This document shows, piece after piece, positions 1 through 64,000 of a stretch of 64,000 bases of DNA; position 1 is the stretch's first letter, and each line of letters starts with the position of its first letter. Both the position numbers and the translations under genes were made by a program. The notes beneath the pieces were generated by a model. It did no database searches, had not been told where the DNA came from, and worked only from the letters and a program-made list of their open reading frames with translations. The stretch is from positions 195,078-259,077 of the forward strand of contig JACROC010000005.1 of the NCBI GenBank assembly GCA_016214655.1. Reading direction: 5' to 3'. Origin of the DNA: Candidatus Harrisonbacteria bacterium (GTDB taxonomy: Bacteria > Patescibacteriota > Minisyncoccia > UBA6257 > 02-FULL-45-10c).

Positions 1-71
1 TTAGCCTCCAAAGCTTCTTTTTCCTTTAGGGCCTCTTCTTGAGTTTGTTGTATAACCTTTTTCTTTCCCAT
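1..71 (-). CDS. 5' end of a gene running off the window (downstream of rpsM; by position possibly ribosomal protein S11)
   Basis: The minus-strand ATG at 71..69 translates to MGKKKVIQQTQEEALKEKEALEA and continues to the window edge. It lies 12 nt after the rpsM stop. Identity is not established from 23 aa. Confidence 0.3.
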   Translation of the reverse strand, partial: MGKKKVIQQTQEEALKEKEALEA

Positions 72-83
72 ACCAAATTTATT

Positions 84-467
84 TTATTTGAGCTCTGTCT
101 TCCTCTTACCGCTGCCGGCAGTCTTACGAACATTACCGCGAACAGTCCGAGAATTAGTTTTTGTCCTTTGACCCCTTACCGGCAAATGCCTCATATGGCG
201 AATACCCCGATAAGCCTGCAAATCTTTCAATAAATTGATATTTTGCTTAATCAACTGACGCAGCTCGCCCTCGATTTTATAATTCTTCTCAATAAATTCT
301 TTTATCCGGTTAACTTCATCCGGCGTTAAATCTTTAGCCCGCTTATTCATATCTACCCTAACCGCCGACAAAATTTTCTGCGATAAGGTTCTGCCGATCC
401 CATAAAGATAGGTTAATGAAACTTCAATTTTCTTATTATCCGGAATATTTATACCACTAATACGCAT
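84..467 (-). CDS. rpsM: 30S ribosomal protein S13
   Basis: The 127-aa translation MRISGINIP...GIRHMRHLPVRGQRTKTNSRT is a typical S13 sequence with the conserved C-terminal basic tail. Confidence 0.9.
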   Translation of the reverse strand: MRISGINIPDNKKIEVSLTYLYGIGRTLSQKILSAVRVDMNKRAKDLTPDEVNRIKEFIEKNYKIEGELRQLIKQNINLLKDLQAYRGIRHMRHLPVRGQRTKTNSRTVRGNVRKTAGSGKRKTELK

Positions 468-488
468 ATTACAATATATATATATTTA

Positions 489-602
489 TTAGCCTTGCCG
501 CTGCTTGTGTTTTTTAATTTTGCAAACGACATAAACTCTATTACTCCTTCGGACCACCTTACAATCTTTACAAATTGTTTTTACCGATGAACGTACCTTC
601 AT
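489..602 (-). CDS. rpmJ: 50S ribosomal protein L36 (below the ORF-track size cutoff)
   Basis: Hand translation of the minus strand gives [37 protein letters not shown] plus a stop. This is the canonical L36 zinc ribbon. It sits between infA and rpsM as in the conserved spc/alpha region. Confidence 0.85.
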
Positions 603-606
603 AAAT

Positions 607-855
607 TTAAAGTCTTCTAATAATCCGTCCCCGCTTATCATCGTAAGGGGTCATTTCCATCGTTACTCTATCCCCGGGCAAAATTTTTATATAATTCATT
701 CTCATTCTGCCAGCCAAATGCGCCAAAACCTCTTTGCCATCACTCGTCTTAACACGAAAAGAAGTCCCCGGAAGGGCTTCCTCAACCACGCCTTCAACTT
801 TTATAACATCCTTACTATTATTCACAGCTAGAACAGATGGTTTAAAGTATACCAC
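607..855 (-). CDS. infA: translation initiation factor IF-1
   Basis: The 82-aa S1-like OB fold reads ...[37 protein letters not shown], matching the IF-1 family. Confidence 0.9.
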
Positions 856-890
856 CTGTTTTACTAAAATGTCAATCCCCCTTTCAAAAT

Positions 891-2477
891 TTATTCTATT
901 TTTATCGTAACCTTTCTAGGGTTAGTAGGTACGGTCTTAACATAAAACGGCCAAAGAGACACAGTGGCGCTCTTTAGGCCCGGCAAGGCAAAAACAGTAG
1001 TTTTAAGCTCAATTTCTGATTTACCGAGTATTTTAGATTTCAATTCCTCAGCGTTAATGCGCTTTGCCAGAATAGCTTTAAAATTCACTGGAAAAGTAAG
1101 GAGGCCGCGGTCGAAATCCGCTCTAGCTAATTCATAATCTAAAGTATTTTCTCTCATATCCAAATCTTCTCCATTATCGCGCTTAGCGCGTTTATCCAAT
1201 AACTCCTTAAGGTCATTCTCCTTAAACGCAATAATCGTCATTTGAGCCTCACTGAAAATTCCAAATGATCCGCCCTCATCAGTTTCCGAATCCACTTTTT
1301 GTTCCAGAACCTTATATCTGGTAGAGCCGTCCAAAACTTTAAATTCTTTTGGAATCTGCATTAAAAGCACAGTCTTAACTGAATCCTCCAGAGCAGCCTG
1401 AGCTTTTTCTTTTGCATTCTTGATATCGCTGTCCGTCGGATAAGCTACCTCCCCGATAAATCCGCCAGTCATATTGCCAGTGGATTCGCCATAAAATGAT
1501 TGATACTTTGGCGTACCCTTAAATCCGGGAATGGTAAACAATTTTACCGGACCGATATTATAATCCGGACCAGGTTTGTCAGCTGACACTTCGGTGTCAA
1601 TACTGGATGGAACTATCTTTCCTTCAACAATCTTGGCGCCCGGAACCGTAATGGTCTTAGTTAAACGATAAATTTTACCGTCCGGCGTAATAAACCTAGT
1701 CTGTTCCACCAACGGCTGAGGATCGGAGCTATAGCTGTTAAACACCGTTATCGTGCCGCCGGCTTTTCTTTCAACTTGCCTCCTGCCAGTAGCCGGAAAC
1801 TTCAGCTGAACATTCTTCTTCTCAGAAAAAACCTGGTTCGGGATAGTCATTTTAACCGGATCCAAAACTGCCGCTTTATCCGTAATAATTGAATCGTTAT
1901 ACGACCACTCCTGCGTTTGGGCGACAATAACCACAGTTGCACTTGGTAAAATTTTCAACAGATTAAACCCAAACACCGCAACAGTGAAAATCACGAATGC
2001 CCAGATAAAAAAACGCGGGCGGAATTCGGTGGCCGGAAGAGTAAATTCCGGCGGCGCGATCTCCGGTAATCTGAATTTCCATGACTTATCACTTTCCGGC
2101 ATCACCGGCTCTTCCACTGGCAACCTTTCTTCGGCTTCTTCCTGGAAAACTTTGGCAGCTGGCTTTCTTTTGGTAATTTTTACGGCTTTAGGCGCAACAA
2201 TATCGGAAAATTGCCTTTTAGTTTTAGCAAAAAACGGATTAAGCGCAGTAAGGCCGCTCATTTCCGCCAGCTCCACTATATGATCATCTACTGATTCTAT
2301 GCTGATTTTTTTCCCCAGAGCATCCGCTTCCCGTTTTAAAAGATGAAAATTACTGAGCGATTCGCCAAGATGAGAAAAACGGGGAATATTTAAAACTATC
2401 TCCTCGTCCGGAGCTTCAATAATCTTTTCAACGATAATTGCTATTTCGTCACTTTTATTTACGGAAATCTTCTTCAT
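891..2477 (-). CDS. hypothetical single-pass membrane protein (cytoplasmic N-terminal region, one TM, large extracytoplasmic domain)
   Basis: The 528-aa ORF has one hydrophobic segment, FFIWAFVIFTVAVFGFNLLKIL. It abuts the upstream ORF with a 0-nt gap, suggesting an operon. No family was recognised. Confidence 0.5.
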   Translation of the reverse strand: MKKISVNKSDEIAIIVEKIIEAPDEEIVLNIPRFSHLGESLSNFHLLKREADALGKKISIESVDDHIVELAEMSGLTALNPFFAKTKRQFSDIVAPKAVKITKRKPAAKVFQEEAEERLPVEEPVMPESDKSWKFRLPEIAPPEFTLPATEFRPRFFIWAFVIFTVAVFGFNLLKILPSATVVIVAQTQEWSYNDSIITDKAAVLDPVKMTIPNQVFSEKKNVQLKFPATGRRQVERKAGGTITVFNSYSSDPQPLVEQTRFITPDGKIYRLTKTITVPGAKIVEGKIVPSSIDTEVSADKPGPDYNIGPVKLFTIPGFKGTPKYQSFYGESTGNMTGGFIGEVAYPTDSDIKNAKEKAQAALEDSVKTVLLMQIPKEFKVLDGSTRYKVLEQKVDSETDEGGSFGIFSEAQMTIIAFKENDLKELLDKRAKRDNGEDLDMRENTLDYELARADFDRGLLTFPVNFKAILAKRINAEELKSKILGKSEIELKTTVFALPGLKSATVSLWPFYVKTVPTNPRKVTIKIE

Positions 2478-3683
2478 TTATGTCACCAGCCATCGCACGC
2501 GCCTATTCGCCAGATGGCTCATTTTATCATTTTGCGGAAGAAAATTAATTTCTAATAATGCCGCGAGAATAGTCGCGAGATTCTTCACAGAAACCGAATG
2601 TTTAAATTGTACCTCAAAACCGGATTTTTCGATAATGAGATTTGTAGATAGAGGCAGAAGCTTAATAGGCTTTTGAAACCGGCTATGAAAACGGTCGGAA
2701 AAAATGAGTGGCGGCAAATTAAAAAAAGAATTAACATAAATATCCGAAGACTCTTTCTCAACTAAAGTTTCCAATCCATTGGCGAACATCTGCAATTCTT
2801 TCAACAAGATATTTTCAAACCTCCGGAGAAAATTCTCCGAAGCATTTTCAGCAGAATAGCTCTGGATAATAGTTTTAGCGATCAATGGATCTACCTTAAG
2901 ATAGCGTCCCAGCAGATGAGTCAGGTCGTTCTCGCCCCATTCAAAATTATCCAAATGTCCAAGCCGGCCGCTGGATGAAAAATAAATTGAGGTCTGGTTG
3001 GGGAAAAGGTTCGCAATGAAAAACCGGTCTTGCCCGGCAATTCTGGAAAAAACATGGCTTATGGCAGTGCCAGCTTCGGTAACCAGCGCAATATTTTCTT
3101 TAGATAATAAATCCCGGAATCCGCGCATCAAATCCCGCGAAGTGAATGTCTGACTAAAATAAATCTCTACTGCCTTCGCCTTAAATCCAATGGGATTAAC
3201 AATTTTATGGCCATCCAACCTGATACCGCGGATACGGACGTCGCCTAACAAAACATCCACGTCATCGATATTCATTTTTTGGGCAACTTTCAAACGGTGA
3301 CGGTCAAAAAATCTCCAGATCGCCTGTGAAATCAAATTATCAATATCCGCCTCGTCGATGGTTTCTTTAGAATTCGGGCGCACTAAAGAAATGGAAGAAT
3401 AAATTGTGGTGGCGAAATCGGAATCCAAACTTAAAATGATTTTATATCTGTGCAGTTTCCTTACGTTTTTCAGCAAGAACTTGATTTCCTTCAAAATATT
3501 GAAAGTGCTGAATTCCGCAACCAGGCTCACCCAATTTCCCAAGATCCTGATTTTTTTCTTTTCAAAATCAGCTTTCAAAACCGTAACCTGCACATAATGA
3601 TTCAGCGCCTCGATCAAAAGATACCTATCGCCCCGGAAGAGCAAATTGGCCAGGAATTCTTTTATGTAATTTAGTCCCAACAC
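2478..3683 (-). CDS. putative actin-fold ATPase (PilM/FtsA-like)
   Basis: The 401-aa ORF has an N-terminal beta-hairpin pattern (LLIEALNHYVQVTVLKAD) and a middle region resembling sugar-kinase/Hsp70/actin-fold proteins of the PilM/FtsA type. This is weak similarity by eye only. Confidence 0.35.
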   Translation of the reverse strand: MLGLNYIKEFLANLLFRGDRYLLIEALNHYVQVTVLKADFEKKKIRILGNWVSLVAEFSTFNILKEIKFLLKNVRKLHRYKIILSLDSDFATTIYSSISLVRPNSKETIDEADIDNLISQAIWRFFDRHRLKVAQKMNIDDVDVLLGDVRIRGIRLDGHKIVNPIGFKAKAVEIYFSQTFTSRDLMRGFRDLLSKENIALVTEAGTAISHVFSRIAGQDRFFIANLFPNQTSIYFSSSGRLGHLDNFEWGENDLTHLLGRYLKVDPLIAKTIIQSYSAENASENFLRRFENILLKELQMFANGLETLVEKESSDIYVNSFFNLPPLIFSDRFHSRFQKPIKLLPLSTNLIIEKSGFEVQFKHSVSVKNLATILAALLEINFLPQNDKMSHLANRRVRWLVT

Positions 3684-3734
3684 TTTTTATTATAACACAT
3701 ATAGGCGATTAGCGGTTAGCGACTAGCGACTAGT

Positions 3735-3761
3735 TAAAAAAACGGCTCATTTTGAGCCGTT
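3735..3761 (-). terminator. intrinsic terminator hairpin (aacggctca-ttt-tgagccgtt) with a U-run on the minus strand
   Basis: A 9-bp perfect stem with a 3-nt loop overlaps the stop codon of the 3760..3969 ORF. It is followed on the minus strand by UUUUUU. Confidence 0.5.
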
Positions 3762-3969
3762 ATGTAAGGAAAAGGACTGAGGGTTGGTAATAGATGTATT
3801 CCGTTGAGTTGTACATGCCGCCGTCAGCGCCGCGGACCATCGTCTCGCGAATACGAAGCTCGGCGTCGTTATCCAGCTCCAAAATCAAAATGCTTTCTTT
3901 GGAAACGATTCCAACGATTCTTCTGCCAATCAGCAGCCTCGCCACTTCCTCGTTTATTTTGTTATGCAC
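3760..3969 (-). CDS. small hypothetical protein (69 aa)
   Basis: The ORF ends exactly in an intrinsic terminator hairpin. No family was recognised. Confidence 0.4.
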   Translation of the reverse strand: MHNKINEEVARLLIGRRIVGIVSKESILILELDNDAELRIRETMVRGADGGMYNSTEYIYYQPSVLFLT

Positions 3970-4028
3970 CCCTCTCCTCTTTTATTTAAGAAAACTGCTG
4001 AATTAAAGATAAATTAAAAACAGCCATA

Positions 4029-5777
4029 TTACAAGAGGATAACAACAGCTCTTATTCTCCGTACGCCAGATCCAACAGCTTCCTGTTTCAAAATCTTAAA
4101 TTTTCCGATTTTAAAAGTATTGGCAACATGCGGTCCGCCGCAAAATTCTTTGCTAAAATCACCCATAAAATAAACTTTTACTTTTTCAGGATATTTTTGT
4201 TTAAAGAAATAAAGCGCGCCGGTTTTTTTAGCTTCTTCAATCGGCAACTCTTTATAATAAACTGGCAAGTCTTTTTGGATTGCCTCATTGACTAAATCTT
4301 CTATCTTTTTAACTTCTTCGTCGGTGAGTTTGCGGCTAAACGAGAAATCAAACCTGGTTCGCTCTGCAGTTATATCCGAACCCATCTGATGCACATCTAG
4401 TCCAAGCACATTGCGTAGCGCCTGTTGAAGCAAGTGAGTCGCGGTATGGAGCCGGGTGACTTTTTCCACTTCTTCGGACGTAGAAGCTTTGAGTTCTCCG
4501 GTATCTAAAATAAGACCGTGACCGCCAAATTTTTTCTCCGAACCGGCACGAGAAACCTCCTGATGCTTTTTAAACTCCGCATCAAAATTATCTTTATTTA
4601 AACCTCTTACCTTGGCCGGCACTAATTCACCCAGCAATTCCCACGGCAATCCGAAAGTTTCATAAATATAAAATGCGTCTTTGGCAGTAATAACGTCGTA
4701 TTTTTCGATCTCTTTTATTCCCAGGGCGAGCGCTTTTTCGAATTTTGATTTTTCTTCCATCATTACTGCGAAAATTTCTTTCGTATTTTTCACTTCCGGA
4801 TACGCATCGCCAAAAGTTTCTCTGACAATATCCACAGCCAAAGCAAAAAGCTCCGCGTGAATATCATATTTAATTTCATAAACCATTATCCGGCGAAGTA
4901 ATCTCCTCAAGATATAACCGACTTCCTTATTAGACGGCCGGACGCCGTCGGCAATTAAAAATATTGATGCCCGCAGATGATCCGCCAAAACTCTCAATAC
5001 TTTATCTTCTAGTCCGGATTTTACTTCCTGAATTTTTGAAACAAGCGGATGAAAAAGATCGGTTTCAAATACATTATCAACACCCCGAAGCATTGTGGCT
5101 AAGCGCTCCAGGCCCATGCCGGTATCCACACCAGGCGTTTCCAATTTCCGCAAACTCTTGTCCGAATTCTGATAATATTCGTTAAAGACTAAATTCCAAA
5201 TCTCCACGCCGTCAACATAAATTTCCGTTGTCGGCCCGCAGGGACCTTCATTGCCGGTTGGTCCCCAAAAATTATCCGCCCGGCCATGCTTTTTAATTTT
5301 CTCCTTCGGCAAGCCGATTTCTTCATGCCAAATTCTGAATGATTCTTTATCAAATGGAATCGGGACTTGCCCTGGGCCTGCCGAAAGGTCGCCGCCAAAA
5401 ACCGTAACGGTAACCCGTTCGCGGTCAATTCCTAATTCATTTATGACAAAATCATGCGCCCACCGGATCGCTTCTTTTTTAAAATAACCGCCAAAACTGA
5501 AATTTCCAAGCATCTCAAAAAATGTCAGGTGAGTTTTATCGCCTACCTCATCAATATCCGAAGTCCGAAAACACTTCTGCACCGAAGCGGTATTTTTACT
5601 GCCGAAATCACGAATTGGATCGGCCTTACCAACATAATACGGCTTGAACTGTTGCATACCCGCAGTTGTCAGAAGCACCGAAGGATCGTCCGGAGTCAAA
5701 GAAGAAGACGGCACTACGGCGTGCCTGCGCTCTCGGAAAAAATCTGAAAATTTTTTACGGATTTCGCTAGATTCCAT
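4029..5777 (-). CDS. alaS: alanyl-tRNA synthetase, short form (catalytic plus editing core, no C-Ala domain)
   Basis: The N-terminus has class II AlaS motifs (FKPYY, SVQKCFRTSDIDEVGDKTHLTFFEMLGNFSFGGYFK). The C-terminus is an editing-domain-like HTATHLL...CGGPHV segment. At 582 aa it is far shorter than canonical AlaS of about 870 aa. Confidence 0.85.
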   Translation of the reverse strand: MESSEIRKKFSDFFRERRHAVVPSSSLTPDDPSVLLTTAGMQQFKPYYVGKADPIRDFGSKNTASVQKCFRTSDIDEVGDKTHLTFFEMLGNFSFGGYFKKEAIRWAHDFVINELGIDRERVTVTVFGGDLSAGPGQVPIPFDKESFRIWHEEIGLPKEKIKKHGRADNFWGPTGNEGPCGPTTEIYVDGVEIWNLVFNEYYQNSDKSLRKLETPGVDTGMGLERLATMLRGVDNVFETDLFHPLVSKIQEVKSGLEDKVLRVLADHLRASIFLIADGVRPSNKEVGYILRRLLRRIMVYEIKYDIHAELFALAVDIVRETFGDAYPEVKNTKEIFAVMMEEKSKFEKALALGIKEIEKYDVITAKDAFYIYETFGLPWELLGELVPAKVRGLNKDNFDAEFKKHQEVSRAGSEKKFGGHGLILDTGELKASTSEEVEKVTRLHTATHLLQQALRNVLGLDVHQMGSDITAERTRFDFSFSRKLTDEEVKKIEDLVNEAIQKDLPVYYKELPIEEAKKTGALYFFKQKYPEKVKVYFMGDFSKEFCGGPHVANTFKIGKFKILKQEAVGSGVRRIRAVVILL

Positions 5778-5807
5778 ATTTACTTAAAAATTTTAACATG
5801 ACGCCAA

Positions 5808-5843
5808 AAATAAAAAAAGCGCCGGTCCTCAATCGGCGCTTGT
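5808..5843 (-). terminator. intrinsic terminator (aagcgccg...cggcgctt stem plus U-run on minus strand)
   Basis: An 8-bp GC-rich inverted repeat lies immediately after the stop of the 5848..7404 ORF. An A-run on the plus strand gives a U-run on minus. Confidence 0.5.
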
Positions 5844-5847
5844 CGTC

Positions 5848-7404
5848 TTACTGCAATACTCTCTGTATCAACGGCTGAGAGGCGCGCTGAGCTTCTGTTT
5901 CCTCCGCTAATTTACGCAGTAAATTCTTCAAAGATTGTTCGGTATCTAGGAGTAAAGCTTTGACGTCTTTTAAAACCGCCATTATTGAATCGGGTTTGGC
6001 ATTTTTAGTTTTTAAATCCGAAAGATTCGCCAGAGATTTTTCAGCTGAAGTTAAAAGTTTGAAAAGCTCCGGCGAATTTTCCGAAGTCAAACCGTTTCTC
6101 CCCGAATCATATGAAATCCGGTCAAAATCTGTTTTTAAATTCCTGAGCAAATTTTCTAAATTGCCATAATCAATCAATTGCCGCAAGGCATTTCTTGCCG
6201 CGGCCGCCGCAATACTAGCCTGACCAAAGGCATTTGCGTACTGCGAATTACCAAAAGAGTCTTTTGCCTGCTTAAGATTAAATTCACTCAAAGAAAACAG
6301 GGCATCGGTGGATTGGCTTCTTAAATTCGCTTCAACGATCTTTTCTTTAAGCAATCTGGCCAAATTTTCCACATCATTCATCAATCTTTCCGCTTCTGAT
6401 TTACCGATGCTCCGACTGCGGGAAGCCAACTCTAAAATTAGTTGGCGAATCACACCTAAATCATTCTTTAGTTCGGAATCAGCCAAATACTCCCTTACTT
6501 CGTCCAAAACTTTTATTCTCCGCCAGGCATCTCCGGGTAATTGCTGAAATACCGCCGGCAAAGTAGAACTTAGATTTTCAGCGCCGATTTTCATTTGTAT
6601 TTTTAAGAACAAATCTTCTTTAAGCGCCAAAACTACCTCCCGCGCTTTGGAATTGTAAGGAGTTTTATCCTCTACCCGATCCAACCGCTCCAAGGCGCGG
6701 AATTCTTTAAATACTCCTCCCCCGCCTTGATCTACAACAGCTAAAAACCGTGAACGGAAACTCTCCGGGGAATCAAGATATGCCAAAGTATCTGCGATAA
6801 TTTCGCTAATACGGCTTTGTAAAGAATCCAGTTTTTCTTTATTTCGCGCATCACTTTTTAATTTCAAAACATCGAATAAACTCAAGTGTTTTAAGCTGCG
6901 ATCCAAAAGTTTATTCAATAATCTATCAACACCAGCATTGGAACTGTCCTCTTTAATTGACTTTAAAAGAGCCGGCAGACGATCTAAATTTTCTTTATAC
7001 ATTTCAAGCGCCTTAGCCAAAGCAACTTCGTTATCAGGTAAAATTTCTTCCAACCGCTTCAACTCTGCAGCTTTTTCATTTAAGAAGTCTAACTCTAAAT
7101 CAGCTTTTTGAACCGGGTTTATCTTAAATACCCTTTGAGTAGACCGCCGCCAATTCTTCATGAAATAAAAAGGATTAGACTGTAAAAGCCCCGGATCTTC
7201 TATCCCCAGATCTTCTAATTTGACAGCCTCTTGGGCAACCAGCCTCAAAACCAGGCTATTTTCAGGATTAATCTCTCCTTGAGCCAAACTGACCGCCGGA
7301 ACCAAAACAAGGCTGAAAATGGCGGTTTTTATGGCTATTTTACATATAAATTGTCGTTTACCCATGTTTCCAATATAAAAACCCTTATTTAACAGGGTCC
7401 TCAC
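5848..7404 (-). CDS. secreted alpha-helical hypothetical protein (signal peptide)
   Basis: The 518-aa ORF has an N-terminal hydrophobic signal-like segment (AIFSLVLVPAVSLAQG). The rest is Leu/Glu/Lys-rich and helical. No catalytic motif was seen. Confidence 0.55.
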   Translation of the reverse strand: MRTLLNKGFYIGNMGKRQFICKIAIKTAIFSLVLVPAVSLAQGEINPENSLVLRLVAQEAVKLEDLGIEDPGLLQSNPFYFMKNWRRSTQRVFKINPVQKADLELDFLNEKAAELKRLEEILPDNEVALAKALEMYKENLDRLPALLKSIKEDSSNAGVDRLLNKLLDRSLKHLSLFDVLKLKSDARNKEKLDSLQSRISEIIADTLAYLDSPESFRSRFLAVVDQGGGGVFKEFRALERLDRVEDKTPYNSKAREVVLALKEDLFLKIQMKIGAENLSSTLPAVFQQLPGDAWRRIKVLDEVREYLADSELKNDLGVIRQLILELASRSRSIGKSEAERLMNDVENLARLLKEKIVEANLRSQSTDALFSLSEFNLKQAKDSFGNSQYANAFGQASIAAAAARNALRQLIDYGNLENLLRNLKTDFDRISYDSGRNGLTSENSPELFKLLTSAEKSLANLSDLKTKNAKPDSIMAVLKDVKALLLDTEQSLKNLLRKLAEETEAQRASQPLIQRVLQ

Positions 7405-7475
7405 ATATATTTTCCCGATTAATTAACTCCTTATTTACTTACAATTAGTATAACATATCAGATACTAAAAAGCCA

Positions 7476-7930
7476 GTAAAAAGAAAGCCCCCTCAACTAC
7501 CAGAAGAGGGGGCGGCGAGCGCCTCGTTTGTCGCTGGTCTCTGATAACCAGCCTAGTCCCGTCGGACTGAGACACTCTAAGGAGCTTATTTGGTTAGATC
7601 GCGCGTACTCCCTATGTCAACCACGCGCGACCAGGAACGCTTACCAGGTGGTCAGAAGACCTGGCGTATCTGTGAGCTGTCTCCCGTGCCCTGCACGAGA
7701 TAACAACCAGGATGCGCTCCACGGTAATACGGATGGGTTTTTCGCTAGGTGGCAACCCAGCTAAAGCAACCTCACGCGTTGCTTTCCTCCCACCGCCCCA
7801 TAATGATCCCTCTTTGAGAAACCACGCTGGAACCAGATTCCAAACTGATGCCTCGGTCCGGTGCCAATGAAGGTACTACAGTCTAGCCGGGGCGCCCCTT
7901 GCGGAGCCTTCCGTCAGCTTCGACAAATTA
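7476..7930 (-). ncRNA. candidate structured ncRNA (class unresolved; size fits RNase P RNA or another large RNA), or a long structured rpoD 3' UTR
   Basis: This 455-nt ORF-free block is GC-rich (about 55-58%) against an approximately 40% GC background. It has many local hairpins, for example CCAGGUCUUCUGACCACCUGG and CGCGCGUGG...ACGCGCG. It ends with a minus-strand intrinsic terminator (cccccuc-N11-gaggggg then CUUUCUUUUU, plus 7476..7508). No tRNA-like T-arm is present, which argues against tmRNA. Confidence 0.35.
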
Positions 7931-7955
7931 AATATAGCATATAATCCAATTCTTG

Positions 7956-9194
7956 TCAATACCCCTCAATTGTGTGCGATTTGCCGTGCTGACGGATGCG
8001 GCTGAGAGCCTTCGCTTCAATCTGGCGGATGCGCTCGCGGGTGACTGCAAACTCCTTTCCTACTTCTTCCAAAGTATGGGTAATTCCATCCTCCAGACCA
8101 AAACGCATCTGAAGAATTTTCTGCTCTCTCGGAGTCAGGTCAACTAAAATTTCTTTGATCCTTTCCCGAAGTAAAGTTTGGGATGCTACCTGCGAGGGAG
8201 TAAGGCTGTGAGTATCTTCAATAAATTCGGACAAAGTTGATTCGTCGTCATCTTCGCCAACCGGCGCCTCAAGCGAAACCACTTCCTGGGAAATTTTCTG
8301 GATATGATGAACCTTCTCCACCGAAATATTCATTTCAATGGCAATTTCTTCCGGCAAAGGATCACGCCCCAATTCCTGCATTAAATGCCGCTTAGCTTGG
8401 GTATATTTAGAAATAGTTTCCACCATATGGACCGGAATACGGATAGTTCTGGATTGGTCAGCAAGAGCGCGGGTAATAGCCTGGCGAATCCACCAGGTTG
8501 CATAAGTAGAAAATTTAAAACCCCGGCGGTAATCAAATTTTGTAACTGCCCTGGCAAGGCCGATATTGCCCTCCTGAACAAGATCTAAAATACTGAGATG
8601 CGGAGTCCTGTTGACGTAGCGCTTGGCAATAGAAACTACCAGCCGGAGATTGGCTTTAATAAATTGCTGGCGGGCCTCTTCATCCCCCTTCTCAATTTTT
8701 TTAGCCAATTCCCGTTCCTGTTCCTGTTTCAAAAGCTCAGTCTTGCCGATCTCTTTAAGATATTGCTGGACTGAATCCGGCAGCTCTCCCTCAAAATGAG
8801 TCGCTTTTTCTAATTCCTTTTTGCTGATTTCATCTTTAGGAAGCTCGATTAACTGGCTGGTTTCCAAAACCTTAATATTAGCGGTCTCCAGCCGGTTATA
8901 AATTTCCTCCAAAAAAGCGACGTCGTCTTCCACGCGCGGAAAATAATGGAGCACTTCCGTATCCGTCACAAAACCACGGCTCTTTCCGCGGTCAATCAAT
9001 TCATTTAAAGCCTCCTCTTCAGCCATAGCTTTCTTCTCGCCCCCCGCTACTTTCTTCGCAGCCACGTTCTTTAAAATTTTCTTTATCTTTTTGATTTTCT
9101 TAGCCTTCTTGGTTTTTTTAACCTTCTTAAGTTTCTTTTTCAGCTTTTTAATTTTTGGCTTTTTTATTTTTTTATTTTTCTTCTTTTTGCTCAT
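7956..9194 (-). CDS. rpoD: RNA polymerase sigma-70 factor RpoD
   Basis: Region 2.4/3 reads [15 protein letters not shown] and region 4 reads [28 protein letters not shown]. The N-terminus is extremely Lys-rich ([15 protein letters not shown]...). The ORF track starts at 9275 and overlaps dnaG. The MSKKKK start at 9194 gives a 14-nt gap after the dnaG stop and is preferred. Confidence 0.9.
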
Positions 9195-9207
9195 AAAATA
9201 AGACAAT

Positions 9208-10950
9208 TTATGCATTATGTAACTCTTTAGATATATTAGCAAACTCCCGCATCGCCGCCTGGAGCTTATTCTCATCGCCCTCTCCCTCCAGTATTTTAAT
9301 TAAATCGCTGATTTCCTGCCTTTTATCCTTTAAATATTCAACCCTTAATTCCCGTAAAAGGTTCCTCATTTCTTTCTTCAGATTTTCAACGTCAAAATCC
9401 TGATTTTCAAAGCTAAAACGCAAGCTAATAGAATTCATGAAATCTCCCAAATCTGATGATACATTCACGCCTTTATTTAAAAGTAAGTCCCGATAGATAG
9501 TAAGGTATTGTTCTGGGAAATATTTAAGGTGGTCTTCAATGGTCTGCATATCATTTTGCAGATGCAGCATCACCCCCAGAAGCCTTTGCGAAATCAATTC
9601 CCGGCGAGACAATTTTTGGCTTACACTAACTGCCGGTGCGCCCGCCGGAACTATAGCCTCGGCCACGCCAGCCGGCGTCAATATTTCCATTTCTTCAGCC
9701 AAAACCCGCTCATCGATTCTAGCAATTTTAGAGAGCTGATTAAGCCAATGGCTCCGCTCAATCGGACTGGAAAGATTTTTAATCTTGGCGAGCACTACCC
9801 GCAGATTCTGCTTTTTAGCTTTAATGTCAGTGGACGCATTATTAAAATATTTATAAAAATAATAATCCATTGCAGACTTTGCGCCGCCAAGCAAATCTTT
9901 GATTTTACCGGGCTGTTCTCTGACTACATCTGCCGGATCTTTAAATTTTGCATCTTCAATTACCAAAAGTTTCACCGCGAAATCATGCGCTCCCGCCAAA
10001 TCAATACTTCTCTCCGCGGCTATCTGCCCTGCCAGATCAGCATCAAAACTTAACACCACCTCATCAGCTAATCTCCGCAAAACCGCCAAATGATCTTGGG
10101 TCAGAGCAGTCCCGGAGGTAGCTACAGCGTTTTTAATTCCATCCTGCCAGACCATCAGAAAATCCATCTGTCCCTCAACTAAAACTGCAGTTTTAGCCTC
10201 ACGAATATCACTCTTAGTTCTATGAAATCCATATAAAATTTTAGATTTCTGAAAAACCGGGGTTTCCGGACTATTTACATATTTGCCAACGTTAGGATTA
10301 TTATTTCCCGGCAGGATTCTGCCGGTGAATGCAACTACTTTGCCAAAATGATTATAAATCGGAAACATTATGCGGCCACGGAACCTATCCCAATAAGTTC
10401 CCCGCTCGGTTTTAATTGCCAAGCCGGCTTTTTCAATATCCAAAATATTATAGCCAAGTTTTAAAAGATGGTGCGTCAGTATATCAGAACCGTCCGCAGC
10501 AAAACCGATTTCAAACTCCTGAACAGTTTCATCTTTTAATCCCCGCTCCCTCAAATAATTTCTAACTAAGTCGGACTTCACAAGATTAGATCTAAAGAAA
10601 TTTTTAGCCGCCTCCATTACGGCATATAAAGAATTATAAGATTTAAAATCACGATTGCCGGAGGTCTTAATGTCCACGCCGGCTTTTTCCGCCAAAACCT
10701 TTAAAGCATCATAAAATTCCAAATTCTCATATTTCATCAAAAACTTTATGATGTCACCGCCTTCATTGCAGGCGCCAAAACAATGCCAGGATTGCCGTTC
10801 CGGCGAAACCATAAAAGACGGAGTTTTCTCTTTATGGAAGGGGCAGCACGCTTTCATATTTTTACCTGCCGGCTTCAGCTGGACATACGGCCGCAAAAAA
10901 TCCACAATATCTAACTTTTCCTTTATAAGTTGGGCTGTATCAGAAGACAT
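9208..10950 (-). CDS. dnaG: DNA primase DnaG
   Basis: It has a CHC2 zinc finger ([26 protein letters not shown]) and a TOPRIM motif ([10 protein letters not shown]). It is adjacent to rpoD, as in the macromolecular synthesis operon. Confidence 0.9.
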
Positions 10951-10988
10951 ATAGAAATTTTAATCCAAAATTTTCTAAATTAAAAGCC

Positions 10989-11015
10989 TTGACACTAAAA
11001 ACTAAAACCTATAAG
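10989..11015 (+). promoter_or_regulatory. candidate sigma-70 promoter for rpmB (TTGACA-N15-TATAAG)
   Basis: A consensus -35 TTGACA lies at 10989..10994 and a -10-like TATAAG at 11010..11015. The spacer is short at 15 nt. The ATG is about 17 nt downstream with no Shine-Dalgarno sequence. Confidence 0.3.
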
Positions 11016-11031
11016 CTAAAAGCTATCTTAC

Positions 11032-11226
11032 ATGAAACAATGCGAACTTTGCGCCAAAAGTTATTTGATGGGCGGCACCCGCAAATTACTCCGCGGCCAT
11101 TACAATCAAACTAATAAAGGAAGGAAACAGCCAAATCTTCAATGGCTTCATTTGCCAGGCCAAACTGGCCGCGTTAAGGCATGCGTGAAGTGCCTAAGAC
11201 AAACAAAAACGGCTGCAACTAAGTAG
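11032..11226 (+). CDS. rpmB: 50S ribosomal protein L28
   Basis: The 64-aa translation MKQCELCAKSYLMGGTRKLLRGHYNQTNKGRKQPNLQ matches the L28 N-terminal CxxC motif and basic core. Confidence 0.8.
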   Translation: MKQCELCAKSYLMGGTRKLLRGHYNQTNKGRKQPNLQWLHLPGQTGRVKACVKCLRQTKTAATK

Positions 11227-11236
11227 CCGTTTTTTA
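11206..11236 (+). terminator. intrinsic terminator (aacggct-N10-agccgtt plus TTTTT)
   Basis: A 7-bp stem encloses the rpmB stop codon and is followed by a T5 run. Confidence 0.55.
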
Positions 11237-11239
11237 ATG

Positions 11240-11310
11240 TCGGAGTGCCGAGAATCGAACTCGGGCTACATGCACCCCATGCATGCGGACTACCATTATC
11301 CCACACTCCG
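11240..11310 (-). tRNA. tRNA-Pro (anticodon GGG)
   Basis: The hand-folded 71-nt cloverleaf has acceptor CGGAGUG/CACUCCG, anticodon stem CAUGC/GCAUG, loop AUGGGGU and T-arm CCGAG-UUCGAUU-CUCGG. No CCA is encoded. Confidence 0.9.
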
Positions 11311-11377
11311 TCATCGATAGAATAACCCAGAAAGTTCTTTTGTTCAACAAAAATCCGCTAAAAGGCGGATTTTAAAT

Positions 11378-12382
11378 TTACTTTAAAAGCGGTTCAATCA
11401 TTCCAAAAACTCTTTCCTCATCTGCCCTTGTGCTGGTTAACACTAATTCGCGGTGCTCTACTGTATCCGGTAAGCAAAACTTCTTTGCGTCTTCAATAAA
11501 AACTGCTTGTCTTTGCGAATCCTTAATCCCACGCCGTTCCAAATTTTTCTTTAAAACCTCATCTGAAGCCGGACGCAACAGAATGATTGCCACATTGATT
11601 TCGTACCTGCAACCATAAAGCGCCTCTGTACCACGCGGAGTAAGCGCCATAATGCCGTGAGAGTCACGAAGTACGCTTTTCGTTTCATCTAAAGAAGAAC
11701 CGTAGTACTGATCCAGCCGATGATCATGCTCATCTCTGTAATGATCATGCTCTAAGAAGGCGCAATTTCTTATCCCTTCCTCAAACTGTTCTTTGGCAAG
11801 AAAATAATAATATTTCCGGTCATTCTCATCACGGGGCTGTCTAGTGGTTACATTTCTTACTCTCTGCAGTTTGCTGCCGAATTTCTTTTTTAGTTTTTCG
11901 GTCCAATAAGTTTTGCCAATAGCGCGCGGCCCCACAAAATCAATCAGCCAATAACGTCCCCGTAAATCTCTGGAGACATCGCCATATCGGGAATCCTTGC
12001 TTAATTTCTCATATTCCTCGTCCCATCTTCCATCAAACTCTCCCGCCGCATCTCCCCTGAATATTCTGATATTCTTCGCCGGGTCCCATTCCAAACGGTC
12101 ACGCCATTCGCCCATCACTCCTTCAGATATTCCAAAAACACCGGTAGAACCACAGCTGCGCTGAATATTCAAATCCAGCTTCAGAATTGCCGAACGGCCA
12201 ACTCTGCTTTTTTCCAAATTCCGGCCCTTATATCCTTGAATATCAAAAGGGTCTATGCCTTCATAGCCCAGGCTGTCCACAAACGCCTTTAATCTTTCGC
12301 CCTGATTAGCGTTGCGGCTGGGATGCGCCAAATACATAAGAGCCGCCTCTCCCGTCTTCGGCTTCAGCCATTCAGGAGTCAT
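11378..12382 (-). CDS. guanylate kinase homolog fused to an unknown 150-aa N-terminal domain
   Basis: The C-terminal 185 aa align by eye with Gmk. They show a P-loop GPRAIGKT, TTRQPRDENDRKYYYF (cf. TTRxPRxGE..G.dYhFV), AFLEHDHY (cf. AFLEHAEV) and a LID-region RRG. Residues 1-150 (MTPEWLKPKTGEAALMYLAHPSRNANQGERL...) match nothing I recognise. Confidence 0.7.
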   Translation of the reverse strand: MTPEWLKPKTGEAALMYLAHPSRNANQGERLKAFVDSLGYEGIDPFDIQGYKGRNLEKSRVGRSAILKLDLNIQRSCGSTGVFGISEGVMGEWRDRLEWDPAKNIRIFRGDAAGEFDGRWDEEYEKLSKDSRYGDVSRDLRGRYWLIDFVGPRAIGKTYWTEKLKKKFGSKLQRVRNVTTRQPRDENDRKYYYFLAKEQFEEGIRNCAFLEHDHYRDEHDHRLDQYYGSSLDETKSVLRDSHGIMALTPRGTEALYGCRYEINVAIILLRPASDEVLKKNLERRGIKDSQRQAVFIEDAKKFCLPDTVEHRELVLTSTRADEERVFGMIEPLLK

Positions 12383-12440
12383 TTATGCCTTATACTGATT
12401 TAACAGAGCTGTATTTAAAATAACTCATCTGAAAAAAATC

Positions 12441-12471
12441 GGCAAATTAAAAACCCGCCTTCTAAGCGGGT
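12441..12471 (-). terminator. intrinsic terminator (acccgc-loop-gcgggt plus U-run on minus strand)
   Basis: The hairpin encloses the stop codon of the 12462..13064 ORF. An A-run on the plus strand follows. Confidence 0.45.
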
Positions 12472-13064
12472 AAGTACCGTGCAGGAAAATAAGGCAATAA
12501 AACTATTGTTCTATTCGGACGCCGGTCAACGATTTCAAAAAGCGGAAAATAATTAAATTCCTGATGTTGATTTTCATCCGGTAAATCTAAAAATAAGTTA
12601 ACCGTATCCCGATATACTTTAAACAAAAGCAGACCCTTCGTCTCTAAGTCGAATGGACGATAATCAATATTTTCTAAAAAAGCGCGCCTTTGATTCAAAA
12701 ACTTCAGAACTTGGCTGCGCTCCCGCGGTTCCAGACTGGAAAGGTAGGTCTTTTGACCGCGCACCCTATCAATTTCATTAAAAAGATACTTGATTTCCGC
12801 CTTAAAAAGATGAAAGGCTAATAAATCTTCTTTGGGTTTAGTAATATTGATGGCAATCGGCTCGGGAAGAAATAACACTTTATTTCGGTGTAAAATAATG
12901 ATCGCCTCATCAGCGCTATCAATTATTTTCTTAAGTGATGTTTCTGTGGTTATAATCTTAAACAGTTCTTCCAATTTATCTTTTTTACGAAAATAAATCG
13001 TGACATAAATCGTAACTGCAACTACCGGGAAAACAATAAATAGAAACATGCCGAAAACCAGCAT
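12462..13064 (-). CDS. hypothetical N-terminally membrane-anchored protein
   Basis: The 200-aa ORF has one N-terminal TM segment (FGMFLFIVFPVVAVTIYVTIYF). No family was recognised. Confidence 0.45.
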   Translation of the reverse strand: MLVFGMFLFIVFPVVAVTIYVTIYFRKKDKLEELFKIITTETSLKKIIDSADEAIIILHRNKVLFLPEPIAINITKPKEDLLAFHLFKAEIKYLFNEIDRVRGQKTYLSSLEPRERSQVLKFLNQRRAFLENIDYRPFDLETKGLLLFKVYRDTVNLFLDLPDENQHQEFNYFPLFEIVDRRPNRTIVLLPYFPARYLPA

Positions 13065-13309
13065 AACACCCTCCTTTCAAAGAACTTAATTTAAATATAA
13101 GTTAATTCCTGAAAATAAACCAGAAATATGTTATGATAAAAGTGACCTCCTGAAAAGGATGTGTCATAAAATCTCGCTCGTTTTCCGGATCAAATTGTTT
13201 ATAAAGGGAGGGCAACATAGCTGCGGCCTGCGGGCTGTAGTTGAGCCCACCCACCTGCTTCATAGCCGGGAACAATTGGGCGAGATTTTATTTTTATTGA
13301 AAAAATAAA

Positions 13310-13708
13310 TTGTATCTGATATACTACAGCCAGCACTTCTCTAAAGAAAAAGTCATGGATCGACGAGTCGGCTGCGAATACTGCAAATTAATATACGGAT
13401 TTGAGGAACCAAAAAGAGAAACAATCTTTGCTACGCGTCATTTTCTAGCATTCTGGGACGATGAAACAAAACAGAAAATCCTGGTTATCGGTAAAGATCA
13501 CGGCTGGACACCACAATGGACGTCCACACCCCAAGGCGAAAAAGAGATAGATTTCAAGAAGGCACAAAATCAAGCTATGAATATTCTAAGTAAAAATCAC
13601 CCGAGCAAACTGGTCAGCACATATGCCGGTGACCCAAACCAGCCGCCCAAAGATCATTTCTCACTGATAGCTCAGGCTACAGAAGTACCGCCAAACTACG
13701 GATGGTAA
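13310..13708 (+). CDS. hypothetical protein with weak HIT-like N-terminal pattern; real start possibly Met16 (13355)
   Basis: The segment CEYCKLIYGFEEPKRETIFATRHFLAFWDDETKQKILVIGKDH resembles the HIT-family core (C.FCKI...VLAFLDI...GH.LVIPK.H). A clear HxHxH triad was not found. Confidence 0.4.
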   Translation: MYLIYYSQHFSKEKVMDRRVGCEYCKLIYGFEEPKRETIFATRHFLAFWDDETKQKILVIGKDHGWTPQWTSTPQGEKEIDFKKAQNQAMNILSKNHPSKLVSTYAGDPNQPPKDHFSLIAQATEVPPNYGW

Positions 13709-13711
13709 ATC

Positions 13712-13741
13712 AAAAAACTCCGACTTTAATCGGAGTTTTCT
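13712..13741. terminator. bidirectional terminator hairpin between convergent genes (aaaactccga-ctttaa-tcggagtttt)
   Basis: A 10-bp stem is flanked by A- and T-runs. It lies between the plus-strand ORF ending at 13708 and the ndk stop at 13741. Confidence 0.55.
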
Positions 13742-14259
13742 TATTCAAGGACACTATCCAAGTTTACATCATACAAAATCTTCTCGCGAACACTCTTATA
13801 ATTCACCAACTCGCTATCCTTAAACCAAACTTTGGTTTCTTTTTCCGCATCATCGGTGCTGGAAGAAGCGTGCACCAAATTCCTTACTGCACGTCCGTCT
13901 TTATCGGCGAGATCATAAGAATCCAAGGTAAAATCGCCGCGGATTGTGCCAACATCAGATTGAAGCGGTTCAGTTGAACCAACTAATTTTCGCACTACGG
14001 GAATTGCTTTATTGCCTTCCAATACCATCGCCACTACCGGGCTGGCAGACAAAAACTTAGCCAGATGATCAAGTATAGTCTGTGGAAGATTAGGATTTAT
14101 TTTATAATGCATATATGCCTGTTCCTTAGTTGGAAGCAAAAACTTCATAGCCACAATCTTCAGTCCAGCCTTTTCAAACCGGCCGACAATCTCCCCAACC
14201 AGATTCCGCTGGACTGCGTCAGGTTTTAATAAAACTAGAGTTCTTTCTTTAACATTCAT
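13741..14259 (-). CDS. ndk: nucleoside diphosphate kinase
   Basis: The N-terminus ERTLVLLKPDAVQRNLVGEIVGRFEKAGLKIVAMK is the canonical NDK start. The active-site region reads NLVHASSS. Confidence 0.85.
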   Translation of the reverse strand: MNVKERTLVLLKPDAVQRNLVGEIVGRFEKAGLKIVAMKFLLPTKEQAYMHYKINPNLPQTILDHLAKFLSASPVVAMVLEGNKAIPVVRKLVGSTEPLQSDVGTIRGDFTLDSYDLADKDGRAVRNLVHASSSTDDAEKETKVWFKDSELVNYKSVREKILYDVNLDSVLE

Positions 14260-14260
14260 A

Positions 14261-14965
14261 TTAATTAATTATTGTACCAACAAACTTTTTATTTTTAAAG
14301 TAGTTATCCAGATTCTTCAAATTATCACCTCTTAAAATAACCGCCTTTATCCCAAGCTTGCTGGCTTTTGCGGACGCAATGGGATCAAAAGGAGCATTCA
14401 GGCCCGGACCCCACTTACTTCCGACTAATTTTTTAAATTCTTTCCAAGAAATTTTATTAATCGGTTTTGCATCAGAAAATTTCTTCGGATCTTTGTCATA
14501 TACTTGTTGAATATTAGAAAGATTAATCACGGTATCAGCTCCATAATCTTTACATAAAAGTACGGCATCGTAATCAGTAGACCACCCAGGTTTCCAGCCG
14601 GCGCCTATAACTACCGGTTCAGCTGCCTTGCGAATAACGCCGTAATCTTTGATTATATTAGGATGGGCAATATCTCTAAAAATAGTTCGTAAAAGATGCG
14701 CGTTTAATCTAGTTGCGTGAATGCCAAGCCAGTCCAAATCATCAGGAGTTAATTCTTTGCCAACCACTTCTTTTCCCGCATCCCGGTAATTCCTGGCTAC
14801 TTTCCCGCCGCCGACCACAATAAAAAATTGCCGATTTTTATTCTCTGCCAATTTTTTACGAATAAAGCGGTTAAATTCCGATAAAAATTTAGTATTAGGG
14901 CCGCCATCCGGCACCACCAAGCTTCCACCTAAAGAAATAACTATTTTATCTTTCGCGTCGCTCAT
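14261..14965 (-). CDS. pyrH: UMP kinase, short archaeal-type (amino acid kinase family)
   Basis: It carries ISLGGSLV and VVGGG glycine-rich motifs of the carbamate/amino-acid kinase fold. At 234 aa it is shorter than bacterial PyrH. Confidence 0.75.
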   Translation of the reverse strand: MSDAKDKIVISLGGSLVVPDGGPNTKFLSEFNRFIRKKLAENKNRQFFIVVGGGKVARNYRDAGKEVVGKELTPDDLDWLGIHATRLNAHLLRTIFRDIAHPNIIKDYGVIRKAAEPVVIGAGWKPGWSTDYDAVLLCKDYGADTVINLSNIQQVYDKDPKKFSDAKPINKISWKEFKKLVGSKWGPGLNAPFDPIASAKASKLGIKAVILRGDNLKNLDNYFKNKKFVGTIIN

Positions 14966-16350
14966 TATTTTTTCTTTTTAATTTCTAATCCCAATTCTTT
15001 CAACTGTTCTTTACTTACCTCTGATGGCGCTTCCATCATCAGATCCCGGGCATCACCGGTTTTCGGAAATGCAATCACCTCCCTGATATTCGGTTCATTT
15101 TCTAAAATCATTATTAATCGGTCTAAGCCCGGAGCAATTCCGCCATGCGGAGGCGCGCCGCTGCCAAGCGCTTCCAGCATATGCCCGAAATTGTTCATAA
15201 TTCTCTCTTCCGCAAGGCCCATGATTTCAAAAACTTTCTTCAACGCTTCCGGCTGGTGATTACGGATGCTTCCTCCGCCAACCTCAAAACCATTTAAAAC
15301 AATATCATATTGAGTAGTTAATATTTCGCCGATATTCTTTTTCTCCATCAGCCACTCCACGTGCTCCGGTTTAGGTGAAGAAAATGGATTATGAGTGAAT
15401 GTCCATCTTTCATCAGTTTTTTCGAAGAACGGAAAATCTACCACCCAGCAAAACGCCAAAAGATTTGGGTCATCTTTAGTTTCGCGCAAATCCGGCCGGT
15501 CAGTCCCATATTTTTCCATTGCTTCTTTATAGCTCATTCTGGGAAACGGCATTTGCTGAATTTTCTTCCCTGGATAAAGCGTCTGCACGGCTTTAATAAA
15601 CATCTCCTCAATCAAACTCATCACATCCTCTTCTCTGACAAAACTCATCTCCAGGTCCAGCTGGGTAAATTCCGGCTGCCGGTCGCCGCGAGTATCCTCA
15701 TCTCGGAAACAACGCGCCACCTGAAAATAACGCTCCATCCCGGCAACCATTAAAAGCTGTTTATATTGCTGAGGAGATTGCGGAAGCGCATAAAATTTTC
15801 CATTATATAAACGCGAAGGCACTAGATAATCTCTTGCTCCCTCCGGAGTTGATTTACTTAAAATCGGCGTCTCCACTTCCACAAAATCCCGCTCGCGCAA
15901 AAAATTTCGCATAAAGGCGATCACCTTATCCCGATTCCGAATATTTTTTTGTAGCCGCTGCCTTCGTAAATCAATATAGCGATATTTCATCCGCACATCT
16001 TCCCCGACTTCAGTCCCATCCGTTCCGACCTCAAAAGGCGGAGTTTTTGCCTCATTCAAAACTTCTAATTTTTCTGCTAGGACCTCATATTCTCCGGTTG
16101 GCAAATCTTTATTAACCATAGCCGGCGGACGCTTATTTACTTGCCCAACAATCTTAACCACCCACTCTGAACGGAGCTTATCTGCTTTTTCATAAAGCGC
16201 CTTGCCGACAAAAACCAACTGGCAAATGCCAGATCTATCCCGGAGATCAATAAAAATAAGCTTGCCGTGATCACGGCGAACCGAAACCCAGCCCATCAGC
16301 TCAACCTTTTGGCCTTCTTTGTTTACAATATCCTTAACTAAAATTCGCAT
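14965..16350 (-). CDS. aspS: aspartyl-tRNA synthetase lacking the bacterial insertion domain
   Basis: It has an N-terminal OB fold. Motif 2 reads [24 protein letters not shown] (E. coli AspRS has [24 protein letters not shown]). Motif 3 reads [14 protein letters not shown]. It is 461 aa against roughly 590 aa in E. coli. Confidence 0.85.
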   Translation of the reverse strand: [461 protein letters not shown]

Positions 16351-16417
16351 TATTTAGAAAATAATTAGCATTATTTGCGATTACTCCGTTTAAATATAAC
16401 TTATTTTTATAAAAAGA

Positions 16418-16445
16418 AAAAGCTCTCTTGAAAGAGAGCTTTGAA
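16418..16445 (-). terminator. intrinsic terminator (gctctctt-gaa-agagagc plus U-run on minus)
   Basis: A perfect 8-9 bp stem sits downstream of the 16494..17273 ORF. An A-run on the plus strand follows. Confidence 0.45.
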
Positions 16446-16493
16446 AAACAAAAAAAGGGGTTTATTCGCAGAAGGAACCGTGCAAGGGTCTTG

Positions 16494-17273
16494 TTACAAT
16501 GCCTCCTGTTCAGACCAGTAGAAATAGTACATAGCTCCGCTCCACAAAACGAAGAAGATCAGGGATAAATAAAGGCTTGTCTCAAAACCGGAATACCATC
16601 CCCAACTAAAATTTGCCCCTAAACCGGACACCAAACCGACGATCGCGCCTCCGAAAAACAGGCTTATGAACACCGCGGCAATAATCGTTATCAGAAAGCA
16701 CTGATAAAAATTAAAATTCATTTCCATTGGCAAGGGAGAGACGCCGATCGCCATCCCCAGCCAGAAACCGTAGTAAAGATCACTATCGCTTTGCACATAG
16801 AAAAATCTATGCTCTTCAAGGACAGAAATCACCCAAATTATCCCAAAAAAGGCTTCCAGATAAACAGAAAACATAAGCATATCTTTCCAGGAAAAAACGC
16901 CGAGATTGGCAAAGACTAAAGCGCCATTAAGATGCATCAGCGATACGGTTTTCCTCAGCGCCAGCCATATGACCGAATAGGAACAAAGACAGAACAGAAA
17001 AATCTTCAGCATAGTAAGGCTGGTATGCTCTTTTACAAATCTCTTTCGCATTGATCTTAGAGAATATTTTTCCCGAATCAGCTTTCTCTTTGCCAAATAA
17101 TCGTCTATTGCGGTTTGCGGCAAACCCCTTGCTTTTAAAATCGTGGCGATCACTTCCTCAAGAGTCATTCCTTTTTCCGCGATAAACACTTCCTTAATCG
17201 TCTTCATGGTCAGCTGCTTATCCCTATTTTTTAAAAGTTCGAGTAACTGCGCTGCGGCGCTTTCTTCAGCCAT
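16494..17273 (-). CDS. hypothetical polytopic membrane protein with a soluble N-terminal domain
   Basis: The 259-aa ORF has several hydrophobic helices in its C-terminal two thirds. No family was recognised. Confidence 0.45.
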   Translation of the reverse strand: MAEESAAAQLLELLKNRDKQLTMKTIKEVFIAEKGMTLEEVIATILKARGLPQTAIDDYLAKRKLIREKYSLRSMRKRFVKEHTSLTMLKIFLFCLCSYSVIWLALRKTVSLMHLNGALVFANLGVFSWKDMLMFSVYLEAFFGIIWVISVLEEHRFFYVQSDSDLYYGFWLGMAIGVSPLPMEMNFNFYQCFLITIIAAVFISLFFGGAIVGLVSGLGANFSWGWYSGFETSLYLSLIFFVLWSGAMYYFYWSEQEAL

Positions 17274-17342
17274 TCAATCCTCCTTATTTTTTCAAATCAC
17301 AACTGCATATAAGGTAACACAAACCACCGTGCCTGTCAAAAT

Positions 17343-18200
17343 TTACCTTTTGAAGGTATGTAGATTTAATTTGCCGCCGGCAAGCACTAATTTTAAAAGA
17401 CCATCCCTATCCGTTCTATAAACCCCTCCGAAACTCGCAAGCCGCTGGAGCGCTTCTTTAGTCGGGTGGCCATAACGATTTTTGCCAACTTCAATAACCG
17501 ATAATTTGGGGCGGGCTTCTTTCAGGAATGATAGGTCAGAAGAATATTTAGATCCGTGATGACTGACTTTTAAGATGTCCACATCTACATCGTATAAATT
17601 CGCAAGTTGTTTCTCTTTCTCGCCGCTGATATCGCAGCCATAAAACGCTTTTAAACCGCTACTTTTTAAGATTGCCACAAGACACAAATCATTAACATTT
17701 TTTGCAATATCCGAATCTCTAGGATTTAAAATATCTAGTTCCGAACCTCCATACTTTATTTTATCTCCGGCGCGCATTACCACGGTTTTTAAATTCTGAT
17801 CCTTGATTACTTTTTCCAGCGCCCGCCAGGAGACATTCGGGCTGCCGTATTCACTCATCAGCACCGCGCCAATCTTATAATTTTTAAATAGCTTTATAAA
17901 CCCGCCGAAATGATCGAGTTGCGGATGAGAAATCATCACCAAATCAATATAGCGGTCACTAATTCGTAAAATTTTTTCTAAATTTTCTTCCAACCGGCCG
18001 TTCGGGGGACCGCCGTCAATAAGTACTTTTATTCCGCCGGGTAAAACTACTAAGGAGCTGTCTCCTTGTCCGATGTCTAAAAAATATAATTTCAGTTTGT
18101 CCGCGCTCGCCGGAAATAAAATTAAAAGCCAAACTGCAATATCAATTATAACCAGTGAACTAAGAATTATTTTAAAATATTTAAACCCTTTTTCTTTCAT
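17343..18200 (-). CDS. ComEC/Rec2 C-terminal metallo-beta-lactamase-fold domain protein
   Basis: It has an N-terminal TM segment. The MBL signature reads YFLDIGQGDSSLV...ISHPQLDHFGG. It overlaps the upstream ORF by 20 nt in another frame. Confidence 0.75.
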   Translation of the reverse strand: MKEKGFKYFKIILSSLVIIDIAVWLLILFPASADKLKLYFLDIGQGDSSLVVLPGGIKVLIDGGPPNGRLEENLEKILRISDRYIDLVMISHPQLDHFGGFIKLFKNYKIGAVLMSEYGSPNVSWRALEKVIKDQNLKTVVMRAGDKIKYGGSELDILNPRDSDIAKNVNDLCLVAILKSSGLKAFYGCDISGEKEKQLANLYDVDVDILKVSHHGSKYSSDLSFLKEARPKLSVIEVGKNRYGHPTKEALQRLASFGGVYRTDRDGLLKLVLAGGKLNLHTFKR

Positions 18201-19587
18201 AATAAACTATCCAACCAATTAACAATGCATAATAGATTATTGAGGCAGAAAAACCAAATGACCGAGTAGCAATCGGCAGAGAAAATTTGGAAAAAATATC
18301 AATAATCCAAAGCTCATAAGACAAAAGTAAATTCACTATCAAACCAATCATCTGCGCCAAAAAATCGGAAATAAATCCAAGCCCCGCCATCATAAAACCC
18401 AGCCCCATAGTCAATGGTACGGCTTCAGCTATCAGAACGTTAGAAAACAAAGAAGTTAAAGAAAACGTACCGAAGTTTCCCAAAAGCAGCGGCACCACTG
18501 CCAACTGGGCAGAAAGCGCAGTTAAAATATTTTCTTTCCATGATAAAAATCCGGAATCCTTAAATTTTAAATTTTTTTTGAGTACCGGCAGCAGATAAAC
18601 AATTCCAAGAAGCGCTGCAAAAGAGAGCTGGAAACCTAAATCAAATACCAAAACTTTAGGATTATATAAAACCATCAGAAACGCCGCCACTATAATTGCA
18701 TTCCGTATGCTAAAAATACGTTCAGTTTCTTTAGCCAAGATGGCAATAATACCCATAATCGCCGCCCTGACAACCGATGCCTCTCCTCCAGTCATTAAAA
18801 CAAACAGCACGATAACTAAAATGCTTAAATAAAAAGAAGTCGATTGTGAAAAATAAAGTCCAAAAATAGCGGCGGTAGCCAGGGCGATAATGGAAATATT
18901 ATATCCAGACAACGCCACCAAATGAGTGGTGCCGCTAAGCGACATTTTCCTTTGTAATTCCTTAGAAAAATCTTCCCGCTCTCCCAGCGTCAGGCCTGAC
19001 AAAAATGCCGCCTTTTCACTCGGTAAAGCTCTTTTAAAAATCACAACAATCGAATTTTTAAAGTCCAACAATCTCGCCTTGATGGGATTTCCTAGTCCAG
19101 ACTCAATCAGATCAATTTTTGAGAAACGCATGGTCCCCAAAATTCCATTTTTGGCCAGATAATCTGCCGATTCCGGCGAAGGCCGGTTAATAATTCCGGC
19201 TACCTTAACCAGATCCCCATACTGGAAACTTTGGTATGGATCGGTATTAGCCTGAATCTTGCCGCTGTAAGGCTTTTGCAGCTCCAGCACCAATTTTTGT
19301 CCGCCGGCGGTCCGCTCCAGCGACTTAATAATTCCGGTAAATTCTGTTTTTAAACCAACAGGAAAACTGACGCTCTTCTGATAATAATCAGACACTTGAT
19401 AATACAAAGCTCCGGCAACAATTAAAAAAGAAAGTAAAACTAGAGAATGCCGTCTGAAAATTAAAAAATAAAGAGCAATTAGAAATGTAACTAAAATTAC
19501 CGCCGGCAATACTTTAAAAACGCTTATCAAAAAAATACCCAATAAGAAAAAGACGCAGAACCAAAAGGCTGAATCGTGCAAAAACAT
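18181..19587 (-). CDS. comEC: ComEC/Rec2 membrane (competence) domain protein
   Basis: The 468-aa polytopic membrane protein has the DUF4131 plus Competence-domain topology of ComEC. Confidence 0.7.
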   Translation of the reverse strand: MFLHDSAFWFCVFFLLGIFLISVFKVLPAVILVTFLIALYFLIFRRHSLVLLSFLIVAGALYYQVSDYYQKSVSFPVGLKTEFTGIIKSLERTAGGQKLVLELQKPYSGKIQANTDPYQSFQYGDLVKVAGIINRPSPESADYLAKNGILGTMRFSKIDLIESGLGNPIKARLLDFKNSIVVIFKRALPSEKAAFLSGLTLGEREDFSKELQRKMSLSGTTHLVALSGYNISIIALATAAIFGLYFSQSTSFYLSILVIVLFVLMTGGEASVVRAAIMGIIAILAKETERIFSIRNAIIVAAFLMVLYNPKVLVFDLGFQLSFAALLGIVYLLPVLKKNLKFKDSGFLSWKENILTALSAQLAVVPLLLGNFGTFSLTSLFSNVLIAEAVPLTMGLGFMMAGLGFISDFLAQMIGLIVNLLLSYELWIIDIFSKFSLPIATRSFGFSASIIYYALLIGWIVYYERKRV

Positions 19588-19603
19588 ATCTTATAAAATA
19601 CAA

Positions 19604-19632
19604 AACGGCTCAAACTATTACAAGTCTGAGCC
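19604..19632 (-). terminator. intrinsic terminator (cggctca-N14-tgagccg plus U-run on minus)
   Basis: The hairpin lies directly downstream of the 19641..20036 stop. Confidence 0.4.
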
Positions 19633-19640
19633 GCAAAATT

Positions 19641-20036
19641 CTATGAATCGCGCTCCCAACCAGCCACATTGCCGAAATCCGAAGGAAATAAAAGTATCTT
19701 GGTTGTTCCGGGTAGAAATTTCAGAAGAAACTTAACCCGGCTCTCAATCTCCGGATCGTCTAAGCCCTTAAAGCCGGTTAACTCCTTTGTTTTTAGTTCC
19801 GCCAGCAAACACTCGACATCCGATTCCCGCTCCTTCGCCAATTCCCGGCGATAAAAATCGGTAATCTCCTCATTGCCATTTTTATAAACCGCTTCGGCAA
19901 TTTCCACCGATTGCCAATAAATTCTCTTAAGCCGCTTAGCCTGCTTGGAAGAAATTCTTAATTCGTCCGCCACCCTATCTACGCCATATCCATTATTAAA
20001 GAGATTGAAAGAGCGGGCGATCGTCCGCAAATCCAT
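19641..20036 (-). CDS. hypothetical protein
   Basis: The 131-aa ORF has a terminator downstream. No family was recognised. Confidence 0.4.
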   Translation of the reverse strand: MDLRTIARSFNLFNNGYGVDRVADELRISSKQAKRLKRIYWQSVEIAEAVYKNGNEEITDFYRRELAKERESDVECLLAELKTKELTGFKGLDDPEIESRVKFLLKFLPGTTKILLFPSDFGNVAGWERDS

Positions 20037-20120
20037 AAATCCTCCTCGGTAATCTGTTAAGATAATATCACAAAAATTTAATTAACGCAACATCAAAAAA
20101 ATAACCCGCCAACAGGCGGA

Positions 20121-20492
20121 TTATGATTTTTTGGTCAACTCATCTAATTTTTCTAACGTGTTTGCTTCCAATTCTATTTTTTGATCTTCGTATTCCGCTT
20201 GTATAGATTCCAATTCTGACTTTAAAAAATTATTTAACGTTTCATTTTTAACGCTCAAGTATCCTTCCTCCAGCATATTAGTTAAAATATCCAGTTGCCC
20301 CGGCGTAGCGGTATCTAAAATTCCAACAATGGCGGCCTTAACATCATCGTCTAAAGAGGAAGTCGCCAGCAAAAATCCCAATTTTCTTCCCTGGGCATCG
20401 GCCAAATCCAAAATCTGTTCCTTGGATAATTCTTCAATTTTTAATTGTTCTTTAGCCATAAGGTTAATTTTTTTATTTAAATACATCGCCAT
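20121..20492 (-). CDS. hypothetical acidic coiled-coil protein
   Basis: The 123-aa ORF is followed by the hairpin ccgcc-aacag-ggcgg and a U-run (20090..20115). It overlaps the upstream ORF by 20 nt. Confidence 0.4.
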   Translation of the reverse strand: MAMYLNKKINLMAKEQLKIEELSKEQILDLADAQGRKLGFLLATSSLDDDVKAAIVGILDTATPGQLDILTNMLEEGYLSVKNETLNNFLKSELESIQAEYEDQKIELEANTLEKLDELTKKS

Positions 20493-23367
20493 ACTTTTTT
20501 TCCAATTTTAATATTGTATCCGCGATATGCTTAGCCAAAAATCTTGCCCGCGGACTTTCCCCTTTCTCGGATCTCACAAGTTTATCCACCACCTTCTTTA
20601 AAAAAGCAACTTCAGCTGCTCCTGATTCTACCTGCTGCCGACTTGAAACTAATCCACTCGATGACTTCTCGTGCATAACTTCTAACCAATCTTTTTTTAA
20701 AAGCTTTTTGCCCGCTTTAGAGAAATGCTCCATAATATCTCCCCCTTCGTGGCCAACGCCAATGATTTCATTTTTGGCATTAACTCGGAAAAGAACTGGG
20801 ACGCCATCAACTCTTATAGGCTTCACCCGCACCCCTTCATCAATCATATCTTTTATAATAGTTTTATGCGCTTCAGCCGCTTCTGAAAATACCGTTGGCT
20901 TTTTTCCCGCCGCTACTTCGACTAAATATTGATGCGCCCGTTTCAGATAAGCTTCAACGCTCTCATTCTCCCTAATGGGAAGGTCAGTTTCTTTATGCAT
21001 TTTCTCAATTAATTTCTTGGCTTCCGCCCGCAGTCCTTCCTCGTGCCAATCTAAAGTCTTGCCGACATGCGCCCCGAATTCTCCTTTTTCAGCATCAGCC
21101 GCGGAAATTCCTTTAATGACTTTCCACACCTCTTCATCTTCCTTCCCCCTAAAAATACTCTTAACATCTTGTAGGGTAGCTTCTGTACCATCTAATTTTG
21201 CGGCAATATCCTGCCGTGCCAATTTACTGGTTGCCCGGATCAAAAATTCCTCTATGGTTTCGCCCTGTTTTGGCGACTCTTGCGACTTTTTCGCCAGCTC
21301 TTTTATATAATCCAGCAACTGCTGTTGATTTTTAATTTCCGACCTCTCCAATTTTTCACCAACCATCGTAAATTTATAATCATCCGACAAAACTTCAGTA
21401 GCTTTTAGCCTGCTATGCACTGCCAACTCTTCCGCTCCTCTTTTCCCAATTTTCCCAAACCATCCTCCATAAATTCCCCTCATATCAGATTCTAAATTTT
21501 TAGGTCCATGGAATTCCTGTATTTGCACGGCAACCGCAACGTCATGTTCCCTGACTTTTTCCAATACAGCCCTAGTTTCTTCTTGGGGATTCCAATGATA
21601 CTCATGCTTATTTGATACCTCTACCGTGTCATCTGATTTTAATAAATAAACAGACGGGTCCTTGGAATCCAAAACCCTGATTTCCTCGCCGGTTGAAGGA
21701 ATAATAAAATGATTTTTAACCGCTAATTCATAAGCTTGATGCTGAGCCCATTGGTGCAAAGCCAGCTTATCACTTAAATCTCCGTTATAGCCATGAGATG
21801 CCGGATCGGCTTCCAATTGCCGAACAAAAGCATGGGTTATACCTTCGCCCTTATGAATCGTAGCCAATTCGCGCACGTGCTCTAATTTCGCAACTTCTAC
21901 TACTGCCCTTTCGGATTTTAATTCTGATATTTTAGCTCCTTCGGCTTGGGCGGTTGCCGCTGCCTTTGCCTCAACTAATTTCCTAGCTGCTTGTTCTGGA
22001 TTTTCCGATAAACCAATATAAGACAATAAACGCCGTGCATTCATCACCCAATTTTCTCCACCTTGTTTCGCGGCCTCACCCAATTTGCCTTCTGATACGG
22101 CGCCCCAAAACTTTTCTGCGCCTTCCCGCATAGTTAATGTCCCGTTACGGAGCGCAACTTCAAATTCTACTAACCCTACCGCCCTAAAAAGTTTGGAGTA
22201 AGCCGCAACCGCTTCAGCCGTGGTCTGAAGTTTACCCTTTGTTTCTCTATTAAAAAGATTAAACGTAAGTCCATTAAAAGTCTCTCGCGCCGCATCAATG
22301 GTCAAATTTTTAGCCAGAAAACCCAATTTTTCTACTTGACTGCCCTCTTTTTGGAAATGTTCTTTCTCATAATTCTCAGCCGCTTTTACAGCACGTTCTC
22401 CTATAGCCAAGCCGGTGTAACCAACTGTCCGCAGCCACGGCATCATAACCATAATTGAAGCAGTATTAACTGCTTCTCGCGCCACCACCATTCCTTGGAC
22501 CGAATTATTTATATATAAATCTAAAACTTTACCGACTTTTTCAGTACGAGCCTTATCTGAATTCTTTCCCTCCTTTCGATAATCCCTTAAAATTTGCGCC
22601 ATCTCTTTTCTCAAGGCCAATTTTTCCTTGGCTGGCAACTTGGCTTCTTTTAATTGTTCGTTTAATGCTCCGATTTTAGCAGCTACTGGATTAGTTACCA
22701 ATTCCTCCACGCCTTCTGGTAATTCTTTCTTTTTTAATCTCACTTCTTCTAAAAGTGCAATAGTTGATTCACTAATTTTTCCCCGCTGTTCTTTCTTTTG
22801 GAAATAGTCGCGGATTAATTTTGGCGCTTCCAGAAAGAATCGCGCACCAAAAACAGAACCAAGCGTATCTAAAACGCCTTTCCCAACAAGTGCCTGAATA
22901 CTTTTAGGTTCTTCAAATCCTCTTCGTTCTGCGCGGCTCTCTTCTATTTTCTTTTCTAATCCTGATTTTCTGGCTTCACTGGATGCTTTTTCCTCTGGCG
23001 TCATCATTTCCTCGGCTTTTGCTTCTCTTACTTTTTTTTCCTCTGCCTTAGCTTTTACTTCCTGCTCCTTTGCCAATTTAGTTGCTATTTCAGCATCCTT
23101 CGCCATCTTTTCAGCTTCTGCCATCCTTTCTTTTTCAATCGCGGCCAATTGCTTCGGACTTGGCGGCGCAGGAGGCAAAGATGCTAACGGAACTTCTGCC
23201 TCTGGAAACACAACTGCTGGTTTCTCAGCAGCTGCTGCTTCCGGTTGGTCTAGTGACCGAACTTTTTGCGGCACCCCTAAAGTTTCTATTGGCACCGGCT
23301 TTACGGCTTCCTCTGGCTTGGGTTGTGCTTTTGGTGGTCTTTCGCTCATATTAATTAAATTATACAA
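20473..23367 (-). CDS. large hypothetical protein (964 aa) with a Pro/Ala/Lys/Glu-rich low-complexity N-terminal third
   Basis: It is a long uninterrupted ORF. There is no signal peptide or TM segment by eye and no catalytic motif was recognised. Confidence 0.5.
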   Translation of the reverse strand: MYNLINMSERPPKAQPKPEEAVKPVPIETLGVPQKVRSLDQPEAAAAEKPAVVFPEAEVPLASLPPAPPSPKQLAAIEKERMAEAEKMAKDAEIATKLAKEQEVKAKAEEKKVREAKAEEMMTPEEKASSEARKSGLEKKIEESRAERRGFEEPKSIQALVGKGVLDTLGSVFGARFFLEAPKLIRDYFQKKEQRGKISESTIALLEEVRLKKKELPEGVEELVTNPVAAKIGALNEQLKEAKLPAKEKLALRKEMAQILRDYRKEGKNSDKARTEKVGKVLDLYINNSVQGMVVAREAVNTASIMVMMPWLRTVGYTGLAIGERAVKAAENYEKEHFQKEGSQVEKLGFLAKNLTIDAARETFNGLTFNLFNRETKGKLQTTAEAVAAYSKLFRAVGLVEFEVALRNGTLTMREGAEKFWGAVSEGKLGEAAKQGGENWVMNARRLLSYIGLSENPEQAARKLVEAKAAATAQAEGAKISELKSERAVVEVAKLEHVRELATIHKGEGITHAFVRQLEADPASHGYNGDLSDKLALHQWAQHQAYELAVKNHFIIPSTGEEIRVLDSKDPSVYLLKSDDTVEVSNKHEYHWNPQEETRAVLEKVREHDVAVAVQIQEFHGPKNLESDMRGIYGGWFGKIGKRGAEELAVHSRLKATEVLSDDYKFTMVGEKLERSEIKNQQQLLDYIKELAKKSQESPKQGETIEEFLIRATSKLARQDIAAKLDGTEATLQDVKSIFRGKEDEEVWKVIKGISAADAEKGEFGAHVGKTLDWHEEGLRAEAKKLIEKMHKETDLPIRENESVEAYLKRAHQYLVEVAAGKKPTVFSEAAEAHKTIIKDMIDEGVRVKPIRVDGVPVLFRVNAKNEIIGVGHEGGDIMEHFSKAGKKLLKKDWLEVMHEKSSSGLVSSRQQVESGAAEVAFLKKVVDKLVRSEKGESPRARFLAKHIADTILKLEKKYGDVFK

Positions 23368-23447
23368 TAATTATATATTTTAGTCAATACTTACTACTAT
23401 AATATCCCAATTGTTAATTACTAATTAGTATATCACATCAACTACAT

Positions 23448-24590
23448 CTAAACTATTACTCCTCCACCGAGCATTCGACCCTCGTCATCATAAAATACAG
23501 CAGATTGACCGGAAGCAACGAATTTTTGGGATTTATTAAATACTAATCTAAGGTCTTGCGATGACCTTAATATTAATTTTGCCTTTGCTAAAGGTTGGCG
23601 ATAACGAACGCGAGCAAGTACTTGAGTCATGAATTTTGAATTATGAATTATGGGATTGATCAAATTAACGCCTTTCAAAATAACTTCTTTACAAAACAAA
23701 GCTGGATTATCGTCTCCTTCGGCTACAAGTAAGGTATTAGTTTTAATATCCTTTTCCGCAACATAAGACGCCCTTCGTTCATTTTGACCCTTAATTCCTG
23801 ATTCATAATTCTTAATTCCAAGATGCCGCTGGCCGATCGTATAAAAATGCGCTCCGCTATGCTCGCCAACCACCTTACCGGCGGTATTCAAAACCAAACC
23901 GCGCTTTTGCGGAAGATAATTGCCCAAAAAATCTTTAAGAGTCACTTGGCCCAAAAAACAAATCCCCTGCGAATCCTTTTTCTCCGCATTCGGCAGACCG
24001 AACTTCTTCGCCAGCTTCCTCACCTCCGGCTTGGCATAGTCCCCGATCGGAAATAAGCAATGCCTAAGCTGGTCTTGCGTCAAAGTCCAAAGAAAATAGG
24101 ATTGGTCCTTTTGCGCGTCCCGCGCAGCGTATAGGGTATAGGGTATAGGGTATAGTGATTTTTTTCTAGTTTTACTAAACCCTGAACCCTGACCCCTAAC
24201 CCCTAATCTCACATAATGCCCAGTCGCTACATAATCCGCTCCCATTTCCAGTGCCTTTTTCAAAAACAAGCCGAACTTTATCTCTTTATTGCACATCACA
24301 TCCGGATTCGGCGTAATGCCGCTTCGATAACCATCGATCATGTATTTCACCACCTTCTCTTTATATTCTTTTTCAAAATCAAAGACATAAAAAGGAATAC
24401 CCAAAACCTCCGCAGCTCTCCGCGCGTCTTCAGCATCCTGCTCCGCGCACCCGTCAACGTTATAGCATTTCATATGCGCGCCAATTACCTCATATCCTTT
24501 TTGTTTAAGCAATGCCGCGGCAACTGAAGAATCTACGCCTCCGGACATTGCACAAAAAACTTTTTTATTTTTCACGTTTGACATATTCAA
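23448..24590 (-). CDS. mnmA: tRNA-specific 2-thiouridylase MnmA
   Basis: The PP-loop reads KVFCAMSGGVDSSVAA. Conserved stretches include GHYVR..., KDQSYFLWTL and KKDSQGICFLG. It contains an in-frame insertion encoded by simple-sequence repeats (see the repeat feature). Confidence 0.85.
   Translation of the reverse strand: MNMSNVKNKKVFCAMSGGVDSSVAAALLKQKGYEVIGAHMKCYNVDGCAEQDAEDARRAAEVLGIPFYVFDFEKEYKEKVVKYMIDGYRSGITPNPDVMCNKEIKFGLFLKKALEMGADYVATGHYVRLGVRGQGSGFSKTRKKSLYPIPYTLYAARDAQKDQSYFLWTLTQDQLRHCLFPIGDYAKPEVRKLAKKFGLPNAEKKDSQGICFLGQVTLKDFLGNYLPQKRGLVLNTAGKVVGEHSGAHFYTIGQRHLGIKNYESGIKGQNERRASYVAEKDIKTNTLLVAEGDDNPALFCKEVILKGVNLINPIIHNSKFMTQVLARVRYRQPLAKAKLILRSSQDLRLVFNKSQKFVASGQSAVFYDDEGRMLGGGVIV
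24118..24210. repeat. simple-sequence inverted array (TATAGGG)x3-4 ... (AACCCTR)x4 lying in-frame inside mnmA
   Basis: The sequence is tatagggtatagggtatagggtatag ... aaccctgaaccctgacccctaacccctaa. It encodes an extra loop (LGVRGQGSGFSKTRKKSLYPIPYTLYA) relative to E. coli MnmA at the same position (RADVDGKSRLLRGL). Confidence 0.6.
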
Positions 24591-24641
24591 ATAAATATAT
24601 TTTACTATAAAAAGGCCGCTAAAATCAACTGGGAGATAGGT

Positions 24642-24818
24642 ATGAGGAAAAAAAATAAAAATGAAGGCCCGGCTGAATGGTATCTTAAAAAATCAATCGA
24701 ATATGCAAGAAAAGCCGAAGGCCATCTCTTTTCCGGCAGAAGCAATGACCTTTCCCTTATCTCGATCGCTTATGGCCTAATCTGTCAAAACTGCCGCGAC
24801 CTGGAACGCCAGCGATAA
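24642..24818 (+). CDS. small hypothetical protein (58 aa), not in the ORF track
   Basis: An ATG at 24642 is preceded by GGGAGATAGG. The translation is MRKKNKNEGPAEWYLKKSIEYARKAEGHLFSGRSNDLSLISIAYGLICQNCRDLERQR. An intrinsic terminator follows at 24826..24858. Confidence 0.3.
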   Translation: MRKKNKNEGPAEWYLKKSIEYARKAEGHLFSGRSNDLSLISIAYGLICQNCRDLERQR

Positions 24819-24825
24819 TCTTCTT

Positions 24826-24858
24826 CCAAACACAACGCCCAACCTACACAGGTTGGGC
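24826..24858 (+). terminator. intrinsic terminator (aacgcccaacc-tacac-aggttgggcgtt plus TTT)
   Basis: A 12-bp stem follows the small ORF. A second perfect palindrome, aaaataaaagcc-atgg-cttttatttt, lies at 24897..24922. Confidence 0.5.
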
Positions 24859-25046
24859 GTTTTACTTAAACAACTCTATTCAAAACCCAAATTACCAAAA
24901 TAGAAAATAAAAGCCATGGCTTTTATTTTCTAAGTATAGACATTTACGGCACTTCAACGCGTCGGAGTATCAAACAAACGAAGCTTGGTCAGAATTGGCA
25001 AGGTTTCAAAGATGTAAATATAATTTTATTGTATAATTATTAAATA

Positions 25047-25688
25047 ATGAATAAACCTGAATCCAAAACTCCTATTAATCCGATCATTAAAGTAATGATT
25101 TATTCCGATTTCCTGGTTCTGTCGGCTCTTTCCATCTACGGACCGATTTTTGCGCTTTTTGTTACCCGGCAAATCACTGGCGGCTCAGCACAAGTAGTCG
25201 GATTTGCCGCGGCCAGCTATTGGCTCACCCGGTCAATCGTCCAATTGCCCATATCAAGATTTTTAGACAAATATGACGGCGAAAAAGACGATTTCTGGGC
25301 AATGGTTATCGGCTCAATTTTATTTAGCGCAGTACCTATTTTATTTATCTTTGCAAAAATGCCTTGGCACATCTATCTTTTTCAAGCAATTTACGGCTTA
25401 GCCGACTCCTTAGCAGTTCCTACTTATCTAGCAATTTTTTCCCATCACATTGATAAAGAAAAAGAAAATTTTGAATGGGGTTTGCACTCAGTCTCAATTG
25501 GAATCGGCGTTGCTCTTGGAGCGGCGAGCGGTGGTTATCTGGTAGATAAGGTGGGGTTTAACGTAATCTTCATATTGACTAGCATTATTACTTTTCTAGG
25601 CGCAGCAGTATTAATTACCATTCGGCAAACACTGCTCACTAAACCGCAACCAGTAATACCAATCATTACGAGAAAAAACCATATCTAG
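25047..25688 (+). CDS. MFS-like half-transporter (6 predicted TM helices)
   Basis: The 213-aa ORF has six hydrophobic segments typical of one MFS half. An extended -10 (TGtTATAAT, 25030..25038) lies only about 9 nt upstream of the ATG, so the mRNA is possibly leaderless. Confidence 0.5.
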   Translation: MNKPESKTPINPIIKVMIYSDFLVLSALSIYGPIFALFVTRQITGGSAQVVGFAAASYWLTRSIVQLPISRFLDKYDGEKDDFWAMVIGSILFSAVPILFIFAKMPWHIYLFQAIYGLADSLAVPTYLAIFSHHIDKEKENFEWGLHSVSIGIGVALGAASGGYLVDKVGFNVIFILTSIITFLGAAVLITIRQTLLTKPQPVIPIITRKNHI

Positions 25689-25695
25689 CCACACT

Positions 25696-26979
25696 TTAAC
25701 GCGTTAAAGCGCCCAATAATAAATCTCCTACCTTATATATATCCCCCGCACCCATGGTCAAAATAATATCTCCTTTCTTCGGTTCTAATATTAGAACCGA
25801 GGCCGCATTATTAAAAGAATCAACATACCGCACATTTTTATGAAACTTTTTCATTTTATTTACTAATTGAGTTGAATGTGTCCCGTCATCTTTTTCCCGC
25901 GCCGCATAAATATCCGCCACCAGTACCGCATCGGCATCATTAAAACTTTTGGAAAAATCATTTAAAAGCAATTTAGTCCTACTGTATAGATGCGGCTGGA
26001 ATATGCAAAAAATCGCGCTATGCGGAAATGCTTGCCTGGCGCCGGCAAGCGTTGCTTTGATTTCCGTAGGATGATGTCCGTAATCGTCGTAAACATACGC
26101 ACCACTCCTAGTTTTCCCTTTATATTCAAATCTCCGCCAGGTGCCGGAAAAATTTTCCAAAGATTTCCGCGCCTCGGATTCTTTAACTTTCAATATCTTA
26201 GCCACTGCAAATGCCGCCTGCGCATTATCCAGGTTATGATCTCCAACAACTTTTAATTTTAAATTCCGCGGCGATTTGGTGTAATCAACAATCTTGCACT
26301 TTGCGTTTTTAACAACCGAATCTAGATACCTGCCGCGCGGATTACAAACTAAATAATCCTCTGAAGTTAACTTAGAAACAAACTCTGAAAACGCTTTTTG
26401 GATATTCCGCACATTTCCATAATAATCCAGGTGATCATTATCAATATTCGTAATAACAATAATCTTCGGATTTATATTCAGAAAAGACTTTTTATATTCG
26501 CAGGCCTCCACGACAAAATATTTTCTGCGTCCGGCTACAAAATTAGACTTAGAATCCTTCAATAAACTCCCAACAATAATCGTCGGATCCAGACCACTAT
26601 CCTTTAGGATAGTGCCGATCATTGCGGTTGTAGTTGTTTTTCCATGCGCGCCGGAAACCGCAATCGTATATTTATCGCGTGAAATAATTCCTAGCATCTC
26701 GGGGTAGGAAAGAGTTTGGATGCCCAGCTTTTTTGCCTTAACCAATTCTGGGTTATTTTCTTTCACGGCTGGCGTATAAACTACCAAATCAACATCTTTT
26801 AAATTTTTTTCATCATGACCAAAATAAATTTTCGCCCCGAGCTTTTCTAATTCATCAATAATCTCCGATCGCGAAACATCCGAACCGCTGACCTCTTTAC
26901 CCTCCCCCAGCATCATCCTTGCAATCGCCGAAATCCCAATTCCGCCGATGCCAATAAAATGCGCTTTCCGAATATCCAT
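25696..26979 (-). CDS. murC: UDP-N-acetylmuramate--L-alanine ligase MurC
   Basis: The N-terminus reads HFIGIGGIGISAIARMML. The Mur ligase P-loop reads AVSGAHGKTTTTAMIG. The C-terminus reads ILTMGAGDI. Confidence 0.9.
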   Translation of the reverse strand: MDIRKAHFIGIGGIGISAIARMMLGEGKEVSGSDVSRSEIIDELEKLGAKIYFGHDEKNLKDVDLVVYTPAVKENNPELVKAKKLGIQTLSYPEMLGIISRDKYTIAVSGAHGKTTTTAMIGTILKDSGLDPTIIVGSLLKDSKSNFVAGRRKYFVVEACEYKKSFLNINPKIIVITNIDNDHLDYYGNVRNIQKAFSEFVSKLTSEDYLVCNPRGRYLDSVVKNAKCKIVDYTKSPRNLKLKVVGDHNLDNAQAAFAVAKILKVKESEARKSLENFSGTWRRFEYKGKTRSGAYVYDDYGHHPTEIKATLAGARQAFPHSAIFCIFQPHLYSRTKLLLNDFSKSFNDADAVLVADIYAAREKDDGTHSTQLVNKMKKFHKNVRYVDSFNNAASVLILEPKKGDIILTMGAGDIYKVGDLLLGALTR

Positions 26980-26983
26980 AACT

Positions 26984-27961
26984 TTATTTTAAAACTATCC
27001 GGCGCAATTTGTAAGCATTCCCATGCCTCAATAATCCCAAATAAGAATTTATGATTTCTGGTTTTGGCAATTCTTGTATCCTCTTCATCATCCTTCTTTT
27101 AGTCGTTGTCCTTAATATCCGATGATCTAAAAAATTCACCCAGCCAAGAAAATCCACTCCGGAAGCAAGAGTTTTGATGGAAACTTTATTCGGGTGAAGC
27201 TCTAAAGATAATGTCTCATTCAGGAACGCTCTTATAAATAAGAGTGAGCGATTTAATGATTCTTTGTTTTCAGACAAAATCACAAAATCATCCGCATATC
27301 TTATGTAATATCTGGCCTTTAGTTTGTGCTTCATAAATCGGTCAAATTCATTCATATAGATATTGACTAGTAATTGGGAGGTTAGATTGCCTAGCGGCAA
27401 GCCGATTCCTGGCTTAACCTCAAAGCTATCAATGACTCTATCCAATAACCATAAGATATCTTTGTCTGGAATATGGCTGACCAGAATCTTCTTTAAGATG
27501 GAATGGTCAATATTGGCAAAGAATTTCTTGATATCGCACTTTAATATCCAGTAAGTTTGAGTGTTATTTTGACTGACTTTGTAGGAAAAATCCCGAAATC
27601 GGTTAATGGCTTTATGAGTTCCTTTGTTTAGACGGCAGGAATAGGAATCGGCAATAAAAATTTGGTCAAAAAATGGGTAGAGTATCCTATATATTGCGTG
27701 GTGTAATAATCTGTCTCTTACTTGGGCTTTATGGATATTTCTGGGTTTAGGGTCGCAGATATTGAATGCCTGGTACCCGCCGTGTACATACGTTTGGTTG
27801 CGAAGATCATTATGAAGCGATAGGATATTATCCATCAGATTAAAAGAGAATTCCTGGACATCTGGCTTGCTCCTTTTCCCTCTTACAAATTCTTTCCAGG
27901 CCTCTAATAAATTCTCAATGCTAATAATATCTTCAAATTTATGGCGCAATTGAATTTTCAT
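26984..27961 (-). CDS. DGR reverse transcriptase
   Basis: The 325-aa ORF contains RT motifs 1-7. YADD lies within ARYYIRYADDFVIL. The DGR-diagnostic motif 4 reads LPLGNLTSQLLVNIYMNEFD (I/LGxxxSQ). Its size is typical of DGR RTs. Confidence 0.9.
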   Translation of the reverse strand: MKIQLRHKFEDIISIENLLEAWKEFVRGKRSKPDVQEFSFNLMDNILSLHNDLRNQTYVHGGYQAFNICDPKPRNIHKAQVRDRLLHHAIYRILYPFFDQIFIADSYSCRLNKGTHKAINRFRDFSYKVSQNNTQTYWILKCDIKKFFANIDHSILKKILVSHIPDKDILWLLDRVIDSFEVKPGIGLPLGNLTSQLLVNIYMNEFDRFMKHKLKARYYIRYADDFVILSENKESLNRSLLFIRAFLNETLSLELHPNKVSIKTLASGVDFLGWVNFLDHRILRTTTKRRMMKRIQELPKPEIINSYLGLLRHGNAYKLRRIVLK

Positions 27962-27985
27962 AAAAATAATTTTTCCCGGGAAGCG

Positions 27986-27996
27986 CCCCCCCCCCC
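27986..27996. repeat. homopolymeric C11 (G11 on minus) tract in the 40-nt RT/avd divergent intergenic region
   Basis: The sequence gcg-ccccccccccc-gac lies 25 nt upstream of the RT ATG and 6 nt upstream of the avd TTG start. Confidence 0.9.
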
Positions 27997-28001
27997 GACT
28001 T

Positions 28002-28370
28002 TTGCCGCTAATCCAGAAAACTAAGGACGCCTATCTGCTTTGGTATGGCTATTACCAAATCCTGCCTAAACTCCACCGGCACTCTCTAGGTCAGAAAGTT
28101 GATACTCTTTTTGTTGAAATTATAGAAATGCTCTCAACAGCCAATTTTCTTATCAGAGAAGAAAAATTGCCCTATGTTCGTGTGGCTATAAGAAAAGCAG
28201 ATACGCTGAAGATATTTTTAATGATGCTTTGGGAAACTAAATCGCTGGATAATAAAAAATACATCGCATTATCAACACAAATAGGCGAAATAGGCAGAAT
28301 GCTAGGCGGTTGGAGCGGCCAGCTTATCAAACAAGCTCAAGATAAACAAAACTCTCCTGACAAAAAGTGA
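28002..28370 (+). CDS. avd: DGR accessory variability determinant (Avd, four-helix-bundle family)
   Basis: The 122-aa ORF starts at TTG. Its C-terminal helix TQIGEIGRMLGGWSGQLIKQAQDKQ resembles Bordetella phage bAvd AEVGRILGSWIARVNRKGQ. It is encoded on the strand opposite to RT, TR and VR. Confidence 0.75.
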   Translation: MPLIQKTKDAYLLWYGYYQILPKLHRHSLGQKVDTLFVEIIEMLSTANFLIREEKLPYVRVAIRKADTLKIFLMMLWETKSLDNKKYIALSTQIGEIGRMLGGWSGQLIKQAQDKQNSPDKK

Positions 28371-28388
28371 GGAGAGAAATGAAGAGAG

Positions 28389-28514
28389 TTTCGAGAACGG
28401 CAGACGGATCGTTAACATTCCAGTCGTTGTCAAGCCAGTTGTAGTTCCAGTTCCACCTGCCATCGTTCCAGTACAGATACAGGACGTAGCGGTTGCCATT
28501 CGGGTTCCGAAGAA
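28389..28514 (-). repeat. DGR template repeat (TR), 126 nt
   Basis: It is 111/126 identical to the VR. All 15 mismatches are T on the plus strand, which is A on the minus sense strand. The minus-strand translation is Asn-rich (RNPNGNRYVLYLYWNDGRWNWNYNWLDNDWNVNDPSAVL), the AAY-codon signature of TRs. Confidence 0.85.
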
Positions 28515-28783
28515 TTATATGGAATATCGTCTGTGCCACCACCCCTTGAATACTCTTAGAGTTGTATCGTATCCGGTATATCATTCAGTAGAATGACCTA
28601 CTGGGTTAATACCTTAATATTCCATACCAAGTATCTTCATTTTTTGTTGAAGTGTCTGCATACACCACTCTATCCGAAACCGTGATCGCGGATACTCCCG
28701 ATGTATGGATACTGGGTTCGGTAGCGGAAAACCGTAATCGTCCGCGTATTCACCTACTGCCAAATTTATTTTAGCAAAAAAAT

Positions 28784-28817
28784 AATCCCCTGCACAGGCT
28801 TGCCTGTGCAGGGGATT
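28784..28817 (-). terminator. 15-bp perfect hairpin (aatcccctgcacagg-cttg-cctgtgcaggggatt) downstream of the VR, with a U-run on minus
   Basis: The stem-loop sits about 55 nt 3' of the target-gene stop. It is followed on the minus strand by UUAUUUUUUU. It resembles the conserved GC-rich hairpin found 3' of the VR in DGRs and also acts as the target-gene terminator. Confidence 0.6.
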
Positions 28818-28870
28818 CTAAGGGCTAAGTTGCAAAGGGCATACAGTGCAAAGTAACCCAGTACTGAAGA

Positions 28871-29506
28871 CTAACTTGCGAGAACGGCAGACGGACCGTC
28901 AACATCCCAGTCGCTGCCAAGCCAGTTGCAGCTCCAGTGCCACCTGCCATCGAACCAGTACAGACACAGGACGTAGCGGTCGCCATCCGGGTACCGAAGA
29001 ACCGTTCCATCAAAGAAGATGAAACGGATGTTGCCGTTCACCTTCTCTTTCCACGATTCGGGGATGAGGAGCTGGTTCTCCCAGAGCGTCTGGAAGACCT
29101 TGGCATCCAGGCGGATGTGACCCGCCTTCTTCAGCCGTTTCAGCTTTTCCTCACCGGTGATCGACGTCTCGTTCGGATTGAGCATCGTCTCGAAGCGGAC
29201 CTTGGACAGGTCGACTTCGGTGAGCGCCTCCGAACGGGCGTCCGTGTCTTCGCCGACAACCGACCAACCCTTGCCGATGAAGGCGACGGGGTCGAACGGC
29301 TTGGCGCGATCGATCTTCAGGATCTTCGGTTCCCCGACGAGGACCTTTCCGCCGTTCTTGAGGAAGGCAGTGAACTGCTGTCCCGCCTGACGAGGGTCGT
29401 TGATGATTTTCTGGATGGTGTCGCTATCCAGATTGTCCCAGTCTGCGTTGTTAGCGAGGACTGAGAACAGGTTGAGGGACTGACCGGTAGTGATGGCTTT
29501 TCCCAT
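28871..29506 (-). CDS. DGR target protein (variable C-terminal domain; likely C-type-lectin/FGE-like fold)
   Basis: The 211-aa ORF is preceded by AAGGAG about 8 nt upstream. Its C-terminal 41 aa (RYPDGDRYVLCLYWFDGRWHWSCNWLGSDWDVDGPSAVL) are encoded by the VR. The gene body is about 57% GC against about 37% for the adjacent RT. Confidence 0.85.
   Translation of the reverse strand: MGKAITTGQSLNLFSVLANNADWDNLDSDTIQKIINDPRQAGQQFTAFLKNGGKVLVGEPKILKIDRAKPFDPVAFIGKGWSVVGEDTDARSEALTEVDLSKVRFETMLNPNETSITGEEKLKRLKKAGHIRLDAKVFQTLWENQLLIPESWKEKVNGNIRFIFFDGTVLRYPDGDRYVLCLYWFDGRWHWSCNWLGSDWDVDGPSAVLAS
28876..29001 (-). repeat. DGR variable repeat (VR), 126 nt, ending 5 nt before the target stop codon
   Basis: It is the counterpart of the TR. 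On the sense strand the 15 differences are A to G x10, A to C x2 and A to T x3. The 3' end of the VR (CTCGCAAG) diverges from the TR (CTCGAAAC), as expected for IMH versus IMH*. Confidence 0.85.
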
Positions 29507-29701
29507 TTCCGTTTCTCCTTTTTATCCGTTGCCTGACCGCCGTCCGTATTTGGCAGCCATAGCCAGAAAACCTCAATATTTAAGGGCTTTTGGCTATGGC
29601 CATCTTACAAATTACTAAATATAGTATAGCACTATTAGAGCTATTTTGTCAAGTTCGCCGTAGATAAACTACAATTATTTTTAACAACTAATATGAGGAA
29701 A

Positions 29702-29799
29702 TAAAATAAGGTTTTTGGATATTCAGGCTGGCGGTGGGATCGATTTCGCTCCCTTTAGGGAGCTTTATAAATATAGGCGATATCCAAAAACCTTATTTT
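29702..29799. repeat. 20-bp perfect inverted repeat (aaaataaggtttttggatat / atatccaaaaaccttatttt) enclosing a 58-nt loop with an inner hairpin (gctccc-ttta-gggagc)
   Basis: It lies between the DGR target gene start and the stop of the upstream nucleotidyltransferase gene, whose stop it overlaps. Confidence 0.6.
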
Positions 29800-30551
29800 G
29801 TTTCCGAATCCCACTCTTTAATGGCTTTTTCCCAACGCTGTAAATTCCCACAGTCATGCCACTTCCCTTTTGATTTATAAGCCGCAAGTTTTCGTTCGGC
29901 GGCAAGCTTCGGAAAAAGGTCCTTTTCAATCATTAAAAATTTTTCACCGCTTTGTATTTTGTCGCTTAAATGTTCACGCACTTTCGGGTCAATTAAATAA
30001 AGACCCGAAGAAATAAAATTTGTCGGCGGATTTTCCGGTTTTTCCAAAAAACTGTGGATGTGATCGCCATCGCAAATTAAAACACCATACTCCTGCGGAT
30101 TTGATACTTCCACTGCCGCAATAGTTGCCAATCCTCCGACCTTGCGATGGTGGGCCGCCATTTCAGTCAAATTTACCTCTTTTAATTCATCGCCATTAGT
30201 TAAGAAAAATGGCTCACTGCCAGTCCAGGTATGTAGCTTATGTGCCCAATAGCCAAGCGTACCCATTGGCTCCTCCTCAACCATCAAATTTACCCACACG
30301 CCGCCAAGGTCATTCTGCCAACGCCGCAACCACCAAGAAAAATCTTCAAAATCACCTTGCCTGACCGTAATAGCAACTTCTTCTATGCCATGCTTTTTAA
30401 ACATCTCGATCAAATAATTTATGATCGGTTTTTTATTGACAGTTAAAAGCGGTTTTGGAGTTTCCAAGGTCACCGGATAAAGACGAGCGCCTTTCCCGCC
30501 GGCTAAAATTATTGCTTTGCGAACTTTCTGCATATTATTAAAATACAACAA
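29793..30551 (-). CDS. sugar-phosphate nucleotidyltransferase (RfbA/GlmU-N-like)
   Basis: The N-terminal signature KAIILAGGKGARLYPVTLETPKPLL is that of the NTP_transferase family. Confidence 0.75.
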   Translation of the reverse strand: MLYFNNMQKVRKAIILAGGKGARLYPVTLETPKPLLTVNKKPIINYLIEMFKKHGIEEVAITVRQGDFEDFSWWLRRWQNDLGGVWVNLMVEEEPMGTLGYWAHKLHTWTGSEPFFLTNGDELKEVNLTEMAAHHRKVGGLATIAAVEVSNPQEYGVLICDGDHIHSFLEKPENPPTNFISSGLYLIDPKVREHLSDKIQSGEKFLMIEKDLFPKLAAERKLAAYKSKGKWHDCGNLQRWEKAIKEWDSETK

Positions 30552-30751
30552 ATTTTAAGTAATAAAAGTCATAGAGCTAATTTTGCTAATATCCGTCGCT
30601 TTCTTCCGTGCGGCAATTACGGAACCCTGAAATACTTGGATTTTTGCGAAGCAAAAAATTTCAGGGTGAGGCATAGGCGCTCCGATCCGCAGGAGATCGA
30701 AGACGCCGGTGCCGGTAGGAAGAAAGCAATGGATATAAATAAAAATTAAAT

Positions 30752-31090
30752 AAAAAAAGGCCGGGGAAACCGATGTCGCGTTACAGGCGACTGGTTTCCC
30801 CGGCGGGTAAAACGTTGGCAACGCCCCATCTTAAGCCGTGTATAGGCAGGATGGATAGCGTTGCCAAAATTGGCGGTCGGAAAATGCACTTGGCACTTCA
30901 GGGGGTCGAAGTTTACCTTGGCCCCCTTACTATGCACGCCTTTTGCTCAATTGCCCCCACTTTAGAATAAAGGGGCGGGAGTCGGATGGTTGGCGACCTG
31001 GGAGGATTTCTGCGATCGCCGCGCTAAGGCTCCCATTGAGCAGTCAGGTACCCGCGAAATTATTTGCCTTTCGTGGGTTGCATTTTCCGA
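30752..31090 (-). ncRNA. candidate structured ncRNA or long structured leader (class unresolved)
   Basis: This ORF-free block is about 55% GC. A 14-nt long-range complementarity (GGUCGGAAAAUGCA at 31075..31062 with UGCAUUUUCCGACC at 30889..30876) encloses about 170 nt. It ends in a strong minus-strand terminator (GCCGGGGAAACC...GGUUUCCCCGGC then U7, plus 30752..30804). No T-arm is present. Confidence 0.35.
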
Positions 31091-31317
31091 CCAAATCAAA
31101 GAACGAACTGTAAATATACAATAGCATACTATAAAATTTTGTCAATAGTGACAAATCTTAGAATGGGTTATATAATTTACAATAAATTTGAATAAAGTAC
31201 CCCGTATAAATTTTACTCTTGGATATAGTAAAGATAAAATTTATACGGGATGCTCATTTTTGCAGCCAATCGGGCTGCGTTAGTAAATTAACTTGCCCTC
31301 TTGGGCAAAAATGGCAC

Positions 31318-31893
31318 ATGCTAAGCTACAACGAATTAAAAATTGGAACGATGTTCAAGTTTGAAGGAACTCCGTATGAGGTGCTGGATTATGAGTTCCT
31401 CCGGATGCAACAGAGAAAACCGGTCGCCAAGACTAGGATTAAAAATCTGCTTACGGGCCAAGTAATTGAACGAAACTTCCACCAAAATGAATCGCTGGAA
31501 TCCATAGAAATAGACAGGCAGGAGATCGTCTACTTATACAATAATCGCGGTGAGTTTTGGTTCTGCGAAAAAGGCAACCCGAAGAACCGCTTCAAACTGG
31601 AAGAATCCAAAATCGGACCGGCTGCAAAATTCCTAAAATCAAACAGCGAAGTCACGGCTGTAAAACTGGATGACCAGATTATCAGCGTTAAAGCGCCGAT
31701 TAAAATTGATTTGAAAATTACCGAAGCGCCTCCAGGAGAACGAGGCAACACTGCCCAAGGCGGAAGCAAGCTGGCTACCGTAGAAACTGGCGCTCAAGTT
31801 TATGTGCCGCTCTTCGTAAACACGGGTGATGTCATACGGGTAAATACAGAAACCGGACAATACGTTGAAAGAATGGAAAAGTCCAAGGAATAA
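31318..31893 (+). CDS. efp: elongation factor P
   Basis: The sequence KIGTMFKFEGTPYEVLDYEFLRMQQRKPVAKTRIKNLLTGQVIERNF has the KOW-like and OB domains of EF-P. The ORF track starts at 31219, but the Met at 31318 gives a canonical protein of about 190 aa. Confidence 0.85.
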   Translation: MLSYNELKIGTMFKFEGTPYEVLDYEFLRMQQRKPVAKTRIKNLLTGQVIERNFHQNESLESIEIDRQEIVYLYNNRGEFWFCEKGNPKNRFKLEESKIGPAAKFLKSNSEVTAVKLDDQIISVKAPIKIDLKITEAPPGERGNTAQGGSKLATVETGAQVYVPLFVNTGDVIRVNTETGQYVERMEKSKE

Positions 31894-31895
31894 CT

Positions 31896-33521
31896 TTATT
31901 CTTGTTCACCCATATCCTCAAAATCATCGTCTAATGTGTCGGCAGAACTTAAGGCCTTTGCCAAAGCGGATTTTAAATCAGTAATATCCACCTTTTTCTT
32001 TTCTTGCTTCGGCACTTCCGGCATAGCTGGTTTTGGGATTACCGGTACAACCGGTTTTGGCATTGTCGGAACGGTCTCCTTTGGCGCCACCCCAGAAAAA
32101 GGTTTCGGTGGGCGAGACGATAAAGATTTGCGCCGCTCCGGACTGCCGACAAAAGAATCAATCGGCTTTAAAACTTTGATCAACGGCAGTTCGCCTTTTC
32201 TGGATATCTTTTCTTCTGCCGCCCTTTCTCCCCCCGCCATCCATTCCCCGGCTATTTTTTCTTCAACAATTTTTTTCGGGGTGCTATATTCTCTCCGACT
32301 ATTTTCTATAATTACATCTTTAAAATTTTGATCCGGTATTTTATAAGGAGAAATACCAGTTGCCGAGAACGGCCGGGAAGAAATGCCGTCAATTAAAAGT
32401 TTGATATAAAAATTATGTTTTGGGAGATTTACGAAGTCATTGGCCATAAAATCCGGCTGAAATTCCTTTTCCAAAAATTCCGCGTCTTCAGCGCCGATTC
32501 TATAAGAAACTATCGTCCCGACATTGCCAAAAATAGCATCCCGGACTTTAGTATTGGTGTCATGAACCAATTGCCGGATATATTGGTGGGCCAGAATAAG
32601 ACAAAGGCGATATTTTCTGGCTTCAGATAAAATATTAGCAAAAGAATCAGTAGCGAAATTTTGAAACTCATCAACATAAAGATAAAAGTCTTTGCGGGCG
32701 CTCTCCGGAATATCCACCCGGGACATGGCTGCCAGCTGAAGCTTGGTAATAATCAGAGCGCCTAAAAGTGCTGAATTATCCTCTCCAATTTTTCCTTTAG
32801 ATAAATTTACAATCAAAATTTTTCCCTCGTCCATTATTTTCCGCATATCAATAGAAGACCGGGACTGGCCCAAAATATTACGTATGAGCGGATTAGTAAC
32901 AAACTGTCCAACTTTGTTTTGAATTGCGGCGGTGGCCTCAGTTTCAAATTTCTGGCTGTATTTTGCAAATTCATTTACCCAAAAACCTTTTACTACCGGA
33001 TCTTTTAAGCTATCCACAACCTTTTTACGATAATCTTTGTCATTGAGCATACGCATAATCCCAAGCAAAGTAGAGCCGGGATACTCAAGTAAAGCAAGTA
33101 GGGTATTATTTAAAATGTATTCCATCCGAGCAGACCAAAGATCAACCCAAATTTTTTTAAATACACCCATGATTCCGGATGCTACTAAATGCCGGAATTC
33201 AGTCCCAACCTGCTCTAAAGGATTAAAAGCAATCGGATAATTCATGTCTGAAGGATCTATATAAACCACATCTTTAATACGCTCTGCCGGAACAAAATCC
33301 AGCAATTTTTCAGCAAATTCGCCGTGCGGATCCACTACTCCAACACCTCGGCCAGAAAGAATGTCGGCAATCACCATATTCTCTAAAAAAGTCGTTTTCC
33401 CCATTCCAGTTTTCCCGACCACATACATATGGCGACGGCGGTCATCCATTTTAATACCAAATTCTATCTGCCGGTTACGGAAGTTGATTATACCAAAGGG
33501 GGTTATTTCATCTTTAATCAT
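31896..33521 (-). CDS. FtsK/TraG/VirD4-like P-loop ATPase (type IV secretion/DNA-translocation coupling-protein family)
   Basis: Walker A reads YVVGKTGMGKTT and Walker B reads FYLYVDEFQNF. It is 541 aa with a Pro/Lys-rich acidic C-terminal tail. It is co-oriented, with a 22-nt gap, with a membrane-protein gene. Confidence 0.65.
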   Translation of the reverse strand: MIKDEITPFGIINFRNRQIEFGIKMDDRRRHMYVVGKTGMGKTTFLENMVIADILSGRGVGVVDPHGEFAEKLLDFVPAERIKDVVYIDPSDMNYPIAFNPLEQVGTEFRHLVASGIMGVFKKIWVDLWSARMEYILNNTLLALLEYPGSTLLGIMRMLNDKDYRKKVVDSLKDPVVKGFWVNEFAKYSQKFETEATAAIQNKVGQFVTNPLIRNILGQSRSSIDMRKIMDEGKILIVNLSKGKIGEDNSALLGALIITKLQLAAMSRVDIPESARKDFYLYVDEFQNFATDSFANILSEARKYRLCLILAHQYIRQLVHDTNTKVRDAIFGNVGTIVSYRIGAEDAEFLEKEFQPDFMANDFVNLPKHNFYIKLLIDGISSRPFSATGISPYKIPDQNFKDVIIENSRREYSTPKKIVEEKIAGEWMAGGERAAEEKISRKGELPLIKVLKPIDSFVGSPERRKSLSSRPPKPFSGVAPKETVPTMPKPVVPVIPKPAMPEVPKQEKKKVDITDLKSALAKALSSADTLDDDFEDMGEQE

Positions 33522-33543
33522 ACGCTAGTATATTGATATCGCA

Positions 33544-34836
33544 TTATCTAATTGGTAAATTTCCAGGCGGTTCGCCTTTCCTAGTTTCTAAACGGCGCAA
33601 CAGCGGCGCCTCAACAGTAACCAAAGGAAAATGGAAGATGGTTGCCAATTCTTCGGTATTCAAAATAGAAAATTTCGGCGGAAACCAGCGCAATTTATAC
33701 ATATCGTAAATCAAACGCTTGCGATAATGCAGTTTTTGCCTGCGAAACCAGCTTTTGGTGGTTAATTTTTTGCTGGTAACAAAAGTAACGGTTTCCGAAA
33801 TTAAACCCAATTTATTCATGTCTTGAGTACTGAATTGTTTAAAAGCGCCCTGAACCGCGGCTACATTAGCCGGTGAAAAACTGTCTTGCCGGTCAATGTA
33901 AATAAAGCGAATTGCGGTTTCAAACCCAAGCTTAGAAATTTTATTTTCTACCCCCTCCAAGATATTTTTTTCTCCGGGTGATAAAGCGAGTATCTTAAAT
34001 TTTTCTTCTTTTTTTTCACCCCCCGGCCAAGTTGGAACTTCTGTCGGAGCAATTGTTAAATTCCTTAAAAAAATAAAAAATTCTTTGATGAGTGATTCAA
34101 GAATGCCGGCCGGCTTCTCTTTTTTCCGCTGCATTATTTTATCCCTGATTTCTTCACCTTCCTTTTTCCAATAATCAGAGACTGGGCGAATCAAATATTG
34201 CAGCCAAATCGCCTCCCCTTCTTTAAGGCGGGACATAACCTCCGTAATAGCTGCTAACGGATCCAAACGCTGTTCCTCAACCTGGGCCTCGAAAAATTCA
34301 TAAGTCCTGATAGGATACGGGCTTTCTTTCGATAAAACATAGTCATTGCCCCACAAGTCATAAACCTCGTTGGGCAGCACGTCCGGCAAAAGGCCGGTAT
34401 AATCTTCCGCTTCAGCAAATTCCGCGTCCGGATATTCCGAATAAATCGCCGATTCTATAAGATTACGGTGGCGTTTTGTACAACGGACATAAAAATGGAC
34501 GCCTCCGGCATAACCCACCAGCTCAAAAGTAAACCAAGACAAATCAGTACCGCTCAAATACCTGTCCTCAAAGGTCATTTCAGTGGCATAAACCGCATGG
34601 AGCGCGGAAAAAATATTTTCCATTGCTTTGGGAGTTTTCAAGATATTTCTGGGAATCTTGATCTCCAGCATCACCCACTCAATACTTTTTTTCCACATCC
34701 GGTTCAGCCCCCAGACCCAAAAACCCTTCCAGACGAAAAATAAGCCGAGGGGCAAAATTGCCCACCAGCTGATTGAAATTACCCGCCAAATATTTTTAAA
34801 AATCTCCAGCTCAAAAGCCAATAGATCAATGCCCAT
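33544..34836 (-). CDS. membrane protein partner of the TraG-like ATPase
   Basis: The 430-aa ORF has two N-terminal TM helices (WWAILPLGLFFVW / GFWVWGL) followed by a large soluble domain. It is in an operon with the ATPase. Confidence 0.55.
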   Translation of the reverse strand: MGIDLLAFELEIFKNIWRVISISWWAILPLGLFFVWKGFWVWGLNRMWKKSIEWVMLEIKIPRNILKTPKAMENIFSALHAVYATEMTFEDRYLSGTDLSWFTFELVGYAGGVHFYVRCTKRHRNLIESAIYSEYPDAEFAEAEDYTGLLPDVLPNEVYDLWGNDYVLSKESPYPIRTYEFFEAQVEEQRLDPLAAITEVMSRLKEGEAIWLQYLIRPVSDYWKKEGEEIRDKIMQRKKEKPAGILESLIKEFFIFLRNLTIAPTEVPTWPGGEKKEEKFKILALSPGEKNILEGVENKISKLGFETAIRFIYIDRQDSFSPANVAAVQGAFKQFSTQDMNKLGLISETVTFVTSKKLTTKSWFRRQKLHYRKRLIYDMYKLRWFPPKFSILNTEELATIFHFPLVTVEAPLLRRLETRKGEPPGNLPIR

Positions 34837-34897
34837 ATCAGTGACCTCTAATTAAATATCTTTAATAAATTGAAATCTTGATTTTGTATCAAGTTCC

Positions 34898-34980
34898 AGG
34901 CACGACGACGAAATTGTGGTGATAACCACATTGTTGCTCGTCGGAAAGGTAGGTAACCCTACGATTTCCTCCTCGCGCCT
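34898..34980. repeat. structured intergenic repeat family, copy 1 (AGGCaCGACGACGAAAt - hairpin gtggtg-at-aaccac - GTTGCTCGTCG ... CTCGCGCCT)
   Basis: It shares boxes with copies at 39646 and 59709. The hairpin stem differs by compensatory changes. Confidence 0.6.
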
Positions 34981-35117
34981 TGTATTTATTATAAAATTTC
35001 TCTTATCAATTAGCAAAGATATTTAATTAGAGGTCACAAATTTTAAAACGTTATTATTAAAAGAACAAAGTGAATAAAAACTACTAGATTCTAGATATTA
35101 GATCCTAAATTCTGCAA

Positions 35118-36176
35118 TTAAACCAAGACAGTATACTTGCCGTCTTCTAAGCGCTTAAAGAATTTGCGGTTTTGCAAATTAATCATCACCGTATTCTTCT
35201 TGAGCATTCTTTCTTTCAGAACTAATCCCAATAACTCCTTCGGAGATAGCGGTCCATGCTGTTTCAGAATTCTTCCCATAACTTCTTTAGCTGTTCCCGG
35301 CATAAGCCCGAATTCCTGCAAACCATACATTCCGCGGCCAACTAAAACAAATCTTTGATCTTTAATTAGTTCATTATGAACAGTTTGTGGATGGGCTAAT
35401 TTCCGAGAATCTTTACGGATTCTATTGATTAATTTCGCAATATCCTGGAAATGCAGCGGCTTTCTTTCTTTCTTTAAAACTATATGCGCCCAATCTCTCA
35501 CGGTTTTCGGATTAACTTCCGGCCAATGGGAAAGGCCAAAATCTCCAAATTCATTAACATGGAAATCCTTAGAAATAGAGATAAAATTTAAGGCAACTAA
35601 ATCTTTCAAATTATGCGGTCCGGTTGCGTCTTTTAAAAGTAAATCGATATTGCCGTGAGTGACTACCTCACCTTTTTTCACTTCCATTAACTTAACCAGC
35701 TTAGCGACAAAACCGGTTGCCTTTTTTTGGTCATCGCCGGATAAATACCAATATGAATAATTATCGTTCCCCTCGGATACAAACTTCGGATCACCGGCCA
35801 CTTCCAGCAAAAAACGGACTTTATTTCCAAGATATTGAGTATTGGGATCGCCGACCATCATCTTAAGATCAGTCAAAAGCAAAGCTTCCCGGCGAACTCC
35901 CCCGATATTCTTTAAATGAGTTTTAACCAGATTAACGAAAGATCCATCGGTTTTAGCCAAAAGAACTCTGACTTCCTGAAGAGCTCCGGCCTCTATCTGG
36001 CGCACTCGCTCGCGGGTAATAGAATTTTTCTCGCCGATTTCCGCTAAAGTTCTGACCTCGCCATCTTTCAAACCATAACGCCCTTCCAGCACTTCGCGCT
36101 GTCTTTGGTCCAAACTAGCCAACACGCCGGAAACCAATTTAGAAACATTTATATTCATTGGTTTATATAATACCAC
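35118..36176 (-). CDS. sigma-70 region-4 HTH plus HARE-HTH domain protein
   Basis: The N-terminal region 4 reads RQREVLEGRYGL...TLAEIGEKNSITRERVRQIEAGAL. The C-terminal domain resembles the HARE-HTH of the RpoE delta subunit (HFQDIAKLINRI...DQRFVLVGRGMYGL). Confidence 0.55.
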   Translation of the reverse strand: MVLYKPMNINVSKLVSGVLASLDQRQREVLEGRYGLKDGEVRTLAEIGEKNSITRERVRQIEAGALQEVRVLLAKTDGSFVNLVKTHLKNIGGVRREALLLTDLKMMVGDPNTQYLGNKVRFLLEVAGDPKFVSEGNDNYSYWYLSGDDQKKATGFVAKLVKLMEVKKGEVVTHGNIDLLLKDATGPHNLKDLVALNFISISKDFHVNEFGDFGLSHWPEVNPKTVRDWAHIVLKKERKPLHFQDIAKLINRIRKDSRKLAHPQTVHNELIKDQRFVLVGRGMYGLQEFGLMPGTAKEVMGRILKQHGPLSPKELLGLVLKERMLKKNTVMINLQNRKFFKRLEDGKYTVLV

Positions 36177-36270
36177 AGCTATTTATAAATAGCAAGCCAT
36201 AGCATTAACTTTTAAATTATTAATATAATACCACGACCCAATAAAATAAGTCAATAGCTTAACCAATAAC

Positions 36271-37158
36271 CTAGTATTTAGGCTTAAAAAACGTCAATAG
36301 CGGGCTGGCAACAAAAATCGATGAATAAGTGCCGGTAATTGTTCCTACCAGGATCAGAAGAGTAAAATAGCTCAGATTATGCGCCCCGAACAAATAAAGC
36401 GCCACCAAGACCAATACTAAAGTAAGGGAGGTATTAACCGATCTTGCAAAAGTCTGATTAACGCTGGCATTAACAATTTCACTGAAATTTTCTTTATGCT
36501 TGGAAAGCAAAAGATTCTCCCGGATACGGTCAAAGACTACGATAGTATCATGAACCGAAAACCCCATTACTACTAAGATTGCCACTATAAAATTAGTATC
36601 CACTTCAGCTCCGCGCAACTGTCCCAAAATGGCAAAAGCTCCAGCTGGTATTAAAGCATCATGAAACAAAGTTACCAAAGTTATAAATCCATACTTCCAG
36701 GAACTGACCGGATAAGAAACCTTCCTAAACGCAAAAGCAATGTAAAGTGAAATTCCCAACAGCACTAAGAAGAAAGCTAGGAGAGCGCGATTTCTAAGTT
36801 CATAACCAATCGCGGGACCGATGCTGGCAAAACTCAACTCCTCCATCTCACCAAATTGGGAATTTAGCTGGCGAAGCAATTCCTGGTGCCGTTCCTCACC
36901 AATCTCCTTGGTCCGGATGGAAAATTCTTTCGGCGTTGCACCCTGCCTGACTAAAACATCTTCCAAACTCTGGGTTGCCAAAAATCCATTTAATCCATCT
37001 AAAGTCGCGCTTTCGGAACTAAATCGCAATTGCCAGAGAGTCCCGCCGGCAAAATCAATCCCTTGCTTGAAACCAAAAAACACTATACCAACAACTGCGG
37101 CTATAGTTAAAATTGTAGAAAAACCAATGAATATATATTTGTACTTTATAATGTTCAT
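36271..37158 (-). CDS. secF: protein translocase subunit SecF
   Basis: The 6-TM SecD/F fold contains FDRIREN and overlaps secD by 4 nt. Confidence 0.85.
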   Translation of the reverse strand: MNIIKYKYIFIGFSTILTIAAVVGIVFFGFKQGIDFAGGTLWQLRFSSESATLDGLNGFLATQSLEDVLVRQGATPKEFSIRTKEIGEERHQELLRQLNSQFGEMEELSFASIGPAIGYELRNRALLAFFLVLLGISLYIAFAFRKVSYPVSSWKYGFITLVTLFHDALIPAGAFAILGQLRGAEVDTNFIVAILVVMGFSVHDTIVVFDRIRENLLLSKHKENFSEIVNASVNQTFARSVNTSLTLVLVLVALYLFGAHNLSYFTLLILVGTITGTYSSIFVASPLLTFFKPKY

Positions 37159-38417
37159 AATTTTGAAAATGCCCTTAACATTGTTCTGGTGACTGTTATG
37201 GCGCTGAACATACTCATCACCACACCAATCAGCAGAGTCAGCGCAAATCCTTTAACAAAACTAGAAGTAAGATAAAAAAGAATCAAGGAAGTAAGAATGG
37301 TCGTAAAATTGGAATCCCTGATAGATGTCCAAGCACGGTTAAAACCGGTATCGATAGCCGCGCCGCGTGAGGATCCCCTTCTTAACTCTTCTTTGGTGCG
37401 CTCAAAAATTAAAATATTGGCGTCCACTGCCATCCCGATGGAGAGAATAAAACCGGCTATACCGGCAAGCGACATAGTGATAGAAAACAATTTAAAGACT
37501 GCCAAAGTCAGAACAATGTAAATACAAAGAGCTGCTACAGCAAAAAACCCGAGACCGTGATAATACAAAAGCATGAACAACATCACCGCAAAGGTACCGT
37601 AAACTCCGGCCCAGATCATTTTCTGAAGAGAATCTTGGCCAAGCGAGGCTCCAATGGTCTGCTGATTGACCAATTTAATCGGCGCCGGCAAAGCCCCGGC
37701 ATTAAAACGTTCCACCAACTTCTTGGCCTCTTGAATGGTGAATCTGCCGGTAATTTGCGCCCGGCCACCACTGATTTTTTCAGAAACCCGCGGAGCGCTC
37801 AGTAAATTATTATCCAAAAAAATCGCCAGTGGCTTGCCGACGTTCCTGCTGGTCACTTCTTCAAAAATTTTTGCCCCCTCACCGGTGAATTCCAAAAATA
37901 TTTGCGGTTCGTTGCCGACTCGTCCGAAAGCCAGCTGAGCTTTTTTAACATAACGGCCGGTAAGTTCGGTGGGCTTAAACTTCGGCTGCTTTTCAAGATC
38001 CGCCTGTTCCGCTGATTTATCCGCCGATTCCGGCATTTCTACTTCAGCAAAAAATAGAAATGGGGTTTCACCAATCTGCTTGATTGCCTCACTGATGTCT
38101 TTTACGCCCGCCAATTCCACCAATAACCTATAAGAACCCCCCGCTTTGGAAGTAACAATACTTGGTTCACTGACGCCAAAAAGATTTACCCGGCGCTCAA
38201 TTACGTCGCGAAGACCTGCTATTACCAAATCGCGGTCTCCGGAAGCTACTCCGGACATATCCACTTCATAAATCAATTGGCTCCCGCCAACCAGATCTAA
38301 TCCCAAGCGCCATGGTAATAATTTATTCACATACGGACTCTTGGGATAGACAAAAAGTCCCGCCGCTACCGCGACCAACAAGATTAAAAGCAGAAGTAAA
38401 AAAGATTTTAAGCGCAT
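37155..38417 (-). CDS. secD: protein translocase subunit SecD
   Basis: It has an N-terminal TM segment, a periplasmic domain and a C-terminal 5-TM block reading AGIAGFILSIGMAVDANILIFER. Confidence 0.85.
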   Translation of the reverse strand: MRLKSFLLLLLILLVAVAAGLFVYPKSPYVNKLLPWRLGLDLVGGSQLIYEVDMSGVASGDRDLVIAGLRDVIERRVNLFGVSEPSIVTSKAGGSYRLLVELAGVKDISEAIKQIGETPFLFFAEVEMPESADKSAEQADLEKQPKFKPTELTGRYVKKAQLAFGRVGNEPQIFLEFTGEGAKIFEEVTSRNVGKPLAIFLDNNLLSAPRVSEKISGGRAQITGRFTIQEAKKLVERFNAGALPAPIKLVNQQTIGASLGQDSLQKMIWAGVYGTFAVMLFMLLYYHGLGFFAVAALCIYIVLTLAVFKLFSITMSLAGIAGFILSIGMAVDANILIFERTKEELRRGSSRGAAIDTGFNRAWTSIRDSNFTTILTSLILFYLTSSFVKGFALTLLIGVVMSMFSAITVTRTMLRAFSKL

Positions 38418-38446
38418 TAAAATATATTCTTAATCAAAAATAAAAT

Positions 38447-39067
38447 TTATTCAACCGCGATCCCGGTGACGGCCGCATCAACCATTGGATGATCATTCTG
38501 ATTACGAGGCAAATTTTCAATTTTAGCCACCACCTCCATACCCTTGATTACCCGGCCAAAGACCGTATGCTTGCCATCCAGCCAAGGCGTTGCTTCGGCA
38601 GTTACAATAAAAAACTGGCTGCCATTGGTATTCGGTCCGGAATTAGCCATAGCCAGCGTTCCACGGACTAGTTTATTAGAATTAATCTCATCTTCAAATA
38701 CATAACTCGGACCGCCAAAACCATCATCAGACCAGTCATTATCTCTGCTATTCGGATCACCACCCTGAATCATAAATTGCGGGATCACCCGATGAAACTT
38801 AGTGCTATTATAAAATCCTTCTTTAGCCAATTTTACAAAATTAGCCACAGTCTTCGGAGCATCTTTGGCAAAAAGTTCCAGCTCAATATCGCCGAAACTG
38901 GTTTTTAAAATCACTGTTTGTAAATCATTTTTTGGCTCCATGATTCGTATTTGTCCGCTTTGATTAGCCGTCAAAACAGATTTGGTTACTTCAACATTCT
39001 GTCCATGCCAATTATAAGCTATTCCAAAAAATCCTGCCAGAACTAACGTGGTAATCAAATATTTCAT
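38447..39067 (-). CDS. ppiB: cyclophilin-type peptidyl-prolyl cis-trans isomerase (secreted)
   Basis: It has a signal peptide and the motifs [15 protein letters not shown] and [19 protein letters not shown]. Confidence 0.85.
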
Positions 39068-39117
39068 ATCAAAAGATTTTACCTTAAAAATAGAAAGGCG
39101 TCTAGCGACGCCTAATA

Positions 39118-39498
39118 TTAACTTTTCCCTTTATCCGCATCACCCCGGTCAACATTCTTAAGCAAGTTTTTAGCGTTTATCAATGCCTGAAGATATTGCT
39201 TTAAAACCTGGAGCACCAGCTCCTCCACTTCTTTCCAATCAAATGCCATACTGACTGTCACTGTAACTATATAGCCATCTATTCCCACTGTCTGGACGCC
39301 ATCTATCTCCAGCAAGTTCTTTGCCAAATCATAGCGATGATTCCGCTCATCTTCTACATTGAATTCATACGCATCAGCCAAGCCATTATACCACTCCGGA
39401 TAATAGGTCAGTCTTTGCCGGGTATGAAATTCCTTTGATTCGGGATTGTCACTCTTTTGAGTAACAACTTTTAATTCCAAGTCATTCTGTTCCGACAT
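39118..39498 (-). CDS. hypothetical protein
   Basis: The 126-aa ORF is acidic. No family was recognised. Confidence 0.4.
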
Positions 39499-39645
39499 CC
39501 AACCTCCGGATATTTAAAGTGCTTATAAGTAATATAAATGGCCGCGGATTTATTTACAAGTTAAAGAAATTATATTATAATTTTATAAGCTTTCTCTCCT
39601 CATATTAATCTCCGACGCGACACTGCTTATTTTATTATCAGCGCC

Positions 39646-39784
39646 AGGCGCGACGACGAAACCGTGGTCTAGACCACATTGGGGAGGAGCAACGCAGCGA
39701 TGTAATAAAATAAGCATGTCCCAAAGGGTTGTTGCCAAAATGAAATATCTCTTCGTTATTCCTCCTCGCCGTGGTTAAAACCAC
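39646..39784. repeat. structured intergenic repeat family, copy 2 (AGGCGCGACGACGAAAC - hairpin gtggtc-ta-gaccac - GGAGGAGCAACGCAG ... CCTCCTCGCC - hairpin gtggtt-aa-aaccac)
   Basis: It shares the 5' box and the GGAGGAGCAACGCAG box with copy 3, and a hairpin of the same class. Confidence 0.6.
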
Positions 39785-39864
39785 CAGCTTGTCGGAAATG
39801 CCTTGATCTAATTCATTTTGGCTAACAACGCGTCTAGAGCTAATATTATGAGGAGAGAAAGCAT

Positions 39865-39935
39865 GCCCCCATAGCTTAGTGGTAAAGCAGCTGCCTTTTA
39901 AGCAGTTGACCTTGGTCCGATTCCAAGTGGGGGCA
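39865..39935 (+). tRNA. tRNA-Lys (anticodon UUU)
   Basis: The hand-folded 71-nt cloverleaf has acceptor GCCCCCA/UGGGGGC, D-arm GCUU-AGUGGUA-AAGC, anticodon loop CUUUUAA and T-arm CUUGG-UCCGAUU-CCAAG. No CCA is encoded. Confidence 0.85.
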
Positions 39936-40018
39936 CAAAAAATAATCTACAAAACAAAAGGCCCGGGCCCGCCTTTTGAGTCTCACTCGCGACCGGCGCC
40001 GTCGCCAGTCGCTAAGTG

Positions 40019-40066
40019 AAAGTCCCCTAGTGGTTTAATCCCGCTCGGGGACTTTTTTATTTGACT
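40019..40066 (+). terminator. stem-loop (agtcccc ... ggggact) followed by TTTTTTATTT
   Basis: A 7-bp GC stem with a long loop and a T-run lies about 85 nt after tRNA-Lys. Confidence 0.4.
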
Positions 40067-40122
40067 CTCTCATAAAGAAAATCTTAAAATAAGATATTCC
40101 TTGAAAACTTGAAGGGGTTGAG

Positions 40123-40659
40123 GTGGACAAATGCATCGTCTGGATGGCGAAATTGATTTTCTTTAGTTTATTGCTTTTCGGCAAAAATCTGCATGCACAT
40201 ATTAACTTTTGGCCAACATTGATCACAATTTTAGTTGTCATAATTGCAATATTCGCTATCAGCTACGCGGCTGAATCCCGACTGCTAAATAAATCCCAAG
40301 AAACAGCCGCCGTCATCACTATCAGCACAATAACCCCAATCGCCTTCTTATTATCTAATCTTCAGGAAATCGGAGTCATATTATTTTCAATAGGCTGGAT
40401 ATTAAATCGCCTGGCGATACTTGCAAACCAAGGAAAGATGCCTGTAGACTCGGAAGCGCTTGATAAAACATTAGTCCCAATTCCTTACGGAGAAGTTGAG
40501 GAATCCGATTTACATTCAATAATGACTCCGGAAAGCAAATACAAATTCCTCTGCGACTGGCTGTATCTGCCGTTTAATCTCGGCCTCGGAATCTGGAGCA
40601 TAGGAGACGTACTTATAATTCTCGGAATGCTCGTCCTGGATTACAAATATTTTATATAA
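40123..40659 (+). CDS. hypothetical polytopic membrane protein
   Basis: The 178-aa ORF has about 5 hydrophobic helices. A terminator palindrome aaaaattgc-N10-gcaattttt lies at 40666..40694. Confidence 0.5.
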   Translation: MDKCIVWMAKLIFFSLLLFGKNLHAHINFWPTLITILVVIIAIFAISYAAESRLLNKSQETAAVITISTITPIAFLLSNLQEIGVILFSIGWILNRLAILANQGKMPVDSEALDKTLVPIPYGEVEESDLHSIMTPESKYKFLCDWLYLPFNLGLGIWSIGDVLIILGMLVLDYKYFI

Positions 40660-40696
40660 ATTAAAAATTGCTCGGTTAAGGGCAATTTTTGTTTAT

Positions 40697-42067
40697 CTAA
40701 AAATCAGTTTTAACCGCTTTAAGACCTGTTCGCGTTCCCTCAGCAACAAAATTGAATTTCCCGGCAATAGCAGCACCAGAAGATCCGGTGACAGTGTAAG
40801 TTGTTTCCCCGACCGGAACCAGCCAGGAATCAGCCGGCAAATTAAAAAAAGTGGCTCTGCCATCCGAAGCATTAATTGGACCGGCAACTAATTTTCCCGA
40901 CGGACCCCAGATTTTTACGTTTTGAACCTGCAGAGATCCGGCCAATTTTATTTCAAAACTGAAAACCCGCATCGGCTCGCGATTAACCGCTAAAATAAAA
41001 TTTCCCAATTTTTCCTCGCCTAAATATTGAGTCAAAAAAAGATTCCACGGAGAAACTTGCATTGAACCGGCTCTAATAGTATGCGCCGCAGAATCATGAG
41101 TGTTATAACCCAAAATCCCATATCCATAATTAACTCCGGTTGCAGTCAGTGATACCTTTAATGAATCCACAAAATCAATTGTCCGCCCAACGCCGGATAC
41201 CGGCTCTCCGCTGATATAAATTTCCGCTGCGTCCCCTTTTTCCATCCTGATTCCGGAATCTAGTGCCGCAATCCACTCATGCTGCGGATTCGAACCGGTA
41301 GAATACGGATCAGTCGGGAAAGAAAAAATTTGTCCCTTATAATTTACGTTAGTGGTTAAATTCGTTATATCTTCCGGTCCGGCAGACCCAAGCTGGGTCC
41401 AAATTACATATTGAAGGACTAAAGGCTCGGCCTGACCAACGTCTATACGAATTGAATTAAAAACTTTTTTCTCGCCAGTGGTAAGATTTTGCGCAGCGCC
41501 CGGATCGAGCGGCCCCTGGCTGACAGTCATCGAACCGATAGTAAGCATTGAATTAATGATATGCGCCGGACCAACAACCGGAAGCCCCTGAACAGTTGCG
41601 TCAGAATCTATATTTACTACCGCCAACTGCGGCTTCTCGCCGTCATAACTTGAAAGCGAAGCCTCCATATCTCCCATTATTTTAAACGTCCTGGTTTCGC
41701 CTTTTTTAATAGTAAAATTATATCGGGTGTTATGCTGATGATCCGAATTTAACGCCTTCGCCTTGCCGATATCCTGATCTGTCCCGATTTCTCTGACTTG
41801 CACATATAAAAAAGCGCCGTCTCTCGCCACACCCATCCGCTGAACCGTAAGATTGTTGACATTCACGTCTCCGCGCAAAGCTGTCAATTTGAATACGGTA
41901 AAAGTTTGCTCCCAAGAATTAGCAACAGCTAATGTGGGCGCCGGGTGATCTCCGGGTTCAACCAAAAGAATCGGTTGATTATCCTGCGCTTTAAGTATAT
42001 TTATAAACAATCCAGCAAAAACGGCTAATATGAATAAATTTAAAAAAATCTTTTTAAAAAGTGACAT
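40697..42067 (-). CDS. secreted hypothetical protein (signal peptide, beta-rich)
   Basis: The 456-aa ORF has an N-terminal signal segment (IFLNLFILAVFAGLFINILKAQ). It is Thr/Gly/Asn-rich, which suggests a surface protein. Confidence 0.55.
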   Translation of the reverse strand: MSLFKKIFLNLFILAVFAGLFINILKAQDNQPILLVEPGDHPAPTLAVANSWEQTFTVFKLTALRGDVNVNNLTVQRMGVARDGAFLYVQVREIGTDQDIGKAKALNSDHQHNTRYNFTIKKGETRTFKIMGDMEASLSSYDGEKPQLAVVNIDSDATVQGLPVVGPAHIINSMLTIGSMTVSQGPLDPGAAQNLTTGEKKVFNSIRIDVGQAEPLVLQYVIWTQLGSAGPEDITNLTTNVNYKGQIFSFPTDPYSTGSNPQHEWIAALDSGIRMEKGDAAEIYISGEPVSGVGRTIDFVDSLKVSLTATGVNYGYGILGYNTHDSAAHTIRAGSMQVSPWNLFLTQYLGEEKLGNFILAVNREPMRVFSFEIKLAGSLQVQNVKIWGPSGKLVAGPINASDGRATFFNLPADSWLVPVGETTYTVTGSSGAAIAGKFNFVAEGTRTGLKAVKTDF

Positions 42068-42151
42068 ATCTAAAGATTACTACCAATAATACCATACTCG
42101 CCAAATCAAAAAACGGGGCTAAATCCCCGTTTTTTATTTTTTACAGATATC

Positions 42152-43234
42152 TTACCCCTCCAGCGCCTTTCTGATCTGAGAATCAATTTTTGGAATCTTT
42201 ATATCAAAATCAACATACAGATCGCCGCGGCCGTGACTACCGAATCTCGGCATACCCTCTCCGGAAATTCTCAATTTTTCCCGCAAATTAAAGCCAACCG
42301 GAATTTCAACCTGGAGCTTGCCGCCGGAAAGAGTCGGAATTTCTATTTTTTTCCCGACTAAAACTGCCAAAATATCTAAGTCTTTTTTAACAACCATATC
42401 ATTGCCAATGCGTTTAAAAGTGTGGTGTGGCTTAACTTTGATGCGAACATATAAATCTCCAACGCCAGCTCCGCGCTCTCCCGCCTGACCGGCACCCACG
42501 ACTTTGATCAGTTGTCCGTCGGCTATGCCAGGCGCAATTGTTATCTCAACATTTCTCTTAGAATTTATTCTGCCACTCCCCGCGCAAGACTTGCAAAGTT
42601 TATTCGGAACCTCTCCTTCTCCGTGACATTTCGCACAAATCCTGACCTGCGAAAATTGCCCAAAAAAACTCTGCCGAGTTTCTCTAATTTCTCCGCGCCC
42701 ATCGCAAATATTGCATTTTGTAAAGCCATCTTTTTGAAAATGGCCAAGACCACCACATTCACTACAGGGCATATAGGTTTCAAAGTTAAAGGCGCTAGTC
42801 ATTCCATGAAAAGCCTCCTCTAAGGTAATCTCTTTTAAAACTTCGATATCTGCACCGCGATGGTAAGTTTTCCTCCTTTTTACTCCCAGACCCTCAAAAA
42901 ACGCGTCGAAAATATCGCTGACATTAGATAAATCTTCCAAATTAGACGGGTCAAATCCGAAACCGAAATCAAAACCACCATCCGTGCCGCGGGAAAAATC
43001 AAAACCGCCGAACCCTCCCGACGCGTCCGAAACTCTTCCAAAACGATCATACTGAGTGCGCTTTTCTTTACTGGACAAGATCTGATAAGCTTCGTTGATT
43101 TCTTTAAATTTTTTTTCATCCCCGCCAGATTTATCAGGATGATATTGATGTGCCAATTTCCGATAAGCTTTTTTTATTTCTTCCTCATTAGCGCTTTTAT
43201 CTACGCCAAGAATTTTGTAATAGTCTTTTGCCAT
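42152..43234 (-). CDS. dnaJ: chaperone DnaJ
   Basis: The J domain reads DYYKILGV...HQYHPDK. A G/F region follows, then four CxxCxGxG zinc-finger repeats. Confidence 0.9.
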
Positions 43235-43240
43235 AAAATA

Positions 43241-43315
43241 GTACGTAGTACGTAGATCGTAGGGCGTAGTTTATAAAATTTCTACGAACTACGGGCTACT
43301 GCCTACAACCTAAAT
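43241..43315. repeat. inverted short-repeat array immediately upstream of dnaJ ((TACGTAG)-like x4 ... (CTACG)-like x4)
   Basis: The sequence is gtacgtagtacgtagatcgtagggcgtag - AT spacer - ctacgaactacgggctactgcctac. Confidence 0.6.
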
Positions 43316-44286
43316 TATTTTAAAACGACAATTTCCCTGCTCCTCGATTCCAATGCCAATCTGGCGAAACCGGTTAAAATAGCCAATTGATAAACCAAAT
43401 AAGCCGGAATGGCAATAACCCAATGAAATAACGATCCGACTCCTTTTAGCGTCAAAAATAGCAAGGCACCCACGGCAATCGGAATAGCGGCGCGGAAAGA
43501 TTCCGGAATTTTCTTAATTTGATTGAAAACAAAACCATACAGGACATCAATAATTTTATCCGTTCCCTTAAAAGAAATTCCGTATTGGCTTGCCTGCTTA
43601 CTCAACTGTCCAACGGTTTGAGAAATCAAAGAATTCCTTGCACTGATCGGCAAAGCAGCTGCTTCGGCGCCCAACTGCTTAATAACCAGGGATTCTACCA
43701 ATTTAGTCATAGTCATATTCAGCGAAAAATCCTTAAAATAGAATTTCTGAATTAGCGGCTCTGCCGGCAATAAGATAGATTTAATGTTCTGCTCGGAAAC
43801 CATCCCTCCGCCGGCAACTACGTAGATAATACTAATAAAAATAGCTAAAGCGGTCAGGGTGTATGACATAACCGCCTTTTCAAATTGGAAAAATCTGATC
43901 TTAAGTTGATTATCTAATTGCTCCCTCCCCATTCTAACGGCAAGCCACCAAAATAGAATTAATAAAAACCAGGCGGATAAAATAACCGAAGAAAATAATC
44001 TGATCGAGACAAAAGTTAAAGCCAAACTTTCTAATAAAATAATGATTCCGATAATTTGCTTACTCTTGATGAAGAGCGTCTGGAGTAAAAACACTATCAA
44101 AAAAGCAACCGCCGAAAATAAGGCCGGCAATAGTTGGCTCGATCCATTATCTAAAACTGCCAAGTTCAAGAAAAAACCAAACAAACCGGACAAAAGAACG
44201 CCGATTACCCCCAACCCAATGACCTTAGGCTTGGAAGTATCCACAGATACCTCATCCGTTAATTTAGCTCCAGTTAAAGAATCCAT
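43315..44286 (-). CDS. hypothetical polytopic membrane protein inserted between dnaK and dnaJ
   Basis: The 323-aa ORF has multiple TM helices. No family was recognised. Confidence 0.5.
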   Translation of the reverse strand: MDSLTGAKLTDEVSVDTSKPKVIGLGVIGVLLSGLFGFFLNLAVLDNGSSQLLPALFSAVAFLIVFLLQTLFIKSKQIIGIIILLESLALTFVSIRLFSSVILSAWFLLILFWWLAVRMGREQLDNQLKIRFFQFEKAVMSYTLTALAIFISIIYVVAGGGMVSEQNIKSILLPAEPLIQKFYFKDFSLNMTMTKLVESLVIKQLGAEAAALPISARNSLISQTVGQLSKQASQYGISFKGTDKIIDVLYGFVFNQIKKIPESFRAAIPIAVGALLFLTLKGVGSLFHWVIAIPAYLVYQLAILTGFARLALESRSREIVVLK

Positions 44287-44299
44287 TCGCTTGATTTAA

Positions 44300-46144
44300 T
44301 TATACTTTATCTTCAGGCTTCTGTCCCTCTTCCGGCTTCGCCTGTCCTTTATATAAATGTTCCCCGATTTTTTGAAGTTCTTGAGATAAATCCTGAAGCG
44401 CCTTTTTAATCGCCTCCGCATCTCCGCTGTCTTTAACAGATTTTAATGCTTCGATCTTCTTATTAACCGCGTCTTTGATATCCGCCGGAACCTTATCACC
44501 CGCTTCACGCAAAGATTTTTCTGCAAGATAAACCGTGCTTTCAGCGGTATTTTTGAGTTCCACTAATCCACGTTTTTTCTTATCTTCATCTTGATGCGCC
44601 GCGGCTTCATTTTTAAGCCGTTCAATCTCTTCTTTAGACAATCCGGTACTGGCCTCAATCCGGACCGACTGGCTCTTACTGGTCGCTTTATCTTTCGCAG
44701 AAACATTCAAAATACCGTTTACATCAATGTCAAAAGTCACTTCTACTTGCGGCATGCCACGCGGAGACGGCGGAATACCATCTAAAATAAACTTAGCTAA
44801 TGTTTTATTGTCCGCAGACATTTCCCTCTCTCCCTGAAGCACATGAATTTCCACTGAAGTCTGGTTATCAGCGGCCGTTGAAAAAACTTGGGTTTTTGCG
44901 GTGGGAATTGTAGTATTTTTTTCAATCAATTTAGTGAATATGCCGCCAAGCGTTTCCAAACCAAGTGAAAGCGGAATCACATCTAAAAGCAGAATATCTT
45001 TCACATCCCCCTGCATAATGCCGGCCTGGACTGCCGCACCCACTGCCACCACCTCATCTGGATTGACTCCCTTGTGCGGCTCTTTGCCGAACATTTTTTT
45101 CACCGCTTCCTGCATTGCTGGCATCCTGGTCTGACCGCCGACCAACACCACTTCATCAACATCTTTTACATCAAACTTAGCCTCTTTAATCGTTTGCAAA
45201 GTAAGTTCCACAGAATGATCAATAAACGGCTGTACTAATTCTTCCAGCTTTGCCCTAGTCATTTTCATTAAAAAATGTTTCGGCCCGGACTCGTTAGAAC
45301 TGATGTAGGGCAGATTAATTTCGGTTTCCAAGGCGGCAGAAAGTTCATGCTTAGCTTTTTCCGCGGCTTCTTTTAAGCGTTGGACTGCCAATGAATCTTT
45401 GGAGATATCAATGCCTTCTGATTTTTTATACTCAGAAACCAAGTATTCAATTATTTTTTTATCAAAATCATCTCCGCCCAAATGAGTGTCGCCGCCGGTA
45501 GCTTTGACTTCCACCGTATCGTCGCCAACTTCCAAAACCGAGACATCAAAAGTTCCGCCGCCAAAATCATAAACCACAATCTGTTCATTTTTTTTCTTAT
45601 TCAAACCATAGGCCAGCGCCGCCGCAGTCGGCTCATTTAAAATTCTTTTTACCTTCAAACCAGCAATCTCCCCGGCGTTTTTAGTGGCCTGTCTTTGACT
45701 GTCATCAAAATAAGCCGGCACCGTGATCACCGCTTCTTCTATTTTTTCTCCGAGAAGTGCTTCGGCATCAGCTTTCAATTTCGCCAGCACCATTGCAGAA
45801 ATTTCTTCCGGCTTAAGCCACTTATCACCCAATTTAACTTCTACTCCGCCATTTGCCGCTTCGCGGATATCATAAGACAGCCACTTTTTGTCATTTTGGA
45901 CTTCGGCATCGCTAAACTTGCGCCCAATCAGCCTTTTAACCGAAAAAATTGTGTTCTTCGGATTAGTAACCGCCTGCCGTTTTGCAAGCAATCCAACCGA
46001 ACGTTCACCGGATTTATTAACTGCCGCAATTGATGGCGTAGTGCGATTACCCTCGGCGTTTTCCAAAACCCGAGGTCCGCTCGCCTCCATAATCGCCATT
46101 GCTGAATTAGTTGTACCTAAATCAATACCTAATATTTTTGACAT
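44300..46144 (-). CDS. dnaK: chaperone DnaK (Hsp70)
   Basis: [11 protein letters not shown] and the DLGGGTFD-like motif [15 protein letters not shown] give full-length Hsp70. Confidence 0.95.
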
Positions 46145-46217
46145 AATGTTTAGACATCAGGCATAAGTTATAAGAAATAAGAATAAATTTTAATTCTTAT
46201 GGCTTGTGACTAATTTC

Positions 46218-46676
46218 TTATTTACTAAGCTTAACTCTTGCCGGCCGAATGACCTTATTTTTTAATTTATATCCGGAACTTATTTCAGCCGCAATTTTTC
46301 CAGATTCTAATTCTTTTACCTCCATTTCTCCGACTGATTCATGAATACTAGCATCAAACGGATCGCCTGGAGAAACTTTGATTTTTTCCAACCCATATTT
46401 TTTTAACATATCCTCCAGCTGAATTTTTATCCTCTGCAAACCATCGTTATTAGTTTCTACTCTAAGCGCCAATTCCATACTATCTAAAACCGGAACCAAA
46501 TCGCCAATCACCACTTCTCTGCTGTAATTCATCATTTCTTCAAACCGTTTAGCTTCGTCTTTCTGATAATTAATCAGATCTGCCTTGGCGCGCCTCCAGC
46601 CATTCAAGTACTCTTCACATTGCTTTTTCAATTCATCAAGCTCGGTAGTATTAGGTTGTTTTTGCTGTTCCTCCAT
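46218..46676 (-). CDS. grpE: nucleotide exchange factor GrpE
   Basis: The 152-aa ORF has a coiled-coil N-terminus and the GrpE core RRAKADLINYQKD...VIGDLVPVLDSMELAL. Confidence 0.85.
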   Translation of the reverse strand: MEEQQKQPNTTELDELKKQCEEYLNGWRRAKADLINYQKDEAKRFEEMMNYSREVVIGDLVPVLDSMELALRVETNNDGLQRIKIQLEDMLKKYGLEKIKVSPGDPFDASIHESVGEMEVKELESGKIAAEISSGYKLKNKVIRPARVKLSK

Positions 46677-46680
46677 AAAA

Positions 46681-46795
46681 CTATGATACTAATATACAAA
46701 TGGTACTAATGATACGAATGATACTAATTCTTTTTTATATTCGTATGATTGGTATCATTCGCATGCATTAGTATATTGGTATCGCATTATTTTAA
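46681..46795. repeat. dispersed intergenic element, copy A (GATACTAAT direct repeats - AT spacer - ATTAGTATC inverted copies), immediately upstream of grpE
   Basis: It is near-identical at both ends to copy B at 58962..59062. The conserved blocks are ctatgatactaatatac(a/g)aat...tactaatgatacgaat and tagtatcattcgcatgcattagtatattggtatcgc(a/g)tta. Confidence 0.7.
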
Positions 46796-47488
46796 CTCAT
46801 CTTTCAAATTCTTAAAAACTTTTAAAGTTTTATCATAATCCATCCGCTTGGGACCAATAACCGCCACTAAAACTTTGCCATCTTTAATATTAAAACTGTC
46901 CATCACCACGGAAAGATTTTTACTTTTAGTAATCGGGCTTTTACCGATAAAAACCTGCGGCAAGCGCAAAGTATTAAAAATCTTTTCCCGCACCTCTTCT
47001 ATGCGGCGGTCCAATAATTCAAAATCACTCACCACTTCGGACATTTCTTTTTTAGTTGCGACATCCAAATGCTCTATCAGCTCTTTAAGGCCGCTTTTAT
47101 GCGCCTCTTTTTCTTTTTCTTTTTTACTTACACCCAAAAGCTTCATCTCGTCCGAAAACGCGCCTACGAATTCTTTAAGCTTTCCGGCGCGAAGATCTCC
47201 CGCCAGCATGCCATAATGGCCTTCCAGAATTTTCTTTGATTCCACCACGTTTTCCAAAGTGGAAGCCACAAACATTTGATATCCCTTATCTGTCGGCACC
47301 CTCCCGCCAGAAGTGTGGAGCTGAGATAAAAATCCTTCCTGCGTAAGAAGGTTTAATTCGTTGCGAATTGTTGCTTCTTTCGCGCCAAAATCATAAGCCT
47401 TCTCCAATAAACGCGAGCTAACCGGTTTTCCGCTTCTTATATATTCTTTAACTGCGGCCTCTAATACCGATTTAGAACGTAAATTCAT
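46787..47488 (-). CDS. hrcA: heat-inducible transcription repressor HrcA (short form, 233 aa)
   Basis: The N-terminal winged helix VSSRLLEKAYDFGAKEATIRNELNLLTQEGFLSQLHTSGGRVPTDKGYQ matches HrcA. It sits at the head of the grpE-dnaK-dnaJ block with a CIRCE element upstream. Confidence 0.7.
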   Translation of the reverse strand: MNLRSKSVLEAAVKEYIRSGKPVSSRLLEKAYDFGAKEATIRNELNLLTQEGFLSQLHTSGGRVPTDKGYQMFVASTLENVVESKKILEGHYGMLAGDLRAGKLKEFVGAFSDEMKLLGVSKKEKEKEAHKSGLKELIEHLDVATKKEMSEVVSDFELLDRRIEEVREKIFNTLRLPQVFIGKSPITKSKNLSVVMDSFNIKDGKVLVAVIGPKRMDYDKTLKVFKNLKDELK

Positions 47489-47506
47489 TCACTAATTATA
47501 AGAACG

Positions 47507-47533
47507 TTATCACTCTCGTGTCAAGAGTGCCAA
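47507..47533. promoter_or_regulatory. CIRCE-like operator (TTATCACTC-N9-GAGTGCCAA) 19 nt upstream of the hrcA start
   Basis: It matches the CIRCE consensus TTAGCACTC-N9-GAGTGCTAA at 7/9 and 8/9 positions with exact 9-nt spacing. Confidence 0.6.
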
Positions 47534-47561
47534 AACCCTTGTTATGTTATAATAAAATTGA

Positions 47562-48470
47562 ATGAGAATCATTAAACATAAACTTACTTGGATAGACGTA
47601 CAAAATCCGACTAAAAAGGATATTGAATTTATCCGCAAACAACACCGTTTCCATCCGATTATCTTGGATGAGCTTTTGCATACTTCTGCCAGATCCAGAG
47701 TCGAACCGTATGAAAAGTATCTTTTCATGACCTATCACCTGCCGATGTATGACAAGAACATTAAAAGTTCGCGAAAGGCGGAAGTAGATTTTTTAATTAC
47801 CAAAGATAGAATCATCACCGTTCACTATGAAGACCTGGAGCCATTGAATAATTTCTGGCGGCATCTCAATAATGACAAAAATTTTAAAGAACGCGCTCTT
47901 GGTGAAAGCACCGGCCGAACGGCTTATTATCTGATTGAAGAAGTTTTGGCATTCGCCCAGCGGCAACTCCGCCACATTGAAGAAAATGTTTCCGAACTCA
48001 CGAAAGAATTGTTCCAAAACAAAGAGGCTCAGCTTTTACAAAGAATATCTTATTTAAAAAGAGACATTCTGGATTACAGCATTATCAGCGATCCGCAAAA
48101 AATTATCCTGGAATCTCTGCGAGAGGTTGGCGGAAAATTCTGGAATGAAGAAATGAAAATTTATTTATCCGACTTAGCCGGCGACCATCTGAAAATCATG
48201 CAGCAATTGCAAAATTTCAAGGAAACCGTTGAGGCGCTGGAACAAACCAACTCTCAGCTGCTAAGCGCCAAAACCAACGCCGTTATGCAAAGATTCACAG
48301 TTCTGGCTTTTCTGACTTTTCCGCTGGTTTTATTAACTTCACTCTTTAATGTCGGGGCGATCGATAAATTAATTAACAGTAATCCAATCATCTTTGGCTT
48401 CAGTTTTGTCTTAGTTTTAATAGTCACCATTCTATTGCTGATACTTTTCAGAAAACGAGGCTGGCTTTAA
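47562..48470 (+). CDS. CorA-like divalent-cation transporter family protein with an atypical signature (GMN replaced)
   Basis: It has a soluble N-terminal domain and two C-terminal TM helices, the CorA topology. It reads FLTFPLVLLTSLFNVG where CorA has ...YGMNF. Confidence 0.5.
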   Translation: MRIIKHKLTWIDVQNPTKKDIEFIRKQHRFHPIILDELLHTSARSRVEPYEKYLFMTYHLPMYDKNIKSSRKAEVDFLITKDRIITVHYEDLEPLNNFWRHLNNDKNFKERALGESTGRTAYYLIEEVLAFAQRQLRHIEENVSELTKELFQNKEAQLLQRISYLKRDILDYSIISDPQKIILESLREVGGKFWNEEMKIYLSDLAGDHLKIMQQLQNFKETVEALEQTNSQLLSAKTNAVMQRFTVLAFLTFPLVLLTSLFNVGAIDKLINSNPIIFGFSFVLVLIVTILLLILFRKRGWL

Positions 48471-48500
48471 ACAAAAAGATTTTTCCAGTAAGATTAAAGC

Positions 48501-49949
48501 ATGCTCCGCATTTTTAATACTCTTTCCAGAAAAAAAGAAGGTTTTAAGCCGCTCCGCAAAAACCAGGTTGGACTTTACACTTGCGGACCGACTGTTTACA
48601 ACTACGCGCATATCGGCAATTTGCGCACTTATATTTTTGAAGACGTTCTGCAGCGCACGCTGGAATACAACGGCTACCAAGTAAAGCGCGTCATGAACAT
48701 TACCGATGTCGGACATTTAACCTCTGATGCCGACACCGGCGAAGATAAAATAGAAAAAGAAGCCCAATTAGAGAGAAAATCAGTATGGGAGATAGCCGAA
48801 TTTTATACTAAAGCTTTTTTGCGGGACATTAAAAATCTCAATATTAAGATCCCCGAACTGCTGATACCAGCAACCAAGACCGTTCCTGATCAGATTAAAA
48901 TTATCAAAAGACTACTGACAAGCAGATTCGCCTACGAAACCTCCAAGGCTATTTATTTTGAAGTTTCCAAATTCAAAAACTATACCAAACTCTCCCGCCA
49001 GCCCTTAACCGAAAAAATAGTAGCCGCACGGGAAGAAGTCATTGCCGATCCGGAAAAGAAAGGTGCGGCGGATTTTGTGCTTTGGTTTAAATTAGTAGAT
49101 CGGTTTAAAAACCATATTATGCGCTGGCCTTCGCCGTGGGGAGACGGATTTCCCGGATGGCACATTGAATGTTCGGCTATCTCCACCAAATATTTAGGCC
49201 AGCCATTTGACGTCCATACCGGCGGCGTGGATCACATCAGCGTTCATCATACCAATGAAATCGCGCAATCAGAAGCCGCTTTCAGTAAGTCATTAGCCAG
49301 ATATTGGATGCACGGAGAATTTCTTACTATCAATCAAGGGAGGATGGGAAAGTCACTTGGTAATTTTATAACCTTGCAAGACCTGCAAAAAATGGGCTAT
49401 AACCCGCTTGCCTATCGCTACCTAGTTCTCAATTCGCACTATCGGTCGCACCTGGACTTTAGTCTGGAAAGCCTGAAATCTGCCGAAAATGCCTACCACG
49501 GCCTTAAAAATAATCTTGCCGCTTTTAAAAACTGCGAAGCTAAGATTAAAGATTCCTCTGCTGATAAAACCGCGAAAAAAGCAATAAAACTTTTCCAAAA
49601 AAAATTCTCAGAAGCAATCAATGACGACCTGAACACCGCTAAAGCCCTGGCCTCCGTCCATGAACTTCTTAACCAGTCTAATTCTATAAAAGCCGGCGGA
49701 AAATTAAACGGGAGAATCGCCAAGGAAGTATATAAGGCAATAATGAACCTTGATAAAATACTTGGCTTGAAGCTGGCAGAAATGCCCAAAATTCCCTCCA
49801 AAATTATCGGATTAACCAAGAAACGGGAGTTATACAGGGTCCGTAAACAGTTTATTCAAGCTGACGCCTTGCGCAAAGAAATAGAAACGCTAGGATACAG
49901 TATAGAGGACACGCCGCAAGGACCACTGGTCCTTCCCAAAAGCGTTTAG
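48501..49949 (+). CDS. cysS: cysteinyl-tRNA synthetase
   Basis: The class I HIGH motif reads [15 protein letters not shown]. The KMSKS-like motif is within GRMGKSLGN. Confidence 0.9.
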
Positions 49950-50030
49950 CGGTTAGAGTTTAGTGGTTAGGATTTAAAAATTTTTATAAATTAAATTCTA
50001 TACCCTATACTCTATACCCTATACCCTAAA
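49946..50030. repeat. inverted short-repeat array immediately upstream of dnaB ((TTAGCGG/TTAGTGG)-like x4 ... (TATACCC)x4)
   Basis: The sequence is tttagcggttagagtttagtggttagg - AT spacer - ctataccctatactctataccctataccctaa. It shares the TATAGGG unit, in opposite orientation, with the array inside mnmA, and tagcggttag with 3700..3730. Confidence 0.6.
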
Positions 50031-51373
50031 TGACACAGTCATTAAAACTTCCTCCGCAAAATTTAGAAGCCGAGCAATCGGTGCTTGGCGCTTTAATGCT
50101 GGATAAAAACTCTATTATTAATGTAGCGGATATTTTATTGCCGGAAGATTTTTATAAACCGGCCCACGCCAAAATTTATGAAACTGTATTAAATTTATAT
50201 GAAAAACGGGAACCGATTGATATCTTGAGCGTTACCGCAAAATTAAAAAATGAAAATGTATTGAAAGAAATAGGCGGCAACTCCTATCTAACTCAATTAA
50301 TCGAGTCGGTACCAACTGCCGCGCACGTGGAGCATTATGCGAAAATAGTCAAAGAAAAAAGGGTTTTGCGTGATCTCATCAAAGCTTCTGCGGAAATCAC
50401 TGAAAATGCTGTAGATGCAACCGAAGATATTGAAACTATCCTGGACGGCATAGAACAAAAAGTTTTTGCGATCTCCCAGCATTCTTTCAAGCAAAAATTC
50501 ATTAAATTAAAAGATGAACTTCTGGGCGCCTATGAAAGAATCGAGAAACTGCATCGCGGCGAAGGCGGTTTGCGCGGAGTAACCACCGGATTTTCGGAAA
50601 TTGATAATATGCTTTCTGGACTGCAAAAATCGGATATGATAGTTCTTGGCGCCAGACCATCGCTCGGAAAAACCTCGCTGGCACTGGATATAGCCAGAAA
50701 TGCGGCGCTGAATGACAATCAGCCAGTGGCAATTTTTTCCTTAGAAATGTCGCGGGAACAAATTGTAGATAGATTAATATCTGCCGAAGCTCAAATCCCG
50801 CTCTGGGAATTAAGAACCGGACGCTTAAAAAATGATGAGGATTTTGAACTGATCCAGCACGCATTAGATCAGTTATCTAAGGCGCCGATTTTTATAGACG
50901 ACACGCCATCCCCCACTGTTCTTCAAATGAGATCCATGGCTCGCCGTCTGCAGGCTGAACACGGATTAAGCCTGATAATAGTGGACTATCTCCAGCTGAT
51001 ACAGCCCAGAGCCCACTCCGACAGCTTGGTTCAGCAGGTTACTGAATTTTCCCGCGGCCTAAAATCCATGGCCCGAGAATTAAACGTGCCGGTATTGGCG
51101 GTTTCCCAGCTTTCCCGCGAAGTTGATAAAAGAGAAATAAAAAGGCCGCGTCTGGCAGATCTCCGGGAATCCGGCGCCATTGAACAAGATGCCGATGTGG
51201 TGCTTTTCATTTACCGCAAAGATCAAGACCGGCTTAACCCGACATCTGAAGAACAAAATACCGCAGAAATCATTATTGCCAAACACCGCAATGGTCCGAC
51301 TGGCACGGTGAAATTGAAATTTGATCCAGAAAAAGCGAGTTTTAGATCAATAGATAAACACCATGTTGCCTGA
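50030..51373 (+). CDS. dnaB: replicative DNA helicase DnaB
   Basis: The N-terminal domain reads LPPQNLEAEQSVLGALML. Walker A reads GARPSLGKTSLAL. The RecA-like C-terminal domain follows. Confidence 0.9.
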   Translation: MTQSLKLPPQNLEAEQSVLGALMLDKNSIINVADILLPEDFYKPAHAKIYETVLNLYEKREPIDILSVTAKLKNENVLKEIGGNSYLTQLIESVPTAAHVEHYAKIVKEKRVLRDLIKASAEITENAVDATEDIETILDGIEQKVFAISQHSFKQKFIKLKDELLGAYERIEKLHRGEGGLRGVTTGFSEIDNMLSGLQKSDMIVLGARPSLGKTSLALDIARNAALNDNQPVAIFSLEMSREQIVDRLISAEAQIPLWELRTGRLKNDEDFELIQHALDQLSKAPIFIDDTPSPTVLQMRSMARRLQAEHGLSLIIVDYLQLIQPRAHSDSLVQQVTEFSRGLKSMARELNVPVLAVSQLSREVDKREIKRPRLADLRESGAIEQDADVVLFIYRKDQDRLNPTSEEQNTAEIIIAKHRNGPTGTVKLKFDPEKASFRSIDKHHVA

Positions 51374-52013
51374 TCCTATTAAAAATTTCGTTACTATTTT
51401 TTCTAAATTGCCTTCTATTGGACCGCGGCAAGCTACGCGGCTTGCTTTTTATATCAGCGGGCTTGGTAAAACTAAAGTCAAAGAAATTGCCGACGCCATT
51501 GCCGAATTAAATACTTTAATCACCTGTGCCCGCTGTTTCCGAACATTCACCCCGCCAAGGGCGGGACAAGCAGGCTCTGGCAAACTTTGCTCCATTTGCT
51601 CCGATCCAACCAGGTTAAAAAATCTCATTGCTATCGTAGAAAAAGAAACTGATCTTTTATCTTTAGAGAAAACGAAAAAATTTACCGGCTGGTACCTGGT
51701 AATCGGCGAACTGCATAAAAATGGCGAGCTTGAACCGGAACAAAAATTACGCTTATCCAGCTTAAAAAGCTTCATTCAAAAAGAGTTGGGAGGGAAACCC
51801 TCCTCCGCTGAAACTACGGCGGGCAAGGCCGAAGAAATAATCCTCGCCACCAATCCTACTGTTTACGGTGATCTTAACGCCGCTACCCTCAAAAAAGAAC
51901 TTGAGGGCCTTGCAAAAAAAATCACTCGCCTCGGCCGGGGAATCCCGACAGGCGGAGAAATAGAATTTGCCGATGAGGAAACCTTGGGACAGGCGCTTGA
52001 GCGAAGAAACTAA
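51363..52013 (+). CDS. recR: recombination protein RecR
   Basis: It has a helix-hairpin-helix (LPSIGPRQATRLAF), a C4 zinc finger (CARCFRTF...CSICSD) and a Toprim domain (ATNPTVYGD). Confidence 0.85.
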   Translation: MLPDPIKNFVTIFSKLPSIGPRQATRLAFYISGLGKTKVKEIADAIAELNTLITCARCFRTFTPPRAGQAGSGKLCSICSDPTRLKNLIAIVEKETDLLSLEKTKKFTGWYLVIGELHKNGELEPEQKLRLSSLKSFIQKELGGKPSSAETTAGKAEEIILATNPTVYGDLNAATLKKELEGLAKKITRLGRGIPTGGEIEFADEETLGQALERRN

Positions 52014-52041
52014 AAACAGTTGCCCTAGGCGACTGTTTTTA
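52012..52041. terminator. bidirectional terminator hairpin between recR and rplU (aaaaacagttgcc-ctag-ggcgactgttttt)
   Basis: A 13-bp stem with one mismatch is flanked by A- and T-runs. Confidence 0.55.
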
Positions 52042-52347
52042 GTTCACTGAAACTATCTCCAATTCTGTAAAGTGTTGCCTGTGTCCTTTTTTCTTTTTAT
52101 ACCTAGTCTTGGAATGATATTTAAAAATAATTTTCTTGTCCCCGCGGCCTTGCTCTAAAACTTTAGCCTCCACCTTAGCACCACTAACGTACGGAGCCCC
52201 GACTTGAACATTCTCACCATCGGCAACCAATAAAACTTTATCCAAAGTTAAAGACGCGCCCGGTGCGGCATCTAATTTTTCCACTTTTAATTTCTGTCCG
52301 GGAAAAACTCTGTACTGTTTCCCTCCGGTTTCTACTACAGCAAACAT
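52039..52347 (-). CDS. rplU: 50S ribosomal protein L21
   Basis: MFAVVETGGKQYRVFPGQKLKVEKL is the canonical L21 start. Confidence 0.9.
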   Translation of the reverse strand: MFAVVETGGKQYRVFPGQKLKVEKLDAAPGASLTLDKVLLVADGENVQVGAPYVSGAKVEAKVLEQGRGDKKIIFKYHSKTRYKKKKGHRQHFTELEIVSVN

Positions 52348-52350
52348 AAA

Positions 52351-52695
52351 TTAGTTAATAGAAATAATAGCATTAACTGCTATTAAAATCAATATGGATA
52401 CAATCAAAGTATTACCGGCAAATATGTAAGATAAGAACTTTTCTCTCGAGTAAAGCTCCTTTGTCAGAAATAAGTTTATTAAAAAAATTGCCATAGCTGT
52501 AAAAACTATTTCAAAAACATCATACTTTTCTCCAAAAAAGTCTGCACCCCTATAACTATCAAAATGGATAACTAAAAGATTATTGGCTCCGGATAAATTT
52601 ATAAAGGCAGTTGCTGCCGCTATAACTAAAATAACCGCGCTCGCGGCAAAAACCGACATAATATATTTATCTTTTAAAATCATCGGGGCTGCCAT
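52351..52695 (-). CDS. hypothetical small membrane protein (3 TM)
   Basis: The 114-aa ORF is hydrophobic. No family was recognised. Confidence 0.4.
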   Translation of the reverse strand: MAAPMILKDKYIMSVFAASAVILVIAAATAFINLSGANNLLVIHFDSYRGADFFGEKYDVFEIVFTAMAIFLINLFLTKELYSREKFLSYIFAGNTLIVSILILIAVNAIISIN

Positions 52696-52696
52696 G

Positions 52697-52771
52697 TGGT
52701 CCCATCGGGATTCGAACCCGAGTTTTCGCGATGAGAACGCGACGTCCTAGGCCAGGCTAGACGATAGGACC
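52697..52771 (-). tRNA. tRNA-Glu (anticodon CUC)
   Basis: The hand-folded 75-nt cloverleaf has acceptor GGUCCUA/UGGGACC, anticodon stem UCGCG/CGCGA, loop UUCUCAU and T-arm UCGGG-UUCGAAU-CCCGA. Confidence 0.85.
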
Positions 52772-52920
52772 AAAGTGATCTCCACACTAATGGATAAAAA
52801 TACTATAATATAAAAAATGACTACTTCAAAGTAGTCATGTAATAGGAATAAAGTTCCCTAATTTCCTCCATCCCGACGCTTCGGTCGGGACCCCGACCTT
52901 CTTGGGGCGTCAGGGCTACC

Positions 52921-54162
52921 CTAAAATTGTTGAATCTCTTCAACAATTTTATCTAATCTGATGCCATGCGATCCTTTAACCAAGATCAAATCCCCTTTTC
53001 TAATCAGTTTTTGTACTTCCGGCGCCGCTTCTTCCGCAGTATCAAAACTATAAATATTTTTAAGATTCATTCCTTCGGCTTTGGCGGATTCGCCAATAAA
53101 TTTAGCCCTGGATCCAACAGTTACCAAAATATCAAAATTATCAGGTATTAATTTCCCGATGCCCTCATGCGCTTCAACGGTATATTTTCCTAACTCCAGC
53201 ATATCCCCCAATACCGCTACTTTACGTTTTGCCGGCCAGCTTCTAATCGTATGGATAGCAGCCTCAACTGAAAGCGGGGAGGCGTTATAAGAATCATCCA
53301 AAATATAAGAATGTTTGATTCCAGAAATTATTTTTCCTCTGCCAGGTGGCGCAGAATAGTCCCAAAGAGCTTCGGCAATTTTAACCAAATTTAATCCAAA
53401 AGCTATTCCCACACAAGCAGCCGCAGCTGCCGCATAAGCTTGCGCCTTGCCAAAACATCCGTCGAGACGGATCGGCACAAAACTGCCGCCATAATTTAAT
53501 TTAAAAGCGATGCCGGCCGGCCTTTCTCCTTCCATGCGAGTTTCATAATTGGTCATTTGAACTTGCGCGCCCTCGCCAAATCCAAAAGTCATTATATGAG
53601 CCCTAGTCCGTTCTTTCATATTTAAAACGATTTCGTCATCATAGTTCAAAATAGCAAAACCAGTAACTGATAATGCTTCAATAATTTTTGATTTCTCTCT
53701 GGCAACCGCTTCCGGACCGCTGTAAAACTCAACGTGAACCGGCATATTGCCAACCGTTGTTACCACTCCAATTTGCGGCCTGGCAATATCAAGGAGATAT
53801 TTAATATCGCCTGGCTTATCGGCCGCATATTCCAAAACCAAAAGCTCCGGATATCGCATCCTGAATATTAAATGCAAGACAGAAACAGCTATTGCCTTAA
53901 TCCAGAAAAGTTTCCCGCTGATAATCTGCCAGTCTCCAAGAATAGTTAAGGGCAATCCGATTTCATTATTAAAATTTCCACTGCTTTTCCTGACATTACG
54001 ATGCTTCTTTAAAACAGTGTAAATCGCCTCTTTTGAGGAAGTTTTTCCGACGCTTCCAGTAACTCCAATGACTCCGGGCTGATATTTGCGGAGAGTCCAC
54101 ATTGCCAATAGCCGCAATGTAGTTTGGAGGTATTGTTGAAGTTTTTCCTTATTCATAAGCAT
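52921..54162 (-). CDS. murF: UDP-MurNAc-tripeptide--D-Ala-D-Ala ligase MurF
   Basis: The Mur ligase P-loop reads GVTGSVGKTSSKEAI. The order of central and C-terminal domains is typical of MurF. Confidence 0.8.
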   Translation of the reverse strand: MLMNKEKLQQYLQTTLRLLAMWTLRKYQPGVIGVTGSVGKTSSKEAIYTVLKKHRNVRKSSGNFNNEIGLPLTILGDWQIISGKLFWIKAIAVSVLHLIFRMRYPELLVLEYAADKPGDIKYLLDIARPQIGVVTTVGNMPVHVEFYSGPEAVAREKSKIIEALSVTGFAILNYDDEIVLNMKERTRAHIMTFGFGEGAQVQMTNYETRMEGERPAGIAFKLNYGGSFVPIRLDGCFGKAQAYAAAAAACVGIAFGLNLVKIAEALWDYSAPPGRGKIISGIKHSYILDDSYNASPLSVEAAIHTIRSWPAKRKVAVLGDMLELGKYTVEAHEGIGKLIPDNFDILVTVGSRAKFIGESAKAEGMNLKNIYSFDTAEEAAPEVQKLIRKGDLILVKGSHGIRLDKIVEEIQQF

Positions 54163-54163
54163 T

Positions 54164-54300
54164 AAATTCTAAATCCTAATATCTAAATTCTAAATAAATT
54201 CAAAATGCTAAAATTCTAATAATCCAAATTTTTTAAGTTTTTATATTTGAATTTAATCATTATTTAGGATTTCGTGCTTAGTGCTTAGAAATTATTCTAA
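54164..54300. repeat. AT-rich short-repeat array upstream of murF ((ATTCTAAAT)-like repeats ... ttaggatttcgtgcttagtgcttag)
   Basis: The sequence is aaattctaaatcctaatatctaaattctaaataaattcaaaatgctaaaattctaataatcc ... with gcttagtgcttag inverted motifs. Confidence 0.5.
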
Positions 54301-55923
54301 ATGGTCCGGTGCCACATTATAATAATTTAAAATAAATTCCGCTAACTCTCTGAACGCCGGGACTACGGTCAATCCGGCCAGCGGAGCGCCTTGCGGCTTA
54401 TCTATTCTTATTAAAATTGTAAATCTCGCATCGGAAGCCGACGCAAAACCTATATAAGTATGGATATATTCTTCAGTATAACCGCCATGCTTAAAATCCG
54501 GAATTTGGGCAGTTCCAGTCTTACCAGCCACATCGAATTTAGGTATTTGCGCAATGGTTGCTTTTTTCACTGCGGAAATCATCATTTTAGTCGCTTCTTG
54601 AGCCGCTTCTTCAGAAATCACCCTCCTCATAACCTCCGGCTTTTCATCTCTCAATAAGTGAGGCTTCATTAACAATCCGCCATTAGCAATAGCCGAAAAG
54701 GCATTTATCATTTGAAGCGGCGTAACCGAAACTCCCTGTCCAAATGCCGCTGTAGCGAAATTAACATCCCGATAAGTTGACTTCAAATTGCCCAAACTGC
54801 CGCTTAACTCTCCGGGCAGAGCAATGCCAGTTTTCTGGCCAAATCCGAATTTCACTAAATAATTATAAAAAATGTCTTTGCCAATTAATTTCTGCGCATA
54901 AGCCGCTCCGGTATTGATAGACTGCTCGATCACCTCTGTCATAGTTATTTTGCCATGCGCTTTATTATCCCAATTTTTTATAGTCCGCCCGTCCAGCATC
55001 AAAGATCCGCTATCATAGAAAGTAGTGTCTGGTGTCAATTTATGGCTATCCAATCCGGCAGACATTGTAATTACCTTCATCACCGAGCCAGGCTCATAAA
55101 TAGCTTGAATTACCGGGTTCAAAAAAGATTCAACTTTATTTTCTGAATAATTATTCGGGTCAAAATTGGGATAAGCCCCTAAAGCCAAAATTTTCCCAGT
55201 CTTCGGTTCCTGGACTAAAAACATTCCCTTCTCGGCCTTATATTTTTTAATCAATTCTATTAGTATCTCTTCAGCTCGAGCCTGAATGTTCGGATCAATA
55301 GTCAAATAAAGATTTTCTCCGGCCACCGGGTCAATAATACGATCATCATCCAAGCGTCCGGCTTCGCCATCCAATTGATCATTATAATATAATTCCAATC
55401 CATAACGCCCCCGAATGGCCCGGTCTTCAGCGTTTGGACCGGTAAAACCTATTAATTGAGCCGCTAAATTTTTAAACGGATAAAAACGGTCATTTTCCGT
55501 ATCGATATAAACACCGCGAAAATTTAACTCGCGTACAGAATTTACTTGTTCTCCGGACGCCTTGCGCAATAATAATTCATAGGGGTCATTGGATTTACCT
55601 AAAGATGCCAGTAATTTTTCTTTATCAAGATTCAGGATATTACCCAAAGATTCTGCGGCCCATTGCGGATTTTCCAATTCTTTGGGCACCGCAAAAATTA
55701 CCGGGTATTCCTTAGTTATGGCCGCTGGAACGAAATTATTATTCCGATCAGAAAAATAAATACTGCCCCTTTGCGGCTCCAAAAAACCGGCCAACCTATG
55801 TTGAGAGGCAGCCCGAGCAGAATAATAGCCGCCCTTTTCAATTTGTAAATTATAAATATTAAAAATTAAGGATGAGTATAAAAAGGTGAAAAATAATATT
55901 ACTAAAAAAAGACGGTAGCGCAT
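54292..55923 (-). CDS. ftsI: penicillin-binding protein 2 / FtsI-type peptidoglycan D,D-transpeptidase
   Basis: It has an N-terminal TM segment, an SxxK motif (GSVMKVIT), a KTG motif (AGKTGTAQ) and a dimerisation domain. Confidence 0.85.
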   Translation of the reverse strand: MRYRLFLVILFFTFLYSSLIFNIYNLQIEKGGYYSARAASQHRLAGFLEPQRGSIYFSDRNNNFVPAAITKEYPVIFAVPKELENPQWAAESLGNILNLDKEKLLASLGKSNDPYELLLRKASGEQVNSVRELNFRGVYIDTENDRFYPFKNLAAQLIGFTGPNAEDRAIRGRYGLELYYNDQLDGEAGRLDDDRIIDPVAGENLYLTIDPNIQARAEEILIELIKKYKAEKGMFLVQEPKTGKILALGAYPNFDPNNYSENKVESFLNPVIQAIYEPGSVMKVITMSAGLDSHKLTPDTTFYDSGSLMLDGRTIKNWDNKAHGKITMTEVIEQSINTGAAYAQKLIGKDIFYNYLVKFGFGQKTGIALPGELSGSLGNLKSTYRDVNFATAAFGQGVSVTPLQMINAFSAIANGGLLMKPHLLRDEKPEVMRRVISEEAAQEATKMMISAVKKATIAQIPKFDVAGKTGTAQIPDFKHGGYTEEYIHTYIGFASASDARFTILIRIDKPQGAPLAGLTVVPAFRELAEFILNYYNVAPDHLE

Positions 55924-56124
55924 AATTCCGAAAATAGTATTGTCCGCCTATCAATTGGCAAGCGGTTTATGTTCATGAACCATAATATATTATTTTCCCT
56001 AATTGATAAGGGGAATTTTGATCTAGCCTCAAGGCTGGCTGACGAGTTTGTGGTTGAATACCACAGCGAGGAAGCATAACGCAGAAGATAGACAAAATTT
56101 CCTTACCCTTCGGGAATCTTGATT

Positions 56125-56430
56125 TCAATTTAGGGAAGATAACATGTTATGGGTCATATAATCTGGATTCTTATCTGAAACAAGATTTTGCTTATCCACA
56201 ATAGAAGAAAGGTTTCGGGAATCTAAGATTTGATACAGCTGATTGCGCAGATCGGCGTTGGTAACTTCCAATTTTTGTACAACTTTTTCTTGCAAACTAA
56301 TTTTGTATTTCAAACTGACATTAGAATTGTAAAAACGGATATTAAAAATGGCTAACATCAAAATAAGAACGGCAATATATAAAAATTCGTTGGTATAATA
56401 TCGATTTTTTGTTGGTTCAATGATTGTCAT
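56125..56430 (-). CDS. ftsL: FtsL-like cell-division protein (single TM plus coiled coil)
   Basis: The 101-aa ORF has one TM segment (FLYIAVLILMLAIF). Its position between rsmH and ftsI is as in dcw clusters. Confidence 0.5.
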   Translation of the reverse strand: MTIIEPTKNRYYTNEFLYIAVLILMLAIFNIRFYNSNVSLKYKISLQEKVVQKLEVTNADLRNQLYQILDSRNLSSIVDKQNLVSDKNPDYMTHNMLSSLN

Positions 56431-56437
56431 ATATATT

Positions 56438-57313
56438 TTAGAATATTATTGCTGCCCGGAGTTTCGCCGACCTAGAACGGGGGTTTTTTTTAATTTCCTC
56501 CAAGCTAGCGGTAATGGGTTTTTTAGTTAAAATTTTTAATCGACCCGCTTTGGCTAATTTCCTAAAACTGTTTTTCACTATCCGGTCTTCCAGTGAATGA
56601 AATGAAATAACTACTACCCGACCTCCAATTTTCAAAATCTTTTCTAATGAACCTAAAACTTTTTCTAAATTTTCTAATTCTTTATTCAAATAAATCCGGA
56701 ATGCTTGGAAGGTCCTGGTCGCCGGGTGAATCCGCCCATACTCATAAGACTTTGGCGTTGCCTGCCGGATGATTTCCGCTAATTGCCGGCTGGTAGAAAT
56801 CTGGTGCTTATTTCTAAAAATGGCTTCGGCTATTTTCTTCGCATAACGCTCCTCGCCATAAATGTTAATAATTTCTGCTAATTCCTCAATAGAAGCTTTC
56901 TTCAGAAAATCCGACAGCGGCTGCATTTTTTCGTCATAAGTCATAATCAACGGCTCATCGCTCCGGAAACTAAATCCTTGCCCGCTTCCTTCCAGCTGAT
57001 CCGAGGAAAATCCCAAATCCAGAAGCAAGCCGTCGGATTTAAAAAAATCATATTTCTCCATAATTTCCGGCAAATCGGCATAATTACCATGAACAATTAA
57101 AAGATTTTTCTGATTTTTAAATTCGTCCTTCAATTTTTCCACCGCCTTTTTATCCCAATCAACTATTAATAATCTTCCTTCCGGACCAGCGATTTTAGCC
57201 AATTCCCTGGCGTGACCACCGCCGCCTGCGGTTCCGTCAATCATTATTTCTCCCCTCTTTGGGTCGAGTAACTCAATTACTTCTTTTAAAAGAACAGAAA
57301 CGTGCGCCGTCAT
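56438..57313 (-). CDS. rsmH: 16S rRNA (cytosine1402-N4)-methyltransferase RsmH (MraW)
   Basis: It carries the motifs HVSVLLKEVIELL and DGTAGGGGHAREL. Confidence 0.9.
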   Translation of the reverse strand: MTAHVSVLLKEVIELLDPKRGEIMIDGTAGGGGHARELAKIAGPEGRLLIVDWDKKAVEKLKDEFKNQKNLLIVHGNYADLPEIMEKYDFFKSDGLLLDLGFSSDQLEGSGQGFSFRSDEPLIMTYDEKMQPLSDFLKKASIEELAEIINIYGEERYAKKIAEAIFRNKHQISTSRQLAEIIRQATPKSYEYGRIHPATRTFQAFRIYLNKELENLEKVLGSLEKILKIGGRVVVISFHSLEDRIVKNSFRKLAKAGRLKILTKKPITASLEEIKKNPRSRSAKLRAAIIF

Positions 57314-57741
57314 ATACCGAGCCCCTCCAAGTTTTCTGCAATGTCCTCCGAAGAGGCCTCGGTTTTATCTTTATACTTCTTCCAGCTTTCCTCATCCCAG
57401 ATTTCCAAACGATTATATAAGCCAGCTATCACGGTTTGCTTTTTTAATCCGCCATATTCGCGCAAATAATCAGGAAGTAAAATCCTTCCCTGAACATCCA
57501 AATTTACTTCCATCGCACCGCCCAACATTAAACGGCTAAATGCCCTGGAATTAGCCTGGGATATCGGCAGAACTTTTATTTTTTCCGCTAATACATCCCA
57601 TTCTTTTTTTTCAAAAACAAAAAGACAGCGATCCAGTCCGCGCGTTACAATCGCGCCATTTTTAAAAGCCTCGCGGAACTTCGCCGGTACCGCTACTCTG
57701 CCCTTATCGTCTATTGAATGTTTAAATTCGCCGATGAACAT
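57310..57741 (-). CDS. mraZ: transcriptional regulator MraZ
   Basis: MFIGEFKHSIDDKGRVAVPAKFRE is the canonical MraZ start (SpoVT/AbrB-like). The ORF track extends to 57795, but the Met at 57741 matches the family start. Confidence 0.85.
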   Translation of the reverse strand: MFIGEFKHSIDDKGRVAVPAKFREAFKNGAIVTRGLDRCLFVFEKKEWDVLAEKIKVLPISQANSRAFSRLMLGGAMEVNLDVQGRILLPDYLREYGGLKKQTVIAGLYNRLEIWDEESWKKYKDKTEASSEDIAENLEGLGI

Positions 57742-57910
57742 ATATTTAGGTTGATTATCCCCAGATTTGAGGGTTATCCCCATACTTATCCACAATTCCC
57801 CACTACAATTTAATTGTACCCCACTAAGGTCAAAAAATAAAATAGCTTAAAATAACCAAATTCCCTTCAATTTCCCTCTTAAAAGCCCGTTTTTATCCTC
57901 AAGTTATCCA

Positions 57911-58062
57911 CACCCCGTGACCATAACAAGAATTGCTTGCAGTTTAAGAGCGGATGACCGGAGTTAAGTTGATGTCTTAATCTTGGAAAATCATGTATCG
58001 ATTGCCATACCATATTTGCAAGAATGAGCGCTAGATTCTTGTTATGGTACGGGGCACACCCC
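57911..58062. repeat. about 150-nt element bounded by about 28-bp imperfect inverted repeats (ccccgtgaccataacaagaattgcttgca ... tgcaagaat-gagcgctag-attcttgttatggtacgggg), upstream of mraZ
   Basis: Long terminal inverted repeats enclose about 70 nt. Both ends also carry cacacccc. Confidence 0.6.
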
Positions 58063-58141
58063 CCAATAAAAATTTGTAATCCCCCATAAAATCAACTATT
58101 ATCTTATAAGCTCTCAACGATGTGAAAATGGAGAATGTTAA

Positions 58142-58384
58142 ATGGTACCAAAAGATAGCGCTTTTTTCCTCAGCCTGGACTGGGATACTATAAACATTAA
58201 GACCCCTTTTTCTAAAGATGAAAACGGAATCAAAAAGGTTACTTCAATAACGGCCTGGCCGGATAACCCGGAAGCTGATAATCCAGAAAATTCAGAGGCA
58301 GCCTTCCGACTTGACCAAAGCACCAATACCGCCCACAGCTTTCTATACCGGAAAAACATGTGGAAAGAACCTACGCCAAATTGA
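58142..58384 (+). CDS. small hypothetical acidic protein (80 aa)
   Basis: GGAGAA lies 9 nt upstream of the ATG. A weak hairpin plus T-run follows (aaccgg-actaa-ccggcttttt). No family was recognised. Confidence 0.35.
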   Translation: MVPKDSAFFLSLDWDTINIKTPFSKDENGIKKVTSITAWPDNPEADNPENSEAAFRLDQSTNTAHSFLYRKNMWKEPTPN

Positions 58385-58454
58385 AAATCGGAATTGAAAT
58401 AATTATTACCCCCATACAAGAACAAAAACCGGACTAACCGGCTTTTTATATTTG

Positions 58455-58526
58455 TGGGCGCTACAGGGATCGAACCTGTGAGCTCTCGAATGTGAATCGA
58501 GCGTTCTACCACTGAACTAAGCGCCC
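58455..58526 (-). tRNA. tRNA-Val (anticodon CAC)
   Basis: The hand-folded 72-nt cloverleaf has acceptor GGGCGCU/AGCGCCC, D-arm GUUC-AGUGGUA-GAAC, anticodon loop UUCACAU and T-arm ACAGG-UUCGAUC-CCUGU. Confidence 0.85.
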
Positions 58527-58543
58527 GTGAAATAACTATAAAT

Positions 58544-58575
58544 AAAAAATACCCCGATTTCAATCGGAGTATTTT
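58544..58575 (-). terminator. intrinsic terminator downstream of rplL (ataccccgatt-loop-aatcggagtat plus U-run on minus)
   Basis: The hairpin lies 6 nt after the rplL stop and is followed by an A-run on the plus strand. Confidence 0.5.
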
Positions 58576-58580
58576 TTATT

Positions 58581-58955
58581 TTATTGAAGTTCAGCGGTGG
58601 CTCCTGCGCCCTCAAGCTTCTTCTTCAGATCTTCCGCCTCTTCTTTTTTTAGCCCTTCCTTTACAACTTTCGGAGCGGCATCGACTAAGTCCTTGGCTTC
58701 TTTTAAGCCGAGGCCAGTTACTTCCCGGAGAACCTTAATCACTTGGATCTTCTGGCCTCCGCCTTCTTTTAACAAAACGTTCCAGGCGGTTTTCTCTTCA
58801 GCCGCCTCCCCTCCTCCGGCCGCAGCTCCGCCGGCAGCCATCACCGGCATTGCCGCAGAAACTCCGAATTTTTCTTCCATCGCCTTTACTAATTCGGCAA
58901 GCTCGGTAACTTTCATTTCTCCAATTTTAGTTAATAAATCGTTATATTTTTCCAT
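58581..58955 (-). CDS. rplL: 50S ribosomal protein L7/L12
   Basis: It has an Ala/Gly-rich hinge and the C-terminal domain [24 protein letters not shown]. Confidence 0.9.
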
Positions 58956-58961
58956 ACGCTT

Positions 58962-59062
58962 ACGCTAACTATGATACTAATATACGAATTTTACTAATGA
59001 TACGAATATTTGTATTATTAGTATCATTCGCATGCATTAGTATATTGGTATCGCGTTAGGTT
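58962..59062. repeat. dispersed intergenic element, copy B (same family as 46681..46795), between rplJ and rplL
   Basis: It shares 5' and 3' blocks of about 40 nt each with copy A at 38/40 or better. The middle diverges. Confidence 0.7.
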
Positions 59063-59562
59063 AATTTTTTCGACCTCTCATTTAAGACTAATAATAATTT
59101 CTTAATTGGCATTGTTAACATCATCGCAACCTGCGCCAGCAATACTTCTCTTGGCGGCAGAGTGGCAATTGCCTTAAACTCATTAGAATCAACAACTCTA
59201 TTCTCATTGGCATCATAAGCTCCCGCTACCAAAAACTCTCCTTTTTTCTTTTTAGCCAAGTCCTTGGCGAATTTATGCACCAATCCGGCAACCGAAGTTA
59301 AATCGCCTTTAGAAAATATCGTGGCTAACTGGGTTTTTGTATTGGCGGGATCAAAAGAAACTCCGGTATTCTTCAGCACTAAATTAAGCAGTCTCTTTTT
59401 CAAAACTTTCACCTCTGCTCCAACTTTTTTCAATTCACCCCTGAGCTTTTTTAAATCCTCAACCAATACCCCATTAAATTCGGTAAAGACCAGAGATTTG
59501 CTTTCCTTAACTTTCTTGATGCCTTCCTCTATAACTGATGTTTTTTGTTTTTTAGTTAACAT
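59056..59562 (-). CDS. rplJ: 50S ribosomal protein L10
   Basis: The 168-aa ORF begins MLTKKQKTSVIEEGIKKVKESKSLVFTEFNGVLVEDLKKLRGEL. Its position upstream of rplL is as in the L10-L12 operon. Confidence 0.85.
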   Translation of the reverse strand: MLTKKQKTSVIEEGIKKVKESKSLVFTEFNGVLVEDLKKLRGELKKVGAEVKVLKKRLLNLVLKNTGVSFDPANTKTQLATIFSKGDLTSVAGLVHKFAKDLAKKKKGEFLVAGAYDANENRVVDSNEFKAIATLPPREVLLAQVAMMLTMPIKKLLLVLNERSKKLT

Positions 59563-59708
59563 ATTACTTAACTAACTATTAAATTAAAATAGACCTTTCG
59601 GTCCATAGACAACCACAATAAAAGTGGTAACTTCCTCGACGGGACTTAACAGTACCTTTTGTACAAATGCAGCGATATATTGGAAGCTCACAAATTAAGA
59701 TGAGATCA

Positions 59709-59863
59709 AGGCGCGACGACGAAACTGTGGTTTTAACCACGTTGAGGAGGAGCAACGCAGAGATCACTTAATTTTAAGCTTCTCTACGAGCCAGAATCTT
59801 TTTTCTTCTGGCGTTGTTGCTCGTCGCTAGTGTATCTAAAGATACACTTCGCTTCTCGCGCCT
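59709..59863. repeat. structured intergenic repeat family, copy 3 (AGGCGCGACGACGAAAC - hairpin gtggtt-tt-aaccac - GAGGAGGAGCAACGCAG ... CGTTGTTGCTCGTCGC - hairpin gtgtatc-taaa-gatacac - CTCGCGCCT), in the rplJ upstream region
   Basis: It shares the 5' box, the hairpin class and the GGAGGAGCAACGCAG box with copy 2. It shares the GTTGCTCGTCG and CTCGCGCCT boxes with copy 1. The 5' AGGCGCG is complementary to the 3' CGCGCCT. Confidence 0.6.
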
Positions 59864-60008
59864 AGCCAGAGAGAAAAAATCTTTCTGGCCAATAATCGTT
59901 GAATTTATATAAAAGGTACACTTGCCCGTTGTCTACGGATTAATAACTAGTATAGCAGGCTTATAAAATATGTCAACAAAAAACCGCCCAAGGGGGCGGC
60001 TTCGCCTC

Positions 60009-61274
60009 TTAGGCGGCTGACTCTTCTTTATAAAAAACTATTTTCTTCTTCCCGCTTCCCTCCTCAAATTTTACCAAAACTACATCATTGGCTTTCACTT
60101 CGCCCCGATTCTTCAATCGGCCAAGCGGCTCCCGAATATATTTGCTGATTTTATTCCTCAAAAGCCTGGCGCCAGACTGAGGTCGGTCAGAAGCTTCATC
60201 AACAACAAATTCTTTGACTTCCTGATCAAATTTCAAGAAGACTGGAAATTTCTTAGCAACCATTTCCGCAACTACCTCTTGAATCAACCAGTCAAAAATC
60301 TGAAGCAAAATTTCACGAGACAAAGGGCGGAAAACGCTGATACGATTAAATCTCCCGAGAAACTCCGGCCGGAAAACATTATATAACTCCTCCGATGCCC
60401 TGGAGTAAATCTCCTTATCAACGGTTTCTACTCCTTCTCCGTGCTTAAATCCCATTCCCCGCCGTCCCTTCAAAATATCAGATATCTGCTTGGAACCAAC
60501 ATTAGAGGTCATCAGAATCACCGATTGATTGAAACGAGTTACGTCTCCGTTAGCTAATTTGATCGTTCCCTTATCCATTATCTCCAATAAAAGATTATGC
60601 AAAGTTTCGTAAGCCTTCTCTACTTCATCAAATAAGAGTACGGAGCGATAAATATTTTTTTCCGGATCATAAGCGTATTTTATCCTAATGCCTACTATTT
60701 CTTTGGAGATCTCCGTCGCCCGATCACCGCTCTTGCCCCGATCATCCCTATTTCTGAAGATTCCTCTGCCGTCGCCGCCAATCTTCTGCAATTCATCAAA
60801 CAAAACAGCTTCGCGTTTCTTATCATCCGTATATTTTCTGCTCTTTTTTAACCTTTCCATCCGGCTCAAATAATCGTGCCTATCGATATTCCACTGCGAT
60901 AGCTGCGGTTCGGTGCCCCGATGCATGGGGTCGCTCGGATCGTAAAAACCAACATAGCCGGGCGGAGAGCCGATTAAATCGGCAACGCGATGCGGTTCGC
61001 TATATTGAGCGCAAGCAACTTTAGTAAACGCTTTACGCGAACCAAACAAATATTCAGCCAGAACTTCCGCCATCAAGGTCTTGCCGACGCCGGAGGGTCC
61101 CAAAAATAACACTATATAAATGGGCTTTTCCGGATCTTTTAAGCCGGAATTATAAAGATCAAACATATCCACCAGATCATCAATGGTCTTATCCTGGCCC
61201 TTAATTCTTGCCCGCATGAATTCTCTTAATTTTTCCGCTTCCTCACTGAATTTATCCGGATCCAGTTTTCTCAT
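60009..61274 (-). CDS. stand-alone AAA+ ATPase resembling the D2 (second nucleotide-binding) module of ClpA/ClpB/ClpC
   Basis: Walker A reads LFLGPSGVGKTLMAEVLAEYLFG. Walker B reads VLLFDEVEKA. A sensor-2-like region (GARLLRN) follows. No D1 or N-domain is present and the ORF is 421 aa. Confidence 0.65.
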   Translation of the reverse strand: MRKLDPDKFSEEAEKLREFMRARIKGQDKTIDDLVDMFDLYNSGLKDPEKPIYIVLFLGPSGVGKTLMAEVLAEYLFGSRKAFTKVACAQYSEPHRVADLIGSPPGYVGFYDPSDPMHRGTEPQLSQWNIDRHDYLSRMERLKKSRKYTDDKKREAVLFDELQKIGGDGRGIFRNRDDRGKSGDRATEISKEIVGIRIKYAYDPEKNIYRSVLLFDEVEKAYETLHNLLLEIMDKGTIKLANGDVTRFNQSVILMTSNVGSKQISDILKGRRGMGFKHGEGVETVDKEIYSRASEELYNVFRPEFLGRFNRISVFRPLSREILLQIFDWLIQEVVAEMVAKKFPVFLKFDQEVKEFVVDEASDRPQSGARLLRNKISKYIREPLGRLKNRGEVKANDVVLVKFEEGSGKKKIVFYKEESAA

Positions 61275-61376
61275 CTAAATCTCTGTATAAATTTTCAAAG
61301 TGATAACTATAATATAAATCAAAAAACCAAAGGTGGCAAACAAAAAGGGCTGCATTGCTGCAGCCCATGATAATGT

Positions 61377-63398
61377 TTATCTCCAAGGCAACTGAGTTAA
61401 TTCATCCACCTTCTTACAACGCTCAAGCACCATAGCGGTAGTCAGATTATCCGCGAAAACGAACTTCGCGTCTTCCGGAACAATATCATCGAAAAACTCG
61501 ATGGTGTCCGAAAGCAACTGACCCTGCTTATTCAGCTGGACCGAAACCTTGACCATTCCATGCTCAACCGCCTTATTGATATTATTCTCAAACTCCGTAT
61601 CTTTCAGCATCGCGGCGCTCATAACTCCCAGGATAGTCTTGCCAAAATGCGAAGTGTGGATGGAAGACGCCTCATGGAAATTAGCCACCATTACCACACA
61701 AAGCTGCTTCAAATCCCGATCCGGATAATATGCTAATGCTTTCTCGAAGAAGCTGGCTGTCTGCTGGATTCGGGCGCCCTTGTTCTGAGTATTACCCTGA
61801 CGAGGATGTTTAAGACCAATAACCGCGTCGGAAACCTTAATCGTTCGGCTCTCGCCCACCCTGATAATTTTTTCATTGATCAACTTAACCAACTCGTCAA
61901 AACGCACATCCGAAGCGCGATTCTCCGACTGCAAAAAAGCAGTCAGCAGCATCACCATTTCGGAGCGAAGTTTCAAATCAAAAATATGAAGCGCAATCGC
62001 GTCCTTAGACTTGCTGAATCGCGATTCATCATGGTTACCAACGTTATAAACGAAAGTAACCAGGCATTTCTGCAGCATCTCCTTGGTAGGAAGCTTTAAA
62101 GCAACCAGCCTTGCCCATCGGCGCCGGAAAATATCCAGCAGGATAATAGCCTGCATAATCGCAGCAGCGCTCTGATGCTTATCCGGACCATTCATCGTAG
62201 CCAGCATCTCGCCGTTATATTCGTAGTTGTGGGAAATACCCTGTTGGACATCGCCATTCAACACGATCACATCGGCATCGTCAGCCAATTCCGGCTCTTT
62301 CTTCAACACCGTGAAATAAAGCGCTTTCAGCGCGCCAACGTGCCAACAAGATTTAATAACAAACGTTAACGTCCGGGAATCTTTGGTAAACTGCTCCAAC
62401 GTCAGATTAGCCTCATTATGAAGCGACTCTCTGATCGCATAGCGATGGCCCTTTTCGTAATAAACTGCCAGCTTCTTTTTCTGAAGATCCTCGACAATTC
62501 CTTGAACCGTTTCTAATTCCCAAGGATTCCTGGCATTGCTATTCAAACGGAACTGAATAGTCTTCAAGCTAGCAGAGCTAGACTTGAGAACATCCAAAAC
62601 CTGCTTGTGTCGCCGAGACAAACCATCCGGCAAAGCCAGATTGTATTCATCGGCAAGAGCCGTCCGGAAATCATAGGTCGTAGAACGAATCCTGAATTTG
62701 TCGCCATCCTTCGTAATAGTAACAGCCACACAACCAACCATATTCTCCGTAGAAAGCTGATCATCCAGCTTATGAAGTGCCGGGACAGCAATACACGGAA
62801 CACCTTTGTAATAAGGCAAGTTAGAACCGGTACCAGTGCAGCCAACTAAGATAAGCGGCGGCTTGCCAGAACCAGTGCGCATGGCAAAACCATTCACTAA
62901 ACGCTGAAGCAATCCGGTAATATTCTCATAAAACCAAGGTTGCTTGCGCGGAACGATAACCCGCATCTCGCCGAAACCAGACAACTGGATCGGCATCTTA
63001 GTTTCCGGATTATCAGAAAGACGGATATCATCGCGCCGCTTACGGAGTTCATCCAAGATTTTATAACCGATCGGCCGGTCATAAATCTTTTCCGCTACCA
63101 CAATATGGTAATTAACGTCCTTGATCTTCGGCAAAAAGGAATCCAGAGACTCAATCATCTCCTGATAAAATTTCTGCCCCGCCTCTTCGCGCTGATTCTT
63201 TGGAACCTCGCTTAATCTAAGCTTGAGCAGCTGCTCCAGATCCTTGCCGGCGATCGTGTGACCGGCTCCAATAATGAATTTAGCGCCATGAAGATTAACA
63301 ACACCTTTTACCAGATTCATCAAATACTTGCGGCTCTTCACCGGGAAATTGATTCCCGAGATCACCACGAAAGTCACGGAACGGTTTTCCGCGGTCAT
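61377..63398 (-). CDS. large hypothetical protein with a central calcineurin-like metallophosphoesterase signature
   Basis: The 673-aa ORF carries VIVLNGDVQQG and FVYNVGNHDESRF, motifs of the GD/GNH(D/E) phosphoesterase class. Its flanking domains are unrecognised. The gene is about 50% GC, above the local background. Confidence 0.5.
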   Translation of the reverse strand: MTAENRSVTFVVISGINFPVKSRKYLMNLVKGVVNLHGAKFIIGAGHTIAGKDLEQLLKLRLSEVPKNQREEAGQKFYQEMIESLDSFLPKIKDVNYHIVVAEKIYDRPIGYKILDELRKRRDDIRLSDNPETKMPIQLSGFGEMRVIVPRKQPWFYENITGLLQRLVNGFAMRTGSGKPPLILVGCTGTGSNLPYYKGVPCIAVPALHKLDDQLSTENMVGCVAVTITKDGDKFRIRSTTYDFRTALADEYNLALPDGLSRRHKQVLDVLKSSSASLKTIQFRLNSNARNPWELETVQGIVEDLQKKKLAVYYEKGHRYAIRESLHNEANLTLEQFTKDSRTLTFVIKSCWHVGALKALYFTVLKKEPELADDADVIVLNGDVQQGISHNYEYNGEMLATMNGPDKHQSAAAIMQAIILLDIFRRRWARLVALKLPTKEMLQKCLVTFVYNVGNHDESRFSKSKDAIALHIFDLKLRSEMVMLLTAFLQSENRASDVRFDELVKLINEKIIRVGESRTIKVSDAVIGLKHPRQGNTQNKGARIQQTASFFEKALAYYPDRDLKQLCVVMVANFHEASSIHTSHFGKTILGVMSAAMLKDTEFENNINKAVEHGMVKVSVQLNKQGQLLSDTIEFFDDIVPEDAKFVFADNLTTAMVLERCKKVDELTQLPWR

Positions 63399-63473
63399 TT
63401 CACCCTCCTTGAATCAGTTATCGAACTGCTGATAAGAGTGTAAAATAAAAACTCCTAAAAGTCAACGTGAAAA

Positions 63474-64000
63474 TTAAGATTCCGGAACAGCGAAGGTGAA
63501 AGTACTGCCTTTGTCTAATTCCGATTCCACCCAGATAGCGCCGCCATGCGCCTCAATAAATCGCTTCACTAGATAAAGCCCCAAACCGGCGCCATCGGCA
63601 ATTTTCTTAACGGCATTTTTAGCGCGAAAAAATTTGGTAAATAATTTCGGCATATCCTCTTGAGCAACGCCAATGCCGGTGTCCTTAACGCTGAAAACCA
63701 GAACTGGTTTGCCTTCTGATTCCCCCTCCCAGATACTCACTATTACCTTGCCTTTTTCCGGCGTGTAATGAATAGCATTTCTAATTAAAATCTTGCAGAT
63801 GCGGTGAATCTTTGTAGGATCCAATAATACTTCTTTCAGCGGGGCCTTACTCCGGTCAAAGATCACAGACACCCTTTCCCGTTCAGCTTCTTTCTCCTGT
63901 TCTTTCAAAACGTCTGCAACAATTTCCCACAGCTGGCTCGGCTTTTTTTCAATCGCTAAAGTTTTTCCTTCAATGGCCAAAACGTCATAAACATCCTCAA
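63474..64000 (-). CDS. sensor histidine kinase, C-terminal HATPase_c domain (N-terminal part beyond the window edge)
   Basis: The G1/G2 boxes read VKDTGIGVAQEDMPKLFTKFFRA and GAGLGLYLVKRFIEAHGGAIWVESE. The ORF is open to the window end. Confidence 0.75.
   Translation of the reverse strand, partial: EDVYDVLAIEGKTLAIEKKPSQLWEIVADVLKEQEKEAERERVSVIFDRSKAPLKEVLLDPTKIHRICKILIRNAIHYTPEKGKVIVSIWEGESEGKPVLVFSVKDTGIGVAQEDMPKLFTKFFRAKNAVKKIADGAGLGLYLVKRFIEAHGGAIWVESELDKGSTFTFAVPES

Follow-up and report, generated by a model that had tools for sequence, protein, structure and literature searches.

The window, by which we mean the whole stretch of 64,000 nucleotides that was analysed, contains a DGR. A gene for a reverse transcriptase (RT) lies next to a template repeat (TR), the differences between TR and VR are confined to adenines of the TR (15 of 15 mismatches over 126 nt), the VR is located at the 3´ end of a target gene, ending 5 nt before its stop codon, and an avd gene is present. 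P0001, which comes from a Candidatus Harrisonbacteria MAG, has 100% identity to the RT, and the avd product matches bAvd (PF22296) over residues 4–105 with an E value of 2e-10 and 41.6 bits against a cut-off of 40. Exact-protein look-ups with the RT and the avd product of the window returned no record, and Rfam gave no match between positions 26500 and 30000. On the minus strand the order is promoter-like site, target gene with VR, GC-rich hairpin, TR, inverted avd, G-run and RT. The features are located as follows.

26984..27961, minus strand: DGR reverse transcriptase (Pfam RVT_1, E 1.4e-24)
27928..27933, plus strand: -10-like hexamer TATCTT, putative avd promoter element, 7 nt upstream of the ATG at 27941
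27941..27961, both strands: head-to-head overlap (21 nt) of the avd-strand ORF with RT codons 1–7, under strong synonymous constraint
27941..28024, plus strand: avd-strand ORF containing the C-run; ATG 27941–27943 antisense to the RT His7 codon CAT, stop codon 28022–28024
27986..27996, plus strand: C11 homopolymer, a simple-sequence repeat; 159 of 175 related loci have a run there too
28002..28370, plus strand: avd core, counted from the TTG (Leu) codon, encoding the bAvd four-helix-bundle accessory protein (Pfam PF22296)
28342..28376, minus strand: hairpin CTCTCCTCAC / GTCAGGAGAG with T-tract, adjoining the TR 3´ end; overlaps with the stop codon of avd and resembles a terminator on the RT strand
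28389..28514, minus strand: TR, 126 nt, about 430 nt from the RT start
28784..28817, minus strand: 15-bp GC-rich hairpin with T-tract, downstream of the VR
28871..29506, minus strand: DGR target gene, with the VR (28876–29001) at its 3´ end
29623..29652, minus strand: sigma-70-like promoter (TTGACA, 18 nt, TATACT, with TG) upstream of the target gene, 11 of 12 matches

The hairpin that adjoins the TR has an equivalent with a T-rich tail after the TR in 117 of 126 loci, the stem sequences differing from locus to locus. Since this hairpin is terminator-like, the RT gene likely needs a promoter of its own, and it is probably transcribed apart from the TR RNA, which would end at the hairpin 3´ of the TR. 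The TR RNA could have its 3´ end in this same hairpin (28342–28376), or the hairpin could be a structure needed for priming. From the VR-downstream hairpin to the TR there are approximately 270 nt (28515–28783, minus strand) in which no notable ORF, Rfam match or promoter was seen, and in which one would expect the promoter of the TR, together with any 5´ portion of the DGR RNA.

Two further kinds of repeats were seen in the window. A 26-nt inverted repeat (29697–29722 and 29780–29805, 96% complementary, with 57 nt between the arms) is located upstream of the target-gene promoter and at the 3´ end of the ORF 29793–30551, and may act as a terminator or form a hairpin with a regulatory role. Two tandem arrays with a 7-nt unit, perfect or nearly so, are found about 25.8 kb apart, GTATAGG x3.9 at 24129–24155, inside the ORF 23448–24590, and CTATACC x4.4 at 49998–50028; the two units are reverse complements of each other.

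Eleven uninterrupted C, or G11 if read on the RT strand, occupy positions 27986–27996 of the plus strand. The tract is located between the RT ATG (27961–27959, minus strand) and the TTG at 28002 with which the longest ORF of avd opens, in an interval of 40 nt (27962–28001). A preliminary description of this DNA had reported the tract at this place, which we confirm, but its statement that the tract makes up most of the interval was too strong, as the tract fills 11 of the 40 nt (28%). C11 is the sole G/C homopolymer of at least 7 nt in the 64 kb, which have a G+C content of 41.7%, and the chance expectation for C runs of at least 11 nt in the window is 0.008 if bases are taken as independent and 0.028 with a first-order Markov model. 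Like the repeat of a contingency locus, the tract is thus uninterrupted, above the slippage threshold and over-represented compared to the surrounding DNA. Folding of the 40-nt interval was no better than that of shuffled sequence on either strand (z +0.8 and +1.5). The tract is genuinely present; its exact length of 11 is taken from the assembly alone.

Related loci were collected by scanning for the RT protein in contigs of one genome per species and in metagenome contigs, which gave 160 loci with 63–77% RT identity, nearly all of them from Patescibacteria; further loci were added via exact-protein look-ups. In nearly all loci avd is divergent from the RT gene and separated from it by a short interval. 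A search anchored on avd found a run of G6 to G14 (on the RT strand) at most 60 nt from the avd start in 159 of the 175 loci with an upstream avd match, a number that includes repeated assemblies of the same strains and corresponds to about 127 non-redundant loci with a G-run. The modal run length is 9–10. At the same site, the G-run is replaced by (GA)n, (GT)n or (CT)n in 10 of the 175 loci, and six have no repeat or a decayed remnant. The non-redundant DNA around the loci, 778 kb in all, has just one further G/C run of at least 8 nt, compared to the 159 at the avd site. The uninterrupted repeat is retained in more than 90% of the loci despite RT divergence to 55–77% identity, and it is also carried by the closed genome CP066687.1, whose avd is annotated as 135 aa and read through the run. 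All repeat types at the site (G/C, GA, GT and CT) are stop-free in every frame on the avd strand. The loci share ancestry, so that neither these counts nor those given below are independent events, and the p-values overstate independence.

What is conserved is therefore a simple-sequence repeat at one precise site, with its sequence and length free to differ. Retention of the kind of repeat, but not of its sequence or length, rules out an artefact and disfavours a sequence-specific binding site or a single non-B structure. We also considered that the G-run might pair with TTTCTCTCC, a conserved pyrimidine stretch 3´ of the TR, and rejected this idea: the stretch is the 5´ arm of the terminator-like hairpin, whose stem is variable, and such pairing does not fit the loci with (GT)n or (CT)n. 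We are highly confident that in this clade of DGRs the repeat is under selection. No description of such a repeat in any DGR was found in the literature that we could search, a search whose coverage did not extend to the survey of CPR DGRs by Paul et al. 2017.

The comparison also provided observations on the evolution and annotation of these loci. The identities of RT and Avd are only weakly correlated across the loci L001–L175 (Spearman 0.24). L027 and L146 have 86.6% RT identity and 41% Avd identity, with 96% nucleotide identity over most of the RT gene and a breakpoint about 200 nt inside it, and as judged from such loci DGR modules evidently recombine. The RT is a protein of about 325 aa, with database entries between 310 and 391 aa long (L082–L086, L176, L177, L179, L087–L095, L191–L193); in these loci gene callers often miss or truncate avd and carry the RT upstream across the G-run.

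An ATG is located on the avd strand 20 nt inside the RT gene, antisense of RT codon 7, and several observations suggest that it is maintained. For RT His7, 104 of 106 loci use CAT, compared to 58% CAT among the other His codons of the same genes (p 2e-22). In RT codons 2–6, the Leu and Ser codons that would give stops on the opposite strand (TTA, CTA and TCA) occur in none of 77 cases where 21.2 are expected (p 1.6e-11), although AT-rich codons are otherwise favoured there, and they return to the expected rate from RT codon 13 on. The synonymous constraint is extreme in RT codons 2–7 and has faded by about codon 13. Codon usage in RT codons 2–7 of the window and its equivalents (L001–L193) is 98% for AAA, 75% for TTG against 22% expected, and 98% for CAT against 58%. 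In 87 of 92 loci no stop interrupts the frame of the ATG before the run is reached, compared to 57 +/- 4.5 in shuffled sequences. On the other side of the run, no in-frame stop is found between the run and avd in any of 127 loci, compared to 20.4 +/- 3.9 in shuffles, while the other two frames contain stops in 9 and 5 loci. The open frame between RT start and run could partly reflect conserved ribosome-binding or promoter sequence of the RT gene.

By these signatures, both flanks of the run are evidently maintained as coding sequence on the avd strand, and the 40 nt between RT and avd are probably not intergenic. In silico, the run falls within an ORF, as judged from conservation of the ATG, from the missing antisense stops and from frames that are open to either side of it. 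A -10-like hexamer is located at a spacing of exactly 7 nt before the antisense ATG in 76 of 103 loci (TATCTT in the window), in a region that doubles as code for the conserved RT residues Asp-Ile-Ile; this spacing suggests a leaderless or short-leader avd mRNA.

The codon at avd residue 1 points in the same direction for part of the loci only. It encodes Leu in 98 of 127 loci (TTG 53, TTA 17, CTT 12, CTG 12 and CTA 4), and TTG makes up 54% of these Leu codons compared to 20% in the background. A Leu codon that is not a start codon (TTA, CTT or CTA) is present in 33 of the 127 loci, and a canonical in-frame start is wholly absent in 32 of 127; about a third of the loci would, by their codons, be unable to start avd at residue 1. 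In-frame upstream starts are not enriched among the loci without a residue-1 start. Many loci have a GGA or AGGA motif between the run and avd residue 1, and together with the enrichment of TTG this makes a run-independent avd start plausible in about half of the loci, the window included. The preliminary description had treated the interval as a divergent promoter region with TTG as the avd start. The conserved ORF from the ATG at 27941 crosses this interval, but the TTG may still initiate; it is probably not the sole avd start and perhaps not the main one. We know of no characterised Avd with an N-terminal extension.

In the window, the ORF that starts at ATG 27941 is MAQLNFHKNNFSREAPPPPTFAANPEN (27 aa); with C11 it is out of the avd frame and stops at 28022–28024. 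Recomputed in silico with C10, the ORF from the same ATG reads MAQLNFHKNNFSREAPPPRLLPLIQKTKDAYLLWY... and is fused to avd, whereas with C12 it stops after 23 codons. Judged by its frame, the C11 allele is OFF with respect to the ATG, and alleles with C10 or C13 would be ON. In 26 of 94 loci (about 28% of the assemblies) the ATG shares the frame of avd; in the other 64 loci with an ORF reaching the run, the ORF ends at a median of 23–29 codons. Out-of-frame ORFs end at a median of 19–32 nt past the avd residue-1 codon and thus overlap the TTG start. The three frame classes contain 27, 43 and 34 loci (p 0.16), so that the in-frame share equals the random expectation and gives no positive sign that the fused product is favoured. 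Flanks that are both coding and yet mostly out of frame with each other are the usual signature of an intragenic slipped-strand switch.

Three sets of near-identical loci differ in run length. L188 has G9 and an Avd ORF of 130 aa that begins at the upstream ATG, L189 and L190 have G10 and an ORF of 33 aa; the RT protein is identical in all three, and L188 differs from L189 by one substitution in 1965 nt. The accessions behind L188–L190 are ERZ4903072, ERZ27254763 and ERZ4903137. L184 (G10) and L185/L186 (G9) are separated by no substitution in 3.4 kb; apart from the run they differ only in a second 1-nt indel, about 11 nt away from it (AAGG vs AAGAG), by which total length and frame are preserved. 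This second indel looks like a compensating change; it might also be an effect of homopolymer sequencing. L051 (G11) and L159 (G8) have one mismatch in 2 kb. The preliminary description took invariance of the tract among related strains as a sign against a switch, and on this point the sets differ: the three sets just described vary, but three of the five sets with identical RT are invariant (G10 in six assemblies, G9 in four and G8 in three). Two sets, with the RT proteins P0102 and P0074, are uninformative as evidence on length and were set aside, since here the RT was called through the run and protein identity forces equal length. At 70–80% RT identity, differences in run length are already as large as between random pairs. 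Nine contig ends are located 0–49 nt upstream of the RT gene, compared to about 2.3 per 50-nt bin elsewhere (four- to five-fold), three contigs start within the repeat, and N-gaps adjoin the run in the MAG scaffolds L042 and L043. Contig breaks at the repeat fit heterogeneity at the read level or poor sequencing through the run.

The reading that we prefer, with a probability of roughly 60%, is that the C-run is a slipped-strand, frame-shifting switch of avd. The hypermutable run would be located within the 5´ end of the avd reading frame, where it is read as Pro-Pro-Pro from the ATG at 27941. Slipped-strand mispairing at replication would add or remove a C and thereby bring the ATG into or out of the avd frame, with the products being an Avd of about 130–138 aa (ON) or a peptide of 14–33 aa (OFF). 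The TTG at 28002, possibly a weak start, might supply a low level of Avd that does not depend on the run. In Bordetella phage BPP-1, the sole DGR studied biochemically, Avd and RT are both required for adenine-mutagenic cDNA synthesis. If the same requirement applies here, the length of the run would gate DGR hypermutation in a stochastic and reversible manner. The wider proposition is that throughout a large group of Patescibacteria the accessory protein, and with it targeted diversification, is stochastically switched ON and OFF by a slipped-strand repeat within the 5´ end of avd, that most populations are OFF and that the avd start lies antisense in RT codon 7, so that RT and avd overlap head to head; we consider this to be slightly better than an even bet.

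The preliminary description had also proposed a slipped-strand switch of diversification, acting however through the spacing or geometry of a promoter. A conserved, site-specific and length-polymorphic repeat at the RT/avd junction is indeed what we find, but the mechanism via promoter spacing is probably wrong. According to such a transcriptional switch or rheostat, the length of the run would set the spacing or phasing of a promoter for RT and/or avd, in the style of the tracts that are located in promoters of Neisseria and Haemophilus. The run does lie between divergent genes that both need nearby promoters, the terminator-like hairpin after the TR suggests a separate RT promoter, and in one subclade the order is run, TAGAAT, 7 nt and RT ATG, which would put the run into the spacer of an RT promoter. 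A -10-like hexamer is located 7 nt before the RT start in 22 loci and directly after the run in 17. Nevertheless, -10-like hexamers adjoining the run are not enriched (24 loci observed, 24.8 expected from shuffles), a scan of the interval between RT and avd for consensus promoters found nothing, no -35/-10 pair flanks the run consistently, and run length shows neither compensation by nor correlation with the lengths of the flanks. The run is located 5–12 nt from the first conserved avd codon in most loci and usually 13–25 nt from the RT ATG; where the RT ATG is up to 58, 118 or 148 nt away, the run is still 8–12 nt from avd (8–10 nt in the loci with 118–148 nt). A constant distance to avd while the distance to RT varies shows that the run travels with avd, and since 5–12 nt cannot hold a -10 element plus discriminator, the run is probably not the spacer of an avd promoter. 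In addition, the coding signatures on both sides would stay without explanation. We therefore regard transcriptional control by the run as unlikely.

Of comparable standing, and by a small degree less improbable, is a translated leader without heritable switching, in which EF-P-dependent stalling at poly-proline or slippage of the polymerase or ribosome would tune Avd constitutively. Here, the leader ORF is conserved although about 72% of the loci are out of frame, the C-run gives Pro-Pro-Pro in every frame, and the out-of-frame ORFs overlap a TTG start that is enriched at residue 1. A need for proline would however tolerate mixed CCN codons, whereas these AT-rich genomes have pure homopolymers, and the 10 loci with dinucleotide repeats encode no proline. 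The amino acids are not conserved over the nucleotides at this site, contrary to what a poly-proline leader would require. The lack of in-frame stops between run and avd (0 loci) suggests that ribosomes read from the run into avd, and transcriptional slippage is best documented on A/T runs. The proline-stalling version predicts that regulation is kept if the C-run is replaced by CCACCTCCA, and CCACCTCCACC in place of the run would distinguish an effect of slippage from proline coding. It is rather improbable that the run is a structural DNA element (non-B, absorbing supercoils), a recombination junction between RT and avd or a functionless mutational hotspot. The poor correlation between RT and Avd similarity and the module swap between L027 and L146 would agree with a junction, but this clearest recombinant pair breaks inside RT, away from the run. 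G/C runs and (GA)n can form triplex DNA, but there is no single non-B structure that (GT)n and (CT)n would have in common with G/C runs, and the interval folds no better than shuffled sequence on both strands. A repeat without function would be expected to decay by interruptions, yet more than 90% of the diverged loci keep it uninterrupted. That the run is an artefact of assembly or sequencing, which the preliminary description had allowed for, has a negligible probability. Homopolymers are error-prone and contigs often break at this site, but the feature is found at the same site in more than 150 loci (159 of 175) from many independent projects and platforms, including the closed genome CP066687.1, and identical lengths recur in three to six independent assemblies of the same strain.

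CPR bacteria have the densest known concentration of DGRs, and to our knowledge the regulation of DGR activity is largely unknown outside one phage system. If a frame-shifting switch of avd is indeed at work, targeted hypermutation would be bet-hedged at the level of the population, with most cells having a fixed receptor and a minority diversifying. This would be a two-tier evolvability, in which the DGR is placed under a second, simpler hypermutable device. The repeat causes a systematic misannotation of avd and RT in this clade, in which avd is also often assigned a wrong start. For reconstitution of a CPR DGR, the frame analysis points to the allele that is expected to be active and to the probable start of Avd. 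A switch of this kind would be readable in existing metagenomes, by comparing the run-length alleles with the microdiversity of the VR.

Repeats that change gene expression are well known in other bacteria, either within genes or in promoters. Phase variation by intragenic repeats is found near the 5´ ends of genes with poly-G/C tracts in Neisseria (pilC) and Campylobacter jejuni and with CT repeats in Helicobacter pylori oipA. As in these contingency loci, an uninterrupted G/C run of about 8–13 nt or a dinucleotide repeat is located near the 5´ end of the ORF, the coding flanks are kept, close relatives differ in their frame state, and one unit separates ON from OFF alleles. In those loci, surface or restriction-modification genes of host-adapted pathogens are controlled. 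Here, the controlled gene would be that of an accessory protein of an RT-based mutator, the hosts are Patescibacteria with a free-living or episymbiotic life, the start codon of the switched gene would lie inside the RT gene on the opposite strand, and the switching itself is a prediction. Promoter repeats include the (TA)n between the divergent hifA and hifB genes of Haemophilus influenzae and the poly-G/C tracts in the porA and opc promoters of Neisseria meningitidis. The arrangement at hifA/hifB is similar in that the repeat is located between divergent genes of one functional unit; however, unlike in hifAB, porA and opc, no -35/-10 elements are recognisable around the C-run, which tracks the avd start and has coding signatures on both sides. 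By analogy, the behaviour of the C-run matches intragenic repeat phase variation and not the promoter-spacer type.

Programmed slippage or frameshifting at homopolymers occurs in Shigella mxiE and Thermus dnaX. There, too, a homopolymer joins two conserved reading frames, but those are usually A/T runs of fixed length with a constant genomic frame, whereas here the length varies and all three frames are common. The DGR of BPP-1 (mtd-VR, avd, TR, brt) resembles the one described here in having RT, Avd, an adenine-specific TR/VR pair, a target gene with the VR at its 3´ end and, downstream of that, a hairpin. It differs in that avd is here inverted relative to TR and RT and overlaps RT head to head, and in that the DGR described here has a terminator-like hairpin after the TR and a simple-sequence repeat in the 5´ end of avd.

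Follow-up and report, generated by a model that had tools for sequence, protein, structure and literature searches.

What occupies the GC-rich, ORF-free gap between efp and the minus-strand NTP_transferase gene in the window, i.e. the whole 64,000-nucleotide stretch of Candidatus Harrisonbacteria DNA analysed here? The gap is two things: a probable minus-strand RNA gene, referred to here as RNA B (30750-31111), and a copy of a plus-strand element, element A (30581-30744). The first-pass annotation had singled out the block by its composition, and a GC content of 0.50-0.55 over 30581-31092 (in 200-nt windows) indeed sets it off from the window as a whole (0.417). It had likewise stated that no ORF fits, and this holds: the stop-free stretches are at most 90 aa long and no frame has a protein match. 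The block had, however, been read as a single unit, and the multi-copy mobile element on the plus strand that makes up one third of it, 30581-30744, had been missed. The region is far more stably folded than its shuffled counterparts whichever strand is read (z = -8.1 for the minus and -8.0 for the plus). The best explanation, which we judge to be somewhat better than an even bet, is that B is a stand-alone minus-strand gene for a structured non-coding RNA (ncRNA) of ~360 nt and that A is a copy of a separate, multi-copy mobile element. Both families appear to be undescribed, and the literature on RNA motifs or repeats of the CPR yielded nothing relevant to either of them.

Table 1. Positions of the features of RNA B, element A and the adjoining stretch, in window coordinates.
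Feature	Position	Strand	Description
Promoter of RNA B	31118..31145	minus	TTGACA, 16 nt, TGc-TATTGT (extended -10); 10/12 matches, TG present
5' tail of RNA B	31093..31111	minus	Short, U/C-rich (…CAGUUCGUUCUUUGAUUU); left single-stranded by the minimum-energy fold
Core domain of RNA B	30875..31092	minus	Helices P1-P8; from folds and the same helices in L085, L087 and L067
P1	31092-31079 with 30888-30875	minus	Perfect 14 bp; closes the core domain
P2	31078-31050	minus	Hairpin
P3	31048-31046 with 30941-30939	minus	
P4	31042-31035 with 30951-30944	minus	
P5	31034-31029 with 30983-30977	minus	Encloses the variable P5a (31020-30992)
P6	30976-30953	minus	Hairpin
P7	30937-30932 with 30896-30892	minus	
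P8	30927-30900	minus	Hairpin
Hairpin H2	30815..30867	minus	Between core domain and terminator; lineage-variable
Intrinsic terminator of RNA B	30752..30804	minus	12-bp + 5-bp hairpin (30804-30760), one C, U7 (30758-30752)
A-family element copy	30581..30744 (core 30599-30731)	plus	126.8 bits
A/T-rich stretch	30534..30580	minus	Adjoins the NTP_transferase start (ATG at 30533)

RNA B displays the two signals of a stand-alone ncRNA gene, namely a correctly oriented promoter of its own and an intrinsic terminator at its 3' end (Table 1). Matches to TTGACA-N12-16-TGnTAWWnT number five in the window versus 0.05 expected (a 100-fold enrichment), all on the minus strand, and a TTGACA-16/17-TGn-TAnnnT promoter is common to all four members of the B family (the window, L085, L087 and L067). 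From the position of this promoter, transcription is predicted to start near 31111. The CAGUUC-UUUGAUUUG of the 5' tail is also present in L067, as seen by sequence comparison. The 14-nt perfect pairing reported by the first-pass annotation does exist, but the partner of 30875-30888 is 31079-31092 and not 31062-31075; the domain that it closes spans 218 nt, with 190 nt between the arms, instead of the ~170 nt given before. The helices ggcaacgc/gcgttgcc and ccatc/gatgg, described as nested, lie outside that domain, between it and the terminator (30815-30867, hairpin H2). Two of the three homologous lineages, L085 and L087, have no counterpart of H2, and in L067 its site is taken by a hairpin unrelated to it. 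The double-hairpin terminator was correctly described in all its parts (GCCGGGGAAACC...GGTTTCCCCGGC at 30760-30804, the inner GTCGC/GCGAC, and U7 on the minus strand at 30752-30758), as was its distance to the downstream minus-strand gene: the NTP_transferase starts ~200-220 nt beyond it. The hairpin has a predicted energy of -31.9 kcal/mol and a pairing probability of 0.999 in the full transcript. Across the four members, the terminator hairpins range from -16 to -33 kcal/mol, with probabilities of 0.96-1.0 in the predicted ensembles. Those of L085 and L087 are homologous to that of the window, with four compensatory changes, and that of L067 is non-homologous but in the same place.

The homologues of B were found via the loci of EF-P relatives and through one profile search of further related loci. 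They occur at the same position between NTP_transferase and efp in L085/L086 and L087/L088, and in L067 with comEC on one side and an unrelated 168-aa gene on the other, making a family of four distinct sequences from three lineages, with L085 and L087 being close to each other. Helices P1-P8 are kept in all four members, P3 of L067 having been inferred by hand. In a structural alignment built by hand from the minimum-energy fold of each of the four sequences, which biases it toward pairing, 26 of the 79 pair columns are apparently compensatory and just one of 279 cells is unpaired; structure conservation and compensatory change had been proposed as a check at the outset. The unpaired junction sequences are kept while the stems covary. 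Read on the minus strand, the alignment has 24 G·U pairs versus a single A·C, an asymmetry that argues for selection on one transcribed strand, the minus. Model R2, which covers the conserved 3' half of B, matches only at these B loci among 557 kb of related DNA, with one match per locus group. Most syntenic relatives lack B at this position, where their spacer is a mere 28-224 nt. B belongs to a small family of RNAs, apparently single-copy, that is seen in Harrisonbacteria-type CPR bacteria and has no entry in Rfam. The family comparison establishes the conserved structure of RNA B, its strand and its promoter and terminator signals. The first-pass annotation had offered a minus-strand ncRNA or a leader: the former is backed by the homologues, the compensatory changes and the G·U excess, and the latter is weakened by the evidence considered below.

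The second part of the block, element A, lies between the B terminator and the NTP_transferase gene in the window and is missing there in L085. It is a copy of a mobile element that landed between the two, and shows both the many dispersed copies and the presence or absence at orthologous sites that mark such elements. The family is ~130-165 nt in size, and the 91 copies catalogued are all in Harrisonbacteria/Paceibacter-type DNA: 27 copies come from 18 loci of 5 genomes (at least 7 of them on one 608-kb contig) and 61 more from 50 metagenome loci. L007 has two copies between efp and a TraG-like gene, a place where the window, L001 and L005 have none. In its architecture, A combines an outer stem that is long and A/T-rich with a second, conserved stem, CGGCA/UGCCG, and with a three-way junction bearing two hairpins; it also has the conserved motifs GGCAAYUACGGA, GCUUGG, GAGGCGUAGG, CGCAGGAG and CCGGUGCCG; an inverted repeat noted earlier near 30626..30668 is real and lies at 30624-30667. 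In the set of 27 copies, pairing holds in 97% of the cells, and covariation is seen in 41 of the 46 pairs. On the plus-type strand G·U pairs outnumber A·C (55 + 112 versus 10 + 32). A convergent gene usually has its stop codon right next to the element—in 25 copies the 3' end of the element is at most 16 nt from the stop codon of a gene on the opposite strand—and the window copy adjoins the 3' end of B just as other copies adjoin the 3' ends of convergent genes. Seven of the 91 copies are inside open reading frames, including mnmA in L013 and L067. As for the ends, the A/T-rich outer stem measures 16-35 bp and GCGAG-like words recur on both flanks, with no clean duplication definable.

Several lines of search bear on the identity of B. 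Rfam, to which the first-pass annotation had pointed, offers no known family that fits it: none of the 4227 families of Rfam 15 matches 30400-31400 at the gathering score, E-values up to 10 add only chance matches far under threshold for the block, and the related loci L001-L013 likewise have no match at the gathering score. ARAGORN finds no tmRNA, and only four tRNAs in the whole window. No relative of B was recovered from phage and plasmid collections with blastn or from viral contigs with a conserved-motif scan. Three other candidates were tried and rejected: B is not a diverged A-family copy, the A model scoring at most 4 bits on it; its 14-bp arms are not the ends of a MITE, as the arm has no other copy in 82 loci; and it is not part of the neighbouring DGR, with which it has no sequence link and without which it occurs in L085.

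The conserved order of elements in B raises the possibility of a cis-acting 5' leader, either riboswitch-like or a protein-dependent attenuator, which gates terminator read-through into NTP_transferase or comEC. As in terminating riboswitches and attenuators, every member is laid out as promoter, P1-closed structured domain, intrinsic terminator and same-strand gene, and in L085 and L067 the terminator is only ~40 nt before the start codon of that gene. The junction sequences are highly conserved, like ligand pockets, the promoter candidates beside the NTP_transferase start of the window are weak (8/12 matches), and base pairs can be drawn between a short U/C-rich stretch and the GGGGAA in the 5' arm of the terminator, giving a candidate antiterminator of 6 bp in L085/L087 and of 8 bp in the window. 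Nevertheless, this pairing is far weaker than the competing terminator, at -32 to -33 kcal/mol and a probability of ~1.0, and in two members, the window and L067, P1 and the terminator are set apart by a stable hairpin. Riboswitches are expected to precede functionally related genes across species, but the gene downstream of B is NTP_transferase in three loci and the functionally unrelated comEC in L067, and most orthologous NTP_transferase genes of relatives lack such a leader. The spacer from terminator to gene, moreover, holds an A-family insert of ~165 nt in the window; in L087 the insert is an unrelated palindromic element of ~200 nt, and L085 has none. Beyond these insertions, (T/A)TGACT-N18-TTRTAT is conserved beside the gene: the ATGACT-N18-TTGTAT of the A/T-rich stretch (Table 1) aligns with TTGACT-N18-TTATAT beside the same gene in L085 and L087, and may be a weak promoter belonging to NTP_transferase itself. 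Because the downstream gene differs, the post-terminator spacer takes unrelated insertions and no convincing antiterminator is seen, a stand-alone ncRNA is favoured and we regard a leader as unlikely. More speculative still, and in our estimate improbable, is that B represents a new, unusually large sensing RNA (~215-nt core, eight helices) that gates terminator read-through into cell-envelope and DNA-uptake genes (the sugar-nucleotide transferase and ComEC) in these episymbiotic CPR bacteria, for instance by binding a nucleotide sugar or host-derived metabolite, or else the RNA subunit of a CPR-specific ribonucleoprotein, and, separately, that the A-family is an RNA directing its own mobilisation and not a passive MITE.

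Three further alternatives were considered. One could take the whole block for selfish palindromic DNA, i.e. nested MITE-like or REP-like insertions, with hairpins that serve transposition alone and with no functional RNA coming from B. This is right for 30581-30744, and the perfect, long stems (14, 12 and 10 bp), the short spacer of most relatives and the locus being an insertion hot spot (the A-family copy, the palindromic element of L087 and the DGR cassette across the NTP_transferase gene) fit it too. B, however, is single-copy in the 557 kb of related DNA, as against the 91 catalogued A-family copies in the loci examined, and its conserved junctions, covarying stems, 24:1 ratio of G·U to A·C, and strong promoter and terminator kept in a fixed orientation in four of four members make this reading very unlikely. 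That B acts on the plus strand, sharing a transcript with element A or serving as a long efp leader, is what the window by itself would suggest: there the plus-strand fold is better by 13.5 kcal/mol (-170.5 versus -157.0) and has 13 G·U pairs versus 6, the neighbouring element A is itself on the plus strand, and a promoter-like site with 9/12 matches lies at 30517-30544. The strand call made from these counts and energies is overturned by the family data. Apart from the family-wide G·U excess, which favours the minus strand, the sense-strand fold of L085 is at -132.9 kcal/mol (z -7.4) versus -126.9 (z -4.0) for the opposite strand, on which the shared B architecture is lost, and that of L067 is at -171.7 versus -148.6, the other strand thus being 23 kcal/mol worse. 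Furthermore, it is on the minus strand that promoter and terminator are conserved, no plus-strand terminator follows 31092, efp has a promoter of its own at 31148-31176 (11/12 matches) and B is present without A in L085; a role on the plus strand is accordingly given hardly any credence. Descent from a GC-rich protein-coding gene that has since decayed is suggested by several stop-free stretches of 60-90 codons and by a nearby GC-rich, probably acquired gene, the DGR target at 28871-29506. Against it, all frames joined as one query and run against 5.8 billion proteins have no match, even with E-values of up to 10 allowed, and phmmer with the 84-aa frame, the longest wholly within B, retrieves just two unrelated repeat proteins from 1.84 billion representatives. 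Back-translated six-frame peptides find no relative in GTDB genomes (which do not include the source genome), JGI metagenomes or viral contigs, and exact look-up of the six local ORFs in a collection of 15 billion proteins returns none of them; a look-up of the same kind gave no record for the EF-P of the window. Finally, substitutions between the B homologues follow base pairing rather than codon positions. RNA B is conserved, and that the block derives from degraded coding sequence, an outcome that the first-pass annotation had reckoned with, has next to no probability.

Under the preferred reading of B as a stand-alone ncRNA gene, the signals suggest the following course. Transcription of RNA B would be driven by a strong sigma-70-type promoter of its own (31145-31118), with the short U/C-rich 5' tail staying unpaired and possibly being free to pair with a target. 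The remainder would fold so that the 14-bp P1 closes a domain in which seven more helices are arranged around the conserved junctions, and the transcript would be released at the very stable intrinsic terminator (30804-30752). As a stable RNA it could then act in trans, in which case it would most likely bind protein or have a regulatory role.

Orphan structured ncRNAs from the GC-rich intergenic regions of AT-rich bacterial genomes are exemplified by the raiA, OLE, ROOL and HEARO-type 'motif RNAs'. B resembles these in being a GC-rich island of several hundred nt in an AT-rich genome, in its many covarying helices, conserved junctions and own promoter and terminator, and in its narrow phylogenetic range; it differs in matching no Rfam 15 family and in being known so far from four members in Harrisonbacteria-type CPR DNA only. 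With RNase P RNA, tmRNA, 6S RNA and the long SRP RNA it shares the single copy, the strong promoter, the high degree of structure, a length of 300-400 nt and the pairing of 5' with 3' parts. Unlike these housekeeping RNAs, it is matched neither by an Rfam model nor, as a tmRNA, by ARAGORN; inspection by eye shows no GGAAAGUCC-type P4 strand, tRNA-like end or tag reading frame in B, nor is it a rod with a central bubble like 6S RNA. Among bacterial repeats of the MITE/REP type are the Rickettsia palindromic elements (RPE), ERIC and Correia. Element A is comparable to this type of repeat in being short, multi-copy, palindromic, mostly intergenic at gene ends and present or missing between relatives, and in that a few protein-coding genes have taken up a copy and kept their frame open (7/91 copies). 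It departs from them in that a three-way junction, whose unpaired motifs are strongly conserved, takes the place of a simple hairpin, in its very strong covariation and strand asymmetry (G·U 167 versus A·C 42), and in the proximity of its 3' end to opposite-strand stop codons in 25 copies.

The CPR or Patescibacteria have tiny genomes with very few described non-coding RNAs and are mostly unculturable. With RNA B there is a concrete candidate for an RNA biology particular to their lineage, and both the B and A families are now searchable by covariance models. The A-family indicates that reduced CPR genomes still carry active structured mobile repeats targeting gene ends, and that these can sit in frame within essential genes such as mnmA. 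In-frame repeats inside genes are best known from Rickettsia; the in-frame A copies bear on gene calling and on the reading of the 'insertions' often noted in CPR proteins.

The divergent NTP_transferase and efp genes are separated by a block whose G+C is 0.47-0.55 across 30600-31100 in 200-nt windows, as against a whole-window mean of 41.7%. The EF-P encoded here matches, at 100% identity, a protein from a Candidatus Harrisonbacteria genome; this lineage belongs to the Candidate Phyla Radiation (CPR). The ORFs running through the block are all short, none of the six looked up being present in a 15-billion-protein collection, and 30740-31100 folds far beyond chance (z = -8.1 and -8.0 on the two strands; 0/100 shuffles as good). 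The GC-rich, ORF-free block of the first-pass annotation is thus real, with corrected coordinates. The perfect 14-nt pairing described there exists, joining 30875-30888 to 31079-31092, and closes 218 nt and not ~170; the ggcaacgc/gcgttgcc helix also exists, at 30815-30867, outside the domain closed by those 14 bp and not nested within it. What had been read as a single ncRNA block comprises two units: two thirds (module B, minus strand, 30750-31111) support an independent ncRNA, and the remaining third (module A, plus strand) is an oppositely oriented mobile element. When the same gene neighborhood was fetched from relatives via EF-P, the spacer between NTP_transferase and efp measured 28-224 nt in L001-L008 and L013/L014 and 90 nt in L083, as against 784 nt in the window, and none of these loci held sequence similar to 30745-31110; hence, the block is additional when set against most relatives.

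Features of the block and its surroundings, in window positions
Feature	Position	Strand	Remarks
NTP_transferase gene	29793-30533	minus	Pfam PF00483, E = 6e-41
efp gene	start 31318	plus	
Module A closing stem	closes 30581-30744		35-nt, imperfect; makes a separate unit
DGR reverse transcriptase	26984-27961	minus	RVT_1, E = 1e-24
bAvd-like protein (DGR)	28002-28370	plus	
DGR target gene	28871-29506	minus	211 aa, GC-rich
Promoter motif site 1		minus	upstream of infA-rpmJ genes
Promoter motif site 2	7931-7959	minus	upstream of other ORF-free GC-rich block
Promoter motif site 3		minus	upstream of DGR target gene
Promoter motif site 4		minus	upstream of structured region ahead of probable rplJ gene
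Promoter motif site 5	31118-31145	minus	points into module B

The motif TTGACA-N12-16-TGnTAWWnT, evidently the strong promoter of this organism as judged from sequence, occurs five times in the window as against 0.05 expected (0/100 shuffles reach five), with 5/5 sites on the minus strand. The minus-strand terminator noted earlier holds up as a hairpin of -31.9 kcal/mol followed by U7, which forms with a probability of 0.999 when the ensemble of the full transcript is predicted. The predicted RNA B would run from an inferred 5' end at ~31111 to ~30752, roughly 360 nt.

Module B at first seemed to be an orphan, as many earlier homologue searches were negative. Homologues of 30750-31145 occupy the same position in L085/L086, where EF-P is 82% identical to that of the window, and in L087/L088, where it is ~96% identical to that of L085. 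A profile built on the window copy and these two led to one more homologue, the fourth member, which lies in L067 (nhmmer, E = 1.8e-11) in a different neighborhood comprising mnmA, a 168-aa gene, RNA B and then comEC. The four have the same parts, identically ordered and oriented: a promoter (TTGACA-16/17-TGn-TAnnnT), a short 5' tail left unpaired, a closing stem P1 (14 bp in the window), helices P2-P8 and an intrinsic terminator; P3 of L067, missing from its minimum-energy fold, was inferred by hand. The periphery varies, with length changes in P5a, a helix inside P5, and loss of the 30815-30867 hairpin in L085 and L087. In a structural alignment built by hand and fitted to the predicted fold of each sequence (four sequences, three lineages), 26 of the 79 pair columns show pair-keeping changes on both sides, seven one-sided G·U changes and 46 no change, with one unpaired cell in 279; the structure conservation and compensatory changes for which the first-pass annotation had looked to relatives are seen in this alignment of four members. 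The window alone favors the plus strand (-170.5 vs -157.0 kcal/mol; G·U 13 vs 6), so that a strand call from this single sequence is misleading: it was overturned by the folds of L085 (sense -132.9 kcal/mol, z -7.4, vs antisense -126.9, z -4.0, the latter losing the shared architecture) and L067 (-171.7 vs -148.6 on the other strand), and by G·U 24 vs A·C 1 in the alignment read on the window's minus strand. A covariance model of the conserved 3' half (R2) matched nothing in 557 kb beyond the known members, and RNA B appears to be single-copy. ARAGORN did not identify it as a tmRNA, and protein comparisons revealed no coding ancestry, which makes the coding remnant named in the first-pass annotation very improbable.

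We lean, by a modest degree, towards RNA B being a stand-alone structural RNA with predicted high expression. The main rival, a leader of the downstream gene, strikes us as rather improbable. It could draw on a same-strand start codon only ~40 nt past the terminator in L085 and L067, and on the weakness of the promoter candidates adjoining the NTP_transferase start in the window; however, (T/A)TGACT-N18-TTRTAT is kept beside NTP_transferase in the window, L085 and L087, and a stable hairpin intervenes between P1 and terminator in two members. The stand-alone RNA is favored because it is followed by NTP_transferase or ComEC, two unrelated genes, most orthologous NTP_transferase genes lack such an element, the one helix that could be drawn in competition with the terminator is weak (6 bp in L085 and L087; 8 bp in the window) and the RNA is apparently single-copy. 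It is further favored by a terminator-to-gene spacer that tolerates insertions: L085 has none, the window has an A-family element, and L087 has a nested palindrome of another kind, ~200 nt long. This site seems to be a hot spot for insertions. The palindrome (L087 2222-2419, also in L088) has outer 24-nt arms that are 96% complementary and perfect inner 25-nt arms, and occupies the place of the window's A-family copy.

Module A, on the plus strand, is a structured mobile element. Blastn tied 30604-30715 to sites in L013 and L007, and five copies displayed compensatory changes in 32/46 predicted pairs. A covariance model of the family (R1) picks out one copy in the window (126.8 bits) and others in L007 and L013. 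A pattern of the invariant motifs recovers 18 sites in GTDB genomes, all from Harrisonbacteria, Paceibacter or 'Patescibacteria group', with at least seven on one 608-kb contig, and 50 in metagenome contigs; run on these two sets of loci, R1 detects 27 and 61 copies, respectively. In the set of 27, pairing holds in 97.3% of cells and 41/46 pairs show changes on both sides, levels that none of 500 shuffles and no slid register approaches; G·U exceeds A·C (55 vs 10, and 112 vs 32) on the modelled strand, the plus strand of the window. No promoter of their own is consistent across the copies, which may act either as RNA or as single-stranded DNA.

Orthologous sites differ in occupancy: L085 lacks the copy found at the NTP_transferase side in the window, and two copies lie between efp and a TraG-like gene in L007, with none there in the window. 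The latter (L007 4586-4895 = L022 6711-7020) are inverted, 40 nt apart, and fill the convergent gap; in the window, L001 and L005, these two genes overlap or lie almost end to end. An opposite-strand ORF has its stop codon just past the element's 3' end in 46 of the 91 catalogued copies (within 16 nt in 25). In the window, the 3' end of A is 8 nt from the U7 of RNA B, the same abutment on a convergent 3' end with B in the gene's place. Seven of the 91 lie inside long ORFs, including mnmA in L013 and L067, where the frame stays open through the element, an arrangement reminiscent of Rickettsia palindromic elements, which also insert in frame; these and MITE/REP-type repeats we take to be the nearest analogues. 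The mnmA copies are antisense (L013 266-396, L067 711-841; two different contigs), the remaining five of the seven being in other long ORFs, and add ~30 residues to this tRNA-thiolation gene product relative to relatives, at a variable loop (...ASWYISDGTGVRLLQWQTAP...). Short inserts such as LPAGRQV, seen in L005 and L007 MnmA, turn up repeatedly and at several positions in MnmA proteins of CPR; their DNA, as back-translated (roughly CTGCCGGCAGGCAG), would be palindromic, which hints that other small hairpin repeats may also have inserted in frame.

The Rfam comparison proposed by the first-pass annotation gave no match for either module among 4227 Rfam 15 models, and the literature searched, with incomplete coverage, yielded no comparable RNA motif or repeat from CPR. 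We have filed them as new families: B as an ncRNA gene of the orphan structured type, A as a structured mobile repeat. Further families of orphan RNA keep being discovered. In CPR genomes, to our knowledge, few RNAs are both conserved and strongly promoted, and structured repeats inserting in frame seem undescribed.

Several other elements adjoin or resemble these. The efp gene has a near-consensus promoter of its own (GTGACA-17-TATAAT, 31148-31176, plus strand), and its ~135-nt 5' untranslated region (within 31148-31317) has a 20-bp hairpin (31196-31254) followed by UCAUUUUU, terminator-like, and two smaller hairpins; it may be an efp attenuator. A hairpin in the L007 spacer begins with the same ACCCCGUA. 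Just left of NTP_transferase lies a diversity-generating retroelement (DGR, 26984-29506). At its C-terminus (...LYWFDGRWHWSCNWLGSDWDVDG...), the DGR target matches a template-like, Asn-rich copy at ~28330-28500 (...LYWNDGRWNWNYNWLDNDWNVND...); in L085 and other relatives, the gene directly adjoining NTP_transferase is instead the Mur ligase gene. A second ORF-free block (7470-7960, minus strand, GC 0.52-0.58), with a promoter of the same strong type (7959-7931; 11/12 matches, TG) and a terminator (7509-7488 plus U-run), is probably another structured RNA of ~440 nt; Rfam models gave it no hit up to E = 10, and none of 82 loci (~473 kb) contained a homologue. A third structured intergenic family comprises window 59560-59950 (minus), L011 1550-1790, L020 6030-6215 and L047 2152-2194, the window region sharing segments of 71-93% identity with the other three. 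In the window, the ~390 nt between the strong promoter (59976-59949) and the putative rplJ (59562) fold to -150 kcal/mol; in L011, the element lies in the opposite orientation within a 670-nt structured spacer upstream of efp (z = -8.2).

Follow-up and report, generated by a model that had tools for sequence, protein, structure and literature searches.

A small, structured, MITE-like repeat family with two opposed arms in intergenic spacers and rRNA genes of CPR bacteria

Introduction

What are the short, hairpin-bearing segments that recur between the genes of a 64-kb stretch of DNA (the window, that is, the whole of the stretch analysed) from a Candidatus Harrisonbacteria (Parcubacteria) metagenome-assembled genome (MAG)? 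A preliminary description of the window reported three structured copies upstream of minus-strand genes and left three options: a REP/MITE-like family, a shared leader or regulatory RNA, or a recombination site. The question matters beyond this locus. The genomes of CPR/Patescibacteria are tiny, streamlined and usually called repeat-poor, yet their rRNA genes are full of insertions, many of them unexplained. Tsurumaki et al. (2024; PMC11270868) described many ORF-less, non-intron insertions in CPR rRNA genes and suggested that some are intervening sequences (IVSs) of the RNase III type, leaving these insertions uncharacterised.

Copies in the window

The boxes and hairpins of the three copies lie where they were claimed to lie and occur far above chance; the claimed observation is therefore real. 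The 16-nt box AGGCRCGACGACGAAA is present on the plus strand with no mismatch at 34898, 39646 and 59709, against a chance expectation of about 0.8 matches even with three mismatches allowed. The hairpin GTGGTNNNNACCAC directly follows each box (at 34916, 39664 and 59727) and has four matches where none is expected, the extra one (39771) falling within copy 2. Among the downstream boxes, GGAGGAGCAACGCAG is common to copies 2 and 3 (exact at 39683 and 59746), and GTTGCTCGTCG and CTCGCGCCT are found in copies 1 and 3. The distances to minus-strand gene starts, 62, 148 and 147 nt for copies 1, 2 and 3, also agree with the preliminary description; the gene beside copy 2, which it called hypothetical, encodes an Nfu_N-domain protein.

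Two of its statements need extension. The intervals that it assigned to the copies cover only the core of elements that measure about 200-275 nt in full (Table 1), and its three copies, all real, are joined by an overlooked fourth, a degenerate one-arm element detected by two routes, a profile of full-length homologues and a covariance model. Copy 4 is positioned between an ftsL-like ORF (56125-56430) and a PBP/ftsI gene (54292-55923). The window total is four copies in 64 kb, all upstream of minus-strand genes and in one shared orientation. Copy 1 has an internal deletion of about 72 nt relative to a full-length locus of the same subfamily (L061): arm A's 3' strand, the central hairpin and the first part of arm B are missing, and its arm A remnant scores only 19.3 bits with the covariance model. 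Copy 2 ends 2 nt before a tRNA-Lys gene (39865-39936, plus strand).

Table 1. Features of the four copies in the window and of the rplJ leader hairpin (window coordinates)
Feature	Position	Strand	Basis or remark
Copy 1, whole element, 197 nt	34841..35037		inverted repeat, fold
Copy 1, perfect 20-nt terminal inverted repeats	34841-34860 and 35018-35037		inverted repeat I1
Copy 1, arm A remnant: box AGGCACGACGACGAAA 34898-34913; hairpin 1 GTGGTGATAACCAC 34916-34929	34898..34929	+	
Copy 1, arm B, intact arm unit	34903..35006	-	arm-A-only model, 51.2 bits, E=4e-14
Copy 1, arm B parts	GTTGCTCGTCGG 34933-34944; hairpin 2 34949-34962; CCTCCTCGCGCCT 34968-34980		
Copy 2, whole element, 274 nt	39589..39862		fold, inverted repeat I12
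Copy 2, outer stem	39589-39607 and 39844-39862		
Copy 2, arm A	39620..39723	+	covariance model, 81.6 bits
Copy 2, arm A parts	enclosing stem; box 39646-39663; hairpin 39664-39677; 3' strand TTGGGGAGGAGCAACGCAG 39679-39697		
Copy 2, central hairpin CCCAAAGGG	39720-39728		after arm A
Copy 2, arm B	39725..39828	-	covariance model, 44.1 bits, E about 1e-11
Copy 2, arm B, second GTGGTTAAAACCAC hairpin	39771-39784		
Copy 4, degenerate one-arm element	55995..56137	+	nhmmer E=9e-8; covariance model, 44.5 bits
Copy 4, arm	56006-56110		the element holds AGGCTGGCTGACGAGTTT, hairpin GTGGTTGAATACCAC, AGCGAGGAAGCATAACGCAG and CCCTTCGGG
Copy 3, whole element, 268 nt	59652..59919		fold, comparison with orthologues
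Copy 3, terminal repeats	GTACCTTTTGTACAAAT 59652-59668; ATTTATATAAAAGGTAC 59903-59919		
Copy 3, arm A	59683..59786	+	covariance model, 98.7 bits
Copy 3, arm A parts	box 59709-59726; hairpin 59727-59740; TTGAGGAGGAGCAACGCAG 59742-59760		
Copy 3, central hairpin	59782-59790		
Copy 3, arm B	59786..59889	-	covariance model, 46.5 bits, E about 1e-12
Copy 3, arm B parts	GTTGCTCGTCGC 59816-59827; hairpin 2 59829-59848; CGCTTCTCGCGCCT 59850-59863		
Leader hairpin of rplJ, a host feature distinct from the element, interrupted by copy 3	59637..59941	-	intact in L128, L129 and L131
rplJ leader hairpin halves	59920-59941 (AATCCGTAGACAACGGGCAAGT on the minus strand); 59637-59651 (TGTTAAGTCCCGTCG)		

Two-arm architecture

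Canonical copies are about 270 nt long. In them an outer stem encloses arm A, then a short hairpin at the centre (often C(UUCG)G), then arm B. The two arms are homologous units of about 104 nt on opposite strands. A covariance model trained solely on 81 arm A sequences recovers an arm B immediately beside nearly every arm A and on the reverse strand, and does so in all window copies. The element is therefore an inverted doublet of one unit of about 104 nt, and arm B is a diverged, oppositely oriented version of arm A. In all, the arm A model detects 186 arm units in 677 kb. Each arm is a long hairpin in which an enclosing stem leads to a rigidly conserved segment and then to a freely covarying apical hairpin.

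The outer inverted repeat is often flanked by TA. The termini read AGGCGCG ... CGCGCCT in the core and GGAG ... CTCC on the outside; in these termini no integron attC core (GTTRRRY) is visible, and the neighbours are housekeeping genes. Termini vary between subfamilies and the conserved part is the internal arms, which sets the family apart from ordinary MITEs, since its most conserved part is internal and not terminal. Degenerate forms include the internally deleted copy 1, the one-arm copy 4 and two loci with nested insertions (L007 and L013).

Covariation and a probable G.A helix

The preliminary description saw compensatory changes in the stem of hairpin 1. Among its three copies these are limited to the sixth pair, where copy 2 has C-G, copy 3 has U-A and copy 1 has a G.A that does not pair; the other five pairs, GTGGT/ACCAC, are invariant. 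Real stem covariation emerges only with homologues from outside the window, in which hairpin 1 has dozens of compensatory variants. The arm A alignment (81 sequences) has 88.8% of its cells paired, compared with 72% in shuffles, none of 500 of which reached as high a value, and with only 30-45% when the partners are slid. Pairing of the apical hairpin is kept in the further copies: 95.7% of its cells are paired in the same 81 sequences, with compensatory changes at all five pairs. When arms A and B are combined (150 arms, 131 distinct), 90.4% of cells are paired and 22 of the 23 pairs show compensatory changes. The covariation of more than 100 homologues gives strong support to the earlier proposal that the structure is selected, as opposed to mere recent duplication.

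The conservation of the boxes has to be read with the search in mind. The search pattern demanded the boxes of arm A, so their invariance is partly a search artefact; arm B was outside the selection and reveals which positions are truly constrained.

In the conserved arm segment, the boxes 5'-GGCGCGACGACGAAA and UUGAGGAGGAGCAAC-3' lie opposite each other, and unguided RNAalifold pairs an arm's two conserved boxes via isolated pairs, giving a helix in which single Watson-Crick pairs alternate with GA/AG dinucleotides. The isolated pairs within the boxes occur as C-G (99) or as G-C (28), with the GA and AG dinucleotides on either side unchanged, and R5:Y12, formed by the R of the box first described and the Y of the 3' box, covaries (GC 97, AU 17, GU 11). 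The Watson-Crick pairs of the box helix are thus directly visible as covariation. Between them the helix probably holds three tandem G.A pairs, for which the sequence context suggests a sheared geometry. A rod-like alternative, with pairing between the boxes of the two arms, was rejected on inspection: its partners do not covary (e.g., in L018, L046 and L086), unlike the pairs within each arm.

Distribution and identity

A metagenome scan with the boxes fixed and the hairpin free found more than 120 loci among the matches listed, from groundwater, sediment and soil; a scan of a genome collection added five further loci and placed the motif in Saccharibacteria MAGs. Viral contigs gave no matches. 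The Patescibacteria/CPR carriers have a GC content of 32-55%. Over all loci host GC runs from 32 to 72%, and the high-GC loci, one of which belongs to Polyangiaceae (Myxococcota), carry the one-arm form. Across these phyla, and over the full range of GC, the conserved internal core is nearly identical. The G.A-type helix shared by the CPR and Myxococcota elements suggests a conserved recognition partner.

Known RNAs do not account for the family. The models of Rfam 15 cover riboswitches, leaders (the L10 leader included), ribozymes, introns and large ornate RNAs. At gathering thresholds they matched only tRNAs and rRNAs in the window copies and 10 canonical loci; at E<=10 the matches were at chance level. 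A weak RtT match (E=4.6) was likewise set aside as chance. Outer repeats that resemble tRNA 3' ends and the tag-like GACGAAAACUAC prompted a tRNA or tmRNA interpretation; ARAGORN predicts no such gene at these places, and of 144 elements just 8 have a tRNA within 150 nt. A hammerhead-like reading of CUGAUGA/CGAAAC was dropped on inspection, as the stems do not fit and Rfam lends no support. Within the library searched, no paper deals with the boxes or with MITEs of CPR. The family, small, non-coding, MITE-like and resident in the intergenic spacers of CPR, is previously uncatalogued.

The genes around the elements are diverse. Simple ORF calls gave 143 neighbouring ORFs that fall into 134 Pfam families, all housekeeping, and orientation relative to the neighbours is unbiased (18 same, 15 opposite). 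Twelve elements lie between convergent genes and nine between divergent ones, co-directional arrangements also occur, and in some cases an element directly adjoins the end of a tRNA with no nucleotide between. The element itself does not serve as a leader of the genes downstream.

Filled and empty sites

One insertion can be seen at the rplJ locus. The closest relative found (L128; L10 89% identical) has an element-free ClpX-rplJ spacer of 152 nt with an uninterrupted leader hairpin, ...GACAACGGGCAATCAATAAGTCCCGTCGAGG..., which is also kept in L129 and L131, and the 268 nt of copy 3 split the apical loop of the same hairpin in the window. On the minus strand upstream of this leader, TTGACA (59971-59976) and TATACT (59949-59954) resemble promoter elements. 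Arm-model searches of L128 and L131 gave no matches, and in both the ClpX-rplJ spacer is empty. In L129 (72% identical), a copy of another subfamily sits elsewhere in this spacer, directly after the -10 box: GCTA precedes an insertion reading GGAGAG...CTCTCC, and TAATAAATCC follows it, the right side of the junction beginning TAATAAA, so that TA stands on both sides where the relatives have a single TA.

Other loci add to this picture. Copy 4 occupies the ftsL-ftsI junction of an mraZ-rsmH-ftsL-ftsI-murE cluster, where the spacer is 7-10 nt in relatives. For the spacer of copy 2, a single relative was found (L133, 66% identical), and there the locus is rearranged. The four copies L018, L037, L084 and L086 lie on one contig of 867 kb. 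They are 82-92% identical to each other and their flanks are 17-36% identical; they share the ends GGAGTGCAGGATTCRAACC...GGTTYGAATCCTGCACTCC, and homology stops at these repeats.

At the palindrome boundary, TA is present on the left in 33 of 59 cases and on the right in 36 of 59, compared with a background of 25% per side, and on both sides in 22 of 59 against about 6% expected; TA..TA is itself palindromic and may be part of the terminal repeat. Copies 1 and 2 of the window are without flanking TA. A TA target duplication may underlie these junctions. No transposase or autonomous partner with matching ends was found: none is among the top 25 Pfam families listed for element-adjacent genes (about 5 kb per locus) or among those listed for the genes of the window.

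Of the options first put forward, the REP/MITE-like one is supported: the family is present in multiple copies with unrelated flanks and TA-enriched ends, one close relative has an empty site, and another has a second insertion point in the same spacer. Short (197-275 nt), non-coding and multi-copy, with shared terminal repeats and insertion polymorphism, it shares these features with MITEs.

Copies in rRNA genes

The family is not confined to spacers. Locus L047 carries an element inside a 23S rRNA gene that spans 6 kb, in which a group I intron is also present. Over 262 nt this insert, from another organism, shares 91% identity with copy 3 of the window, and their subfamily occurs in 23S genes as well as upstream of rplJ. 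Sites filled in L047 and L035 are empty in L027 and L108. The family occupies at least six 23S sites, at positions estimated from the flanking rRNA sequence as roughly 215, 270, 440, 840, 1600 and 2400, and one 16S leader. In all rRNA-operon copies, the AGGCGCGACGACGAAA strand is antisense to the rRNA; the 23S copies are located inside the gene and have a long closing stem. The present family can account for part of the ORF-less rRNA insertions of CPR.

A probable constraint on the single strand

Counted globally, wobble-type mismatches show no net strand bias (117 G.T vs 116 A.C). Counted by arm, arm A has 78 G.T vs 32 A.C on the plus (box) strand and arm B 58 G.T vs 36 A.C on the opposite strand, counts that are not phylogenetically independent. 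The arm-wise excess of G.T implies that each arm folds best on the strand with the purine-rich boxes; a transcript from either strand would open with a well-formed arm. Among the central loops UUCG is the most frequent (16 cases vs 5-6 for its complement). The arm-wise tolerance of G.U, the UUCG loop and the uniform orientation in rRNA indicate a single-stranded constraint, probably at the RNA level. Such a constraint has no explanation in a purely selfish DNA model.

Nature of the element

The architecture and its covariation, the dispersal in many copies, the orthologous sites that are filled in one genome and empty in another, the excess of flanking TA and the insertion into rRNA genes are best read as a structured, non-autonomous, MITE-like foldback family with a one-arm relative in Myxococcota, an interpretation that we hold to be reasonably probable. 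A putative transposase acting in trans would move the element, duplicating TA, and the conserved purine-rich helices may be the recognition site, in single-stranded nucleic acid, for this putative transposase or for a host factor. Selection would keep the whole element self-folding, its portion of a transcript forming a closed, inert domain, and the inert fold would make it tolerable in operons, in the loops of leader hairpins, at tRNA ends and in loops of 23S rRNA. In rRNA, the element would act like an intervening sequence that RNase III probably trims.

The strand-specific signals invite a different emphasis, in which the element is an intron- or IVS-like mobile agent of RNA processing, selected for removal from host transcripts or for neutral folding within them; its GA-rich arms would serve to bring in an RNase or ligase, or would themselves be catalytic, and its spread could be DNA-based. 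The G.U tolerance within each arm and the preference for UUCG fit this account, as would a putative likeness in layout to the hairpin ribozyme, in which two loop-bearing arms are likewise mounted on a four-way junction. It would also suit the copies at seven or more rRNA-operon sites, always in one orientation, and the abundance of uncharacterised ORF-less insertions in CPR rRNA genes (PMC11270868). We nevertheless regard it as unlikely: the majority of copies lie between genes without any preferred orientation relative to them, none was seen to interrupt a protein-coding gene cleanly, and no ribozyme or intron model of Rfam matches. The arms, moreover, fold best on opposite strands, so that one transcript has only one optimal arm. 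The intron- or IVS-like account is compatible with DNA mobility. There is a small but real chance that the two-armed element represents a new class of mobile structured RNA whose G.A helix, catalytic or protein-recruiting, cuts it from transcripts of either strand; if true, this would explain a share of the ORF-less 16S and 23S insertions of CPR together with the conservation across phyla.

Folding of each arm on its own strand could equally serve single-stranded DNA. The arms would then be recognised by an HUH/Y1 enzyme (RAYT- or IS200/IS605-like) in a REP/REPIN-like or other ssDNA system, or would form a recombination site, and the two-fold symmetry would reflect two ends. The element is indeed, like a REPIN, an inverted doublet of hairpin units; its hairpins are conserved in structure and free in sequence, each arm is optimised on its own strand, and sheared G.A pairs are stable in DNA too. 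Yet the units measure about 104 nt, as opposed to 20-40 nt, the neighbours' top 25 Pfam families include no Y1/RAYT gene, and the preference for a UUCG loop has no rationale in DNA. HUH enzymes are not known to leave a target duplication, and the TA-enriched flanks suit TA-duplicating enzymes better. On balance we find this explanation improbable.

Very strong covariation, a deeply conserved core and an ornate fold of about 270 nt with no Rfam family match would also be expected of stand-alone non-coding RNA genes acting in trans in a role such as protein sponge or scaffold, with multiple paralogues per genome arising by duplication. We give this little credence, in view of the presence/absence polymorphism and the different insertion points in one spacer, the copies inside an operon, a leader loop and 23S rRNA genes or abutting tRNAs, the random orientation, and the degenerate copies that are internally deleted, one-armed or hit by nested insertions; no conserved promoter or terminator context was seen. 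Finally, a shared cis-regulatory leader or riboswitch of the downstream minus-strand genes, suggested by the placement of all four window copies upstream of such genes in one orientation, can hardly be right and is contradicted by the results: the neighbours family-wide fall into 134 unrelated Pfam families without orientation bias, all four intergenic geometries occur, one copy lies inside an operon and others inside 23S rRNA genes, and the rplJ spacer of close relatives is without the element and conserves the true leader, the very hairpin that copy 3 interrupts.

Comparison with known systems

The MITE-like foldback family has counterparts among the dispersed repeats of other bacteria. ERIC/IRU and YPAL of enterobacteria, covered in the review PMC3184786, are likewise multi-copy and non-coding; they are imperfect palindromes, 100-170 nt long or longer, of intergenic DNA that is transcribed, and they form RNA hairpins, occur in size variants produced by indels, and may affect the flanking mRNA or be neutral. 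They have no sequence similarity to the present family. Unlike ERIC and YPAL, it is built of two arms that fold separately, each with a conserved non-canonical G.A helix; it spans CPR classes and another phylum, and is also resident within rRNA genes.

Correia elements (NEMIS/CREE) of Neisseria and RUP of Streptococcus pneumoniae share with it small size, non-autonomy, terminal inverted repeats, insertion next to genes and co-transcription; they duplicate a TA target, as the present family may do. Correia hairpins are substrates of RNase III. Correia and RUP are each known from a single genus and conserved mainly at their termini, whereas here the termini vary and the internal arms are conserved.

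REP units are palindromes of 20-40 nt with a GTAG or CGTC head, accompanied by a RAYT (Y1) gene nearby or elsewhere in the genome. REPINs, the inverted doublets of such hairpins that fold into a larger hairpin, resemble the present family in being long-lived and more conserved in structure than in sequence. The units described here are about five times longer, their flanks are TA-enriched, and RAYT is absent from the top 25 Pfam families of the neighbours; membership among REPINs is not supported.

Intervening sequences of 23S rRNA and the ORF-less insertions of CPR rRNA genes are, like the rRNA copies of this family, sporadic, ORF-less, long stem-loops in 23S helices. Classical IVSs are not known to be dispersed in intergenic DNA as well, in contrast to a family with one subfamily both in 23S genes and upstream of rplJ. 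Through its copies in spacers, an rplJ leader hairpin, a dcw operon and 23S genes, the family links the intergenic repeats of CPR with their rRNA insertions. It can mislead annotation, since it mimics leaders, riboswitches and small-RNA genes and inflates the length of rRNA genes, and a covariance model for it would clean up the annotation of CPR genomes.

As a kind, structured dispersed repeats are already known from ERIC, Correia, RUP and REPIN. What is unusual in this family is the two-arm design, the G.A helix supported by covariation, the residence in rRNA genes in a specific orientation, and the conservation across CPR classes and into Myxococcota.

Copies in rRNA operons, the dcw cluster and a probable rplJ leader

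The hairpin upstream of rplJ is uninterrupted in three orthologues, whereas in the window it is split by copy 3 of the MITE-like element. This conserved hairpin is probably the L10 autoregulatory leader; the L10_leader model of Rfam does not recognise it. In relatives, a gap of 7-10 nt separates the ftsL-like ORF from the PBP/ftsI gene; the window carries copy 4 at this place. In CPR rRNA operons, the element occupies at least seven different sites (loci L047, 3925-9938; L035, L050, L057, L032, L072, L026, L027, L062 and L108; for 16S, L011), throughout in a single orientation, with the strand that carries the conserved arm-A boxes antisense to the rRNA. In L047 the 23S gene extends over 6 kb, and a group I intron lies within it as well, at 6429-6804.

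Positions of family members, nested insertions and other structured features in the window and in loci outside it
Feature	Location	Position	Strand	Remarks
Hairpin upstream of rplJ, AATCCGTAGACAACGGGCA...AAGTCCCGTCGAGG	window	59637-59651 + 59920-59941	minus	conserved
Promoter-like TTGACA-17 nt-TATACT	window	59949-59976	minus	precedes rplJ hairpin
Copy 4, one-arm, degenerate	window	55995-56137		dcw cluster, between ftsL-like ORF and PBP/ftsI gene
Non-coding stretch, 350 nt, GC-rich (54%)	window	30755-31105		stable folds on both strands
Long inverted repeat, 26 nt, 96% complementarity	window	29697-29805		in spacer
Long inverted repeat, 35 nt, 77% complementarity	window	30581-30744		in spacer
Nested insertion, 42-nt perfect GC-rich palindrome CCTGCCTGCCGCCTGCCTGCCGGCAGGCAGGCGGCAGGCAGG	L013	~915-960		in arm A
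Nested insertion, 38-nt hairpin-like piece	L007	~3810-3850		in arm A
Duplicated tRNA-Lys 3' end	L133	96-167 and ~345-375

Variant forms

Arm A can itself harbour nested insertions, as in L013 and L007; the L001 copy is near-identical to that of L007 and is devoid of the 38-nt piece. Soil contigs of 60-72% GC carry a shorter form, about 190 nt long and with one arm (loci L022, L036, L044, L052, L055, L059, L065, L078, L091, L105, L109 and L124), with Polyangiaceae (Myxococcota) as its host in L036. It has distinct terminal repeats, CTAGAGCACCGAAC.../...GTTCGGTGCTCTAG, and a C.A mismatch, which the opposite strand would read as G.U, recurs and is kept in its apical stem.

Neighbouring genes and other structured spacers

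Copy 1 is flanked (window 31896-36176) by a gene for a sigma-70 region 4/HARE-HTH protein on one side and by a hypothetical gene on the other, the latter followed by a gene for a TraG/VirD4-type coupling protein. Homologues of the sigma region 4 domain also adjoin elements in L115 and L123; their presence beside the element in all three places is possibly a coincidence.

Both long inverted repeats form stable folds (z about -7 to -9), and neither is matched by the profile built from full-length homologues of the element. The GC-rich stretch folds very stably on each strand (z about -8 to -10) and has zero Rfam matches at E<=1; on its minus strand, GGUCGGAAAAUGCA and UGCAUUUUCCGACC form a closing stem, after which come a terminator-like hairpin and U-run. 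The stretch could encode a structured RNA that has escaped recognition, for instance one that is RNase P-like but divergent, or one of another type.

Association with tRNA

In the commonest subfamily (e.g., L002, L033 and L086), the outer terminal repeat, ...GGTTCGAATCCTGCNCTCCTA, resembles tRNA sequence, namely the T-loop and the 3' end of the acceptor; ARAGORN finds no tRNA in these repeats. Real tRNA genes are directly abutted, to the nucleotide, by the copies in L030, L013 and L081. Upstream of the Nfu homologue in L133, a locus of a relative, the tRNA-Lys 3' end, GATTCCAAGTGGGGGCACAAAAATAAAAA, is present twice, its second occurrence lying downstream of the tRNA at a distance of about 180 nt. 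The arrangement is reminiscent of the att-site scars that integrated elements leave.
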